NCBI RefSeq assembly: GCF_032444005.1
Contig: NC_091285.1
Coordinates: 19,840,001 to 19,904,000, forward strand
From: Ranitomeya imitator
Taxonomy: Eukaryota
Direction of reading: 5' to 3'
Length of the DNA stretch: 64,000 nucleotides
The stretch's first letter is position 1, and the number at the start of each line of letters is the position of its first letter. The notes beneath the pieces are model-generated. The model did not search any database. It had not been told where the DNA came from and saw only the letters and a list, made by a program, of their open reading frames with translations. Both the position numbers and the translations under genes were made by a program. Below are positions 1-64,000 of the stretch, piece by piece.

Positions 1-785
1 CAGGATCCTCCACATAGATCCCGCTCCTTATACCTGATATTACCTCACATAATGTGTGTAATGTGTGTGAGATCACAGCCACATCCAGGTCATCTCCATC
101 ATGGAGCTGTTTATCATGTCCTCCTGTGTCCTCATCACCTCCCTCCTCCTCAGGATCACACAAGTCACCGGTGTCTGGTTCCTGTAAGACAGTCAGTGGA
201 TCCGTCATGTTACACAGCTCCTCAATGTGTCTCATCTTCCTGGACAGCTCGTCCTTCTTTATTTCCAGCTGATGGATCCGAGCAGACAGTGACAGTGACT
301 CTTCCTTCTCCTGCCTGGAGATCTCACTCAGGACCTTCTTCTCCAGGTCGTCCACCCGTCTCCTGATGTCTGTACACAGGGCACTGACTCTCTCGGCTTC
401 TCCAGCTGCTTTTTCTTGAGCTTTTCTCCTGTGCTCCTCCAGACTCCGGACTCTTTCCTCAGTCTCCTTTCTCTTTGTGATCAGTTTCTGGAGAACATTT
501 CTCAATTTTTTCTTTTTCTTCCCTGAGGCCTCATCCAGTGACTCCATTTTATGTCCATTATGTTTCCCAATCAAACAGCAGGACACACAGATAGAAGCAG
601 CGTCCTCGGTGCAGTAATATTCCAGGATCTTCTTATGGACAGATGCATGTAAAGAAGCTGCGGAGACACCATCACGTGTTTCTCGACGCAAGCAGTGAAT
701 AGCCAGGCCTTTCCCCGGGAAGGAACAACCACGGGAAGGGCAGCATCCTATGAAGGAAAGCCACCTATGCCAAGCATGGTATCCA

Positions 786-830
786 TCCACAGACAGCTGT
801 TTCAGGGTTTTTGCCCCTCATCAGTGTGGA
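786..830 (-). ncRNA. Type I hammerhead ribozyme motif, copy 1
   Basis: The reverse complement reads UCCACA CUGAUGA GGGG-CAAAAA-CCCU GAAA CAGCUG UC^ UGUGGA: stem I, conserved core, stem II, palindromic mini stem III and a GUC cleavage triplet. Confidence 0.85.
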
Positions 831-1138
831 GTAGGAATCTGGCTATTAGGAGCAGTGCCTAGTAAAAAGGCTATAAGGGCACAGATGATTGGCCTCGGGG
901 AGACCAAAACATCCAACACCGCGGAGACACCATCACGTGTTTCTCAACGCAGTGATTCCAGAACACTGCCCCCATCCCTTATGGGAAATATGCAGATGCA
1001 TGTAAAGAAGCTGCGGAGACACCATCACGTGTTTCTCGACGCAAGCAGTGAATAGCCAGGCCTTTCCCCGGGAAGGAACAACCACGGGAAGGGCAGCATC
1101 CTATGAAGGAAAGCCACCTATGCCAAGCATGGTATCCA

Positions 1139-1183
1139 TCCACAGACAGCTGTTTCAGGGTTTTTGCCCCTCATCAGTGTGGA
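1139..1183 (-). ncRNA. Type I hammerhead ribozyme motif, copy 2
   Basis: Same 45-nt motif, 353 nt from copy 1. Confidence 0.85.
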
Positions 1184-1491
1184 GTAGGAATCTGGCTATT
1201 AGGAGCAGTGCCTAGTAAAAAGGCTATAAGGGCACAGATGATTGGCCTTGGGGAGACCAAAACATCCAACACCGCGGAGACACCATCACGTGTTTCTCAA
1301 CGCAGTGATTCCAGAACACTGCCCCCATCCCTTATGGGAAATATGCAGATGCATGTAAAGAAGCTGCGGAGACACCATCACGTGTTTCTCGACGCAAGCA
1401 GTGAATAGCCAGGCCTTTCCCCGGGAAGGAACAACCACGGGAAGGGCAGCATCCTATGAAGGAAAGCCACCTATGCCAAGCATGGTATCCA

Positions 1492-1536
1492 TCCACAGAC
1501 AGCTGTTTCAGGGTTTTTGCCCCTCATCAGTGTGGA
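1492..1536 (-). ncRNA. Type I hammerhead ribozyme motif, copy 3
   Basis: Same 45-nt motif, 353 nt from copy 2. Confidence 0.85.
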
Positions 1537-1935
1537 GTAGGAATCTGGCTATTAGGAGCAGTGCCTAGTAAAAAGGCTATAAGGGCACAGATGATTGGCC
1601 TCGGGGAGACCAAAACATCCAACACCGCGGAGACACCATCACGTGTTTCTCAACGCAGTGATTCCAGAACACTGCCCCCATCCCTTATGGGAAATATGCA
1701 GATGCATGTAAAGAAGCTGCGGAGACACCATCACCATCAGATGGTGTCTCCGCAGCTTCTTTACATGCATCTGCATATTTCCCATAAGGGATGGGGGCAG
1801 TGTTCTGGAATCACTGCGTTGAGAAACACGTGATGGTGTCTCCGCGGTGTTGGATGTTTTGGTCTCCCCGAGGCCAATCATCTGTGCCCTTATAGCCTTT
1901 TTACTAGGCACTGCTCCTAATAGCCAGATTCCTAC

Positions 1936-1980
1936 TCCACACTGATGAGGGGCAAAAACCCTGAAACAGCTGTCTGTGGA
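1936..1980 (+). ncRNA. Type I hammerhead ribozyme motif, copy 4 (inverted arm)
   Basis: tccaca ctgatga ggggcaaaaaccct gaaa cagctg tc^tgtgga, read directly on the + strand. Predicted cleavage is after 1974. Confidence 0.85.
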
Positions 1981-2689
1981 TGGATACCATGCTTGGCATA
2001 GGTGGCTTTCCTTCATAGGATGCTGCCCTTCCCGTGGTTGTTCCTTCCCGGGGAAAGGCCTGGCTATTCACTGCTTGCGTCGAGAAACACGTGATGGTGT
2101 CTCCGCAGCTTCTTTACATGCATCTGCATATTTCCCATAAGGGATGGGGGCAGTGTTCTGGAATCACTGCGTTGAGAAACACGTGATGGTGTCTCCGCGG
2201 TGTTGGATGTTTTGGTCTCCCCGAGGCCAATCATCTGTGCCCTTATAGCCTTCTTATGGACAGAACATTTCCTTTTCTCCAGAGAAGTGCTGGGATCAGA
2301 TAAGACGTGTTCTGCTGATTTGCTGTGAGATCTCAGGTGTTTATCACACAGAGAAGCCTCACAGTGTAGACAGGATCTAACAGCAGGTACCGGAGAGTCC
2401 ACACAGTAAGTGCAGCAGATCCCGGTGATCTCCTCTCGTTCTTGCTGAGTAGTCAGGAAACGTTCTGCGACATTATGGAGATTTATGTTCCTCATCAGTG
2501 TCGGCCGCTCCTGAAACTCTTCTCTGCATTCAGGACAGGAATAAACTCCAGACTCGTCCTGTGTATCCAGCACACGACCAATACAGACCCGGCAGAAGTT
2601 GTGTCCACATTTCAGTGTTACAGGGTCCTTAAATGTAGATAAACAGATGGAGCAGAGCAGCTCGTCTCTCAGAATAACAGACGCCATGG

Positions 2690-2721
2690 CTGCGGAAGAA
2701 GGAAGAAAGGAAACTGAAAGT
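2690..2721 (-). promoter_or_regulatory. 3' splice acceptor 2 nt upstream of the TRIM ATG, with an overlapping IRF-E/ISRE-like motif
   Basis: The minus strand reads pyrimidine tract + CAG|CCATGG in all five copies (AG at 2691-2690, 21679-21678, 32191-32190, 45885-45884, 61581-61580). GAAACTGAAAGT lies at 2710-2721 on +. Confidence 0.6.
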
Positions 2722-2914
2722 GTCTATTACTCAATACTTAGCAATGTTGAAGTTACACCCATTCACTTAACTCATTAAAGGGAACCTGACACCTGCTTAT
2801 GCTACTCCATTGTGAGAGTATCATGCTGTAGGGGCAAAGACCCTGATTCCAGCAATTTATCACTTCCTTTATTGGATCCTGCATTTTTGATTCAAAACTG
2901 TTTTAATCCCTTAA

Positions 2915-3805
2915 AGGGAACCTGTCACCCCTTTTTTCAGTACGAGATAAAAATACTGTTAAATAGGGCCTGAGCTGTGCGTTACAATAGTGTATTTTGT
3001 GTACCCTGATTTCCCACCTATGGTGCCGAAATACCTTACCAAAGTTGGCGTTTTCGCCTGTCAATCAGGCTGGTCTGGTCATATGGGCGTGGTGACATCG
3101 TTGTTTCTTCCCCCAGATCTTGCATATCTTTCCGTTGGTGGCGTAGTGGTTTGCGCATGCCCATCTTCTGAATCCACTGGGCAGGAGAAGAAAAAACGCG
3201 CGATCGGCGCTATTTCCCTGGTGATATGTGGGGGCGGCCATCTTCCTGAGGCCGCGCGTGCGCATATCGAGTCCTCTGCTGCCCGGGGCTTCAGGAAAAT
3301 GGCCGTGGGATGCCGCGCGTGCGCAGATGGAAATTGCGGTGGCTATTTTCCTGAAGCCGAGATGCGAACTCGACTTCAGGAAAGTGGCCGCCGCGATCTC
3401 CATCTGCGCACGCGCGGCATCCCGTGGCCATTTTCCTGAAGCCCCGTGCAGCAGAGCACTCCATCTGCGACCAAGCAGCCTCAGGAAGATGGCCGCCCCC
3501 ACTGATGACAGGGGTAATAGCGCAGATCGTGCGCTGTTTCTTCACCTGCGCGCAGTGGATTCGTAACTTGGACATGCGCACACCACTACGCCACCAACGG
3601 AAAGCTGGGGAAGAAAAGAGCGATGTCACCACGCCCACCTGACCTGACCAGCCTGATTGACAGGCGAAAACGGCGACTTTGGTAATGTATTTCGCAGCAT
3701 AGGTGGGGAATCAGGGTACACTACATACACTATTGTAACACACAGCGCAGGCCCTATTTAACAGTATTTTCATCTCAATCTGAAAAAAGGGGTGACAGGT
3801 TCCCT
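2915..3805. mobile_element. T2/Kolobok-type MITE, nearly palindromic throughout
   Basis: TTAA at 2911-2914 and 3806-3809. TIRs agggaacctgtcaccccttttttcag / ctgaaaaaaggggtgacaggttccct. Mirrored internal ORFs (MGAAIFLR... on both strands). Confidence 0.9.
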
Positions 3806-4599
3806 TTAATGTTTTTATTGGTACATTTTTGAGGTCCATAACACTTTTTGATCGCTTTCTGTTACGATTTTTGGGAGTCAAAATAAACAAAAAACAGCAA
3901 TTCAGGAATTGTTTGTTTGTTTTTTTTATTCCATTTCGCATGTGGTAAAATTAATAAGACAGCTGTATTCTTTGCATCAGTATAGCGATAACATATTTAT
4001 GTTACTTTTTATGTTTTTGCATTTTTACACAACAAAACCATTTATAGAAAAAATAATTAGTTCGTTGTATGCTAAGAGCTATAACTTTTTAATTTTTCAG
4101 CAGATGGAGCTGTATGGCGGCTTGTTTTCTGCGGGACGTTTTCAGAGACACCAAATCTATTTACATTTGTCTTTTTTATTGCATTGTATTCCACTTTTTT
4201 TTCCAGCGGTATAATGAAAAACCATTGTTTTTTTACGGTGAAATAGTTAACTAGTGTGGCGCGTCCATAGATCGTGTCGTACTGGATGCAGCGATACCTA
4301 ATATTCTCTTTATGGATGCAGCAATAGAGATGAGCACTATTAGCACTTTATACCGCAGTGTTTGCTATTAGTTGATTTCTATTGGGAGCATTGCTGGTGA
4401 TGTGGTTAACACAGTAGCCGCCTGGCACGTTTCAGCATTTCATTCTTCGGCGGCTGGTCTGTTGTCTTTAATCGCTCACGGTGTTACTTTTACTTTTATG
4501 TATTTATGATGTTCTATTCTTGAACTTAAACTACTGGTTATCTGTGATCTATTGTGGATTCCCCTATATTCCTGCTTCAGCAGGTTTTTATTCTGTTTA

Positions 4600-5907
4600 T
4601 TTATCATTCTGTGTATTAGTAAGATTCCTAGGGAAGACATAATAGCCTTCCTCCTGCTGATGAAGTCGGCAACAGCTTTTTTGGCAGATACGTCCGCGGA
4701 GTTAGTAAGGTTCTCAACTAGAAACAGTTCTTTGTCTAATGCAGCCCGCAGGGCCAACTGGATGAAGACCTGGTCAGGGGACGCTTCTAAAAATAAAATA
4801 TGTTCCATTCTCATCTCATGGTTAAGGGTGTTTGGCCTTAGACGATATCTTAGAGAAAGCATCAGATAAAAGAAAGGATTTCCCGAAGATATGTTTAGAA
4901 GTACTCAGTCCTCTTGCAAACCTGGGCCATCTCGGAGACAGTCCGATTATAGGGGCTAGGAGAGGTCCAGTAGAGGAACCTACCACAATGGAGGGAAAGG
5001 TAAAGGATCCCTATTCGGGTCAGGCTTAAGATCAAGGAGGCAATGACGGCCATCCTGGTCGGGGGGCGACTCAGGCAGTTCTCAAGAAGTTGGCACCATA
5101 TTACCCAAGACTAGTGGGTTTTGAGGACCATTGCGGACAGGTATGCAATAGAATTTACAGTGCCCCCCCGAAAGGTTTATTGCTCCCCGTACCTTGTTGT
5201 CAGATTCTTTTAAAGTCGCAGACATAAGAGAGCTGGTCGACACAGCTGTTGTAATCCTGGTCCCTTGGTCAGAAGAGGGCAAAGGATATTATTCAGCGGT
5301 ATTCACCATCATAAAGCCATCGGGCGAATCATGCACTATAATAAATCTAAAGCCCTTAAACTTTCGAGTAAAATACAAAAGATTCAGGATGGAGTCAATA
5401 AAATTACCCTTATAGACAGGGATGCATTTATGTGCACCCAGGATCTTAAAAGTGCGTATTACCAGGTCCCAATACATCCAGCATCCCAAAAATGTTTGAG
5501 ATCTGCAGTAAAAATCCAGGATCGAACCTGCCACTTTCAATTTCAATGCCTTCCATTCAGCCTAGCCTCGGCTCCTCGAGTATTTACCAAATTGGTGTCA
5601 GAGATCGTAGCCTATTTAAGGGACTGGGGGATAGTTCCATATCTGAACAATTTCCTCATGGTGGCGAGTTCAGTGGAGGAGCTCCGGTCCCACAGGGAAA
5701 AGACCATATCCACCTTGGGGTACCTAGGTTGGATCCTCAATTAGCAGAAGTCGGACTTGGTGCCGGGAAACAGGAAGATTTTCCTGGGAGTGCTGTTGGA
5801 TTCCAGACGCGGAGCATCCTTCCTGCCAGAAGAAAAACAGGATACTGTGATAAAAAGAATCCGAGAGTTCCTGAGAAGTCCGGCTTCAATCAGGTCAGCA
5901 ATGAAGA
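4600..5907 (+). mobile_element. DIRS1-like retrotransposon, left part (ORF1 C-terminus and RT), degenerate
   Basis: ...AFLADTSAELVRFSTRNSSLSNAARRANWMKTWSGD... (DIRS ORF1-like). RT motifs QDLKSAYYQVPIHP, FQFQCLPFSLASAPRVFTK, PYLNNFL. Frameshifted. Left boundary approximate. Confidence 0.8.
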
Positions 5908-6233
5908 TTTTTTTTTTTTAAATTCGTTTATTAACCATAATGTTGAAAGAACAACAACATAATACACAAATTTATACTCCTTAGTATTACATACAATATT
6001 GAGTACGTACAATGTATACATAACTGAATATCATAGTGTGTGTCCAACATATCTTTTACTCCACTGAAACCGTACATATCTGACGTGGAGTCATGAAAAT
6101 TTTACAGTTATTAAATCTTAACTATAACTGTATCTTACTAACTACTTTCTGCCGCCTAACAATAAACCTACGTCCCTTTCTGCATGATACCTAGAAAGAA
6201 TTGACACTTTGCACTAGTATAAATAACCATGAG

Positions 6234-9200
6234 TTATAAAGTGAGGTGAGAGGAGTTCCAGCCGCTCCAGATCTTCTCAAATTTACCCGGGCATCCTCTA
6301 TTTTGATACAGTGTACGTTCGTATGGGATAATCGAATTTACTAACTCAACCCAGGCTCTGAGTGAGGGACACGAACCCCCCATCCACCACATTGCCACCA
6401 CCTTCCTTGCCATGAAAAGTGACTCTCGTAAGAAAATTGCAACGTGATGACCCCAAGTCTCCTCGCCCCACACCCCAAACAAACAATTTAGTGGCTCAAG
6501 AGGAACAGGGGCCAATACTATAGAGGAGAGTAATGAGGTCACCTCCTTCCAGTATTGAAGAACGACCGGGCAGCTCCACATCATGTGAACAAAGTCCGCA
6601 TCTGACAGGTGACAGCGCAGACATTCCGCAGAGTGAAGTCGACCCATTTTAAAAAGCCGCACGGGAGTTAGATATGATTGGTATATTATGTATAATTGTG
6701 TCATTCTGTTGTTAACCGATGGGGATACCCTCATCGGGGACTCTAAAATTTCCTCCCATTCTTCTTCCTGTGTGTCAGGAATGAGTCTCTCCCATTTCTC
6801 CTTAATGAGTCTTATAACTGATTCCGCACCTACTGATAGCATGTAAGTATATAAAGAGGAAATGAGGCCCTGGGGTCCCTGGGATTTGAGGATTCCTATT
6901 AGAGGCAGAGACGAGATTGTGCGGCCCGTAACCACCCCCCTCATATATGACTGGAAAGCTGATCTTAATTGTAAAAAACGAAAAAATTGGGATCTCGGAA
7001 TATCATGTTTAGTCTGCAACTGTTCAAAGGACACAAAGGTCCCCCGGTCATGTAGATCCCCCACCGAGGTAACACCATGCATCACCCAGAAGGCGGTGGA
7101 CGGGTGATTCAACAACGTTGGAAAATAGCTATTTCCCCAAAGGGGCATTTCAGCTATAATATCTGTATATCCAACAATTTTTTTAATTTGTCTCCAAATT
7201 AATCTTGCCAGTCGAAGCATGGGCAGCGGATGAGGGGTGATCATTCTCTCCGATTCTAGAAAACCCAATGGACACTCCACCCGAGCAGAATGAAGCAAAT
7301 GATGTTCAGAGTTAGGGAGATAACCACCAGGCATCCACGTGACCAATGCCTTAGCCTGCCCCGCCAGATAATATAGAAAGAAGTCCGGTAACGCCGCTCC
7401 ACCCCCCTGCTTAGGTCTCTGTAAAACAGAAAGTTTAAGTTTGGGCCTAGATTTTCCCCATATAAAGGAAGTTATTAGGGAGTTTAAATTAGTAAAGAGG
7501 AACTTAGGTACTGGTACTGCGCTATGTTGCAAACAATAATTAAATTTAGGGAGCAGAACCATTTTGATTAGGTTGATACGGCCCGCAACAGACAGTGGGA
7601 GTTTGCTCCATGATGCAAATTTGGATTTGACTAGTTCTAGTAAAGGATGAATATTAAGTTGTAAATCGGAATTGCTACTTTGGGACATATAAATACCCAG
7701 ATACTTAAAATTTGATACGACCGGTAGTGAGGACAGAGTTTCAAGATTTAACATGGGAGTATGAGAGAGAGGTAGTAGAGCAGATTTGTCCCAGTTTATA
7801 TACAGGCCAGAATATTTACTAAAGACGTCTATGATAGCAATTACTTTGGGCAGTGTTTCCTTTGCCTTATCCATGAATATTACCATATCATCGGCATATA
7901 GGCCGATGGTATCCACCCGACCCGCTATATCTATGCCTCTGATATCCGGGGAGGATCTCATACGTATTGCCAATGCCTCTATTGCGAGAGCAAAGAGAGC
8001 CGGTGAGAGGGGGCATCCCTGACGAGTTCCCCTAAACAATGAGAGGGACTTAGAGATGGAATTATTTATGATTATGCGCGCCGTAGGTTTCATATATAAT
8101 GCCCTGATCCACCCTAGAAATTTATCTCCAAAGCCATATCTCTGTAGGCATGCTGATAGAAAGGGCCATTCAAGAGAATCGAAGGCCTTGGCCGCATCCA
8201 AGGACGCTATTGCCCAATTGTTATCTGACATCAAAGAACTATATTGGATTATGGATTGAACTCGCCTAATGTTAATAGAAGTATTTTTGCCAGGCATAAA
8301 GCCAGTTTGATCTGGATGGATAAGGTCCAATATGATGGAATTCAGTCTAATGGCCAAAATTTTAGTGAAAATTTTATAATCTACATTAACTAACGATATG
8401 GGCCGATAGGAGCCACAATCCAGAAGGTCCTTCCCCTCCTTTTTAAGTATAACAATATTTGCCTCATAAAAGGTATCAGGCATGCATCCTCCCTCCCATA
8501 TGCCCTGGAACACCTTCAGTAGGAGTGGTGCTAGTATACCCCGGTATCTCTTATATAACTCAACAGGAAACCCGTCCGGCCCAGGAGCCTTCCCAGAGGA
8601 CATGTCCATTATGGCATATTCTACCTCTTCCAAAGTGAATGCAGCATCCATAAGTTCTCGCTGAGTGGGATTCAGTGTGGGGAATATTATATCTGATAAA
8701 TAATCTAGACATTGTGAAACGCCGAGGCTACTTTTGGAACTATATAATGATTCATAGTAGTCATAAAAACATTGAAGTATTTCTTCGGTCGTGGACACTA
8801 ATGAGCCGTCTGGCGCACGAATCTGTAATACTGTATTAGATGTATTATGTTGACGTACCAGATAGGCTAGGAATTTACCGGTTTGATTTCCCAATTCAAA
8901 GTATGACTGACGCGTGAAGAACAGCTTACGTTTAGATTTGGTGTCCATGTGTTGAGTGTATAATCTCTGTGAGGTCAACCATTCAATTCTATTGCCATTG
9001 GTTTGGCTGGCTATATATGCGGCCTCCGCATCTCTCAGTCTCTGTTCCACCCCGTCGTCCTCCCTCAAGGTCACCCTTTTTATGTATGTAATTGTGGAGG
9101 ACAGGCATCCCCTCAAGTATGCTTTGAGGGTGTCCCAGAATAAATTGGTGCTCTGGGGCTCTGGGTGAGACGATATGAAACAATTTAACTGATCCTCTGT

Positions 9201-10001
9201 TCTGTCGTTATTATCCATTAGTTTAAGCCAAAAGGGGTTCAGCTTCCAGACCATGCCACTCCTTGATTGTCCAAATTTGAGTTTAAGTATAATCGGGCTA
9301 TGGTCCGATATCCCCCTATTACCGTGTTCCACGTTATCCACCCATGTTACCAGCCCACTAGAACCAAATATGTAATCTATGCGAGATAGGGATTGTCTAG
9401 TAGATGAGTGACAGGTGTATCCCCGCACTCCAGGGTGACGTATCCGCCACAGGTCAAGCCATCCACTACTCTCTATAAATGATGCCAATTGGGTCGGGGC
9501 CGAAGAGGGGGGCTCCCCAGATCCCCCGTCATCTAGTCTCAATTTATCAAGGCTATTATCCATGACTAAGTTAAAGTCTCCCATACAAATGACTTGTGCG
9601 TCCGGATAATTTAGAGCAAAGCTCATTGCCATCCGGAGAACTGACATACTAGCAGGGGGAGGGTTATAGACACATAAAATCACATATTCGCTAGAATTGA
9701 TTAATGCATGCACAAATACAAATCGGCCATCAGGGTCTCTTCGAGCCTCCTTAGCTTCCCACCTAACATCTCTATGTATTAACAATGAAACTCCTCTCGA
9801 GTAGCTGGTGTGGAAAGCATGTATGTACCATTGTACCCACGGCTTCTGTATATATCGGGCCGTATCCCTGGTCAGATGAGTCTCCACAAGGGCTATTATG
9901 TGAGGGTGGTAGTGCCTGATTTGCGAGAAAACCTTAATTTTCTTTCGGGGGGATTTGATGCCTCGTATATTCCACGTCATGCACACTATTTCAGACCCCA
10001 T
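6234..10001 (-). CDS. L1 ORF2p: APE endonuclease, reverse transcriptase and CCHC domain, 1255 aa
   Basis: TWNIRG...ETH...GDFN...SRIDY...SDH (APE). YRPISL, SLDAAKAFD, GTRQGCPLSP, YADD (RT). CLRC...H..WSC at the C-terminus. No stops. Confidence 0.97.
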   Translation of the reverse strand: MGSEIVCMTWNIRGIKSPRKKIKVFSQIRHYHPHIIALVETHLTRDTARYIQKPWVQWYIHAFHTSYSRGVSLLIHRDVRWEAKEARRDPDGRFVFVHALINSSEYVILCVYNPPPASMSVLRMAMSFALNYPDAQVICMGDFNLVMDNSLDKLRLDDGGSGEPPSSAPTQLASFIESSGWLDLWRIRHPGVRGYTCHSSTRQSLSRIDYIFGSSGLVTWVDNVEHGNRGISDHSPIILKLKFGQSRSGMVWKLNPFWLKLMDNNDRTEDQLNCFISSHPEPQSTNLFWDTLKAYLRGCLSSTITYIKRVTLREDDGVEQRLRDAEAAYIASQTNGNRIEWLTSQRLYTQHMDTKSKRKLFFTRQSYFELGNQTGKFLAYLVRQHNTSNTVLQIRAPDGSLVSTTEEILQCFYDYYESLYSSKSSLGVSQCLDYLSDIIFPTLNPTQRELMDAAFTLEEVEYAIMDMSSGKAPGPDGFPVELYKRYRGILAPLLLKVFQGIWEGGCMPDTFYEANIVILKKEGKDLLDCGSYRPISLVNVDYKIFTKILAIRLNSIILDLIHPDQTGFMPGKNTSINIRRVQSIIQYSSLMSDNNWAIASLDAAKAFDSLEWPFLSACLQRYGFGDKFLGWIRALYMKPTARIIINNSISKSLSLFRGTRQGCPLSPALFALAIEALAIRMRSSPDIRGIDIAGRVDTIGLYADDMVIFMDKAKETLPKVIAIIDVFSKYSGLYINWDKSALLPLSHTPMLNLETLSSLPVVSNFKYLGIYMSQSSNSDLQLNIHPLLELVKSKFASWSKLPLSVAGRINLIKMVLLPKFNYCLQHSAVPVPKFLFTNLNSLITSFIWGKSRPKLKLSVLQRPKQGGGAALPDFFLYYLAGQAKALVTWMPGGYLPNSEHHLLHSARVECPLGFLESERMITPHPLPMLRLARLIWRQIKKIVGYTDIIAEMPLWGNSYFPTLLNHPSTAFWVMHGVTSVGDLHDRGTFVSFEQLQTKHDIPRSQFFRFLQLRSAFQSYMRGVVTGRTISSLPLIGILKSQGPQGLISSLYTYMLSVGAESVIRLIKEKWERLIPDTQEEEWEEILESPMRVSPSVNNRMTQLYIIYQSYLTPVRLFKMGRLHSAECLRCHLSDADFVHMMWSCPVVLQYWKEVTSLLSSIVLAPVPLEPLNCLFGVWGEETWGHHVAIFLRESLFMARKVVAMWWMGGSCPSLRAWVELVNSIIPYERTLYQNRGCPGKFEKIWSGWNSSHLTL

Positions 10002-10311
10002 GTCTATTCATCCAAATATGATACATGCTATTATTCAGGCAAAGATCAAAGGTGGTACATAGGAAGCAATAGCATTGTCGACGGCAGTTTCTACTTAAAT
10101 AACAGAGAAAACCAGTAAAAGAAGAAAAATTGAACAAAAACCAAACAGTATAGGAGCAACGTCCTGTGCTCCCATTGTTAAAGAAATAAGGGGATACCCC
10201 TGCTGGATTCAGCGTCCGGTATAGTTGGTAATCTGGACTTCTCCAGAGAGAGCTCCTTATTTAGTAATCCAAAGAGTTCTACTTGACTAAACATATTCAG
10301 GATTCCTTTAC

Positions 10312-11205
10312 TCAAGACTCCCCATGAGATCGTAGCCATTCGGTCACCTCCGCCGGATCCGTGAAAAACACCGAAGAACCCTTGTAGACAACACGGAGCC
10401 GGGCCGGGAAGACCATTGAATAGATGATATTTTTGTCTCTGAGTTGCTTCTTGATCTCCATAAATCTGGCCCTTTGTTTTTGAAGTTCCACTGAGAAATC
10501 CGGGAAGATCGAGATTACAGCATTATCGAATTTAATAGGGCTTTTCTGCCGTGCCAACCGTAAAATAGTATCTCTATCCTTGCAATTGAGGATCCGTGCC
10601 AGAAAAGGTCTAGGAGGGGTCCCGGGAGGAAGAGATTTTGTGGGTACTCGATGGGCTCTTTCCACAGCAAATGTCGATGAGAATTCATCTCCCAGAGAAG
10701 ATTTGAGCCACCCCTCCAGGAATGCCTCAGGTTGTTGACCCTCTGAACGCTCCGGCAGACCAATGATACGGATATTATTCCGGCGTAGTCTGTTCTCTAG
10801 GTCATCTGCCTTTTGTTTCCAGGCATTTATAGAGCCGGCTACTTTTGTCAACTTGGCCTCCATGGGTGTGATGGTATCTTCCACATGTGATACCCTCTCC
10901 TCTACTTCTGTAATGCGTCCCTTCATAGTCTGCATATCTTGACGGAGACGTCCCACCTCGGTGTGTACATCCTCTATCTTCTCAGTGAGAGATGTTCTGG
11001 TTAGGGAAATAGCTTGCATTAACTGGTCCGACGCTTGTTTAAGCGTCAGTTCCTCCTGTTCACTTCCCTCAGTACCATCAGAGGGACGATTTTTGCGTTG
11101 CATTTGAGAGGGGTTATTTCTCAGGTTACGTGTGTTATCAGAGGGATCAATTCTGGCAAATTCCTTCAGTTTGTCAGCTGCCCCTGAGCCCTTAGTGCGC
11201 TGCAT
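10312..11205 (-). CDS. L1 ORF1p (coiled coil, RRM, CTD), 297 aa
   Basis: First ATG at 11205 (MQRTKGSG...); the ORF-track start at 11259 is non-ATG. DLENRLRRNNIRIIGLPE, VERAHR, IFPDFS and FPARLRV motifs. Confidence 0.95.
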   Translation of the reverse strand: MQRTKGSGAADKLKEFARIDPSDNTRNLRNNPSQMQRKNRPSDGTEGSEQEELTLKQASDQLMQAISLTRTSLTEKIEDVHTEVGRLRQDMQTMKGRITEVEERVSHVEDTITPMEAKLTKVAGSINAWKQKADDLENRLRRNNIRIIGLPERSEGQQPEAFLEGWLKSSLGDEFSSTFAVERAHRVPTKSLPPGTPPRPFLARILNCKDRDTILRLARQKSPIKFDNAVISIFPDFSVELQKQRARFMEIKKQLRDKNIIYSMVFPARLRVVYKGSSVFFTDPAEVTEWLRSHGES

Positions 11206-11973
11206 GATTAGCAAGGTCAGAGTCACAGTATATATATATAAGCCCAGCAAAGTTATCACAGGATGGTGATTGCAGCAAACTGAAGTTTAAGTTATAAGTG
11301 GGGCAATCTCAAAGTTCCACTGGGGTGCCACGCACCAGGGAAGGTTCACTGTGCCTGCAGTGTCAGCAGCCAAAAGAGGGATCCAAAGCCCTCAGGGGTA
11401 ATGGCACCGAGAAGTGGAGTGTCTTATATATGAGGAGCGCAGGGCCCAATCTTCCAGGGCACACACCGCGCGTCCTCCCAATGTGTCCCGGATATGTGCT
11501 CGCACCCCCACTCCTACAGTGCTGCAGAGATATTAAGATGGCGCCGCGTCTTCAACTGCCGAAGCGCGCGCTCTGAGGGTGACAGCCGCCCCACACAGGC
11601 ACCACCTTCGCCCCAGTCTCTCACTCACCCGGTGCACCGCTAGCTCTCAGCGCTCACCGCTAGTGTCGGTAATCGCCTGGTGATCAGAGCGCGGCCCCGT
11701 CCCGATTCAGAGCGGCACCGCGCTTCTCCTCGCAAAGCACGCTCTGCCCAAGATGGCCGCTTCCCAGCCGCGGGTCCCGAGATCTTTAGTCCCCGCAGCT
11801 CCCCGGCCAAATCGATCTCTCGGCAGGGTCCCGGAAAGTCGCCTGGAGTCTAGGGGGTTCGGCGGTGGTGAATATATCACCGTATGCAGGGGTCTTGGTG
11901 CAGGATATTCAGAAGGATTGGGGAGCTCTCTCGCAGTGCGTCCTCTCTCCTTCACTACATAGCCACGCCCCCC

Positions 11974-13060
11974 TCAGCAATGAAGATTTTGGGCCTCCTG
12001 ACAGCTTGCATCCCCTGTGTCTGGTGGGCCCAGTTCCACTCGAAACATTGTAGAGGGACATTTTGTCCGTCTGGGACCGGTGCCAGATATCAATCGACAG
12101 AGGAGTGTCCTTATCCCCTGTGGTAAGAAGATCACTACTCTGGTGGACTCGGCTGGAAAATCTGCAGTTATGCATTCCTTGGATCTCCTCACCTTGCGTA
12201 GTGATAACTACGGATGCCAGCAAGGAAAGATGGGGAGCGCACATGGAAGGAAGGATTCTTCAGGGCCGATGGCCTTCAGAGATCCGGTCCAAGTCATCAA
12301 ACTACATGAAGCTCTACGTGGTGTGGGAAGCCCTAAGGCGAAATCAATTGTGGCTAAAGGGGCAACATGTCAAAATCTTATTGGAAAATGTAACGATGGT
12401 ATCTTTCTTGCGACACCAGGGGGGCCCCAAACACGGTGTTCTCCAGGATCTGGGGTACAGAATCTTTTCCGGGCAAAGAAGACTGTCCTTTCGGTGGCAG
12501 CAGTTCATCTCGAGGGATCTCAAAACATAGTGGAGGATTACCTGAGCAGACAAAAGGTCTGGCTGACAGAATGGGAACTAAACGAGGAGGTATTCCAGCA
12601 CTTGTGCCATCTTTGGGGTACACCTCAAATAGACCTATTTGCGACCAGAAAGAATTCAAAAGTCACCAGATTCTACTGTCTGAATGCCGCGGACAATCCA
12701 GAAGTGGTCGACGCGTTGAGTCAGAGGTGGGACAGGTCACTGTCTTATTCCTTTCCTCCAATTTTATTATTATTATTATTATACATTTTTATAGCGCCAT
12801 TTATTCCATGGCGCTTTACATGTGAATACGGGGCAAATATAGACAAATACATTAAACATGAGCAGATAACAAGGCACACGAGTACATAAGGAGGGAGGAC
12901 CCTGCCCGCGAGGGCTCACAGTCTGCAGGGGGTGGGTGAGGATACACTAGGAGAGGGAAGGGCTGGCTGTGCGGCCAATGGCACTTATCCCAAGAGTACT
13001 CAGGAAGATCCAGAAGGATCAGGCGAGGGTACTTCTGATCGTACCATATTGGCCAAAGAG
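11974..13060 (+). mobile_element. DIRS1-like retrotransposon, right part (RNase H and methyltransferase-like domain)
   Basis: Removing the L1 and one TSD restores IREFLRSPASIRSAMKI|LGLLTACIPCVWWAQFHS. TTDASKERWGAH (RNase H). PQIDLFATRKN...SFPP...LIPRVLRKI...LIVPYWP (MT-like). No tyrosine recombinase was seen. Confidence 0.82.
12763..12974 (-). mobile_element. 5'-truncated L2/CR1-type LINE 3' end inserted in the DIRS MT domain
   Basis: (TTA)n microsatellite tail at the left edge. ccaat is duplicated at 12758-12762 and 12975-12979. The DIRS frame FPP|MALIPRVLRK resumes after it. Confidence 0.65.
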
Positions 13061-13424
13061 AAGTGTTAATCTTCTACTAACAGCATTTTCTAATCATGCA
13101 GGAGATTAGACCAGAAGATCAGAGCTGTATTTCTACATCTCACAAACTGAGAAACCTGTTTGTGTTCTTCTTTCGCCTGTATGTTGCTGCCTGCTTATGA
13201 TTGGTCAGTGTCATACAGGGAGAGGAAGTACATGACCCAGGTGAAAACTATCTGATAACTAATTAGGTGACAAATACTTTGATTGCTAAAATCTCTGCAG
13301 TAAAGAGAAGTAAAAATGTAGTAAAGATGCAAAAAAAATGTTTTATACTATTTTGCAGTTACTATTACATTGTATGTCCAGTTCAACATGAAAAGTTTGA
13401 TGAAAGGTCATAATGAAAGTGAAT

Positions 13425-13820
13425 TGGTCACCAGGTTTTTGTGTAATCTGAGAGCAGCATATTGTAGAGGCTGAGTCACTTACTTTACTACTTGCTGTAC
13501 TTTTGATAAAATCTCCAGGAAATTATTACCACAGGACTAGTCAAATTACTGCATGTAGTTATGTTTATTCATGAGCTTCCACCACTGATTGGCAGCTTTC
13601 TGTCTATGCACAGTTTAGATAGGAAGCTGCCAATGAGCAGTGTAGGTGGGGTTATAAATTGCTCAGCTTTTATAGAACTGGTAGATCTGCATCAGATTAA
13701 AATTATTAAAACTGCAGCAAACAGCCAGTAAGTGATACATCGCTGGAATGGGGGTCCCTGCCCCTACATCCTTCTGCTCTCAGATGGGATAATAAAAACT
13801 TGGTGACAGATTCCCATTAA
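13425..13820. mobile_element. Degenerate T2/Kolobok-type MITE
   Basis: The right end ggtgacagattcccattaa resembles the T2 TIR plus TTAA. The interior resembles the fragment at 2775-2910. Confidence 0.5.
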
Positions 13821-14030
13821 GCAACGTTCTCAAACGGGACTATATACAGACCTTATTGTAGTCAATAACTCGACTATGAAAGCAGAAAAACGCAGAGTTG
13901 GGATCTGTTGAAAAATATCATAGCAAGTACTATTCACTGGATGGAAATTGCCAATTGAAGGAAATTGGGACCAAAATAATTTGATTTGTTAAATGGATCA
14001 CAAATAAACTTTCGATTTTGATCTCATTAA

Positions 14031-15068
14031 CCCCTTTCCGACATCAGGTCTAATAGTACACTCCCCCTGAGCTTGTGCCTTTCTGTGCACATGCCAGCTG
14101 ATGTATACAGTTGACATATGTACGCAACAGCCGCGTGTGGAATTGCGATCCACCCATGGCTGTTAACTAGTTAAGTGCCGCAGTCAATCTCTGACAGCTG
14201 CATTTAACTCGCGCTTCCGGGAAGCACGCCAGAAATCCCGCCCATCAGTGACCCCCGTCACATAATCGCGGGTCACCGATGGGTCGGCATGACAACCAGA
14301 GGTCTCCAGCAGACCTCTATGGTTGTCACTGCCGGGTTGCTAGTGACCATTTCTGCTACACACAGGAAATCTGATCATCACCTGTATGCCTGTATGTAGC
14401 AGAGCCGATAAAAGTACTGCAGCTTCTAGTCTCCCATGGAGACTATTGAGGCATGCAAAAAGTTAAAAAATGTTTCTAAAAATATAAAAAATATATAAAA
14501 GTTCAAATCACCCCCCTTTTGTCCCACTCAAAATGAAACAATAAAAAAATCAAATATACACATATTTGGTATTGCCATGTTCAGAATCGCCTGATCTATC
14601 AATATAAGAAAAAATTAACCTGATCACTAAACGAAGTAACGAGAAAAAAACTAAAAATGCCAGAATTCATTTTTTTTGTTGCCTCAACATTGTATTTAAA
14701 TGCAATAAGGGGCGATTAAGATTAAGAGATTTTATTTGCACCAAAATGGTATCATTAAAAATGTCAGCTTGGCACTCAAAAAAGTCAGTTTTAGCATATA
14801 GTGGACATTGTAAAACAAAATGCAAAAAAACAACTGTGGGATTGCACTTTTTTTTGCAATTTCACCGCAGTTGGAATTTTTTTCCTGTTTTCCAGTACAC
14901 GATATGTTAAAACCGAAGGAGTCGTTCAAAAGTACAACTCGTCCCGCAAAAAACAAGCCCTCACATGGCCATTTTTGACCAAAAAAGTAAAAAAAAGTTA
15001 AGGCTCTGGGTAGAAAGGGAGCAAAAAACTAAAATGCAAAAACAAAAATACCTCTGGTCGTTAAGGGG
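14031..15068. mobile_element. Non-autonomous piggyBac-like element
   Basis: TTAA|cccctttccgac ... gtcgttaagggg|TTAA (14027-14030, 15069-15072). Confidence 0.75.
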
Positions 15069-15242
15069 TTAACAAAACTGATTTTAAAAGTGACAAATCT
15101 CTTGTTTTTCTTCTGGATAAAAATGGATGATTTTTGCTCTAGTCATCCGAATTTTTGTTTTTATGTCCATATAATGTCCATTGTACACCTCAACAATTTA
15201 ACAAATACATATAATAATATAATAATGATAAATATAATAATA

Positions 15243-16037
15243 CTAGATGATGGTCTAACGCATCGGGTATTCTAGAATATGTCGCACTGTGACTGACAGA
15301 ACTTGTTCAGTAAACATGAGTGAACTACGTGACACTGTGACTGACAGAGCTTATTCAGTAAACATGACTGAACTACGTGGCACTGTGACTGACAGAACTT
15401 GTTCAGTAAATGTGACTGAACTACGTGGGACTGTGACTGACAGAACTTGTTCAGTAAACGTGACTGAACTACGTGGCACTGTGACTGACAGAACTTGTTC
15501 AGTAAACGTGACTGAACTACGTGGCACTGTGACTGACAGAACTTGTCCAGTAAACGTGACTTAACTACGTGACACTGTGACTGACAGAACTTGTTCAGTA
15601 AACGTGACTGAACTACGTGAACTGTGACTGACAGAACTTGCTCAGTAAATGTGACTGAACTACATGGCACTGTGACTGACAGAACTTGTCCAGTAAACGT
15701 GACTGAACTACGTGACACTGTGACTGATAGAACTTGTTCAGTAAACGTGACTGAACTACGTGGCACTGGGACTGACAGAACTTGTTCAGTAAACGTGACT
15801 GAACTACGTGCCACTGTGACTGACAGAACTTGTCCAGTAAACGTGACTGAACTACGTGACACTGTGACTGACAGAAGTTGTTCAGTAAACGTGACTGAAC
15901 TACGTGACACTGTGACTGACAGAACTTGTTCAGTAAACGTGACTGAACTGCGTGGCACTGTGACTGACAGAACTTCGCCAATCAGCGACGCGGGATTTCC
16001 GTTACAGACAGACAGAATTAGACGATTATATAGTAGA
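15243..16037 (-). mobile_element. Non-autonomous Helitron carrying a 48-bp minisatellite
   Basis: The minus strand reads A|TCTACTATATAA...CATCTAG|T: 5' TC, 3' CTAG, inserted between A and T, no TSD. The subterminal hairpin is not clearly intact. Confidence 0.7.
15285..15975 (+). repeat. 48-bp minisatellite, about 14 copies
   Basis: Unit cactgtgactgacagaacttgttcagtaaacgtgactgaactacgtgg. 1-nt deletion near 15620. Confidence 0.97.
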
Positions 16038-17435
16038 TTCCAAATACAGTTTTCAATGTTAATAATTGTAATGGACCCTTAAAACATAGGATGTGATATG
16101 GATGATGTCCACATGACATCAGTTTTCTCAAATGCATTAAGTGAGTTTAAAGGGAACCTGACAGCGTGTACCATGGGCAGCATGAATCAGATACAGGCGA
16201 CATTACTGCAGCCGGATGTTTAGCTCTGAAGTGCTGCGGCATTTCAGACAAAGCACACTTCTGACTGACAGATCTTTCCCTATGGATGCAGGGGAGTAGG
16301 ACGGTGAAAAAAACGCCAGCAATGTGTCTCTTGGACTAGACATCTGAAACATATAGAGCTTAATTTATTATCGCATTTGATTCCGTTTTTTTGTGTTTTG
16401 CGCCATTTCTTTTGTTTGCACCAAGTTCATCTTTACATTTGCGCCTTTTTATGTTTATTTTATTCGTGCTCACCTGATGGTTTTTTTTTTATTTAATTTC
16501 ACCACTGGGGCAAAATTTGCTGTTTCCAGATGTTTTCGCCCGATTCATCATCTGTGAGTTCTCCAAAAGTCGCAAAATTTGTCCTAACTGTTCTCCAATC
16601 CTCCTCACTTTTACTAACATATATGCAATATTTACGTACACCTGAAGTTTTTACACAATTGATATAAAATTTGAACAAATATGTAACTTTTTGAGCTTAA
16701 AATTCCAAAAAGGAATACAAGAAACTGCATTTTTGACTCTGAGCAAAATTTTGGAAGGATTTTCATGAATTTTACGGAAAAAAAATCAACAAATATCCCA
16801 AGAAAGTCACTTAAAACCACAAAAGTATGAATCGGGACCATAGTCCCCGGTTTGGCTTTCGAAACTGTGTGGTCTCTGAAACACCTGACCACAGTGTCTT
16901 AGAGTAAAACAAACATGGCGGCAGTGTGTGATTCGTGCCACCTGTTGTTCGATAATTGTTTTGCTTTGTGTGTTGTCTGTATACAAAATGGATACGGGCA
17001 TTATACAGAGCGTGCTGAACCCCACATCGGGAACGGCACCATCTGCTTGTGTCATTCTTGGATCTTACCTCAGTAATCTGTGATCGACATTTGATATGAG
17101 ATCCTTGTGCTGTTAATCTCACTCTTGTCCTTAGCAACCAATCACAACGCAGCTTTCATTTTACCTGAGCAGTTTTAAAAATGAAAGCCGAGCTCCGATT
17201 GGTTGCTCTGGGCAACAGACAGTGTTTTTTTTTATCCAGTGTTCATAAATGAGGCCTAGTGTGCGTGTATGTCACAGCAGAGCATTGTCCCAAATTCAGG
17301 ACTGTCCCACTATATCTGGGACGGATGGGACCTATGGATTTTGTTTTTGGTCATTCATTCGTAGCTGTAGCAGCCAGAACTTTTTAATTTTTACATAAAC
17401 TTCACTATATGAGGTCCTGTTTTTTGTGTCACTAA

Positions 17436-17852
17436 GGTCGTGTTCACATGTTGCGTAAATAGTGTTTTTTTTTTCAGCACATTTTCTGTAAGTTTCCGCA
17501 CCAAACTACGTAATAACAATCTACACTGCTTTTTGTCTTTTTTTGTGGCATTTTTTATGCATTTTCCCCCTTATTTGAAGCCTTGTTTGTACGGACTTGA
17601 AGCAGGCTTTTAATGTGTTTTTTTATATAGATTTATTCTGCACCTAAAAAAGCAATGTATGTTTTTTACATGCGCATTTTTCAGACTCCATATTGAAGCC
17701 TATAGAGAAAAAAAAAGCACCAAAACCACAACGTTCAGCAGCGTCTTTAGATGCACAGTGGGCAGAGTTTTCCTAAAATCACATCCACTTTGCTTGGACA
17801 GTTAACGCAGATTTTTTATGCGAAAACATTTGCGATACATGTGAACACGGTC
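17436..17852. mobile_element. PIF/Harbinger-like MITE
   Basis: TAA|ggtcgtgttcacatg ... catgtgaacacggtc|TAA. Confidence 0.6.
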
Positions 17853-18377
17853 TAAATGTCCAAGAAAAGTGGATGTAATTTCATGAAAACTCTGCCCTCT
17901 GTGAGTCCAAAGACGATGTTGAACTGTGCAATTTTTGGTGCATTTTTTCCCTATAAGCTTCTACATGGAACCTGAAAAAAACACATGTAAGAAAACTGCA
18001 GTTGTATTTTTAGGCGCAGAATCAAAGCTTTTCTGTACAGTAAAAAAAAAGCATTAAAAAACGCTGCCTCAATTCTGCACCAAAAATGCATCAAATAAGG
18101 GGGACGGGTATTAAAAAAATGCAGTGAAAACGCAATAATCAGAAAAGATTGTTGTTGCATCTTGTGGTGCAGACACCTGCAGAAAATGTGCAGATGAAAA
18201 GTAGAAGAAAAAAATGCAGCATTTACGCTATGTATAAAAACAGCCTCAGTGTTAAATTTTTATTAACTGTTTTATGGATAGAATTGAGTGAATGAATGGA
18301 GAAATAAAATCAATCACTCCATTTTTATGCCATTTATCAATCATGCATGCTCACATTCCTTCTCTGGGGCCTCTATT

Positions 18378-18740
18378 TCTGCCCTTTTGCGTGCTGCATT
18401 GTCCTCCATTTCTGCCTTTTCGTGTGCTACGCTGTCTTCCATTTCTGCCTTCTCGTGTGCTACGCTGTCTTCCATTTCTGCCTTCTCGTGTGCTACGCTG
18501 TCTTCCATTTCTGCCTTCTCGTGTGCTACGCTGTCTTCCATTTCTGCCTTCTCGTGTGCTACGCTGTCTTCCATTTCTGCCTTCTCGTGTGCTACGCTGT
18601 CTTCCATTTCTGCCTTCTCGTGTGCTACGCTGTCTTCCATTTCTGCCTTCTCGTGTGCTACGCTGTCTTCCATTTCTGCCTTCTCACGTGCTGCGCTCAT
18701 TTCCATTTCTGCTCTCTTGAACGCTGTGCTCGCTTCCATT
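18378..18740 (-). repeat. 33-bp in-frame repeat (11 aa; EMEDSVAHEKA x8 plus 3 diverged units) in a coiled-coil-like ORF remnant
   Basis: ORF 18341..18781(-). Eight near-identical units flanked by diverged units that keep the E-M-E periodicity. Confidence 0.9.
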
Positions 18741-20070
18741 TCTTCCTTCTTGCGCTCTGCTCCAGCTGCTTCCACTTCCACCTCTCTTTTCTTTTGCTTG
18801 TATCATAATAGCCTCAGCCTCTGCATGTGCTCTTATAAGTTGTTCAGTGAGTGTTGAAGGTTTTAAAGAGCATTATAGATGATCGTTTGGACTCCCTGGC
18901 AAACCCAGCAATGTAAGGCCTCTTTCACACTTCCGTCTTTTGTCTCACGTCGAAATCCGTCGAGTTTTGAAAAAACAGGATCCTGCAAATTTTTCTGCTG
19001 GATCTTGTTTTTTCCCATAGACGGATTAGCGACGGATTGTGACGGATGGCCTCTCGTTTCATCCGTCGTGCACTGGATCCGTCGGAAAACTGCGGTCCGT
19101 CGGGCGGAGAAAACGTTCAGAGGAACGTTTTTTGTGCATGTCGGAAAATCGCTCAGCGACTGGTCCTGCGCTGTCCGGATGGAAGCCTATGGACGCAGGA
19201 TCCGTCACTGAGCATCACACACAGCAGCAACGTATCCTGTTTTTCCACTTGGAGCATGCCTGGAAAGATTTGAAGTCTGGGAAAAGTGCTTCATGGCAAG
19301 TTTATAGGCCCCTCGGGACATATGTTTAAAGCTGTGACCAACCCCTGCCAAAAAAAGATAACTAAATTTTGTTTACTGATGTTAAAAGAAAATTAAAGAG
19401 TTTCAAGTTGATGTTTGTTGTGTCAGTCATTGCATGGGAGCTTCTGGTGGTTGGTTCGGGTCTCGGCGGTCTACTTCTGAAAGCAGCTGAGTCAACCCCT
19501 CACACTTTATAGAAGTTGCAGACTGGCTTTACAGATGTATCTGGCAAAAGTCTTTTTTACTATTTTTACTCTATAACAAGGCTGCAAGTGTAGGGCACTG
19601 GACACAACTTTTCTACGCTGCCTGTATGAACCAAAACTTACACATATATCATCAGATAGCTGGAACTCGACTGCAGGAGGCACAAATGAAGATTCCAGAA
19701 GAAAGTTAATTTTCCAGCTGAATTATTGTCTAAGCTGCAAACACATGAGCTTCTAAGATGGCTGATAGACAGAAAATGAAGAAAAAGTGAAGGATGACTG
19801 ACATCAAAGCAAGAGGGAGAGACAGGGAGAAAAGGACAAACTTCTAAAGAGAGGCAAACCTTATTGCATAGCAATAAAACAACACAATAATACAATACTG
19901 TCTGTATGTTTCCCAAATCATGGGGCATGATAGGGTTAGTGGCTTCAGGAAACACTACAAGATTTCAGGAGGCTTAGGTGGTAAATATATTTTATATCAT
20001 AGAAGATCAGAAAAATGTTTACCATAAAATGTAGTTTAAAAACAGGTCATTTTCTGGTGCTCCTTTGTCT

Positions 20071-21675
20071 TTACGTTTTAATCCTCACCCAGCTATCTAA
20101 ATAGCGTCCAAAAAAATGTTCCCCAAATACACATAACGCCGCATGAAGGGGCTCGGAGAAGGTGGCAGTGAAGGTGTGTAAGTGTCTGATGGGGTCACAC
20201 AGCTCATAAAAGGACAACTGCCCGACCTCATAATCCAGACATATCCTGAATCTATTACTGGAGATCTTGTCAGGTAACCGGATCTCTTTACTGTCATGTA
20301 TAACTGAGTACTGATACTTATATCTCCACAAACTCCAGGACTTGTTATTATTTCCAATGTATGATCTACCTCCCCTCCTCTCTATACTGGGATAACACAT
20401 ACCCACCCTCCAACCCCCTGATCTCCTGCTCTCCACATCCCAGTAATGGCGTCCTGAGGTAAATCCTCTCCTGCTCATCACCTGATAATCCTGGAATCTC
20501 TCTGCTGTTTCTGGACGATTTAGTTCCTCTTGTGTCCCTGATGCAGTTTTCAGGTCGTCTGATATAAGGAGATTATTAGCGGCTGTGGTTACATCCAGTA
20601 ATATGTCTGCAGGATCCTCCACATAGATCCCCCTCCTTATACCTGATATTACCTCACATAATGTGTGTAATATGTGTGAGATCTCAGCCACATCCAGGTC
20701 ATCTCCATCATGGGGCTGTTTATCATGTCCTCCTGTGTCCTCATCACCTCCCTCCTCCTCAGGATCACACAAGTCACCGGTGTCTGGTTCCTGTAAGACA
20801 GTCAGTGGATCCGTCATGTTACACAGCTCCTCAATGTGTCTCATCTTCCTGGACAGCTCGTCCTTCTTTATTTCCAGCTGATGGATCAGAGCAGACAGTG
20901 ACAGTGACTCTTCCTTCTCCTGCCTGGAGATCTCACCCAGGACCTTCTTCTCCAGGTCGTCCACCCGTCTCCTGATGTCTGTACACAGGGCAGTGACTCT
21001 CTCGGCTTCACCAGCTGCTTTTTCTTGAGCTTTTATACTTCGCTCCTCCAGACTCCGACCCCTTTCCACAATCTCCTCTTTCTTTGTGGTCAGTTTCTGG
21101 AGAACAGTTCTTAGTTTTTTTTTCTTCTTCTTCCAGGCCTCATCCAGTGACTCCATTTTATGTCCTCTATGTTTCTCAATCAAAGTACAGGACACACAGA
21201 TACAAGCCGCGTCCTCAGTGCAGTAATATTCCAGGATCTTCTTATGGACAGAACATTTCCTTTTCTCCAGAGAAGTGCTGGGATCAGATAAGACGTGTTC
21301 TGGTGATTTGCTGTGAACCCTCAGGTGTTTATCACACAGAGAAGCCTCACAGTGAAGACAGGATCTAACAGCAGGTACAGGAGAGTCCACACAGTAAGTG
21401 CAGCAGATCCCGGTGATCACCTCTTGTTCTTGCTGAGTAAACAGGAAACGTTCTGCGACATTATGGAGATTTATGTTCCTCATCAGTGCCGGCCGCTCCC
21501 GAAACTTTTCTCTGCATTCAGGACATGAATAAACTTCAGACCCGTCCTGTGTATCCAGCGCACGATCAATACAGACCCGGCAGAAGTTGTGTCCACATCT
21601 CAGCGTTACAGGGTCCTTAAAAATAGATAAACAGATGGAGCAGAGCAGCTCGTCTCCCAGAATAGCAGACGCCAT
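20071..21675 (-). CDS. TRIM E3 ligase copy 2, RING-Bbox1-Bbox2-CC-PRY/SPRY, 534 aa, single coding exon
   Basis: C3HC4 RING (CSIC...CGHNFC...C...CPEC), CTYC...C..C....C..H..H B-box1, CSVH...C...C....H..H B-box2, GRHYWDVE and GQLSFY SPRY motifs. Confidence 0.96.
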   Translation of the reverse strand: MASAILGDELLCSICLSIFKDPVTLRCGHNFCRVCIDRALDTQDGSEVYSCPECREKFRERPALMRNINLHNVAERFLFTQQEQEVITGICCTYCVDSPVPAVRSCLHCEASLCDKHLRVHSKSPEHVLSDPSTSLEKRKCSVHKKILEYYCTEDAACICVSCTLIEKHRGHKMESLDEAWKKKKKKLRTVLQKLTTKKEEIVERGRSLEERSIKAQEKAAGEAERVTALCTDIRRRVDDLEKKVLGEISRQEKEESLSLSALIHQLEIKKDELSRKMRHIEELCNMTDPLTVLQEPDTGDLCDPEEEGGDEDTGGHDKQPHDGDDLDVAEISHILHTLCEVISGIRRGIYVEDPADILLDVTTAANNLLISDDLKTASGTQEELNRPETAERFQDYQVMSRRGFTSGRHYWDVESRRSGGWRVGMCYPSIERRGGRSYIGNNNKSWSLWRYKYQYSVIHDSKEIRLPDKISSNRFRICLDYEVGQLSFYELCDPIRHLHTFTATFSEPLHAALCVFGEHFFGRYLDSWVRIKT

Positions 21676-21914
21676 GGCTGATGGAAGATATGAAACTAAA
21701 TGTGTATGATGTGGGATGAACAGTAAACTCTTAGTTACACCCCTTTTACTTAACTCCTTAAAGATGCAGCATTTTTTTTCGATCTCTCAATTGTAAAAGC
21801 CATAGCTGTACTATTGTTCCATCGATGGAGCCGCATTATTGCAATTTTTAATGGAATTAGTTGAAAATTGTAAAGGCTAACAGAAAAATAGAATTATTTA
21901 AGCTGAAAGTATCC

Positions 21915-22180
21915 TGTTGTCCGGTGTCCCGAGACCAGGGACTCCTTCCCTGTCCCTAATGCTAGAGGGGCCCTAGCTTGCCCTGCTCTCTGGATTACTT
22001 CTGATGGTGAAGATGTCGGGGTCACGTACCTTAATTTAGCTCCTGAATCCGCACTCAGTCTGTACCCTTTGCCCACCCAGGCAAGAGAGGATTAGTAGTG
22101 TACAGTAATACACCAACTAGACTAACAAGGTAATATGAACAGGGGTAACGAAAAATAACAAACATACAAATACAGTTGTG
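21915..22180. mobile_element. Possible LTR fragment
   Basis: Composition and motifs recall frog Gypsy-type LTRs. Recognition only; no TSD or termini were found. Confidence 0.3.
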
Positions 22181-22499
22181 CTTTTAAGTTTACATACCTG
22201 GCAAAATTTTTGCTTTCTTGGCCTTTTTTCAGAGAATATGAATGCTAACACCAAAACCTTTTCTCCTCTCATGGTTAGTGGTTGGGTGAAGCCATTTCTT
22301 GTCAAACTACTGTGTTTTCTCTTTTTACATCACAACGACAACCCAGAGTTACCAATCTAAACCTCTATTACGAGATGGAGTGTTTATGACTATGATATGG
22401 GCTTTTAACATGTCTCATTAGAAAATTTCTTCTAGATATCCCCAGTGTCAATAACATCTCATTAACATGGAAATGGGAAGAGAACAATGGTTTTGAAAA

Positions 22500-23800
22500 A
22501 GAACTTCAGTACAGGTTAAAAGCAAGAGGGGAGTATTAGAAGATATTTTGGGGGATTAGTAACAGTGGGAAGTTTAATTAACACTATGGACATTCATACA
22601 CTTAGATCTGAAAAATATTGGGTATATTGGGGTAAAGGGATAAAGATTCAGAAAAGTTTGAATCAAATCCTTGAAAAGATTATTTTGAACACTGCTGCCG
22701 TATTGCGATCTTCGGTATCAGATTTCCAAGATGCTACTTTAGCTTTAATGGAAAGTCAACAGGAATCTCAAGTGGCCAAAACATGTTTAGAAATTCAGAT
22801 TGAATATTCCACCAATCTGAAAATGATTGCACAAGCATTACAAAGTGGAATTACACCGTTAGGATTAATGAGAAATTTACCTAAAGAATATAATTTAGCA
22901 TTAAATCATTCAGATTTGTGGGTTAGTAAGTGGTTAGGATGTGAACGGAACATTTGTGTAGGAACATCACTGATTGCAGTGTCGGGAAGAGAAGAAGCCC
23001 TGGTTCCTTTAACTGTTCTGGGAATGCCTATTAGTAACACACAAAAACATTGAAAAACTAGACATTAATTCATGCTTAAATTTTGTTTCTAAGGTAATGT
23101 GTCTACCTGGACAGAATAAAGTCATTTATCATTCATGTTTCCATAATCATGCCTCATCTCATGCCAGAGTTGAGAATGTACCCACGATACATGACTTGGT
23201 GACACCAATAAGCGCTACCAAAATTTGTTCCCAAGTTATGTCAGAAAAATAATTTGTTTTTGTATTGTTTTCGTCAAATGTACGTGCTGAAAATCTAACA
23301 ATAGGTTTGCACTGTATTGAGGCAAATGTGAAAACTCTCAAAGAACGAAGGAAGTATTGTCAATAGGTACAAGAAATCTGAAAATCCTTCCGATACCGTA
23401 CAATTTGTCAAAAATAAATCATTTTCCTTGGGATATGTGGACAAATTAGATAAAGGCAAGGGTTTGTTAAGTTTGTTAACAAAACAACTAAAAGAAACTG
23501 AAATTATATTCACACACGAGCAAGGGAATTTAAAGGATATTAGTCAAGTATGTCACTCATCTTGGTGGAAATGTACATCAGATACATCAGTTCTCTGTTT
23601 GTCAGAACTACAGGACTTTTGTCAGAACTGTCAATATAGCTTTTGGAGATAGTAAATGGTTCTCAAAGGTAATAAGCTATAGACTTAAGTATTTCAAAAT
23701 GAGGTATTGTACAAATAACGAAAATGCATATTCCATAAGTTACTACTGTTCTTCTAATATGGTGGAAGCTACGAACATAGCAGCAAATCTACATATGTGG
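22500..23800 (+). pseudogene. Degenerate Env / class I fusion-protein-like sequence
   Basis: KSKR|GVLEDILG-(1-nt frameshift in a G run at about 22551)-GLVTVGSLINTMD..., then a heptad-like helix, CLEIQ...ALQSGITP, a Cys-rich segment and a degenerate hydrophobic stretch VTTVLLIWWKLR near 23740-23780. Confidence 0.5.
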
Positions 23801-23989
23801 TTATGAAACAGGAAAAATAGAAACCAATGTAAGTCTTTGGGTCAAAATAGTATATAAGTTGACCTAGCTCCCGTTGAGAAAGATCGCTCATTCTCTGAGA
23901 ATCTCCAACCCAGACGACACCGTACCTCAAGACCATATGTAAGAACTAATGAATACAGTCACAGTGCAGAGAGCCAGAAGATGTATGGA

Positions 23990-24360
23990 TGGAGCACTAT
24001 TTGGGTCCCATTCAGTATGGAGCATTATATGGGGCCCATTCTGTTCCGAGCAATACATGGGGCCCATTCTGTATGGAGCATTATATGGGGTCCAGTATTC
24101 TGTATGGGGCATTATATGGGGTCCAGTATTCTGTATGGAGCAATATATGAGTTCCATTATTCTGTATGGAGCATTATATGGGGTTTATTATTCCGTATGG
24201 TGCAATAATATATGGGGCCCATTCTGTATGGAGCATTATATGGGGATCATTATTCTGTATGGAGCAATATATGGAGCCTATTCTGTTTGGAGCATTATGA
24301 GGTCTATTATTCTGTATGGAGCATTACATGGGGTCCATTATTCTGTATGGAGCATTATAT
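23990..24360 (+). repeat. Degenerate minisatellite of about 28 bp (ctgtatggagcattatatggggcccatt)
   Basis: The motif recurs more than 10 times. Confidence 0.85.
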
Positions 24361-25990
24361 GCATGATGTACATGACGCCATGAGATGATAATAACCGGAT
24401 GGTGGAAGAGGAGATAGAGGATATAAAAAAGGGGACTATAAAGAATAACGTGTATACCAATGCAAAAGAGCAGGAAATGATCGTGTGGGCGGAGGAAGGA
24501 ATACAGTGTGACACCAAACTACATAGTAGTGAAGTGAAAAAAGGAGGCTCAATCACAAGAATAGGAAGGGAAAATTTGTTTTGCCAAAGGGGAAGAAATA
24601 AGATAAAAACGCTAATGTAGCATGTAAACATAAAAAAAGTGAACAGAAAAAAAAATGTATTCTTACCTGGCGGGTAGAGAGAGCTGCACCGCCCCCGCAA
24701 GTGACATCACTGGTCTTTTTGAATGGCTAATCTGACTGTGCTCTGTTGCCGACTCTTTACTGCTGATCTAAGCTGACAACAGGGTGCGCGCTGTCATTGT
24801 GCACAGCGCGCAGGGACTAGCCCAGCCCCTGAAACGAACATCACTGATGACACTTTGTTTTAGTGACTGCAGCCTCTGCCCTGTGATGACACTTCTTTTG
24901 AGTATCCCAGCATGCACTGGGATTCTCAAATGAAGTGTCACCAGAAAGGAAGGAGGCAAAAAAATAAAATAGCAGTTAGGTAGTGTAGTTAGGGAATGGT
25001 AGGGAATTTGTAATGCAAGAACATTCGAAAATAGTTTAGATTAGGGAATCAAAAAGATAAGGATTTTAAATTTACTTTGCCTTCGGACCACACCTAAAAA
25101 TGTTGACTACCTCTGACTTTTTGATATGTTTCCCAGAAAGAAAGAAAGGTATTGGTAACCCTACATGGAAACTAAGCAGCTTTTTACTACAGTACTATAT
25201 TCTGTTAGTGTTGAGTGACGAAGATCATTTCAACATATCTGTGAAACATGGACTCTGCTCACATTGCAACAGCCAGAACAACCGCCATTACAACAGCCAA
25301 GAGAACAGTCATTAGAACAGCTGGAAGACCACTGTGTCTCCCGAACTGACCTAAGTGTCTCATGGATGTCTGTGGCTGTTGAGTTCTGTTCAGGAGACCC
25401 GCGGTCAGTCCGTATATGACAAATTATACTCAGATTGTGAAACATGGATGTAATGTATGAACCAAGCCTTAGAGGGGCCACCTCTTCCCTCTGCCGCTCC
25501 TATGTAACTATGTTATCTAAGGGGTTCAATGTCCAGATACTTCGCTATCTCCACTCCTGGACTTTGCAGCAGTGTCAACTGTATTCTGTAGTTGACTCAA
25601 ACTGCTTATATGTAATAAATAATCTCTAGAGCACGCGCCATCCTCAATCTGCACAGAGCTTCATAATGTGATTGCTCTCACAGACTACAGATCAGGCGTA
25701 CACAACATTTTCTCTTCTGAAGGCCAAAAATTTCACATTCTACCGCTCCCAATGCCGACAATAAAACATAAATGTGTACTTCCACCTGGACACTATATTT
25801 GAGATGAGCAAATAAATTTGAGTGGGATTTCATCTTACTAGAATATTACAAATATCCGCGTTCACCAAAATGTATATTTTTTTGTAATATGCTTCAAATT
25901 TCTCAGCCATAACTGGCCATTAGAAGGTTAAGACAATGTTCCTATGTACCTCACCGTTCATCTCTACAGCTCCACCGATACTCACCGCCA

Positions 25991-26240
25991 CCCGTCTGGT
26001 CCTAACCGCATCTTCTGATCCCCATCCATCTTGATGGAATATTCTGTTCTTTTGTACTTCCAGGTGTCATGGTGCCTGGGATGGTTCTGTGCAGGTGCAT
26101 GCAAAAGTCGTAACATCATGACATTGTTGACCTCCCGCACTCCTGCCCAGAACCATGCCAGGTACCATTTGAAGTACAAAAGAACAGAATATTCCATCAA
26201 GATGGATGGGGATCAGAAGATGCGGTTAGGACCAGACGGG
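25991..26240. repeat. Perfect 70-bp inverted repeat with a 110-bp partly self-complementary spacer
   Basis: 25991-26060 is the exact reverse complement of 26171-26240. Confidence 0.95.
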
Positions 26241-26616
26241 TCCTCTCAGGGACATGACACGAGGAAGTACGACAATGCAAGAGGACCAAATACTAGAAGA
26301 TGCAGATAAGATTGGACAGGTGGCGGAAAGTCTGAAAAGGTACTGTAAGTGGTGAGATGAGTATAACTATTTTTTATGCTCTGAAGAGACACCAGAGAAT
26401 AAGGGATATTTAATTCAGCAGAATACCTTCTCCGTGAATCGACTTTTAGGGAAGACCTGCGCAATCAGATGAATTCAAATCTTGCATGATCCACTCATCT
26501 CTGTTATATATCATACATGTCTAATAGTGTGCACAGAGCTCAGATCCAGAGCTAGTAAAATGGGGTGCCAAGCAAAGAACACATTAATATATGACTAGAC
26601 TGTGTATGTATTTATA

Positions 26617-27027
26617 TAGTCTTGGTCGAAAGTGTTGGCACCCTTGAAATTGTTCCAGAAAATGAAGTATTTCTTCCAGAAAATCTTTTGTTATATGTTT
26701 ATTTAATTTGTGCGTATTGGAACAACACGGAAAAAAAAAAAAAACAGAATAAAAAAGGTAAATTGGCCATAATGTGACACGAAACCCCTAAAATGGGACG
26801 GACAAAACAGGTGAGTAAACAACTTTGTTTCAAGCATGTGATGTTCATTCAGACTCACCTGTGGCAAGTAACAGGTGAGGATAATACGAAAATTATACCT
26901 GAAACAAGATAAAAAGGGAAGAAGTTGACTCAGTCCTTTGCATTGTGCGTCTGTGTGGGCCACACTAAGCATGGAGAACAGAAAGAGGAGAAGAGAACGG
27001 TCTGAGGACTTGAGAACCAAAATTGTC
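26617..27027 (+). mobile_element. Tc1 5' fragment
   Basis: TIR-like agtcttggtcgaaagtgttggcacccttg and transposase start MENRKRRRERSEDLRTKIV, then truncated. Confidence 0.65.
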
Positions 27028-29195
27028 ATATCTAATACATTAACACATTTACAATAGAAATTTGCCTTCCTTTATGTTCTGGCAGTCCTTCCCACTCGCC
27101 GGACACCTTGATATCTAAACATAATGGACACAGCTCTGTTCATACATCGCTTATTTCTGGTGGAAGAACTTACCTACAAACCACATAGGAGGAAGCTAAA
27201 TAATCAGCTGCAGTTTGCCCATGTGAGGGTGGGGAGTACTTATTTAAAGGGTTATTATCACAATATCAATCGCAGCTCATTGGCTTAAGATACTAAAATA
27301 AATAAAGTTGTGGAATGCAATCAATTTCCAAAATTGCTCACCACTCCAGACATCACCCCTGTATAGAGGCTTTTACCTACCTGGTTGCCCATGGATACGT
27401 CGGTAGTTCTTTCATGGATCGTCGCACATGCTCAGTAGATGCTCAGTAGATATTGGCTGCTCTTCTAAAGTGGGTGTGTGAATTTACCGTCCTCTATGTA
27501 CAAGGTTGGACATGAGCACTGTGAGGCGACTCCAATAAAATGGAGGAACGGGGATCCTCTTCCCAAACCGTGCCACTCAGTGGTGTGGTAGACAATGCGG
27601 GTATTCAACCACCAATTATTTTTCTCATATACAAAATTGATATTTCTGTCCATATTTGTTATAATGGCCGCTTCCTATCTATAAATATAACTGGGCCTTC
27701 ATCTGTACTGTCCGAAAGAGAATCTGTCTTTGATACCTCTAGTGACCAATCAGAGTTCAGTTTTCATGTTTTAAACAGCTGTGGTAAAATGTAAGCTGCA
27801 CTGTGATTGGTTACTATGGTTAACAAAGAGATAAGAGAGGACACATAGAGGAAAGATATCTAAACACATACAGAATTGGAGGAAAGAGGAGTAGAAACTT
27901 TTCCACACGATGGTCGGGAGAGACAAGAGTTACATTAGCACCACGGCCCCTTGTGTTAGCTTTAGAAGATAACAGAGGAGTTGAAGGGGCAGCTAAAATC
28001 TTGCAAGGGGGAATGCTGGGAACTTGGAGAAGAAGCAGGTGCTTGTGGGAAATGTAGTGGTCATATGAGCAGCAGTGAAGGACCGCCCACTGCACACTGA
28101 GCACAGACGTACAGAGAGATATGGAGGAGAAGGAGCCAGAAAAAGACGTAAAAAATTACCCAGCGAGGATCTGAAGACATGGATGGGTTACTTTAGAGAA
28201 GTTATTACTGTACGGAAAAAAAAAATAAATTCAGGGATAAATCCTTTAATTTTCAAATCTTGAAGAGTTCACACCCACACACACGTAATAAAACACAACG
28301 GCTCCAATATACAAGGGTTTATCTGTTTATTACACACAGACTGTGGAACACAGCGGATATTACAAGCAGAGGTGTAACTATAAGGGGTGCGGGAACTAAA
28401 GTCACTCATAGGAAAGATGTGGCAGCCGTAAAAATCGGTAGAACATCACCCGAAACCAGATATATTAGTGACAAGTGTACGATAGAGGAATACTTCATAT
28501 CCCTTATACATATTACTATATAGTGACATCACTAATTATCAGAAATGTATATACAATATTGTAAGAATATAATCAAAATGCTAATTAGTTCATGTTCATC
28601 CCACACCCAATTATCATTTTTTGCACTTTCCGTTCCTTGTCTTTTTCCCAAAAGCCATAACAATTTTTTTTTTCATATTGTAATCGATATAGTCAAATAT
28701 ACATGTGTGATAAAAAATTTTGGAAACCTGTAAAAAAAAAATGGATTTCTGTCACCATTTCCCGAGGCTCGTAACCTTTTTGTTTTATGTTTATATTTTT
28801 GTATTTTTTTTTCTTAGATCTATATAACATATTTATTTAATTAATATTTTTTGAATATTTGAGTTTCAATTCTCTATTTTTTAGTCCCCTTAGGCTATAT
28901 AACCTGCAGTTATGACCCGGATCATGTGGTAAATGAAGCCAGTCTTTTTTCCAGCCAGTACAGACCTCACGGTCGCAACTTAATAGTGAGACGGAACGTT
29001 CTATATGTAAATTTAAAGAAATAAATGTGGATATAAAAAGTTAGGTCTCTCCTATCATATTCTGGTAGAAGAGAAGGAACATACTAGGGTCTAACTGCTT
29101 CAGTGAAAAATTCAGATTTTGGGAAGTGATTAATGTTCTAGATCCAGAGCTTCAACATTACCTGAGCAAAAATGTGTCATCAGAAAACTACTTAA

Positions 29196-29570
29196 AGAGT
29201 TTGTCCACTACTTTTTGATTGATGACCTATCCTTAGGATAGGTCATAAATATCTGGTTGACAATTGACACCCCGCCGATCACCCGTTATCGGTGGTGCCA
29301 GCCACCGCCCGGAAGTACTCACTTGTGGAGCTGGCCATCTTCTGATATTGGCCGACACAGGGTACTACACGTCTGCCTCCGATTGATTTGAAGAGGCAAA
29401 TGTGTAGTACCAAGCCTCGCCCACTACTAGAAGACAGAGCAGCCCCGCAAGAGAGTATTTCCGGCCAGCAGCAGATCGCAGGGGGTGCTGGATGTCGGAC
29501 CCCGACCGGTCAGACATTGATGACCTATCCTAACGATAGGTCATCAATCAAAAAGTAGTGGCCAACCTCT
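29196..29570. mobile_element. T2/Kolobok-type MITE
   Basis: TTAA|agagtttgtccactactttttgattgatgacctatcc ... ggtcatcaatcaaaaagtagtggccaacctct|TTAA. Confidence 0.85.
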
Positions 29571-30585
29571 TTAATGTTGAAATTAAGTTTTGGGGTTTAA
29601 ATTAATTTTCTAAACTTTTTTTTACATTATTTTTCATATCACAATCAGTATTTATTTTTTTTAAATAGAAATCATGCAATTTTCACACTGCAATGATGAA
29701 TAAACTCTGACCACATCTTTTGTATCTAAGTACTGGGTGAGTTTGCGCAAAGATCATCGTAAAAGGTGGTAGAGCAGGGTCAGCTGTGACATCACCTAGA
29801 GGTGAATAGCAAGAATACTAATTTTACTTTATAATAGGCATTGTGATATGAAACATTGACAAATTAAAAGAAAAATACATTTAACAACTAACCCAATTTA
29901 AACGGTAGGCCATTTTCTGAGGATACATTTTCTCTAAGATGTCCTTGAGGACTGGTGGTTTAGTAGGTGTGTGATGCCTGGACCAGAGAAACCAAATGTA
30001 ATGGGATGGGTGTAGGCTTTTCTCTAGTGTGACATGTTTTAGGGTACTTCAGGGGAAATAACATCTAACCACCTAGACGAATAGTTTGCCTTATACTAGT
30101 AATAAAAATTAGGGTGAATCCTCTATGCCTATTTTGGGGACAAAATTGAGTCTTAGTTGTCCATCAGGCCGTAGCAAGGAGTTAAAAAGGATGAGGACTT
30201 GATGGAGAAGGACTTCAGGAGATATTATATAGCAGAAGATCATTATTCTTCTGTAACTGTACAGTATTCGGGATATTTGTACTCTAACATAAGTGAAAAG
30301 TGAGGTTTAGTGAGAAGAGAAGATCATGGTTGGCCTAAATGTGCGCTCTTAACATTCTGATTGAGACCGATTGTTATAGTAAAGAGTGAGAGTAATGTGA
30401 TGTAATGTAGGATGAGGGACAGTAAAGTTCAAAATTTTGATTTTCCTAATTTAATTTTAAAATTTGACGCTCTCCTGAACTTGATGAAGATAACTAGAAT
30501 AAATCTGAAATGTGTTCAACAGTATGCCATTAACGATGATCCAACCACTGTTAATTGACTCATGCCTCTTATAGGTCACTATTCC

Positions 30586-32187
30586 TTAACTTCTAATCCT
30601 TAACCAGCTATCTACGTAGCATCCTTTGACCTTTCTCCAAAATACACAAAAAGCAACATGGAGGGGCTCGGAGAAGGTGGCAGTGAAGGTGTGTAAGTGC
30701 CTGATGGGATCACAAAGCTCATAAAAGGACAACTGCCCGGCCACATAATCCAGACAAATCCTGAATTTATCACTGGAGATATTGTCGGGCAAAAGAATTT
30801 CTTTCTTGTCATGTCTCATAAAATAATGATTACTATGTGTTCTGCACAAACTCCAGGACTTATTATTATTTCCAGCGTATGACTGACGGCCTCTTCTGTC
30901 TATACTGGGATAACACATCCCCACCCTCCCACATCCTAATCTACTGATCTCCACATCCCAGTAATGTTGTCCTGAGGAAAATCCCCTCGTGCTCATCACC
31001 TGATAATCCTGGAATCTCTCTGATGTTTCTGGACGTTTCTGCTTCTCTTCTTTCCAAATTGCAGTTTTCAGGTCGTCTGATATAAGAAGATTATTAGAAG
31101 CTGTGGTTACATCCAGTAATATGTCTGCAGGACCCTCCACATAGATCCCGCTCCTTATACCTGATATTACCTCACATAATGTGTGTAATGTGTGTGAGAT
31201 CTCAGCCACATCCAGGTCATCTCCATCATGGAGCTGTTTATCATGTCCTCCTGTGTCCTCATCACCTCCCTCCTCCTCAGGATCACACAAGTCACCGGTG
31301 TCTGGTTCCTGTAAGACAGTCAGTGGATCCCTCATGTTACACAGCTCCTCAATGTGTCTCATCTTCCTGGACAGCTCGTCCTTCTTTATTTCCAGCTGCT
31401 TGGTAAGAGTAGACAGTGACACTTCCTTTTCCTGCCTGGAGATCTCACACAGGACCTTCTTCTCCAGGTCGTCCAGCTGTCTCCTGAGGTCTACAAACAG
31501 GGCAGTGACTCTCTTGGCTTCTCCAGCTGCCTTTTTTTGAACTTTTCTCCTGTGATCCTTCAGAGTCTGGACTTTCTCCTCTGTTCTCTTTTTCTTTGTG
31601 ATCAGTTTCTGCAGAACATTTCTCAGTTTCGTCTTCTTCTTCTCTGAGGCCTCATCCAGCATCTCCACCCGATGTCCCCGATGTTCTCCAGCCAAACTAC
31701 AGGACACACACATACAAACAGCGTCCTCAGTGCAGTAATATTCCAGGATCTTCTTATGGACAGAACATTTCCTTTTCTCCAGAGAAGTGCTGGGATCAGA
31801 TAAGACGTGTTCTGGTGATTTGCTGTGAACTTTCAGGTGTTTATCACACAGAGAAGCCTCACAGAGTAGACAGGATCTAACAGCAGATACAGGAGAGTCC
31901 ACACAGTAAGTGCAGCAGATCCCGGTGATCTCCTCTTGTTCTGAATGAGTAACCAGGAAACGTTCTGCGACATTATTGAGATTTATGTTCCTCATCAGTG
32001 TAGGCCGCTCCCAAAACTCTTCTCTGCATTCTGGACAGGAGTAAACTTCCGACTTCTCCTGTGTATCCAGCACAAGATCAATACAGACCCGGCAGAAGTT
32101 GTGTCCACATCTCAGTATTACAGGATCCTTAAAAATAGATAAACAGATGGAGCAGAGCAGCTCGTCTCTCAGATCAGCAGACGCCAT
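30586..32187 (-). CDS. TRIM E3 ligase copy 3, 533 aa
   Basis: Same architecture. The true start is taken as MASADLRD at 32187; the upstream ATG at 32244 lies 5' of the conserved acceptor. Confidence 0.95.
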   Translation of the reverse strand: MASADLRDELLCSICLSIFKDPVILRCGHNFCRVCIDLVLDTQEKSEVYSCPECREEFWERPTLMRNINLNNVAERFLVTHSEQEEITGICCTYCVDSPVSAVRSCLLCEASLCDKHLKVHSKSPEHVLSDPSTSLEKRKCSVHKKILEYYCTEDAVCMCVSCSLAGEHRGHRVEMLDEASEKKKTKLRNVLQKLITKKKRTEEKVQTLKDHRRKVQKKAAGEAKRVTALFVDLRRQLDDLEKKVLCEISRQEKEVSLSTLTKQLEIKKDELSRKMRHIEELCNMRDPLTVLQEPDTGDLCDPEEEGGDEDTGGHDKQLHDGDDLDVAEISHTLHTLCEVISGIRSGIYVEGPADILLDVTTASNNLLISDDLKTAIWKEEKQKRPETSERFQDYQVMSTRGFSSGQHYWDVEISRLGCGRVGMCYPSIDRRGRQSYAGNNNKSWSLCRTHSNHYFMRHDKKEILLPDNISSDKFRICLDYVAGQLSFYELCDPIRHLHTFTATFSEPLHVAFCVFWRKVKGCYVDSWLRIRS

Positions 32188-33239
32188 GGCTGACACGGAA
32201 GAAGTATGACACCGGTTAAACAGTAAAGTCGTAGTTACGCCCATTTACTTAACCCCTTAAGGAGACAGCATGCTATTTTTTGTTATTGAATTACTGCAGT
32301 ATAAAAGCCATAACCTTTTTGTTTTTTTCTGTTAACTTTGCCATTTAGTGGTTTTTTTTATGAGTCCAGTTATCTGTCACTAGTTTGTGGTACATGTAAT
32401 ATATTGTATAACGTCAATACTTTTCTTTATTTTTTTCCATCGAGAAGGGGCATGCAATATCAACACTGTATTCTACAATTTATTTATAAAATATTCACTT
32501 TTCAATGCCATAATTGTCACAAACATTATATTATAAGGATTTTTTGCAATAATAGCATTGCAAAATGTATCACTTTTTATATTTAGCACAATTAAAAAAG
32601 CTTTTTTTTTTAAATAATTTCAATTTGGGCTAATGCATTTCAAGTACCAAAATCCATTTATTTTTCGATTTACAGAGCTTTTTGAGGGTTTGCTGTTTGC
32701 AGGCTGACTTGTAGTTTTTAGTGATACCTTTTTAGTGCAAATAAAATTTATCAATTATGTTTTATTTCATTTTTTTGTCTCAACAAAAAAAAAATCTACA
32801 TTTTTTACAACGTTCACTAAGCTTGTAAAAATTTGGTCATGCCAGTGATTTCACTTATTGATATATTGATTTTTGAACAGTTTATTAAATAATACAACAC
32901 TTCATAGAAAGAAAAAGGTTTTTTTACTTTATTTTTTCCCCCCACCAGGGGACTTAAACATGCAATTCTTTGATTGGTTCTATAAAATTACATAATAATG
33001 CAATACTCCTGAAACTGAGTATAAATTCATAGACATTCTGTAAATACAGACCACTTTTTTTAATTGACCATAATAAAATGGCGGTCTGCGATTTTTGTTT
33101 TGTTCTCTTTAAAAAAAAATCTTAAAACATTTTTAAAAAAAAAGGCGCATAAACATTTTTGGCAACAGAAATACAATGCAGGGGGAATGCCCAAGGAGGA
33201 AAGAAATTATCTGCATTCATTCAATGAAAAAAATTGTTG

Positions 33240-34020
33240 GTCCACAAGGAGAAGCCAAGGCAGGTACAAAGTTGTTGAGAAGTACAAGTCATGGTTGGGT
33301 GATAAAAAAATATCCCAATCTCTGATGATCCACTGGAGCATTATCAAATCCATTATCATCAAATGGAAAAAACATGGTACCACAACAAACCTGCCAAGAG
33401 AGGGACGCCCCCCAAAAACATTCAGCAATGGCATGGAGGGCATTAATCAGAGAGGCAGCACAGAGACCAAAGGTAACCCTGAAGGAGCTGCAGAGTCCCC
33501 AAGGAGAGACTAGAGTATCTCCCAATACAACCACAAAAAGTCATAGACTCCTTTGAGGTGGCCTATATGGAAGAGTGGGCAGAAAAAAAGCCTTCAATTA
33601 CACACAAAAATTTGAAGGCTCATTTTGAATTTGCCAAAAGACATGAGGGAGACTCTCCAGATGTACAGAGGAAGGAGCTGTGGTTAGATGAGACTAAAAT
33701 TGAACTTTTTGGCCACCAAGGTAAAAACTATGTCTGGCGCCAAACCAACACAGCTCATCACCCCAAGAACACCATCCCCACAGTGAAACATAGTGGTGGT
33801 AGCATCATGCTGTGGGGATGTTATTAGGCAGTATGGACAAGGAAAATGGTCTGAGTCGAGGGGGAAGATGGATAGTGTGAAATACAGGGATTTTCTTGAG
33901 CAAAACCTGTTTCAGTCTGTCAGTGATTTGAGACTGAGACAGAAGTTCACCTTCCAGCAAAACAATGACCTAAAGCATACTGCTAAAGCAATGCTCGAGT
34001 GTTTTAAGGGGAAACGTGTA
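33240..34020 (+). mobile_element. Degenerate Tc1 transposase fragment
   Basis: [51 protein letters not shown]. Multiple frameshifts. Confidence 0.85.
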
Positions 34021-34570
34021 CCGTATTTTTCAGATTATAAGAAGCACTTAGTTCCCCCCAAATTTGGGGGAATAATGGGTGTGCGTCTTACCGCGGCCAC
34101 GGTGGAGTACGGTCACTGCTGGAGGAGGCAAGAGTGGTGTGTTGCTGCAGACAAGAGTGGAGTGTTGCTGAGATCTCATCAGAGATGAGATCTCAGCGCC
34201 AAGATCTCCATCTGCCCATGCGCCGCCATTTTCCCAGAGTCAATTGCAAAGTAAACCATGGAAGTATGGGGGCTCTGGGCTTTCACAAAATGTCGGCGGA
34301 GCCCCTGAACCACCAAACACCCACCGCGTCGCACATCCAAACACCCATTTCTCCCAGTCTGTTGTCCACAGTATTGTCACACTCCTGCCTCTGCCAGCAC
34401 CAACCCTGGGACCCAGCTTCACCGCAGCCACCACCCCTGTAAGCAATAAGACGCATGGCTTGTAAGAAGCATCATCATTTTACTAAAAAAAGGTTTTTTT
34501 TCCTATTTTTCTCCTCAAAATTTGGGGGGCGTCTTATAATCTGATGAGTCTTATAAACCGCAAAATATTG
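34021..34570. mobile_element. Tc2/pogo-type MITE inserted at TA in the Tc1 fragment
   Basis: TA|ccgtatttttcagattataag ... cttataaaccgcaaaatattg|TA. A related end is at about 56330-56460. Confidence 0.6.
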
Positions 34571-34809
34571 TAATGGTCGGTTATAATGTTGATGTTATAT
34601 TTTTCCTTCACTATGTACATATATTCATTATGCAAAGCAGGGGGCAGGTCAGTGAGGGATCAGTGACCTGTCAGCAGTCTGCATTATGAATATCTAATCA
34701 GAGCACCACATTCATGAACCCCGCATTAAGGCACTAGAATCTCATTAACACAAAACTGGAAATAAAGATTATACAACAACTACAAGACAGATTTCATCAA
34801 CCTAGGTAT

Positions 34810-36020
34810 CATTTTTTTTATATATATATACATTTTTATTAAAGATTTTCATATTAACCGTGGTAACAAGAAGACATCATCAAACATAACTTGTCATTGA
34901 TACAATCTTTCAATTCCGTAATTAAAGAATTACTAACATCATGACTATTATTTCGTGATACATATAGGAGGAATAAGAGCTCCAGAGCATCCCCCTCATG
35001 GAACTGATAATTTATATCTGTGCTGCTCCTTTTCCAAAATGACATATGAAAATTTCCATGACCACGGTAACAACAAAAAGATATCGTCCATCATGACCTG
35101 TCATTGGTATAAAATTTCCCCTCCGTATTTAAAAGATTACAGATTACATGGTTATTGATTTCCAGTTGTATCTAAAGAGAGAGATTAAAGCTCTAGAACG
35201 CCCACCTCCTGAAAGTGAGGACTTATTTCTTAGGATCTCCACCAAGTCTCACTCACTCAACCTTTCCCCCATCCCTCCTCTTCTCATCCACTATGAGTTT
35301 CGCCACTACCAGCAGGGTGTCTTATCACTCCATTCAAAGACAACCTAGTTTGGTTTTGAGACTTTCCGTTAAGTACCATTTCGTTGAAATGAACGGTTCA
35401 ATTATTTTCTGTTTCTCGTCAGAATTGCAATATTTGACAATAAATTGCTTCCATTTTATTAAAAATTTCCCGGCTTGCGTTTGCTTGTTCGTTAGAGCAT
35501 CTCCCTGTTCTATCAACAAACAATGATGTCAATGAGCTATGAAATCAGAAAGTGACGGGACAGACGAGCTGAGCCATTCTCCGAGAACCAATTTCTTAGC
35601 CTATATCAGAATAGTCTGTAGGAGTTTCGGGGGGCACCTTCTCTCCACTGCCCTTCAGCCCCAACTAATCTCAAGAGTGTCGAATTGACATCATCAGAGT
35701 CAGCGGCCTTAAAGTGTTCCATAGTGTTGATATGAACCCTGATACTGAATCCCAAAAAGGGATGATATCTGGGCATGACCATAGTCCATGTGATAGATCT
35801 GATTTGGGGAGCTGACATCTGGGACACGCATGTATTGCTTCATGCATGATTTTAAACTGAGTCTCCCTCCAAGATTCATTTATTATATGTTTCCTAAAAA
35901 TGGACCACCCCTTCCTTACTCTGGAGGGAATCGCAACATCATCCAGTTGCAATCTTCAGGATTTATAGAAGGTGTCTGGATGGGGGTCTATCAAACGTAA
36001 TTTCATCATGGAGTAAATTA
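34810..36020 (-). mobile_element. 5'-truncated, degenerate L1 3' remnant
   Basis: ORF2 C-terminus RETQFKIMH...CPRC......H..WSCPDIIPFW. AT-rich tail with AATAAA near 34835. Confidence 0.75.
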
Positions 36021-36022
36021 TA

Positions 36023-36843
36023 CAGGATGGGCCATATATATGGATACACCTAAATAAAATGGGAATGTTTGGTGATATCAACTTCCTGTTTGTGGCACAT
36101 TAGTGTAAGGGAGGGGGGAAACTTTTCAAGATGGGCGGTGACCATGGCGGCCATTTTGTAGTCGGCCATTTTGGATCCAACTTTATTTTTTTCCAATGGT
36201 AAGAGGGTCATGTGACACATCAAACTTATTGGGAATTTCACAAGAAAAACAAAGGTGTGCTTGGTTTTAACGTAACTTTATTTTTTCATGAGTTATTTAC
36301 AAATTTATGACCACTTATAAATTGTGTTCAAAGTGCTGCCCATTGTGTTGAATTGTCAATGCAACCCTCTTCTGCCTCTCTTGACACACTGATAGCAAAA
36401 CCGCAGAAGAAATACTAGTCTAAGGGGGTCAGATTCCTTGTAGGAATGCTTGGACCTGACACCCATAATGTGGTGGTGCACCATCTTGCTGGAAAAACTC
36501 AGGGAACGTGCCATCTTCAGTGCATAAAGAGGGCAACACATCATCATTTAGCAATTTCAGATATCCAGTCGCATTGAGGTTTCCACTGATGAAGAATGAC
36601 CCCACTATCTTTGTACCACATATACCCCACCATACCATCAATTATGGGTGTCAGGTCCGAGCATTCCTATATGAACAGTTCCCTGGAAAGTGGATTGGTC
36701 GTCATGGGCCTGTTGAATGGCTACCAAGGTCTTCCGATCTGACCCCCTTAGACTTTTATCTTTGGGGTCATCTAAAGGCAATTGTCTATGCTGTAAAGAT
36801 ACGAGATGTGCAGCATCTGAAACAATGGATACTGGAAGCCTGT
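36023..36843 (-). mobile_element. Rearranged DD41D (rosa/Visitor-type) Tc1-mariner fragment
   Basis: TA|caggatgggcc terminus. Minus strand: FQQDGAPPHYG... and a C-terminal ...NGQHFEHNL*. Plus strand: ...WLPRSSDLTPLDFYLWGHLK. The reconstructed spacing from D(QQD) to the final D is 41 residues. Confidence 0.7.
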
Positions 36844-36949
36844 TCACTTAGAGATCTGGGTTACTGGTTAACGGAGGTATGGATTGAGTGGACTCAGTAG
36901 GTCCGTTGTCATAGGTCATTGTAGTCGACATCGTAGTGGTCGGCTCTCC

Positions 36950-37744
36950 TGTTGTGAATTCCGCTCTTGGGCTCCCTCCGGTGGTTGTAAGTGGCACTTT
37001 TGTGAGTTCTGCTCTTGGGCTCCCTCTTGTGGTTTCTAGTGGTGTGGCTGCTCCTTGGAGTTAGCTGTCTTCAGCTGCTTCCACCTGATCGTCGTTTCTG
37101 CTTGGCTATTTAAGCCTGGCTTTTCCTTCAGCTTGTGCCACTTGTAAATGGTTCTGGTTGGATTCACATCTCTTTGGATTTCCCTGTTATCCTGACCAGT
37201 TCAGCTAAGCTAAGTTTTTGCTTGCGCTTTTCTGTCCACAGATTGTGGACTTATCCGTTCCGTGTTTTCTATGTTTGTCCAGCTTATCAGTATGAATTAA
37301 TTCTGTCTTGCTGGAAGCTCTGGGAAGCAGATTTACCCTCCACACCTTTAGTCAGGTGTGGAGTTTTTAGTAAACTCTGCGTGGATTTTTGTAGTGTTTT
37401 ATACTGACCGCACAGTATTCCATCCTGTCCTACCTATCTAGCTAGACTGGCCTCCTGTGCTCATTCTGGTTTCATTCTGTGTATGTCTTTTCCCTCTCCA
37501 CTCACAGTCATTATTTGTGGGGGGCTAATCTATCCTTTGGGGATTTTCTCTGAGGCAAGATAGTTTTCCTGCTTCTATCTTTAGGGGTAGTTAGCTCTTA
37601 GGCTGTGTCGAGATGTCTAGGGAGTGACAGGTACATCCCACGGCTACTTCTAGTGTGGTGTTGAGCTTAGGGACTGCGGTCAGTACAGATACCACTTCCT
37701 TCAGAGCTCGTTCCATGTTGCTCCTAAACCACCGCATCATAACA
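36950..37744 (+). repeat. 5' LTR (TG...CA, 795 bp)
   Basis: tgttgtgaattcc ... catcataaca. TATA-like tatttaa at 37107. Confidence 0.9.
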
Positions 37745-37745
37745 G

Positions 37746-37755
37746 TACAAGTGGC
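37746..37755 (+). promoter_or_regulatory. Self-priming PBS-like motif, complementary to the predicted transcript 5' end
   Basis: tacaagtggc is the exact reverse complement of gccacttgta at 37137-37146, which starts 30 nt after the TATA-like box. Confidence 0.65.
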
Positions 37756-37845
37756 CAAAAATGAATTAAATGCATCTCAAAAGAAGGAAAAAAACCTGCA
37801 TGATGTTGTTTACTGGGATTTCCATGGTTACGGGAACATAATCCG

Positions 37846-40797
37846 GTGCTGGATTGGAAAAATATGTTGGTGACTAGTTGGGGTTGTCGAGGAGTACATA
37901 GTGACGTTCCTTTGATGTCAATTTCCTCTTCCCCCTCTTCTGAGGTCCCTGAGTTTTTGTCGGATTTCCAGGATGTATTTGATGAGCCCAAGTCCAGTTC
38001 CCTCCCTCCACATAGGGACTGTGATTGTGCTATTAACTTGATTCCTGGTTGTAAGTTCCCTAAGGGCCGACTTTTCAATCTGTCTGTGCCAGAGCATGCC
38101 GCCATGTGGAGTTATGTTAAGGAATCTTTGGAGAAAGGGCATATTCGGCCCTCTTCGTCACCATTGGGAGCGGGTTTCTTTTTTGTTGCTAAGAAGGATG
38201 GCTCCTTGAGACCCTGTATTGATTATCGTCTGCTTAATAAGATCACGGTCAAATTCCAATACCCCTTGCCTTTGCTTACTGATTTGTTTGCTCAGATTAA
38301 GGGGGCTAGTTGGTTTACTAAGATTGACCTCCGAGGGGCATATAATCTTGTTTGTATTAAACAGGGTGATGAATGGAAAACTGCATTTAATACGCCCGAA
38401 GGCCATTTTGAATACCTTGTGATGCCATTTGGGCTCTCTAATGCTCCATCTGTGTTCCAGTCTTTCATGCATGATATTTTCCACAATTATCTTGATAAAT
38501 TCATGGTCGTATATTTGGATGATATTTTGATTTTTTCCAATGATTGGGAGTCTCATGTGAAGCAGGTCAGGATGGTGTTCCAGATCCTTCGTGATAATGC
38601 TTTATTTGTGAAGGGGTCTAAGTGCCTATTCGGAGTTCAGAAGGTCTCTTTTTGGGGTTTTATTTTTTCTCCCTCGTCTATAGAAATGGATCCTGTTAAG
38701 GTCCAGGCTATTCATGACTGGATCCAACCCACATCTGTGAAGGGTCTTCAAAAATGTTTGGGCTTTGCTAATTTCTATCGCCGTTTCATTGCCAACTTTT
38801 CCAGTGTGGTTAACCCCCTTACTGATTTGACGAAGAAAGGCGCTGATGTGACGAATTGGTCCTCTGGGGCTGTTGAGGCCTTTCAGGAGCTTAAGCGCCG
38901 ATTTACTTCTGCCCCTGTGTTGCGTCAACCGGATGTTTCTCTTCCTTTTCAGGCTGAGGTCGACGCTTCTGAGATTGGGGCAGGGGCCGTTTTGTCTCAG
39001 AGGGAGTCTGATGGTTCTTTGATGAAACCATGTGCTTTTTTTTCCAGAAAGTTTTCACCTGCGGAACGCAATTATGATGTCGGCAATCGGGAGTTGTTGG
39101 CTATGAAGTGGGCGTTTGAGGAGTGGCGACATTGGCTTGAGGGAGCTAAACACCGTGTTGTGGTCCTGACCGATCATAAGAATCTGATTTACCTCGAGTC
39201 GGCCAAGCGGCTGAATCCTAGACAGGCTCGATGGTCCCTGTTTTTCTCCCGTTTTGATTTCGTGGTCTCGTATCTTCCGGGACCTAAGAATGTTAAGGCT
39301 GATGCCCTCTCTAGGAGTTTTTCGCCTGATTCTCCTGGAGTCCTTGAGCCGGTTGGCATTCTTAAGGAGGGGGTGATTCTTTCTGCTATCTCCCCTGATT
39401 TGCGGCGGGTGCTTCAGGAATTTCAGGCTGATAGGCCTGGCCGCTGTCCAGTAGGGAAGCTGTTTGTTCCTGATAGATGGACAAGTAAAGTAATTTCTGA
39501 GGTTCATTGTTCAGTGTTGGCTGGTCATCCTGGGATTTTTGGTACCAGAGATTTGGTTGCTAGGTCCTTTTGGTGGCCTTCCTTGTCGCGCGATGTGCGT
39601 GCTTTTGTGCAGTCCTGTGGGACTTGCGCCCGGGCCAAGCCTAGCTGTTCCCGCGCTAGTGGGTTGCTTTTGCCTTTGCCGGTCCCTGAGAGGCCCTGGA
39701 CGCATATTTCCATGGATTTTATTTCGGATCTTCCTGTTTCCCAGAAGATGTCTGTTATCTGGGTTGTTTGTGACCGGTTCTCTAAAATGGTCCATCTGGT
39801 ACCTCTGCCTAAGTTGCCTTCCTCCTCAGATCTGGTTCCATTATTTTTTCAGCATGTGGTTCGTTTGCATGGCATTCCGGAGAATATTGTGTCTGACAGA
39901 GGTTCTCAGTTTGTCTCTAGATTTTGGCGGGCCTTTTGTGCTAGGATGGGCATTGATTTGTCTTTTTCTTCGGCGTTTCATCCTCAGACTAATGGCCAAA
40001 CTGAGCGAACTAATCAGACCTTGGAGACCTATTTGAGATGCTTTGTGTCTGCTGATCAGGATGATTGGGTGTCTTTCTTGCCGTTGGCCGAGTTTGCCCT
40101 TAATAATAGGGCTAGTTCGGCTACTTTGGTTTCACCTTTCTTTTGTAATTTTGGTTTTCATCCTCGTTTTTCTTCTGGGCAGGTTGAGCCTTCTGATTGT
40201 CCTGGTGTTGATTCTGTGGTGGACAGGCTGCAGCAGATTTGGACTCATGTGGTGGACAATTTGACGTTGTCTCAGGAAAGGGCTCAACGTTTTGCTAACC
40301 GCCGTCGGTGTGTTGGTCCCCGGCTTCGTGTGGGGGATTTGGTTTGGTTGTCTTCTCGTCATGTTCCTATGAAGGTTTCTTCTCCTAAATTTAAGCCTCG
40401 GTTTATTGGTCCTTATAAAATTTCTGAAATTATTAATCCGGTGTCTTTTCGTTTGGCTCTTCCTGCCTCTTTTTCCATTCATAATGTTTTCCATAGATCT
40501 TTGTTGCGGAGATATGTGGTGCCCGTTGTTCCCTCGGTTGACCCTCCTGCCCCGGTGTTGGTTGAGGGAGAGTTGGAATATGAGGTTGAGAAGATTTTGG
40601 ATTCTCGTTTTTCGAGGCGGAGGCTTCAGTATCTTGTCAAGTGGAAGGGTTATGGCCAGGAGGATAATTCTAGGGTTGTTGCCTCCGATGTCCATGTCAC
40701 CGATTTGGTTTGTGCTTTTCACTTGGCTCGTCCTGATCGGCCTGGGGGCTCTGGTGAGGGTTCGGTGACCCCTCCTCAAGGGGGGGTACTGTTGTGA
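37846..40797 (+). CDS. Gypsy pol remnant: RT (YLDD), RNase H, integrase (HHCC, DDE) and chromodomain, open for 983 codons
   Basis: KKDGSLRPCIDY, IDLRGAYN, YLDD, VDAS, TDHKNL, H..GH..C..C, SMDF/SDRG/QTE, EYEVEKILDSR...YLVKWKGYG. The start is non-ATG and most of the protease is missing. Confidence 0.9.
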   Translation: MLDWKNMLVTSWGCRGVHSDVPLMSISSSPSSEVPEFLSDFQDVFDEPKSSSLPPHRDCDCAINLIPGCKFPKGRLFNLSVPEHAAMWSYVKESLEKGHIRPSSSPLGAGFFFVAKKDGSLRPCIDYRLLNKITVKFQYPLPLLTDLFAQIKGASWFTKIDLRGAYNLVCIKQGDEWKTAFNTPEGHFEYLVMPFGLSNAPSVFQSFMHDIFHNYLDKFMVVYLDDILIFSNDWESHVKQVRMVFQILRDNALFVKGSKCLFGVQKVSFWGFIFSPSSIEMDPVKVQAIHDWIQPTSVKGLQKCLGFANFYRRFIANFSSVVNPLTDLTKKGADVTNWSSGAVEAFQELKRRFTSAPVLRQPDVSLPFQAEVDASEIGAGAVLSQRESDGSLMKPCAFFSRKFSPAERNYDVGNRELLAMKWAFEEWRHWLEGAKHRVVVLTDHKNLIYLESAKRLNPRQARWSLFFSRFDFVVSYLPGPKNVKADALSRSFSPDSPGVLEPVGILKEGVILSAISPDLRRVLQEFQADRPGRCPVGKLFVPDRWTSKVISEVHCSVLAGHPGIFGTRDLVARSFWWPSLSRDVRAFVQSCGTCARAKPSCSRASGLLLPLPVPERPWTHISMDFISDLPVSQKMSVIWVVCDRFSKMVHLVPLPKLPSSSDLVPLFFQHVVRLHGIPENIVSDRGSQFVSRFWRAFCARMGIDLSFSSAFHPQTNGQTERTNQTLETYLRCFVSADQDDWVSFLPLAEFALNNRASSATLVSPFFCNFGFHPRFSSGQVEPSDCPGVDSVVDRLQQIWTHVVDNLTLSQERAQRFANRRRCVGPRLRVGDLVWLSSRHVPMKVSSPKFKPRFIGPYKISEIINPVSFRLALPASFSIHNVFHRSLLRRYVVPVVPSVDPPAPVLVEGELEYEVEKILDSRFSRRRLQYLVKWKGYGQEDNSRVVASDVHVTDLVCAFHLARPDRPGGSGEGSVTPPQGGVLL

Positions 40798-41535
40798 ATT
40801 CCGCTCTTGGGCTCCCTCCGGTGGTTGTAAGTGGCACTTTTGTGAGTTCTGCTCTTGGGCTCCCTCTTGTGGTTTCTAGTGGTATGGCTGCTCCTTGGAG
40901 TTAGCTGTCTTCAGCTGCTTCAACCTGATCGTCGTTACTGCTCGGCTATTTAAGCCTGGCTTTTCCTTCAGCTTGTGCCACTTGTAAATGGTTCTGGTTG
41001 GATTCACATCTCTTTGGATTTCCCTGTTATCCTGACCAGTTCAGCTAAGCTAAGTTCTTGCTTGCACTTTTCTGTCCACAGATTGTGGACTTATCCGTTC
41101 CGTGTTTTCTATGTTTGTCCAGCTTATCAGTATGAATTAATTCTGTCTTGCTGGAAGCTCTGGGAAGCAGATTTACCCTCCACACCTTTAGTTAGGTGTG
41201 GAGTTTTTAGTAAACTCTGCGTGGATTTTTGTAGTGTTTTATACTGACCGCACAGTATTCCATCCTGTCCTACCTATCTAGCTAGACTGGCCTCCTGTGC
41301 TCATTCTGGTTTCATTCTGTGTATGTCTTTTCCCTCTCCACTCACAATCATTATTTGTGGGGGGCTAATCTATCCTTTGGGGATTTTCTCTGAGGCAAGA
41401 TAGTTTTCCTGCTTCTATCTTTAGGGGTAGTTAGCTCTTAGGCTGTGTCGAGATGTCTAGGGAGTGACAGGTACATCCCACGGCTACTTCTAGTGTGGTG
41501 TTGAGCTTAGGGACTGCGGTCAGTACAGATACCAC
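40790..41535 (+). repeat. 3' LTR, missing its last 49 bp
   Basis: Matches 36950-37695, then diverges abruptly after cagtacagataccac. Confidence 0.9.
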
Positions 41536-42848
41536 ATCTCAATGATGTCACCGCTTGTCACTGAGGCTGCGCTCGCAGCAGCTCATTCACCAGTGGTTCT
41601 CAGACATGGATTATGGCGTGGGACACAACAACAGACAGGTATGGTATATTGTTGTTTTTTTATTTTTGTTTTATTACAGGAGATCGAGGGCTTTGGTGGA
41701 ATAGGCGTTTGGTGAGTATATCTGTGTTTGTTATTTTTAAATAAAAAAAGAAAACTGTATTTTGTTTTATTTCTAATAAAAGACTTTTTTCTGGCTGTGC
41801 CTTTATTTACTATATAACTATAGGATTAGTAATGGATAGGTGTCTTATAGACGTCTCTCCATTACTAAGCCGTGGGCTTGATGTCACCTGACAAAAAAAA
41901 GGTGACATCAACCCCACAAATATGAACCACACTTGCCACGGCTACAGGGCAAGTGGGAAGAGACGGGCAAAGTGCCAGAATTGGCGCATCTAATAGATGC
42001 TCCTTTTCTGGGCAGCTGCGGGCTGCTATTTTTAGGCTGGTGGGCCTATATCAATGACCAGCCTGAGAATACGAGCCCACAACTGTCAGCTTTAGCTTGG
42101 CTGGTTGTCAAAAAATGGGGGAACCCCATGCCTTTTTTTAAATTATTTAAATAATTAAAAAATACGGTGTAGGGACCGCTCTATTGTTGATAACCAGCCT
42201 TCGGGTCTTTCATTCATTTATTTAGTTCTAGCGCAGGCGGCGGGCAAGGAATACCCCCATCATCCTCTTCTGCTGTCACTGTTATTAGTGGCAGCAGGTG
42301 TAGGTTGATGGGAGTAATAGTCCCAAAAGCTGCCACCTGCTGTCATTGTTCTGACTTGAATATAACTCATCGTTCTCCTCTGCTCGTACCGATCGCTGGC
42401 GGAGTAGGGGAGAACGATGAGAGCCCTCTTCAGCACCCGGCGCCAGAGAATAGTGCTTCTTCCTCGGTGCCGATGCGTGTCACACAGATGACATCCATGG
42501 GTTTTCTTCATGTGCACGTGTGTGGGACGTTTTGCAGCCCGTGCTGATGGGAAAAAAGGAAAATGTCTACGTGTGGGGCACACGGTCCGTGGAAACACAC
42601 TGACATGTGCACATTCATTTGAATGGGTCTACGTGTATCAGTGTTACCGGTACATGTGAAAACTGTCACCACACGTACCGGAGACACGAACGTGTGAAAG
42701 AGGCCTAAGAGCAGTAACTTTGATTTTGTCAGCGGGAAAATAAAAAATGTGTGGGATTGTGGTTTTTTTTGTTTTATTGGGGTGATAAAATTGAGAAATT
42801 CATAAAAATTACTTGAGTTGGAATTTTCCAAAACATCTGGGACTTACA

Positions 42849-43030
42849 CAGTGGGTGCGGAAAGTATTCAGACCCCTTAAAATTTTTCACTCTTTGTTTC
42901 ATTGCAGCCGTTTGGTAAATTCAAAAAAGTTATTTTTTTTTCTCATTAATGTACACTCTGCACCCCACCTTGACTGAAAAAAAAAAACAGAAATGTAGAA
43001 TTGTTTTGCAAATTTATTAAAAAAGAAAAA
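42849..43030 (+). mobile_element. Tc1 left-end fragment
   Basis: cagtgggtgcggaaagtattcagacccc TIR-like start; no ORF follows. Confidence 0.55.
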
Positions 43031-43039
43031 CTGAAGGGG

Positions 43040-44276
43040 GGTTAGAATCTAGTCAGCATTTGACCACAACCATCCCAGCATTATTCCGGCAGTCAGAGGT
43101 AAACACAATAAAGATGGCCGCTGCTCATGGGCCACTGATGTGTGCTTGCCCCAGGGCAAAATTTGCCAACCTCCAACCTGTGATCACACGATGGCACACA
43201 CTAAATGCTGCAGTATATGCTGAGGCATGATGGCTCATATGAGTATCTGAAAACCCCCTCACCGCACATGAGGACCCCAGCGCGGCTCTACAGATACGTC
43301 CATATGGACCAAACAGTTATATATGACGCTGTTGAACTGTGTTTTTTTCGTGCATTTATTTCCTTTAGGTTTCTTTTGGGAACCTGAAATAACCCATGTA
43401 AAAATCATTTGTACAATACCAGTGTTTCTGTACTTAAAAATACAACATAAAAACTCCATCAAATCTGAACCAAAAAATAAAAAAAAAGATAAAACATAAA
43501 AAACATTAAAAACGTAATTATCAGAGTAAATTTCTATTGTGGTTTTTGGTGCTGTCACCTGAGAAAAGTAACATTTCTTACTTGTAGGAACATGATCGTA
43601 GGACGGAACTTTCCTTGTTTTGCCCCTTTTGCCCTCCATAGTCTCTGTGCTGCACTATTATGGCTGTGAGCCCATTCTGTCAGTTTGTGGCTATTTTATC
43701 TGTATTTTTCTGATCTCCTCTCAGCTGATTTATAACTACAGATACAATCAAAGTAGAGCGGGGAAAACAAAAAGCCTGTAAAAGCCAAACGGTGCAAAAA
43801 TTTTAATGAAACCCACTTTAAAAATATATTTTAACCCTAAATACAAGCATTTAAGTAGAAATAAAATGTCCCTAAAGGTGGACAACCCCCCGTATCTTAA
43901 CCTTACAGTCTTATTCTCATTATAAATGGTTAACATTGCAAAGTGCCATTAAAAGCAAGGAGCTGAAATGTACTTATAAAAATTATCAAGGAATGTTATT
44001 GTTTATAGCTTGGTACTTAGGTTACCGACCACCGCTGCATCTATCAAGCTCTTTTCTATAGAACTCGTAAGCAATGGTGGGAAGCTGCCTGATCTCTGGT
44101 TCTGCTTCAATGCAACCATGCTCTTCTGATGAAAAAAAGGGCAAAGCTGACCCTGATAGTATCATCCAAGGGCACAGAGATAGTCCAAACTGTAAATCAG
44201 GAACTGAGGCATGAAATATGGAGCGGTGCGGTCCTCAACTGCAATGGTGAGAGAGGACCTCAAAAGGTGTCATTTC
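43040..44276. repeat. Segmental duplication block (3' flank of TRIM copy 4), homologous to 57300-59975
   Basis: Shared runs such as cagaggt(a/g)aacacaataaagatggccgctgctcatggg and ttaggttaccgaccaccgctgc, collinear up to the stop codons. Confidence 0.9.
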
Positions 44277-45881
44277 CTATCCTGTAATCCTCATCCAGTT
44301 ACCCACATTGCTTCCATCAATCTTTCGCCAACATACTAATAATGCAGCATGTAGGGGCTCGGAGAAGGTGGCAGTGAAGGTGTGTAAGTGTCTGATGGGG
44401 TCACACAGCTCATAAAAGAACAACTGCCCGACGTCATAATCCAGACATATCCTGAACTTATCACTGGAGATATTGTCAGGTAACCGGATCTCTTTACTGT
44501 CATGTATCACTGAATACTGATTATTATATCTCCTGAAACACCAGGACTTGTTATTATTTCCAATTAGTGACTGATCTCCCCTCCTGTCTATGCTGGGATA
44601 ACACATCCCCATCCTCCAACCCCCTGATCTACTGCTCTCCACATCCCAGTAATGTCGTCCTGAGGTAAATCCTCTCCTGCTCATCACCTGATAATAACCC
44701 TTGAATCTCTTTGCTGTTTCTGGACGTTTCTGCTTCTCTTCTGTCCAGGTTGCAGTTTTCAGGTCGTCTGATATAAGGACATTATCAGAAGCTGTGGTTA
44801 CATCCAGTAATATGTCTGCAGGATCCTCCACATAGATCCCGCTCCTTATACCTGATATTACCTCACATAATGTGTGTAATGTGTGTGAGATCTCAGCCAC
44901 ATTCAGGTCATCTCCATCATGGAGCTGTTTATCATGTCCTCCTGTGTCCTCATCACCTCCCTCCTCCTCAGGATCACACAAGTCACCGGTGTCTGGTTCC
45001 TGTAAGACAGTCAGTGGATCCGTCATGTTACACAGCTCCTCAATGTGTCTCATCTTCCTGGACAGCTCGTCCTTCTTTATTTCCAGCTGATGGATCAGAG
45101 CAGACAGTGACAGTGACTCTTCCTTCTCCTGCCTGGAGATCTCACTCAGGACCTTCTTCTCCAGGTCGTCCACCCGTCTCCTGATGTCTGTACACAGGGC
45201 AGTGACTCTCTCGGCTTCTCCAGCTGCTTTTTCTTGAGCTTTTCTCCTGTGCTCCTCCAGACTCCGGACTCTTTTCTCAGTCTCCTTTGTCTTTGTGATC
45301 AGTTTCTGGAGACCAATTCTCAGTTTCTCCTTCTTCTTCTCATAGGCCTCATCCAGCATCTCCACCCGATGTCCCCGATGTTCTCCTGCAGAACAATAGA
45401 CACAGATACAAGCAGCGTCCTCGGTGCAGTAATATTCCAGGATCTTCTTATGGACAGAACATTTCCTTTTCTCCAGAGAAGTGCTGGGATCAGATAAGAC
45501 GTGTTCTGGTGATTTGCTGTGAACCCTCAGGTGTTTATCACACAGAGAAGCCTCACAGAGTAGACAGGATCTAACAGCAGGTACCGGAGAGTCCACACAG
45601 TAAGTGCAGCAGATCCCGGTGATCTCCTCTTGTTCTTGCTGAGTAATCAGGAAACGTTCAGCGACATTATGGAGATTTATGTTCCTCATCGGTGCTGGCC
45701 GCTCCTGAAACTCTTCTCTGCAGTCAGGACAGGAATAAACTCCAGACCCGTCCTGTGTATCCAGCACACGACCAATACAGACCCGGCAGAAGTTGTGTCC
45801 ACATTTCAGTGTTACAGGGTCCTTAAATGTACATAAACAGATGGAGCAGAGTAGCTCGTCTCTCAGAATAGCAGACGCCAT
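44277..45881 (-). CDS. TRIM E3 ligase copy 4, 534 aa
   Basis: Intact ORF with the same domain motifs. Confidence 0.96.
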   Translation of the reverse strand: MASAILRDELLCSICLCTFKDPVTLKCGHNFCRVCIGRVLDTQDGSGVYSCPDCREEFQERPAPMRNINLHNVAERFLITQQEQEEITGICCTYCVDSPVPAVRSCLLCEASLCDKHLRVHSKSPEHVLSDPSTSLEKRKCSVHKKILEYYCTEDAACICVYCSAGEHRGHRVEMLDEAYEKKKEKLRIGLQKLITKTKETEKRVRSLEEHRRKAQEKAAGEAERVTALCTDIRRRVDDLEKKVLSEISRQEKEESLSLSALIHQLEIKKDELSRKMRHIEELCNMTDPLTVLQEPDTGDLCDPEEEGGDEDTGGHDKQLHDGDDLNVAEISHTLHTLCEVISGIRSGIYVEDPADILLDVTTASDNVLISDDLKTATWTEEKQKRPETAKRFKGYYQVMSRRGFTSGRHYWDVESSRSGGWRMGMCYPSIDRRGDQSLIGNNNKSWCFRRYNNQYSVIHDSKEIRLPDNISSDKFRICLDYDVGQLFFYELCDPIRHLHTFTATFSEPLHAALLVCWRKIDGSNVGNWMRITG

Positions 45882-46084
45882 GGCTGAAGGAAGAACAAGG
45901 AAACGTAGAAGGTAGAAATGAAACTGAACTTACCTCATTCTGAGGTAATGTATAACTTAAAGGTGTTATCTCATGAACAAAGTACATTTTCAACAGATCC
46001 TGTAATATTAATAAGTTGCACAATTGGATGTGTTTAAAAAAAAATGTTCCTGTGCTTGTCATTGTGCCCCTGCTACAGTATGTA

Positions 46085-47653
46085 CAGTCATGGCCAAAAT
46101 ATTTGAGAATGACATCAAAATTATATTTTCACATGATCTGCTGCCATCTGGTTTTTATTAGTGTTTGTCTGATGTTTATATCACATACAGAAATATAATT
46201 GCAATCATATTATGAGTACCAATAGGTTATATTGACACTTAGTGTAGAATGAGTTAATGCAGCAAGTCAATATTTGCAGTGTTGCTCCTTCTTCTTCAAG
46301 ACCTCTGCAATTCTCCCTGGCATGCTCTCAATCAACTTCTGGTCCAAATCCTGCCTGATAGCAGTCCATTCTTGCATAATCAATGCTTGCATTTTGCCAG
46401 AATTTGTTGGTTTTTGTTTGTCCACCCGTCTCTTGATGAGTGACCACAAGTTCTCAATGGGATTAAGATCTGGGGAGTTTCCAGGCCATGGACCTAAAAT
46501 CTCTATGTTTTGTTCCATGAGCCATTTAGTTATCACCTTTGCTTTATGGCAAGGTGCTCCATCATGTTGGAAAAGGCATTGTTGGGCGCCAAACTGCTCT
46601 TGGACGGTTGGGAGAAGTTGCTCTTGGAGGACATTCTGGTACCATTCTTTATTCATGGCTGTGTTTTTAGGCAAGACTGTGAGTGAGCCGATTCCCTTGG
46701 CTGAGAAGCAACCCCACACATGAATGGTTTCAGGATGCTTTACAGTTGGCATGAGACAAGACTGGTAGTAGCGCTCACCTCTTCTTCTCCGAATAAGCTG
46801 TTTTCCAGATGTCCCAAACAATCGAAAAGGGGATTCATCAGAGAAAATGACTTTGCCCCAGTCCTCACCAGTCCACTCCCTGTACCTTTTGCAGAATATC
46901 AGTCGGTCCCTGATGTTTTTTCTGGAGAGAAGTGGCTTCTTTGCTGCCCTCCTTGAAACCAGGCCTTGCTCAAAGAGTCTCCGCCTCACAGTGCGTGCAG
47001 AAGCACACCAGCCTGCTGCCATTCCTGAGCAAGCTCGGCACTGCTGGTAGTCCGATCCCGCAGCTGAAACAGTTTTAAGATACGGTCCTGGCACTTGCTG
47101 GTCTTTCTTGGGCGCCCTGGAGCCATTTTGACAACAATGGAAGCTCTCTCCTTGAAGTTCTTGATGATGCGCTAGATTGTTGACTGAGGTGCAATCTTTG
47201 TAGCTGCGATACTCTTCCCTGTTAGGCCATTTTTGTGCAGTGCAATGATGGCTGCACGTGTTTCTTTAGAGATAACCATGGTTAACTGAAGAGAAACAAT
47301 GATACCAAGCACCAGCCTCCTTTTAAAGTGTCCAGTGATGTCATTCTTACTTTATCATGACTGATTGATCGCCAGCCCTGTCCTCATCAACACCCACACC
47401 TGTGTTAATGGATCAATCACTAAAACGATGTTAGCTGCTCCTTTTAAGGCAGGACTGCAATGATGTTGAAATGTGTTTTGGGGGTTAAAGTTCATTTTCT
47501 GGGCAAATATTGACTTTGCAAGTACAGTAATTGCTGATAAGCTGATCACTCTGACATTCAGGAGTATATGCAAATTGCCATAAGAAAAAATGAAGCTGTA
47601 GACTTTGGAAAAATTAATATTTGTCTCATTCTCAAAATTTTTGTCCATGACTG
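46085..47653 (-). mobile_element. Full-length Tc1-like transposon, DD35E spacing (Traveler-type), frameshifted N-terminus
   Basis: TA|cagtcatggccaaaa ... ttttgtccatgactg|TA. ATG at 47279, stop at 46267 (1013 bp, not a multiple of 3). FSDES / FQHDG-x35-E. Confidence 0.88.
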
Positions 47654-48169
47654 TACTGAATTATTTGCTGTGTCCTGCATACACAGCTCCTGGGCAGGTG
47701 AGAAAGCATAAGTGAATATACTGAGGATACAGGAGGGACTCTTAGCTGAGTGTTTGTGTGAGGGAACACATTTCCGTTTTTGTTAGTTTTATCACAGGAG
47801 CGATTGTTTCTGCCATGTCACCAGCCCTCTGAGCTCATCATAAATCTAGACAGTGACGTACTGTGATATGGAGCTGGGGTCTGTTGTAAGATATAGTCTG
47901 CTGTTTAACTTTTTGTACAAATCAATTATTGATAGCATAGAAGTGTATGCTTTGTAATACAGTCATGCTTGATGTAGATCAGGGGTCTCAAACTCGGCTG
48001 GGTATATGGGCCGCATATATTAAAAATTTGAATTTGGGGGGCCGCATTCTTTGAAGGACAGACTGACATTTTTAGTCATACCATTTTTTTCTATGCAACT
48101 TTTGAACAGCTTGCCGTGTTTTATTTTTTTTTAGCTTGGGTCGTATGGATGTGGTGATAACAAATGTGC

Positions 48170-48510
48170 TCTCATATTGTAGTTATGTCCCCATCCAAGT
48201 CCTCATATTGTAGTTATGTCCCCATCCAGGTCTCCATATTGTAGTTATGTCCCTATGCAGGTCCCTATATTGTAATTATGTCTCCATCCAGGTCCTCATA
48301 TTATAGTTATGTCCCCTTATTATAGTTGTGTCCCAATCCAGGTCCTCATATTGTAGTTCTGTCCCCATCCAGTTACTTCCATATATATAGTATGATGGCC
48401 CCAGTTCTTATATATATATAGTATGAAGGCCCCAGTTCCCCCCATATACATAGCATGATGGCCCCAGTTCCCCCCATATACATAGCATGATGGCCCCAGT
48501 TCCCCATATA
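48170..48510 (+). repeat. Two short minisatellites (ctcatattgtagttatgtccccatccagg; gatggccccagttccccccatatacatagc)
   Basis: Visible tandem periodicity of about 30 bp. They probably lie inside a hAT-like element starting caggggtctcaaactc at about 47980. Confidence 0.75.
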
Positions 48511-49039
48511 TAAGATGGAGGCCCCAGAGCCCGTTCATATAAAAAATTATGTTTATGCTCACTTCATCCTGATTCCTGGCACTGCAGCCCATGTCTTCTC
48601 TTCTGGCCTGTAGAGCGAGACAATGACGTCATCGTGTCACCTGCAAGAGCACACTGAGGTCTCGGAAACCGAGGTCTGCTGCTTATGAGACAGACTGATG
48701 TGCGCGGCCGTGTCTGCTGTCGGCCGCATCACTGTACAGCAGACACAGAAGAAGCTCAGAAATTGTTATGAAGTTTGGGAAGCCATAGATTGTTTTGAGG
48801 GTTTCTCCTTTTAATGTTGTTCATATTCTGAAGAGTATGATTTTGGACAGAGGGTGAGAGGCGCAGAGTCATCTGCGATATTCTAACTCCGCTGCCAATA
48901 AAGGGGAGAGGTGGACGATCTGCTGGTCCTGCGAGAATAATGTCAGACCACCTTACCTTGCCAGTGTTGAGGAGAGCCATAAGATCAAATACTTAATTGA
49001 CCTCAAGACATAAGAGATTGAGAGAAGCGACCCATAACG

Positions 49040-49841
49040 TGTACTGTTTAACCTTACATAAGCTTTCTCAGATCAAAGTGAGACACTAAAGATGGCTGCC
49101 ATTTCCTGTTTCACCACACACCATGTGCTGATATCCAAGATGATCAGTGGGACACTAAAGATGGCTGCCATTTCCTGTTTCAGCACACCATGTGCTGATA
49201 TCCAAGATGATGCCCACCCTGATGACCTCATGGATCCACCCACAGTGACACCCACCTTCATGACCTCATGGACCAACCCACCCTGATGACCTCATGGGTC
49301 CTCCCATGGACTTGCTCATTGCCCAACCCACTAATCAATGGAATACATACGATCACTCCCATCTCAGAGCTAATCGAGCCCCCTTACAGGGGTTATATAA
49401 ACCTGTGTTCTGATTAAATAAAGGCACTTGGAGCTGAGTCACAGATTGATCAAGGAGAGTTTACATCCGACTGTGTGTCTGGTGTATTTCTTTAGTGCGC
49501 ACCAGATCAATATCCATTAGGCCAGGAGTAGGCAACTAGAGTGAACATTTCTTATTGTTCAACCTAACACCAGGTCATTTCAGGTCATTTAACAAGTAGG
49601 GACTTCCCTGGAGTCTAATCCTAAACTGAGTGTGGGTCGCTGTATATTGGATTGAGTGCTTATTCCAAGAAGTTCTGCAACGGACAATGCACAGGACAGT
49701 TTGTGCACCGATGTTTTTACATGGAGGGCGGATGAGATTAAAATCTCATGTTCTCAGCTGCTCCTGTAATACACTTCTGTCTATTATCTATATCATCTCT
49801 ACTGTATCTTCCTATGTAATCTGTAGGAATACGGTGTCACA
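49040..49841 (+). mobile_element. Putative solo LTR with a duplicated 69-bp U3-like block
   Basis: Tandem block at 49082 and 49151, TATA-like ttatataaa and AATAAA near 49395-49420, tg.../...caca ends. No TSD was found. Confidence 0.35.
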
Positions 49842-50189
49842 CGTGTCCCGATGTAATACATACACACTATTCCAGAATCTATGGATCCTTGCCGTATTGT
49901 TCTAATCTTACCTAAACCAGCAAGTCTGGAGCTCTGCATAGCAAAAGAAGTGAGGATACAGGAATGGAACCAGATCCATTGGAGATAAAATCCTAAACTG
50001 TTATTAGATGATAAAATCATGGTTACATCCAAGGACTGTCCATAACAGGTGTCACCAACGCGTTTCTGAACACCATGAGTAAGGGTACCACACTCACCAG
50101 AAACGTGTTGGTGATATCTTTTATATCTAAGAAAAGTGGAAAGGAAGGACAAAAACAACAAACTCTGAATGAAAATAGAGGAGCAAGAG

Positions 50190-50735
50190 AATCCGACTAC
50201 AAACTAAAATGCGTCTGTACGAATGCACAGAGCATGGGAAACAAGCAAGGAGAATTGGAGCTGCTAACACAAGAAGAGAGATATGATGTTATAGGCATCA
50301 CTGAAACTTGGTGGGATGATACACATGATTGGAATACAAACCTTGAAGGCTACAACTTATTTATTAGAAACAGGATAAAAAAAAAGGAAGGAGGTGTTGT
50401 ATTGTATGTTAGGAAAGCATATCTTCAAAGAGATCCAAGCTTCAGAGACTGGTAACACAGTAGAAACTGGGTAAGAAGTCAAGGAGAGAAGAACAGATTG
50501 GACACTATTGTAGGTGTTTACTTTAGGCCACCTGGTCAGACTAAAGATATGGATGAACTCTTTTTACATCAGATGCCAAAAGGTAGAGAAAACAAGAGGA
50601 TCTGCAATCTTGGACCTAATTCTTACCAACAGGGAGGGAATGGTTGAGGAAGTAAAGGTGGCTAGGAATTTAGGAGGCAACAATCATGCTATCCTTGAAT
50701 TTTGGATTACAAGAGAAGGAAGACAAGCGAGGACT
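50190..50735 (+). mobile_element. CR1 LINE ORF2 endonuclease fragment
   Basis: LKCVCTNAQSMGNKQGELE...DVIGITETWWD...GGVVLYVR; LDLILTNRE...V.V...GG..H..LEF. Confidence 0.88.
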
Positions 50736-50738
50736 TAA

Positions 50739-52607
50739 GGTACCGTCACACTAGACGATATCGCTAGCGATCAGTGACGTTGCAGCGTCCTGGATAGCGA
50801 TATCGTCCAGTGTGACAGGCAGCAGCGATCAGGCCCCTGCTGTGATGTCGCTGGTCGGGGAAGAAAGGCCAGAACTTTGTTTCGTCGCTGGATCTCCCGC
50901 TGACATCGCTGAATCAGCGTGTGTGACGCCGATTCAGCGATGTCTTCGCTGGTAACCAGGGTAAACATCGGGTTACTAAGCGCAGGGCCGCGCTTAGTAA
51001 CCCGATGTTTACCCTGGTTACCATCGTTAAAGTAAAAAAAACAACCACTACATACTTACCTACCGCTGTCTGTCCCCGGCGCTCTGCTTCTCTGCACTCC
51101 TCCTGTACTGGCTGTGAGCACAGCGGCCGGAAAGCAGAGCGGTGACGTCACCGCTCTGCTTTCCGGCTGCCCAGCGCTCACAGCCAGAGCAGAGAAGCAC
51201 AGCGCCGGGGACCAGCTTGGAGTGAAGAAATCAACAGTGGGAGCAATAATTAGAAAATGGAAGACATACAAGACCACTGATAATCTCCCTTGATCTGGGG
51301 CTCCACGCAAAATCCCACCCCGTGGGGTCAGAATGATCACAAGAACGGTGAGCAAAAATCCCAGAACCACGCGGGGGGACCTAGTGAATGAACTGCAGAG
51401 AGCTGGGACCAATGTAACAAGGCCTACCATAAGTAACACACTACGCCACCATGGACTCAGATCCTGCAGTGCCAGACTTGTCCCACTGCTTAAGCCAGTA
51501 CATGTCCGAACCCGTCTGAAGTTTGCTAGAGAGCATTTGGATGATCCAGAGGAGTTTTGGGAGAATGTCCTATGGTCTGATGAAACCAAACTGGAACTGT
51601 TTGGTAGACACACCACTTGTCGTGTTTGGAGGAAAAAGAATACTGAGTTGCATGCATCAAACACCATACCTACTGTAAAGCATGGTGGTGGAAACATCAT
51701 GCTTTGGGGATGTTTCTCTGCAAAGGGGCCAGGACGACTGATCCGGGTACATGAAAGAATGAATGGGGCCATGTATCGTGAGATTTTGAGCGCAAACCTC
51801 CTTCCATCAGCAAGGGCATTGGAGATGAAACGTGGCTGGGTCTTTCAACATGACAATGATCCAAAGCACACCGCCAGGGCAACGAAGGATTGGCTTCGTA
51901 AGAAGCATTTCAAGGTCCTGGAGTGGCCTAGCCAGTCTCCAGATCTCAACCCTATAGAAAACCTTTGGAGGGAGTTGAAAGTCCGTGTTGCCAAGCGAAA
52001 AGCCAAAAACATCACTGCTCTAGAGGAGATCTGCATGGAGGAATGGGCCAACATACCAACAACAGTGTGTGGCAACCTTGTGAAGACTTACAGAAAACGT
52101 TTGACCTCTGTCATTGCCAACAAAGGATATATTACAAAGTATTGAGATAAAATTTTGTTTCTGACCAAATACTTATTTTCCACCATAATATGCAAATAAA
52201 TTGTTAAAAAAACAGACAATGTGATTTTCTGGATTTTTTTTTCTCAGTTTGTCTCCCATAGTTGAGGTCTACCTATGATGTAAATTACAGACGCCTCTCA
52301 TCTTTTTAAGTGGTGGAACTTGCACTATTGCTGACTGACTAAATACTTTTTTGCCCCACTGTATGTGCTGTTTGTTTTTTTTTAGTTTAACGCTTGTAAC
52401 CAGGGTAAACATCGGGTAACTAAGCGCGGTCCTGCGCTTAGTTACCCGATGTTTACCCTGGTCACCCAGGGACCTCGGCATAGTTGGTCGCTGGAGAGCT
52501 GTCTGTGTGACAGCTCCCCAGCGACCACACTACGATTTACCTACGATCACGGCCAGGTCATATCGCTGGTCGTGATCGTAGGTAAATCGTATAGTGTGAC
52601 GGTACCC
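50739..52607. mobile_element. Harbinger-like MITE enclosing a Tc1 fragment
   Basis: TIRs ggtaccgtcacact / agtgtgacggtacc. Internal repeats gtaaccagggtaaacatcggg occur in both halves. The TSD is ambiguous. Confidence 0.7.
51215..52361 (+). mobile_element. Tc1 (DD34E) 3' two-thirds with right TIR
   Basis: ORF 51333..52145: WSDETK, FQHDN-x34-E. Ends ttttgccccactg|TA. The left end is absent. Confidence 0.92.
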
Positions 52608-53388
52608 TAAGGTAAAATTCTCACCTTTACATGTTGTGAGTATGCACAACACATATAGTAACTATGATAGGAGGGCTGCAGATGGCAGATGACCCGCGAA
52701 GGATCTTCAAGAAATTCTGGATAGGATATTCAAGATGTCGACAATTCCGTGCACCTCCAAAATCAGGCAAGGGAATAACAGAGTTCAGAAGAGTTGCATA
52801 CTTTATTCAGGGCTATAAAACTACGAGTTTTGTTGACGTCCTGTCCACTTCCTCAGGTACATAGCCAATCATTGTAAAAGGAGAGGTTGAACAAGGAAAT
52901 TACATCACAATTCTTTTTTTGTATATCTTTATTTAACTTACAAAACACATACAAATCCTCATGAAAAAAACGAATGCATAAAAATCCGTATAAAAAAACG
53001 CACCAAAAAGGCATTAAAAACGCAAATCCTGAGCAAATATTGAGCCATTCCTGACCGTGGAAACATACCTTAATATTCTCTTTACTCACATTCAGACATT
53101 GAGGCTAGTGCCTACATTTTACCATCAGAGCTCCTTGATAAAGGAGGGTGTAATATTAAAGGTTATTTATTGATATGTATTTTTTTTACGTAGAACACAT
53201 GAAGTTTTGTATTATATGTCTTATAAGGCTGCAGCATTATCTTCCTCATCTTCCAGGAGCTTGTAGGTTCCCCATTTCCTCCCTGCAGACTGAAGACTGA
53301 AGAACTCAAAAAGTCCAACTAGCGTAAATGGTAAATAGTGGACCATGGAGGAGGGGGATGCAGCTGCAGGTTTTAACTTAGTGTTTAA

Positions 53389-53873
53389 CCCTGCTGTGGA
53401 ACCATGGGTCATATAGACCCCAGCGCTGAATAAATTGAAATATTTCTAAAACTGCTCAATCTCAGACATTGACCTTCTATGTATTTTGAAGTATCTTATT
53501 TCTGCTTATGTTGATATTTTGAATTTGTTTTTCAATTTTGTTTCAAAGTTACTTTCAATTTTCTGTGTTTGGGACTCTCCTGACCACACAGTTGCAGTTA
53601 TTGTGCATTTATTTGTATTGAATTTGAATTCTTTTAGATATTAGTAAAGCATTTTGGTATAAATTTCAGTTTGTGTTTGATGATGACAAATAAATCATTT
53701 CAAAGTTACATTTGATTTCATAACTGTGTTCTGAAATGATGACAGAATAAAACTTGATTATTCTGAACTGCCAGCATGTTCATTTTAATGAAATGTGACG
53801 ATTTTGAGCCTGGGATCATATAGAACCCATGGTACCAAAGCAGTGATTTTTTTTTTATGGTTCCACAACAGGG
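53389..53873. mobile_element. piggyBac-like MITE
   Basis: TTAA|ccctgctgtggaacca ... tggttccacaacaggg|TTAA. Confidence 0.85.
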
Positions 53874-53914
53874 TTAAGAGAATCACCATAAGCGGAGAGG
53901 GAATAAAAACCATG

Positions 53915-54410
53915 TATGAAGGTTGATTCGAAAGTAATGCCTCCTGTTTATTAACATGGAAACAGAAACAGATGCAGAGAACATATGAAAGTAGTTGAAT
54001 AGAGCAAGATTTCAGCTCCACCATGTCACCACCAGAGGTTATACGTTATCGTCAGCAATGAAAAACAGCCCGAATGCCGAGGCAGTAAAATTCGGAACCA
54101 TCAGAGGTATCCACTCTTTTACACCTACGATGGCAGCATCTTTGTAAATTGTTGCCTACGTAATCTATCAAAGAAATGGAAGTCCAAAGACACCAAATCT
54201 GGACTATACGGTGGATGTGGTAGGACTCTACAGCCATATTTTGCAATGTGCTCGGTGGTCTGGTATGGGGCTTGGCGTTATCATGTTTCAAGCAAAAAGT
54301 TGTCCTCTTCTCTGCCCTGATTCTGGAAGTTTGAGCTTTCAGCATCTTTATGTAGCATTGAGAATTGATAGTTCCTCCAAGCTTTTTGTAATTTGCTTCC
54401 GCGCAGATTG
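53915..54410 (-). mobile_element. Degenerate mariner fragment
   Basis: HDNAKPH motif in ORF 54052..54417 and a mariner-like terminus tatgaaggttgattcgaaagtaatgcc. Confidence 0.7.
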
Positions 54411-54422
54411 AGCACAATGGCG

Positions 54423-54730
54423 TCCACTGACCAGCATTTTTCAGAACCTTAAAACTCCTTCAATATGTTGAAAATAAAAATATTTCTTATCCTCACCGCT
54501 CCCCTCTCTGGTCCCCCCACATTCCCATCTGGTCCTAGCCACAATAGATCTTTAACAGCGGTGATCTGAAGATGTGGAGAGAACCGGACAGGTGACGGGG
54601 AAGAGCAGACGTCCTGAAGAGGTGAGCCGTGAGAATAAAGGATTTTTTTCTTATTTTTTACATATTACATTTATTATGTTCTGGTGTCTGAAAAAAAAGC
54701 CTAGAACATAATAAAGGGCATTCAATTTGT
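54423..54730. repeat. Block homologous to 63793-64000 (upstream of TRIM copies 4 and 5)
   Basis: Shared tagatctttaacag(c/t)..tgatctgaagatgtggagagaaccggacaggtgacgg.gaagagcaga. Confidence 0.85.
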
Positions 54731-55098
54731 GGAGAATAACTTCTCAGAAAATCAAACATCTCAGGAAAATCCACATCTAAACATATAATTAACATGAGTA
54801 AGAAATACTTCCTATGTGCCATCCAAAGAGGAATGGATAAGAATCTCCAGGTGCCTTTAGCAGGGGTGGGCTTGGACGGAGGGCAGAGGGGCAAATATCC
54901 ACCCGGCCAGTCCCTCAGCAGAAGTTTTGTGTCACCCAGCCCTCTGCCCCCTAGAAGACAGCTGCCGGCACTTTATTCACAATCATACGCTGCATGCTCC
55001 TGGGCCTGGCTCCAGGACATCATGTATTATATATCATATATAGTGCTGTACATTATAATATGTGATGTTCTGTAGCCAGGTCCAGGTGGGATCAGTAA

Positions 55099-55424
55099 GG
55101 GGGCTTTCACACTATGTTCTGGCACGCGTTCGTTGGTCCCATCAGGGTTTACGTCTGAACCCCCGAGCAAAACGAGATTCGGACATACAGTATGCACCGA
55201 CGGGGTCATAGACGATCATTTTCAGGAGTGTACGTCTACTGGAGATGGACACCCAGTCATAGTCTGTTAAGTCTGAGCGTCCTCCTCCAGTAGGCTTATA
55301 TGCCCGAAAATGATAATCTATGGCGCCGTTGGTGCATGCACCCGAATTGCATTTCGAAGGGGGTTCGGACGTGAGCCTTGACAGGACAAACAAACAGATG
55401 CCATAATGCTGTGTGAAAGCCCCC
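55099..55424. mobile_element. Harbinger-like MITE
   Basis: gggggctttcacac ... gtgtgaaagccccc, flanked by TAA and TA(T). Confidence 0.65.
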
Positions 55425-57378
55425 TATGTATAAGACTATATATGTGCACATAGTTTAGGACATAAGTACATAGATTATGTCTCATGTCTGTAGGTGATAT
55501 ATGTATACGTATCACAGTACATCATTCACCAGACCTAGGTAAAAAGCGAGTCACATCCTGCCCTCTCCTGCCGACATACCACGTCCAGATATCACTGCTA
55601 TCTGTATCCTCAGGATGCAGACGGTGGTGAATACATTGGTGGAAGACGGGGGCCGCCGACTCCTACTTCCACCAATCAGTGAGTGCAATTGGGACAGGTG
55701 ACGTGATGACATCACTATATCACGTCTGCTCTGCAGAAAGTCCGAGCTTCAGGGAGCGAAGCAGAGCACCAAGGGAACGGGACCAAAGTAAGTATGAATT
55801 TTTCTATATACATACATATATACAGTAAATATATATACTTATGGGATGTGAAGGCTCATACTGTACATTGGAGGCTATGTGGAGGCTTAAACAATATAGG
55901 GGGCTATGTGAAGGCTCATACTGTATAGGGGCCCGTATATGGGCTCATATATATATGGGGTGTCAGCATACTTAGTTCTGCTCAATACAATTAATATGAA
56001 TATAAAATAATAATTATAATTGATATGTTAATATTGATATTGAGCAGAATTAGTTTCAGCATATTAGTTTGGCCTCCACAACAGTCAGGGTCTGTCATGT
56101 GTCCCCTCAGGAAAATTAATTGTACTGATAACATCGGATGTCTGTAGTCACAGTATATCATATATCAGTAACATATTCTCCTGTATATGGTATGTGTTAT
56201 ACTATGTATATAGACATCAGATATTACACCAGTCACATATTCTCCTCTATATACCATCTGATGTCTGTGCATATAGTACAACACATCTAGTATATAGGAG
56301 AATATGTGATGGTTCTGTAGTCATAGTATATTACCTTATTTTGCGGACTATAAGACGCATGAGACCATAAGATGCAGCCCAAATTTTGTGGAGGAAAATA
56401 GGAAAAACATTTTTTTAAATGAAATAGTGGGGTGTCCTTATAGTCCGATTTTACTTTAGCTTACGGGGGTCAGCGGTGATGTACCTGGGTCACCGGAGGC
56501 AGCAAGAGGGTCGATGCTGCGGGCCCCAGGCTGGGAGGAAAAGGTGTCCCGGAAATTCGAGGCTGCGGGCCCCGAGTTGGGTGGAGAAGGTGATCCAGGG
56601 GTGCTAGGCTGTGGGCCCTGGGCTTTCATAAGATATCGGCAGTGAGCAGAGTCCGCTTCCCACTGATTTCCCTGTTTTGGGCTTCGGGAAAAATGCTGCC
56701 GGATGTGTTGCAGGTGCAGATTAAGAGTTCGGGAGCTTAGTGCCTTCTCCGGTGTCCATCGCCGCTCTGCTCCTCTTCTCAGTGATGTCACCGCCCTTCA
56801 GACTCTCCGCCTCACTTTATGGTTGTAGTCTCTTTTACAATGTGAGTCTGCGAACCCTTGTTATGCACCTCGTTCATTCGCTCCATAGACTTACATTCAG
56901 TTCGGGGTCAGACAGAGCGCAGCGTGACCCGGAGACTCTGACGTCACTGAGAAGTGGAGCGAAACGGCGCTGGTCCCAGAGAACTCAGCATTACCTGAGT
57001 ATATTAATACACTGACATACACTACGCCGATATTTACACAGGTTTAGAGAAGAATATATGAATAAATTCTGAAGACGACATGTAATTTGTTTCCAACACG
57101 GTTTCAGAGCTCTAGACAAATTTCCGTAGTCACTCCGACACTGCAGATTGCTGAATCGTGATAGAGCGCTGTCCACACTGTCAGGATTCCTCTGTATTCC
57201 CAGCATAGTGATCACAAGTATGAATGTGTATAGTTATGGTCACATGCCGACTAGTTCCAGAAACCTCTCTCAGTGGCACACCGACACCGATAGAAGGGAT
57301 GAAAATGTAGTCAGCATTCGAAGACAACCATCCCAGCATTACTCCGGGTTTATCTTATTACAGTCTTGTAACCTCTTA

Positions 57379-57680
57379 GGCTACGTTCACATTTGCATTG
57401 CGTCGGGCGCAACCGCGGCGACGCATGTGTCATGCGCCCCTATATTTAACATGGGGGGCGCATGGACATGCGTTGTGCTGCGTTTTGTGACGCATGCGTT
57501 TTTTTGCCGCGTTAGGGCGCAGAGGAGGCAGCAAGTTGCATTTTTTTTGCGTCCAAAATTCGTCAAAAAAGGACGCATGCGTCGCAAAACTATGCGTTTT
57601 AGCGTGCGTTTTGGTGCGTTTTTGTTTGCGTTGTGCGTAGCGTCTCCGACGCAACATCGCACAACGCAAATGTGAACGTA
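57379..57680. mobile_element. Harbinger-like MITE (right end clipped), absent from the paralogous block
   Basis: ggctacgttcacatttgc ... gcaaatgtgaacgta. Confidence 0.65.
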
Positions 57681-58583
57681 AAAGCAGCCAGAGGTGAACA
57701 CAATAAAGATGGCCGCTGCTCATGGGCCACTGCCGTGTGCTTTTCCCCAGGGCAAAATTTGCCAACCTGACCCTGCTCCAACCTGTGATCGTACGATGGC
57801 ATACACTAAATACTGCAGTATATACTGAGGCATGATGGCTCATATGAGTATCTGAAAACCCCCTCACCACACATGAGGACCCCAGGGCGGCTCTACAGTT
57901 ACATCCATATGGACCAAACAGTTATATATGACGCTGTTGAATTGTTTTTTTGGTGCTTTTATTTCCTTTAGATTTCTTTTGGGAACCAGAAATAACCTAT
58001 GTAAAAAAACATTTGTACAATCCCAGTGTTTCTGCACTAAAAATAAACCATATAAAAACTGCATCAAATCTGTACCAAAAACTAAAAAAAAGATAAAACA
58101 TAAAAAGCATTAAAAACACAATGATCAGAGTAGATTTCTATTGTGGTTTTCGGTGCTGACACCTTAGATTAGTAACATTTCTTTCATGTAGTAACATGAT
58201 CGTAGGAAGGAACTTTCCTTCTTTTGCCCTCCATAGTCTCTGTGCTGCACTATTATGGCTGTGATCCCATTCTGGCAGTTTGCTGCTCTTTTATGTCTTT
58301 TTTTCTGATCTCCTCTCAGCTGATTTATAACCACAGACAAAATCAAACTTGAGCACGGAAACAAAAGAGTCTGTAAAAGCCAAACGGTGCAAAAACTTTA
58401 ATGAAACCCACTTGATAAAAAATATATTTTAACCCTAAAAACAGGCATTTAAGTAGAAATAAAATGTCCCCAAAGGTGGACAACCCCCCGTATCTTAACC
58501 TTACAGTCTTACTCTCATTATAAATGGTTAAAATTGCAAAGTGCCATTAAAAGCAAGGTGCTGAAATTTATTTATTGACATTA

Positions 58584-59683
58584 CACAGGTCTGCGACTAA
58601 AAAGCCGTTTGATTATTTTCATCTAATTTCCATGTATTTTGGTGTGCTGAAAACGAAAAAAATATTGAAAAAAATCCCGGACGTCAGGATTTGCCACGAA
58701 ATGCAAAATTCTCTTCAAATTTAATATATTTTTCTCAATTTTTGGTATTTTTTTTTTATCTTAGGGTTTTGAAAGTCAAAATTACTATTGATTAATTCAC
58801 ATCAATGAATTGAAGACATACAATGCCCAAAAAATATAACTTTCAAAGAAAAGAACTTTCAGAGTGAGCTAATGAAACCAGCATCAACTCAGCTCGGGCT
58901 TGAATCAATTGTTTTATCTTGGTTCTCGCCTGTTCACACTTCTTCATCTCCGTTCGTGTTAGCTCATCATATTCAACCGTGTTTCCCAAAATTAGCATTA
59001 TGGCTCAGCGGAAGTGTATTAATTCGCCTGACAGTTTCTGTTACATTTGTGGTGAATGTCCTCAAAAAGAAGGGTGATTTGCATTTAAAGAGGTCGTAGA
59101 GACATTTTTAGGCAATAACAAAGACCTTGACTACAAAAAAATCGTCGAACGAATGCTGAAAGCATTTCAAGCTTTAGGTTGCCTGATGAGTTTGTGCATT
59201 TCCTCCATTCCCACCTTGACAACTTTCCTGAAAATTTGGGAGCTGTGAGTGAAGAGCAAGGTGAACGATTCCACCAGGACATTAAAGAGATGGAAAGAAG
59301 ATACCGGGGAAGATGGAGCATTACAATGATGGAAGACAACTGTTGGACGCTTCAGAGAGACATTCCAGATGCTCCTCACAAGCGTAAATGTACCAAGAGA
59401 AGCCTCACAGGGAAGAAGAATCGATTTTAGTGTGTGTTAGTGACCTCATTGCAGTTAAAAAATGATTTTCATGAAACATTTGTAATAAAAAAATTAATTT
59501 TATGAGTCTATTTTCATTTATTTTGAAGTATTGTCTTATTTAACATAGTTACTTAAATTGGCAGAAAACGTGATGTCCTATGACAAAACGGAGGTCATTT
59601 TCGGATTCAGCGCACTTAAAATCCTTAAGACTATGTGGAATAACCAAAACAGTTGTTGGAAAAATTTTTTTTGCAGACCTGTG
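58584..59683 (+). mobile_element. Internally deleted Chapaev3 (CMC superfamily) DNA transposon
   Basis: TTA|cacaggtctgc ... gcagacctgtg|TTA. N-terminus MAQRKCINSPDSFCYICGE at 59000. C-terminus HFLHSHLDNFPENLGAVSEEQGERFHQDI. The paralogous site near 43983 has a single TTA. Confidence 0.8.
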
Positions 59684-59975
59684 TTATCAATGAATGTTAT
59701 TGTGACAGCTTGGTGCTTAGGTTACCGACCACCGCTGCGTCTATCAAGCTCTTTTCTATAGAACTTATAAGCAATGGTGGAAAGCTGCCTGATCTCTGGT
59801 TCTGCTTCAGTGCAATTGTGCTCCTCTGATGGAGCAAAGGCAAAGCTGACCCTGATAGTATCATCCAAGGGCACAAAGAGAATCCAAACTGTAAATCAGG
59901 AGCACAGGCATGAAATATGGAGCGGTGCGGTCCTAAACTGCAATGATGATAGAGCACCTCAAAGGGTGTTATTTC

Positions 59976-61577
59976 CTATCCTGTAATCCTTATCCAGCTA
60001 TCCACATAGCTTCCATTAACCTTTCTCCAATATACAAATAATGCAGCATGGAGGGGCTCGGAGAAGGTGGCAGTGAAGGTGTGTAAGTGTCTAATGGGGT
60101 CACACAGCTGATAAAAGGACAACTGCCCGCCCTCATAATCCAGACATATCCTGACTCTATCACTGGAGATCTTGTCAAGTAAGCGGATCTCTTTCCTGTC
60201 ATGTCTCACAAGATACTGATTATCATATCTCCACAAACTCCAGGACTTGTTATTTCCTCCAATCAGTGACTGATATCCCCTCCTGTCTATACTGGGATAA
60301 CAGATCCCCACCCTCCACCACCCTGAACTACTGATCTCCACATCCCAGTAATGTCGTCCTGAGGTAAATCCTCTCCTGCTCATCACCTGATTATAATCCT
60401 GGAATCTCTCTGCTGTTTCTGGACGTTTCTGATTCTCTCCTGTCCAGGTTGCAGTTTTCAGGTCGTCTGATATAAGGAGATTATTAGCAGCTGTGGTTAC
60501 ATCCAGTAATATGTCTGCAGGATCCTCCACATAGATCCCGCTCCTTATACCTGATATTACCTCAGATAATGTGTGTAATGTGTGTGAGATCACAGCCACA
60601 TCCAGGTCATCTCCATCATGGAGCTGTTTATCATGTCCTCCTGTGTCCTCATCACCTCCCTCCTCCTCAGGATCACACAAGTCACCGGTGTCTGGTTCCT
60701 GTAAGACAGTCAGTGGATCCGTCATGTTACACAGCTCCTCAATGTGTCTCATCTTCCTGGACAGCTCGTCCTTCTTTATTTCCAGCTGATGGATCCGAGC
60801 AGACAGTGACAGTGACTCTTCCTTTTCCTGCCTGGAGATCTCACTCAGGACCTTCTTCTCCAGGTCGTCCACCCGTCTCCTGATATCTGTACACAGGGAA
60901 GTGACTCTCTCGGCTTCTCCAGCTGCTTTTTCTTGAGCTTTTCTCCTGCGCTCCTCTGGACTCCGGACTCTTTCCTCAGTCTCCTCTCTCTTTGTGGTCA
61001 GTTTCTGGAGAACATTTCTCAATTTCTCCTTCTTCTTCTCATAGGCCTCATCCAGCATCTTCACCTGATGTCCCCGATGTTCTCCTGCTGAACAATAGAC
61101 ACAGATACAAGCAGCGTCCTCAGTGCAGTAAAATTCCAGGATCTTCTTATGGACAGAACATTTTCTTTTCTCCAGAGAAGTGCTGGGATCAGATAAGACG
61201 TGTTCTGGTGATTTGCTGTGAACCCTCAGGTGTTTATCACACAGAGAAGCCTCACAGAGTAGACAGGATCTAACAGCAGGTACTGGAGAGTCCACACAGT
61301 AAGTGCAGTAGATCCTGGCGATCTCTTGTTCTTGTTGAGTTATCAGGAAACGTTCAGCGACATTATGGAGATTTATGTTCCTCATCAGTGTCGGCAGCTC
61401 CCGAAACTCTTCTCTGCAGTCAGGACAGGAATAAACTCCAGACCCGTCCTGTGTATCCAGCACACGACCAATACAGACCCGGCAGAAGTTGTGTCCACAT
61501 CTCAGCGTTACAGGATCCTTAAAAATAGATAAACAGATGGAGCAGAGCAGCTCATCCCTCAGATCAGCAGACGCCAT
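59976..61577 (-). CDS. TRIM E3 ligase copy 5, 533 aa
   Basis: Intact ORF. The start is taken as MASADLRD at 61577, after the conserved acceptor. Confidence 0.95.
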   Translation of the reverse strand: MASADLRDELLCSICLSIFKDPVTLRCGHNFCRVCIGRVLDTQDGSGVYSCPDCREEFRELPTLMRNINLHNVAERFLITQQEQEIARIYCTYCVDSPVPAVRSCLLCEASLCDKHLRVHSKSPEHVLSDPSTSLEKRKCSVHKKILEFYCTEDAACICVYCSAGEHRGHQVKMLDEAYEKKKEKLRNVLQKLTTKREETEERVRSPEERRRKAQEKAAGEAERVTSLCTDIRRRVDDLEKKVLSEISRQEKEESLSLSARIHQLEIKKDELSRKMRHIEELCNMTDPLTVLQEPDTGDLCDPEEEGGDEDTGGHDKQLHDGDDLDVAVISHTLHTLSEVISGIRSGIYVEDPADILLDVTTAANNLLISDDLKTATWTGENQKRPETAERFQDYNQVMSRRGFTSGRHYWDVEISSSGWWRVGICYPSIDRRGYQSLIGGNNKSWSLWRYDNQYLVRHDRKEIRLLDKISSDRVRICLDYEGGQLSFYQLCDPIRHLHTFTATFSEPLHAALFVYWRKVNGSYVDSWIRITG

Positions 61578-61770
61578 GGCTGACGGAAGAAGGAAGGAAA
61601 CTGACCTTCCCTCACCCCGAGTTGTTGTTACACCCATTTCATTAACCCCTTAAGGACAGTTGCGTGCCACTATTTTGTGGAACATACAATGGGTATGGAA
61701 AGTAAATCCATAATGATCCAGCACACCTTATCGATAATAAAAAACATTTACTTTATTCAAATCCTCTTAA

Positions 61771-61836
61771 AGGGAACCTGTCACCTGAATTTGGTGGGAC
61801 TGGTTTTGGGTCATATGGGCGGAGTTTTTGGGTGTT
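61771..61836 (+). mobile_element. T2/Kolobok MITE left end, interrupted by an LTR
   Basis: TTAA|agggaacctgtcacc. Confidence 0.7.
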
Positions 61837-62468
61837 TGTTGTGAATTCTGTGGCAGAGCTCCCTCCTGTGGTCACAAGTGGTACTTCGGCTGATTCCCTC
61901 TGTGAGCTTCTGTTGGTGGAGGAAAGTGGTATTGCGGCTTCTGAGTTTCCTACCTCAGGTGATGTGGTGAGGTCGTTAGGTACTGCTCTACTTAACTCCA
62001 CCTAATGCTTTGATCCTGGCTTCCTGTCAATGTTCCAGTGTTGGACTTGTTTTTCCCTGGATCATTCCTGTGGCCTGCTGCTCTGCATAGCTAAGTTCTT
62101 CTTTGCTATTTGTTTGCTATTTTTTCTGTCCAGCTTGTCTAATTATTTTGCTGGAAGCTCTGGGACGCAAAGGGTGTACCTCCGTGCCGTTAGTTCGGTA
62201 CGGAGGGTCTTTTTGCCCCCTTTGCGTGGTTTTCTTTAGGGTTTTGTGTAGACCGCAAAGTTATCTTTCCTATCCTCGCTCTGTTAAGATAGTCGGGCCT
62301 CACTTTGCTGAATCTATTTCATCCCTACGTTTGTCTTTTCATCTTACTCACAGTCATTATATGTGGGGGGCTGCCTTTTCCTTTGGGGTATTTCTCTGAG
62401 GCAAGGTAGGCTTATTTTCTATCTTCAGGCTAGTTAGTTTCTCAGGCTGTGCCGAGTTGCATAGGCAG
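61837..62468 (+). mobile_element. Truncated Gypsy LTR related to the 36950 family
   Basis: Starts tgttgtgaattc and shares blocks (ctcacagtcattat.tgtggggg, ttctctgaggcaag, ggctgtg.cgag) with the chromovirus LTR. Confidence 0.75.
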
Positions 62469-62469
62469 A

Positions 62470-62957
62470 TTTAGGCCCTGAGAAGCTGATGTGTTCCACC
62501 AACTCCATATTCACCCCCCAGGGAAGAGAAAGCAGACTACAAAGTTAGATGATTTCTGTTAGTTTCTCCTGTTTGTGTTATACCGTTTTGCATACCTGTA
62601 TGTCTTTTTATTATATTTTTATACCTTTTTTCTTACTTTAAGCACTGAACCTTTTTGTATTAAAGCATAAAACTTTAACAGTTGAACCTTGTATGTTCTA
62701 AAGAATCCATTGCCTAAGGTGTGTGAGCCTATGAGTGGTAGACAGTAGTAATATTTCCGTAACTCATCGCCCGTGTGTTCGGTGAGTGGTGGCAGCATGT
62801 ATGAGCGGGTGTGTGGCCTGGGTCGGTGTGTGATTTATGCTCCCATTACATCATAGGACAAAAGTTGAATGCTGGACTGAGAGTGGGGAGATAGATTAAC
62901 CCTTGTAGGTCCAACCCCAAGTCACGTGCTGAGCGGACACGGGACGAATTAGTGACA
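62470..62957 (+). mobile_element. Second LTR-like 3' fragment
   Basis: Ends ...gaattagtgaca; ATTAAA at about 62660. No 5' terminus. Confidence 0.35.
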
Positions 62958-63785
62958 GCACGGAGAGGGATCCGTGACAGGTGGGTTTTCAGGTTCCATC
63001 TGAAGGATCCGAATGTGGTTGATAGTCGGACGTGTTGGGGTAAAGATTTCGAGAGGATAGGGGATATTCGGGAGAAGTCTTGGAGGCAGTTGGGTAAAGA
63101 GCGAATAAGTGTGGAGGAGAAAAGGAGGTCTTGGGAGGACCGGAGATTACGTGAGGGAAGATATCGGGAGATTAGTTTAGATATATATGGAGGAGACAGG
63201 TTATGGATGGCTTTATAGGTCAGTATTAGTAATTTGAACTGGATACGCTGAGGGAATTGGAGCCAGTGAAAAGATTTGCAGAGGGGGAAGCGGAGGAGTA
63301 GCGAGGAGAGAGATGAATTAGTTGGGCAGCAGAGTTAAGGATGGACTGGAGAGGTGCAAGGGTGTTAGCAGGGAGGCAACAGAAAAGGACGTTGCAGTAG
63401 TTGAGGCGGAAGATGATGAGGGCATGCACAAGCATTTTAGTAGATTGACGGTTGAGGAATGGACAGATTCTGGAGATATTTTTGAGCTGGAGGCGACAGG
63501 AGGTGGAAAGAGCTTGGATATGTGGTTTGAAGGACAGGGCAGAGTCAAGTGTTACTCCGAGGCAGCGGACTTACGGTACGGGGGAAAGAGTGATGTTGTT
63601 AATTGCGATAGGTCAGATAATGAAGATCTATGAGATGGAGGAAAGAGGAGTTCAGATTTGTCCACATTGAGTTTGAGGAAGTGAGAGGAAAAGGAGGATA
63701 TGGCTGATAGACACTCTGGGATCTTGGACAGCAGAGAGGTGACGTCTGGGCCAAAGAGGTAGATCTGAGTGTCATCAGCATAACA
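62958..63785 (-). mobile_element. L2 LINE RT C-terminal fragment
   Basis: HCYADDTQIY...LKLNVDKSEL and LVHALIIFRLNYCN.L...LP...LAPLQSILNSAA.LI. Confidence 0.9.
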
Positions 63786-64000
63786 ATGACTTCCACTGGC
63801 CAGCATTTTTCTCACTTCTCCCCTCTCCGGTCCCACCACTTTCCCGTCTGGTCCTATCCATATTAGATCTTTAACAGTAGTGATCTGAAGATGTGGAGAG
63901 AACCGGACAGGTGACGGTGAAGAGCAGATGGCCTGGAGAAGTGAGCATAAAGGATTTTATCTGAAAAAAACTTATAACATAATAAGGGGTATTCCATTTG

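Follow-up and report, generated by a model that had tools for sequence, protein, structure and literature searches.

How did a 1.6-kb block of hammerhead-bearing repeats come to lie within a coding exon of a TRIM gene in the frog Ranitomeya imitator? The window analysed here, 64 kb in length, contains this block close to one end, and its structure very probably identifies it as an animal non-LTR retrozyme, a non-autonomous element with a unit of 353 nt, that arrived through a single recent retro-insertion. The class is already published, with frog families included (Cervera and de la Peña 2020; Li et al. 2026), so the element is at most one more family member. We therefore set out below what the repeats, the target site and the ribozymes each contribute to this reading, and which other histories of the locus have to be weighed.

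Architecture of the insertion

Tandem Repeats Finder assigns the long arm of the block (Table 1) a period of 353 with 3.1 copies and 99% matches, bearing out the 353-bp tandem repeat that had been described in an earlier note on this DNA. The unit sequences differ at one place only (C896/T1249), which is a CpG-to-TpG change. A second, inverted arm follows, and an inverted-repeat search pairs 1740-2256 with 1216-1732 at 100% complementarity along 517 nt and leaves 7 nt between the arms, whose lengths are unequal (1095 versus 513-517 nt). When the unit is numbered in the sense orientation from the first base 3' of the ribozyme cut (r1), the long arm runs from r117 through three turns to r152 and the short arm spans r119 to r278; their sense 3' ends lie at the left and the right flank, respectively. 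The inner ends of both arms fall within a CACGTG palindrome of the unit (r114-119), which is contained in a 31-nt repeat that folds as a small hairpin. Direct reading of the central junction reveals the hexamer CCATCA twice, at 1728-1733 and at 1734-1739. The predicted fold of the unit is compact (z about -3 to -4). No further copies of the unit were found elsewhere in the 64-kb window by blastn, and a repeat search of the insert detected no terminal repeats besides the units themselves. A Pfam search at E<=1 returned nothing for the 101-aa ORFs within the block, in agreement with the earlier view that the unit has no protein-coding content.

Table 1. Positions of the insertion, its ribozymes and the interrupted exon within the window
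Feature	Position	Strand	Basis and remarks
Target-site duplication, left copy CTTCTTATGGACAGA	629..643	.	flanking-repeat comparison
Target-site duplication, right copy	2250..2264	.	flanking-repeat comparison
TRIM exon, N-terminal piece (RING + first B-box part)	2250..2687	-	RING domain match; ends ...EKRKCSVHKK at insertion
TRIM exon continuation (SVHKKILEYYCTED..., B-box, coiled coil)	1..643	-	open to window start
Long arm, 3.10 tandem 353-bp units	640..1734	-	ribozyme (sense) strand is minus; tandem and inverted-repeat analysis
Central head-to-head junction	1733..1739	.	7-nt asymmetric spacer ACCATCA between perfect arms
Short arm, 1.46 units inverted	1740..2252	+	sense strand is plus; inverted-repeat analysis
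Type I hammerhead, copy 1	780..837	-	exact core and covariance model; predicted cut 792^791
Type I hammerhead, copy 2	1133..1190	-	exact core and covariance model; predicted cut 1145^1144
Type I hammerhead, copy 3	1486..1543	-	exact core and covariance model; predicted cut 1498^1497
Type I hammerhead, copy 4	1929..1986	+	exact core and covariance model; predicted cut 1974^1975
31-nt repeat, one copy	660..690	.	two per unit (also 921-951 etc.; sense r102-132, r194-224)

The block is bounded by a perfect target duplication of 15 bp, the longest flanking direct repeat. The last four nucleotides of its left copy (CAGA, 640-643) also fit the unit and so constitute microhomology at the left priming site, and CTT at 2250-2252 is common to the short arm and the duplication. 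Four intact TRIM paralogues in the window (20071-21675, 30586-32244, 44277-45881 and 59976-61637) cross the insertion site uninterrupted and read EKRKCSVHKKILEYYCTEDA over it, with ILEFYC in 59976-61637. Because the 15-bp duplication is present and the paralogues are continuous over the site, the block from 640 to 2252 is one insertion in the B-box exon of a member of the TRIM cluster. The empty-site form exists in 47 RNA reads from a related species and in one contig (organism A), in which 643 is joined to 2265-2294 as predicted. The target-site duplication, the broken TRIM exon and the head-to-head geometry were absent from the earlier note and are added here. The insertion is very young, since only one CpG-to-TpG difference has accumulated across 4.5 units, the duplication is perfect at 15 of 15 positions and the exon halves are still open. 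The same near-identity of the units, perfect duplication and open reading support the youth proposed earlier for the insertion.

An origin purely at the DNA level, either by satellite growth through unequal crossing-over or by reintegration of satellite extrachromosomal circular DNA at a break, is very unlikely. The tandem structure by itself is compatible with such an event, and Li et al. 2026 prefer local unequal crossing-over for array growth. However, the perfect 15-bp duplication, the microhomology of 3-4 nt at both ends and the near-zero divergence point to one staggered-cut multimeric insertion, and an inverted arm is not a product of unequal crossing-over.

The inverted arm could also be an artefact of assembly or of long reads (a palindromic chimera), in which case the real locus would carry the direct array only. 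Some long-read libraries are known to generate, as an artefact, perfect inverted repeats separated by a very small spacer, and no contig bridging either junction is present in the runs examined. Nevertheless, we give this explanation little credence, as the arms are of unequal length and the outer ends join the correct halves of one exon with a matching duplication, unlike those of a fold-back read. Moreover, the layout is typical of Penelope-type insertions (PMC8557442).

Four type I hammerhead ribozymes

Within the insertion lie four type I hammerheads, all of them complete; the minus strand carries three and the plus strand one, and none occurs elsewhere in the 64 kb. All four had been recognised in the earlier note, and every ribozyme part that it listed was found again; an exact-core search places CTGATGAGGGGCAAAAACCCTGAAACAGCTGTC at 792-824(-), 1145-1177(-), 1498-1530(-) and 1942-1974(+), with no occurrences expected by chance (100 shuffles). 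Its three predicted minus-strand cuts were correct, and we add a fourth on the plus strand (Table 1). Stem I (UCCACA/UGUGGA) is extended by UCC/GGA beyond a UAC/U internal loop and is followed, in order, by CUGAUGA, stem II (4 bp, loop CAAAAA), GAAA, the palindrome ACAGCUGU and GUC. When judged by C3 U4 G5 A6 N7 G8 A9, G12 A13 A14, A15.1-U16.1 and H17 at the cut, the conserved catalytic core (CUGAUGA ... GAAA ... A-U closing pair ... GUC) is complete in 4/4 copies.

A covariance model (R1) that was built from 18 unrelated natural hammerheads only, with the window sequence left out, scores each of the four sites at 70.7 bits (for copy 1, E 1.4e-21 with all 15 pairs standard). The next-best match in the 64 kb, at 12.2 bits and E 0.29, is unconvincing. 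A metagenome scan with the core returned 19 contigs whose likeness to the frog unit is confined to the ribozyme, and these were used for covariation only. Among relatives plus the frog copy, helices I and II covary, in that 86% of cells pair versus 25-39% with partners slid, and both sides are changed in 11 of the 15 helix pairs among relatives; since these relatives were retrieved by a pattern derived from this core, the independent evidence consists of helices I and II only.

A scan with the Rfam hammerhead models, which the earlier note had proposed as a check, yielded no match of any kind at gathering scores, RF00163 and RF02275 included. The sole hammerhead match, to Hammerhead_HH9, reached 20 bits, below the cut-off of 52, and appeared solely in a search restricted to 101 nt. 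This family (RF02275; intronic in amniotes and frogs) resembles the frog ribozyme in its type I topology, in the loop 2 sequence CAAAAA and in a UAC-type internal loop in stem I, but its helix III is longer and it occurs as a conserved intronic motif in single copy, whereas the frog ribozyme resides in a repeat. At permissive Rfam thresholds, the region 500-2400 matched models of plant and animal microRNA precursors and no others. These putative microRNA genes (among them mir-3156, and MIR869 at 150.9 bits where the gathering score is 330) were rejected as artefacts of the long perfect inverted repeat centred at 1737.

With a palindromic helix III of 2 bp, two ribozymes of a multimeric transcript should pair as a double hammerhead. 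Consistent with this expectation, the predicted co-fold of two copies has an energy of -42.3 kcal/mol versus 2 x -17.7 for the monomers apart, and would comprise an 8-bp intermolecular helix III together with a trans stem I. Cleavage by amphibian hammerheads is dimer-dependent (PMC7229834).

One position departs from the consensus. As the earlier note had implied, position 11.1 is other than C: it is U in all four copies, giving a G10.1-U11.1 wobble where the canonical pair is G10.1-C11.1. This U derives from a C-to-U change at a CpG (plus-strand position 804), and contigs of the family in three other runs (X1, X18 and X24) carry the canonical C11.1. With a G-U in this copy where the family has G-C at the base of helix II, its cleavage may be weakened. 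A G-U at the base of helix II is found in 2 of the 18 aligned natural hammerheads, and axolotl HHR_Amex2 tolerates U-U there (PMC7229834). Only one of nine Xenopus retrozyme dimers cleaves in vitro (Li et al. 2026, bioRxiv 10.64898/2026.07.22.740005), and the lizard Penelope-like element PAc, whose ribozyme depended on protein, inserts equally well with dead ribozymes. Taken together with the wobble, these two precedents make cleavage and circles unnecessary to explain the locus.

Relationship to retrozymes and Penelope-like elements

Non-LTR retrozymes (PMC7229834) are recognised as non-coding tandem repeats of ~150-450 bp, every unit (at least two in succession) bearing a type I hammerhead; they are free of LTR, PBS and PPT, and the duplication, if present, exceeds 4 bp. 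The frog insert consists of tandem units of a few hundred bp that each bear a hammerhead, lacks both coding capacity and an LTR, is flanked by a long duplication, and hence corresponds to the structural definition, in support of the retrozyme-like reading given earlier. Metazoan non-LTR retrozymes, among them 57 Xenopus families (Li, Clavereau and Pollet 2026), share these features as well as the compact fold of the unit and the weak palindromic amphibian helix III that needs dimeric ribozymes. The frog unit differs in its G+C content, 51.6% (window 43.1%) versus the <50% quoted for the class, a criterion that is marginal and descriptive. Among Xenopus retrozymes, 0.24-0.32% of copies lie in coding exons, as this insert does.

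Satellite 2 of newts and salamanders and the axolotl retrozymes Rtz_331 and Rtz_353 have similar units (~330-350 nt) and type I ribozymes of the double-hammerhead kind, whose minimal helix III ends in a palindromic tetraloop. HHR_Amex2 of the axolotl resembles the frog copy in having both a 2-bp helix III and a weakened helix II base. However, the axolotl arrays attain enormous copy numbers, whereas the frog locus is a dispersed insertion of 4.5 units with a target duplication. Homology to Rtz_353 was considered and dropped, as outside the ribozyme no likeness to Ax353 is evident by eye, and the shared length of 353 looks coincidental.

The arrangement of the insert, with partial tandems and an adjacent inverted truncated copy inside one target duplication, is the signature of Penelope-type elements, whose insertions typically consist of partial tandems and an adjoining inverted 5'-truncated copy (PMC8557442). 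Frog retrozyme families are related to Penelope terminal repeats (bioRxiv 10.64898/2026.07.22.740005), and a Penelope-like enzyme in purified form cuts the two strands of its target, extends each of them and begins reverse transcription internally (PMC11167929). Mobilisation by a Penelope-type RT would fit the tandem-plus-inverted layout. Penelope-like elements with hammerhead pseudo-LTRs (Poseidon/Neptune) have the short helix III in common with the frog insert, and the cutting and extension of both target strands, seen in vitro for Penelope, is what we infer for the frog locus. In contrast to these elements, the insert has no RT/GIY-YIG ORF and no recognised 'tail' of 30-40 bp. The ATT nick preference of a lizard Penelope-like element is likewise missing from the frog nick sites (CAGA^ACAT and GAAG^ATCC).

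Could the insert simply be a 5'-truncated autonomous Penelope-like element, of which only terminal-repeat (pLTR) sequence was copied, with no separate non-autonomous family behind it? The tandem and inverted arrangement is indeed that of Penelope, and Li et al. 2026 report alignments between Penelope terminal repeats and many families of Xenopus retrozymes. We nevertheless find this improbable. The insert extends over 4.5 unit lengths without unique Penelope sequence, and traces of RT or GIY-YIG coding sequence are absent both in and beside the unit. Among the ORFs of at least 180 aa scanned in the 64-kb window, none inside or beside the insert is a Penelope RT/GIY-YIG gene; those scanned carry domains of L1-like APE+RT, Ty3/gypsy pol, Tc1 transposase or TRIM. 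The window's RT genes are confined to an L1-like and a Ty3/gypsy-like one, at 4 kb and 35 kb from the insert. The earlier note had allowed for the unit being the end of a full Penelope element; instead, host exon abuts both sides. The distinction between a pLTR remnant and an independent retrozyme is partly a matter of naming.

A further point against a pLTR remnant is that the unit closes on itself with a period of 353 in other runs. One closed contig of the family measures 383 nt (353 + 30), and elsewhere joints go back 351 nt with 2 extra letters, again 353. These period-353 contigs come from runs of uncertain library type, and tandem DNA would look alike. No RNA record is present among the listed holders of the unit. 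The sampled ~6% of a related species' poly(A) RNA run contained zero unit reads and covered the TRIM flank only, which is not proof of silence.

Proposed insertion mechanism

By what is established for this ribozyme type, paired hammerheads in a multimeric transcript should cut after GUC and release 353-nt monomers, substrates that a ligase of the tRNA type can close into circles. An independent retrozyme could have been inserted as follows. A Penelope-like RT/GIY-YIG enzyme acting in trans would nick the two strands of the target at positions 15 bp from each other, and both 3'-OH ends would prime reverse transcription on retrozyme RNA through microhomologies of 3-4 nt (CAGA at the left, AAG at the right). 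One cDNA would extend for 3.1 unit lengths and the other for 1.46, lengths that require either a circular 353-nt template, copied over several turns, or a linear multimeric RNA. Both cDNAs share one polarity; they would finally be joined head to head within the CACGTG palindrome, and each joined cDNA would serve as template for the other strand. We infer this joining step from one junction, which is imperfect (CATCA where GT is expected).

The scheme resembles LINE-1 twin priming (5' inversion), in which both 3'-OH ends also prime and an inverted segment lies beside a direct one within one duplication. However, the frog insert lacks poly(A), its template was read for several unit lengths, and its inner ends coincide within a palindrome, which the classical model does not predict. 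We also considered the snap-back of a single cDNA as a possible source of the inverted arm. Such an event accounts for the coinciding inner ends, but the self-priming site that it requires was not found at the 3' end, and it ignores the right outer end, which lies a few bases from boundaries (872/873) in contigs of two other loci.

Returning to two separately primed cDNAs, one might go further and regard the locus as a snapshot of Penelope-type head-to-head assembly, in which palindrome-paired cDNAs complete each other and both arms stem from a 353-nt RNA circle. We offer this only tentatively and consider it rather doubtful. Its appeal is that cDNAs of the same polarity may be able to pair only at a palindrome, here CACGTG in the hairpin present twice per unit.

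Discussion

The copy is nearly unaltered since its insertion, and it is the insertion architecture that is informative. A multimer of 3.1 + 1.46 units was laid down in one event, as opposed to later growth by unequal crossing-over. It is a rare exonic insertion, by which one paralogue of the TRIM cluster has been knocked out. A variant whose ribozyme is possibly weakened by U11.1 was nevertheless mobilised. The signature is the same as that of autonomous Penelope-like elements and would link the mobility of retrozymes to the Penelope enzyme.

The junctions, with primer microhomology at two places and inner ends within a palindrome, offer testable particulars of a still largely undefined transposition cycle. 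If other fold-back copies in this genome also meet at palindromes, then the long-unexplained tandem and inverted architecture of Penelope-like elements would be accounted for, and the reverse transcription of a ribozyme circle by a rolling-circle mode would have its proof in the genome.

A head-to-head repeat inserted in a TRIM exon

The earlier note had reported a 353-bp tandem repeat in which every unit carries a hammerhead ribozyme, a finding that is real and was well interpreted. Tandem Repeats Finder recovers a single array of period 353 at 640-1734 (3.1 copies, 99% matches), and a repeat search places an inverted arm at 1740-2256, scored as fully (100%) complementary to 1216-1732 across a 7-nt spacer. 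A base-by-base count of the arms yields two mismatches, one at 1249 (a post-insertion change) and one at 2253, so that the true end of the inverted arm is 2252. The insert consists of 3.10 units running one way, followed by 1.46 units head to head in the opposite orientation; blastn of the unit against the 64-kb window found no additional copy. The sole difference among the 4.5 units is T1249, opposed to C896 and C1602. Because this is a CpG-to-TpG change, it most likely arose by deamination after insertion.

The insert interrupts a RING/B-box/coiled-coil (TRIM) gene on the minus strand, whose frame reads ...EKRKCSVHKK up to the insert and SVHKKILEYYCTED... beyond it, while four intact paralogues in the window read EKRKCSVHKKILEYYCTEDA unbroken (ILEFYC in 59976-61637). 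The longest flanking direct repeat is the 15-bp CTTCTTATGGACAGA, at 629-643 and 2250-2264. Since the last 4 nt of its left copy and the first 3 nt of its right copy also fit the unit, the duplication proper measures 8-15 bp and each junction shows microhomology. That both exon halves are still open and the units near-identical means that the event is very recent. When four sequencing runs were compared over 440-1000, an empty-site form, with 643 joined straight to 2265-2294, was shown by one organism A contig and, in a related species, by 47 reads of stranded poly(A) RNA, and the join falls exactly where the duplication predicts. Most of these reads are just 90-95% alike to the window, and thus represent orthologues or paralogues and do not imply an insertion polymorphism. 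The stranded reads also place transcription of the TRIM family on the minus strand. At least five single-exon TRIM genes (RING/B-box/coiled-coil/PRY-SPRY), closely related to one another, lie clustered in tandem in the window, and four of them are intact.

A type I hammerhead with a palindromic helix III

The 33-nt core CTGATGAGGGGCAAAAACCCTGAAACAGCTGTC occurs exactly at 792-824, 1145-1177 and 1498-1530 on the minus strand and at 1942-1974 on the plus strand, where none would be expected by chance, in agreement with the four complete cores (three minus, one plus) that had been claimed. On the ribozyme strand the motif reads 5'-UCC UAC UCCACA / CUGAUGA / GGGG-CAAAAA-CCCU / GAA / ACAGCUGU / C^ / UGUGGA U GGA and contains all invariant hammerhead core bases; since its open helix is helix I, it is a type I hammerhead. 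Helix III has just two pairs (A15.1-U16.1 and C-G) around AGCU, which makes its eight bases palindromic. The predicted energy of the canonical monomer fold is -11.4 kcal/mol, versus -17.7 kcal/mol for the most stable fold; for two copies folded together it is -42.3 kcal/mol, a gain of 6.9 kcal/mol over two monomers folded apart. In this predicted co-fold, helix III is intermolecular with 8 bp and stem I forms in trans, as in the double hammerheads that amphibian ribozymes are known to form (PMC7229834).

A scan with Rfam hammerhead models, the check proposed in the earlier note, did not recognise the motif at curated thresholds; the only hammerhead match, HH9, scored 20 bits (cut-off 52) and appeared solely when 101 nt were searched alone. 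For an independent hammerhead score, metagenome contigs were scanned with a core pattern that put no constraint on helix II, which gave 19 contigs (L001-L019, from a few metagenome projects) with the ribozyme alone in common. In an alignment of 17 of these contigs with the window's copy, 86% of cells pair in the proposed helices, versus 25-39% with partners slid, and 11 pairs, including all six of proximal stem I, have changes on both sides. A covariance model built from 18 of the metagenome sequences, with the window's copy excluded, finds the four sites in the window at 70.7 bits (E about 1e-21; 15 of 15 pairs standard) and no other convincing match over the 64 kb; as the relatives were retrieved with the window's core as the pattern, only helices I and II provide independent support.

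Loop 2 (CAAAAA) and the palindromic helix III (ACAGCUGU) are identical between the hammerheads of these 19 contigs and those of the window, and stem I has a UA(C)/U internal loop, but the flanks are unrelated. The contigs presumably come from animal host DNA in the samples. A hammerhead type with a CAAAAA loop 2 and a palindromic helix III is widespread.

All four copies in the window have a G10.1-U11.1 pair at the foot of helix II. Family contigs in three other runs carry the canonical C at 11.1 (plus-strand 804 A>G), and A at position 877, which is G at the window locus. Because both changes are common to all 4.5 units, they were already in the template, which accordingly belonged to a sub-lineage with a CpG-to-UpG change in the ribozyme. 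Given that G-U occupies this position in 2 of the 18 aligned natural hammerheads, and that the axolotl HHR_Amex2 retains modest activity with U-U in its place (PMC7229834), the U11.1 ribozyme is probably weakened, not dead. In runs X1 and X24, which also hold contigs of the family, a subfamily differs over unit 877-895, where ...CTATAA-ACATAAGGATGAATGACCTCGGGGA replaces ...CTATAAGGGCACAGATGATTGGCCTCGGGGA; organism A hence has at least two sequence variants of the unit family.

Other elements in the window

Features of the window
Feature	Position	Strand	Remarks
Intact TRIM ORFs	20071-21675, 30586-32244, 44277-45881, 59976-61637	-	534-553 aa
Broken TRIM copy	1-2687	-	split by insert
L1-like ORF2, APE + RT	6234-10001	-	uninterrupted 1255-aa ORF
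Coiled-coil ORF, 315 aa	10312-11259	-	precedes L1-like ORF2
Ty3/gypsy-type pol ORF, 983 aa	37846-40797	+	RT, RNase H, integrase, chromodomain
Tc1/mariner-type DDE transposase ORF, 275 aa	46267-47094	-	
Minisatellite, 48-bp unit x 14.4 copies (93%)	15284-15975		inside mechanical ORF
Minisatellite, 33-bp unit x 10.2 copies (95%)	18375-18712		inside mechanical ORF

The earlier note had allowed that the unit might exist only as the terminal repeat of full Penelope elements, which is not the case at this locus. The ORFs of at least 180 aa in the window that were scanned for domains encode APE+RT (L1-like), Ty3/gypsy pol, Tc1-type transposase or TRIM domains, with none of them inside or beside the insert, and the unit's own ORFs matched no Pfam family; on these grounds we rejected the insert as the end of a Penelope element here. 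The L1-like ORF2 and the coiled-coil ORF may together form an intact LINE. Just upstream of the TRIM start, an inverted repeat at 3230-3500 (132-nt arms, 87% complementary, 7 nt between) may be a small fold-back or MITE-like element.

Geometry of integration

On the ribozyme strand, with r1 the first base after the cut and r353 at GUC, the long arm runs from r117 through three turns to r152, its 3' end at the left flank, and the short arm from r119 to r278, its 3' end at the right flank. Each antisense (cDNA-polarity) strand therefore extends a host 3' end without a break and grows inwards, as it would if reverse transcription had been primed from the two nicked strands of the target. Such double priming, which we infer for the insert, has been shown in vitro for a purified Penelope-like enzyme, which cleaves and extends both strands and starts reverse transcription internally on the RNA (PMC11167929). 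The recognised hallmark of Penelope-type insertions is a partial tandem next to an inverted, truncated copy (PMC8557442).

To yield arms of 3.1 and 1.46 units, reverse transcription must either have gone round a 353-nt circle repeatedly or have used a linear multimer as template. That the units are completely identical slightly favours the circle. The linear multimer is favoured by lizard data, in which unprocessed RNA is the main substrate and dead ribozymes leave insertion unimpaired (PMC11167929), and by the probably weakened ribozyme at the window locus.

Both inner ends, r117 and r119, fall within CACGTG (r114-119), a palindromic hexamer. The unit has seven palindromic sites of at least 6 nt, and this one is situated in the loop region of a 31-nt hairpin (two per unit). 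Only a palindrome lets two cDNAs of like polarity anneal, and joining of the two cDNAs by annealing at CACGTG, as suggested by this one junction, would explain why both inner ends meet there. Alternatively, the long cDNA might have snapped back on itself to give the inner junction. The centre as it stands, ACCATCAC-CATCA-GATGGT with a duplicated CCATCA, is a few bases off the perfect form, and could reflect later repair of an unstable perfect palindrome. At the outer side, run X24 has contigs from two other loci in which the element is bounded at 872/873, only a few bases away from the position that corresponds to this copy's right outer end (867-870); this hints at a preferred start site of reverse transcription near r272-278.

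RNA folding and expression

The unit is predicted to fold compactly, both as a linear monomer closed by ribozyme stem I (-132.4 kcal/mol, z -3.3) and as a circle (-126.9 kcal/mol, 67% of bases paired, z about -4 versus mononucleotide shuffles), and its antisense strand folds about equally well. A 383-nt contig of run X18, another run with family contigs, is a closed cycle of 353 + 30 nt, and joints in two further runs lead back 351 nt with 2 extra letters, although tandem DNA would look alike and these runs are not recorded as RNA. The poly(A) RNA run of the related species contains no read on the unit. By analogy, expression, cleavage and circularisation of the unit would follow what is established for the class (PMC7229834). 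This expectation is tempered by the finding that only one of nine Xenopus dimers cleaved in vitro (bioRxiv 10.64898/2026.07.22.740005).

At window 981-1000 and its repeats (ATATGCAGATGCATGTAAAG), the unit contains ATGCAGAT, one mismatch from the octamer ATGCAAAT; in a variant contig of run X1 (AATATGCAA joined before 643) the site would match ATGCAAAT in full. Since newt satellite 2 reportedly has an octamer in its snRNA-type promoter, the octamer-like site ATGCAGAT may be a candidate promoter element.

A permissive Rfam search also matched microRNA precursors at 1603-1869 (MIR869, 150.9 bits; mir-3156, 52.4 bits), a reading that we rejected because the sole origin of these matches is the perfect hairpin formed where the two arms meet head to head. 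Were transcription of the TRIM gene to continue across the insert, its RNA would carry a perfect hairpin of ~513-517 bp, from which small RNAs directed against the family might be made.

Relation to known retrozymes

The insert fits the structural definition of metazoan non-LTR retrozymes (PMC7229834), and the element class is already known: 57 such families, related to Penelope terminal repeats, have been catalogued in Xenopus, where only 0.24-0.32% of retrozyme copies lie in exons (bioRxiv 10.64898/2026.07.22.740005). The present locus adds an insertion in almost its original state, and its junctions are informative about the way in which these elements integrate.
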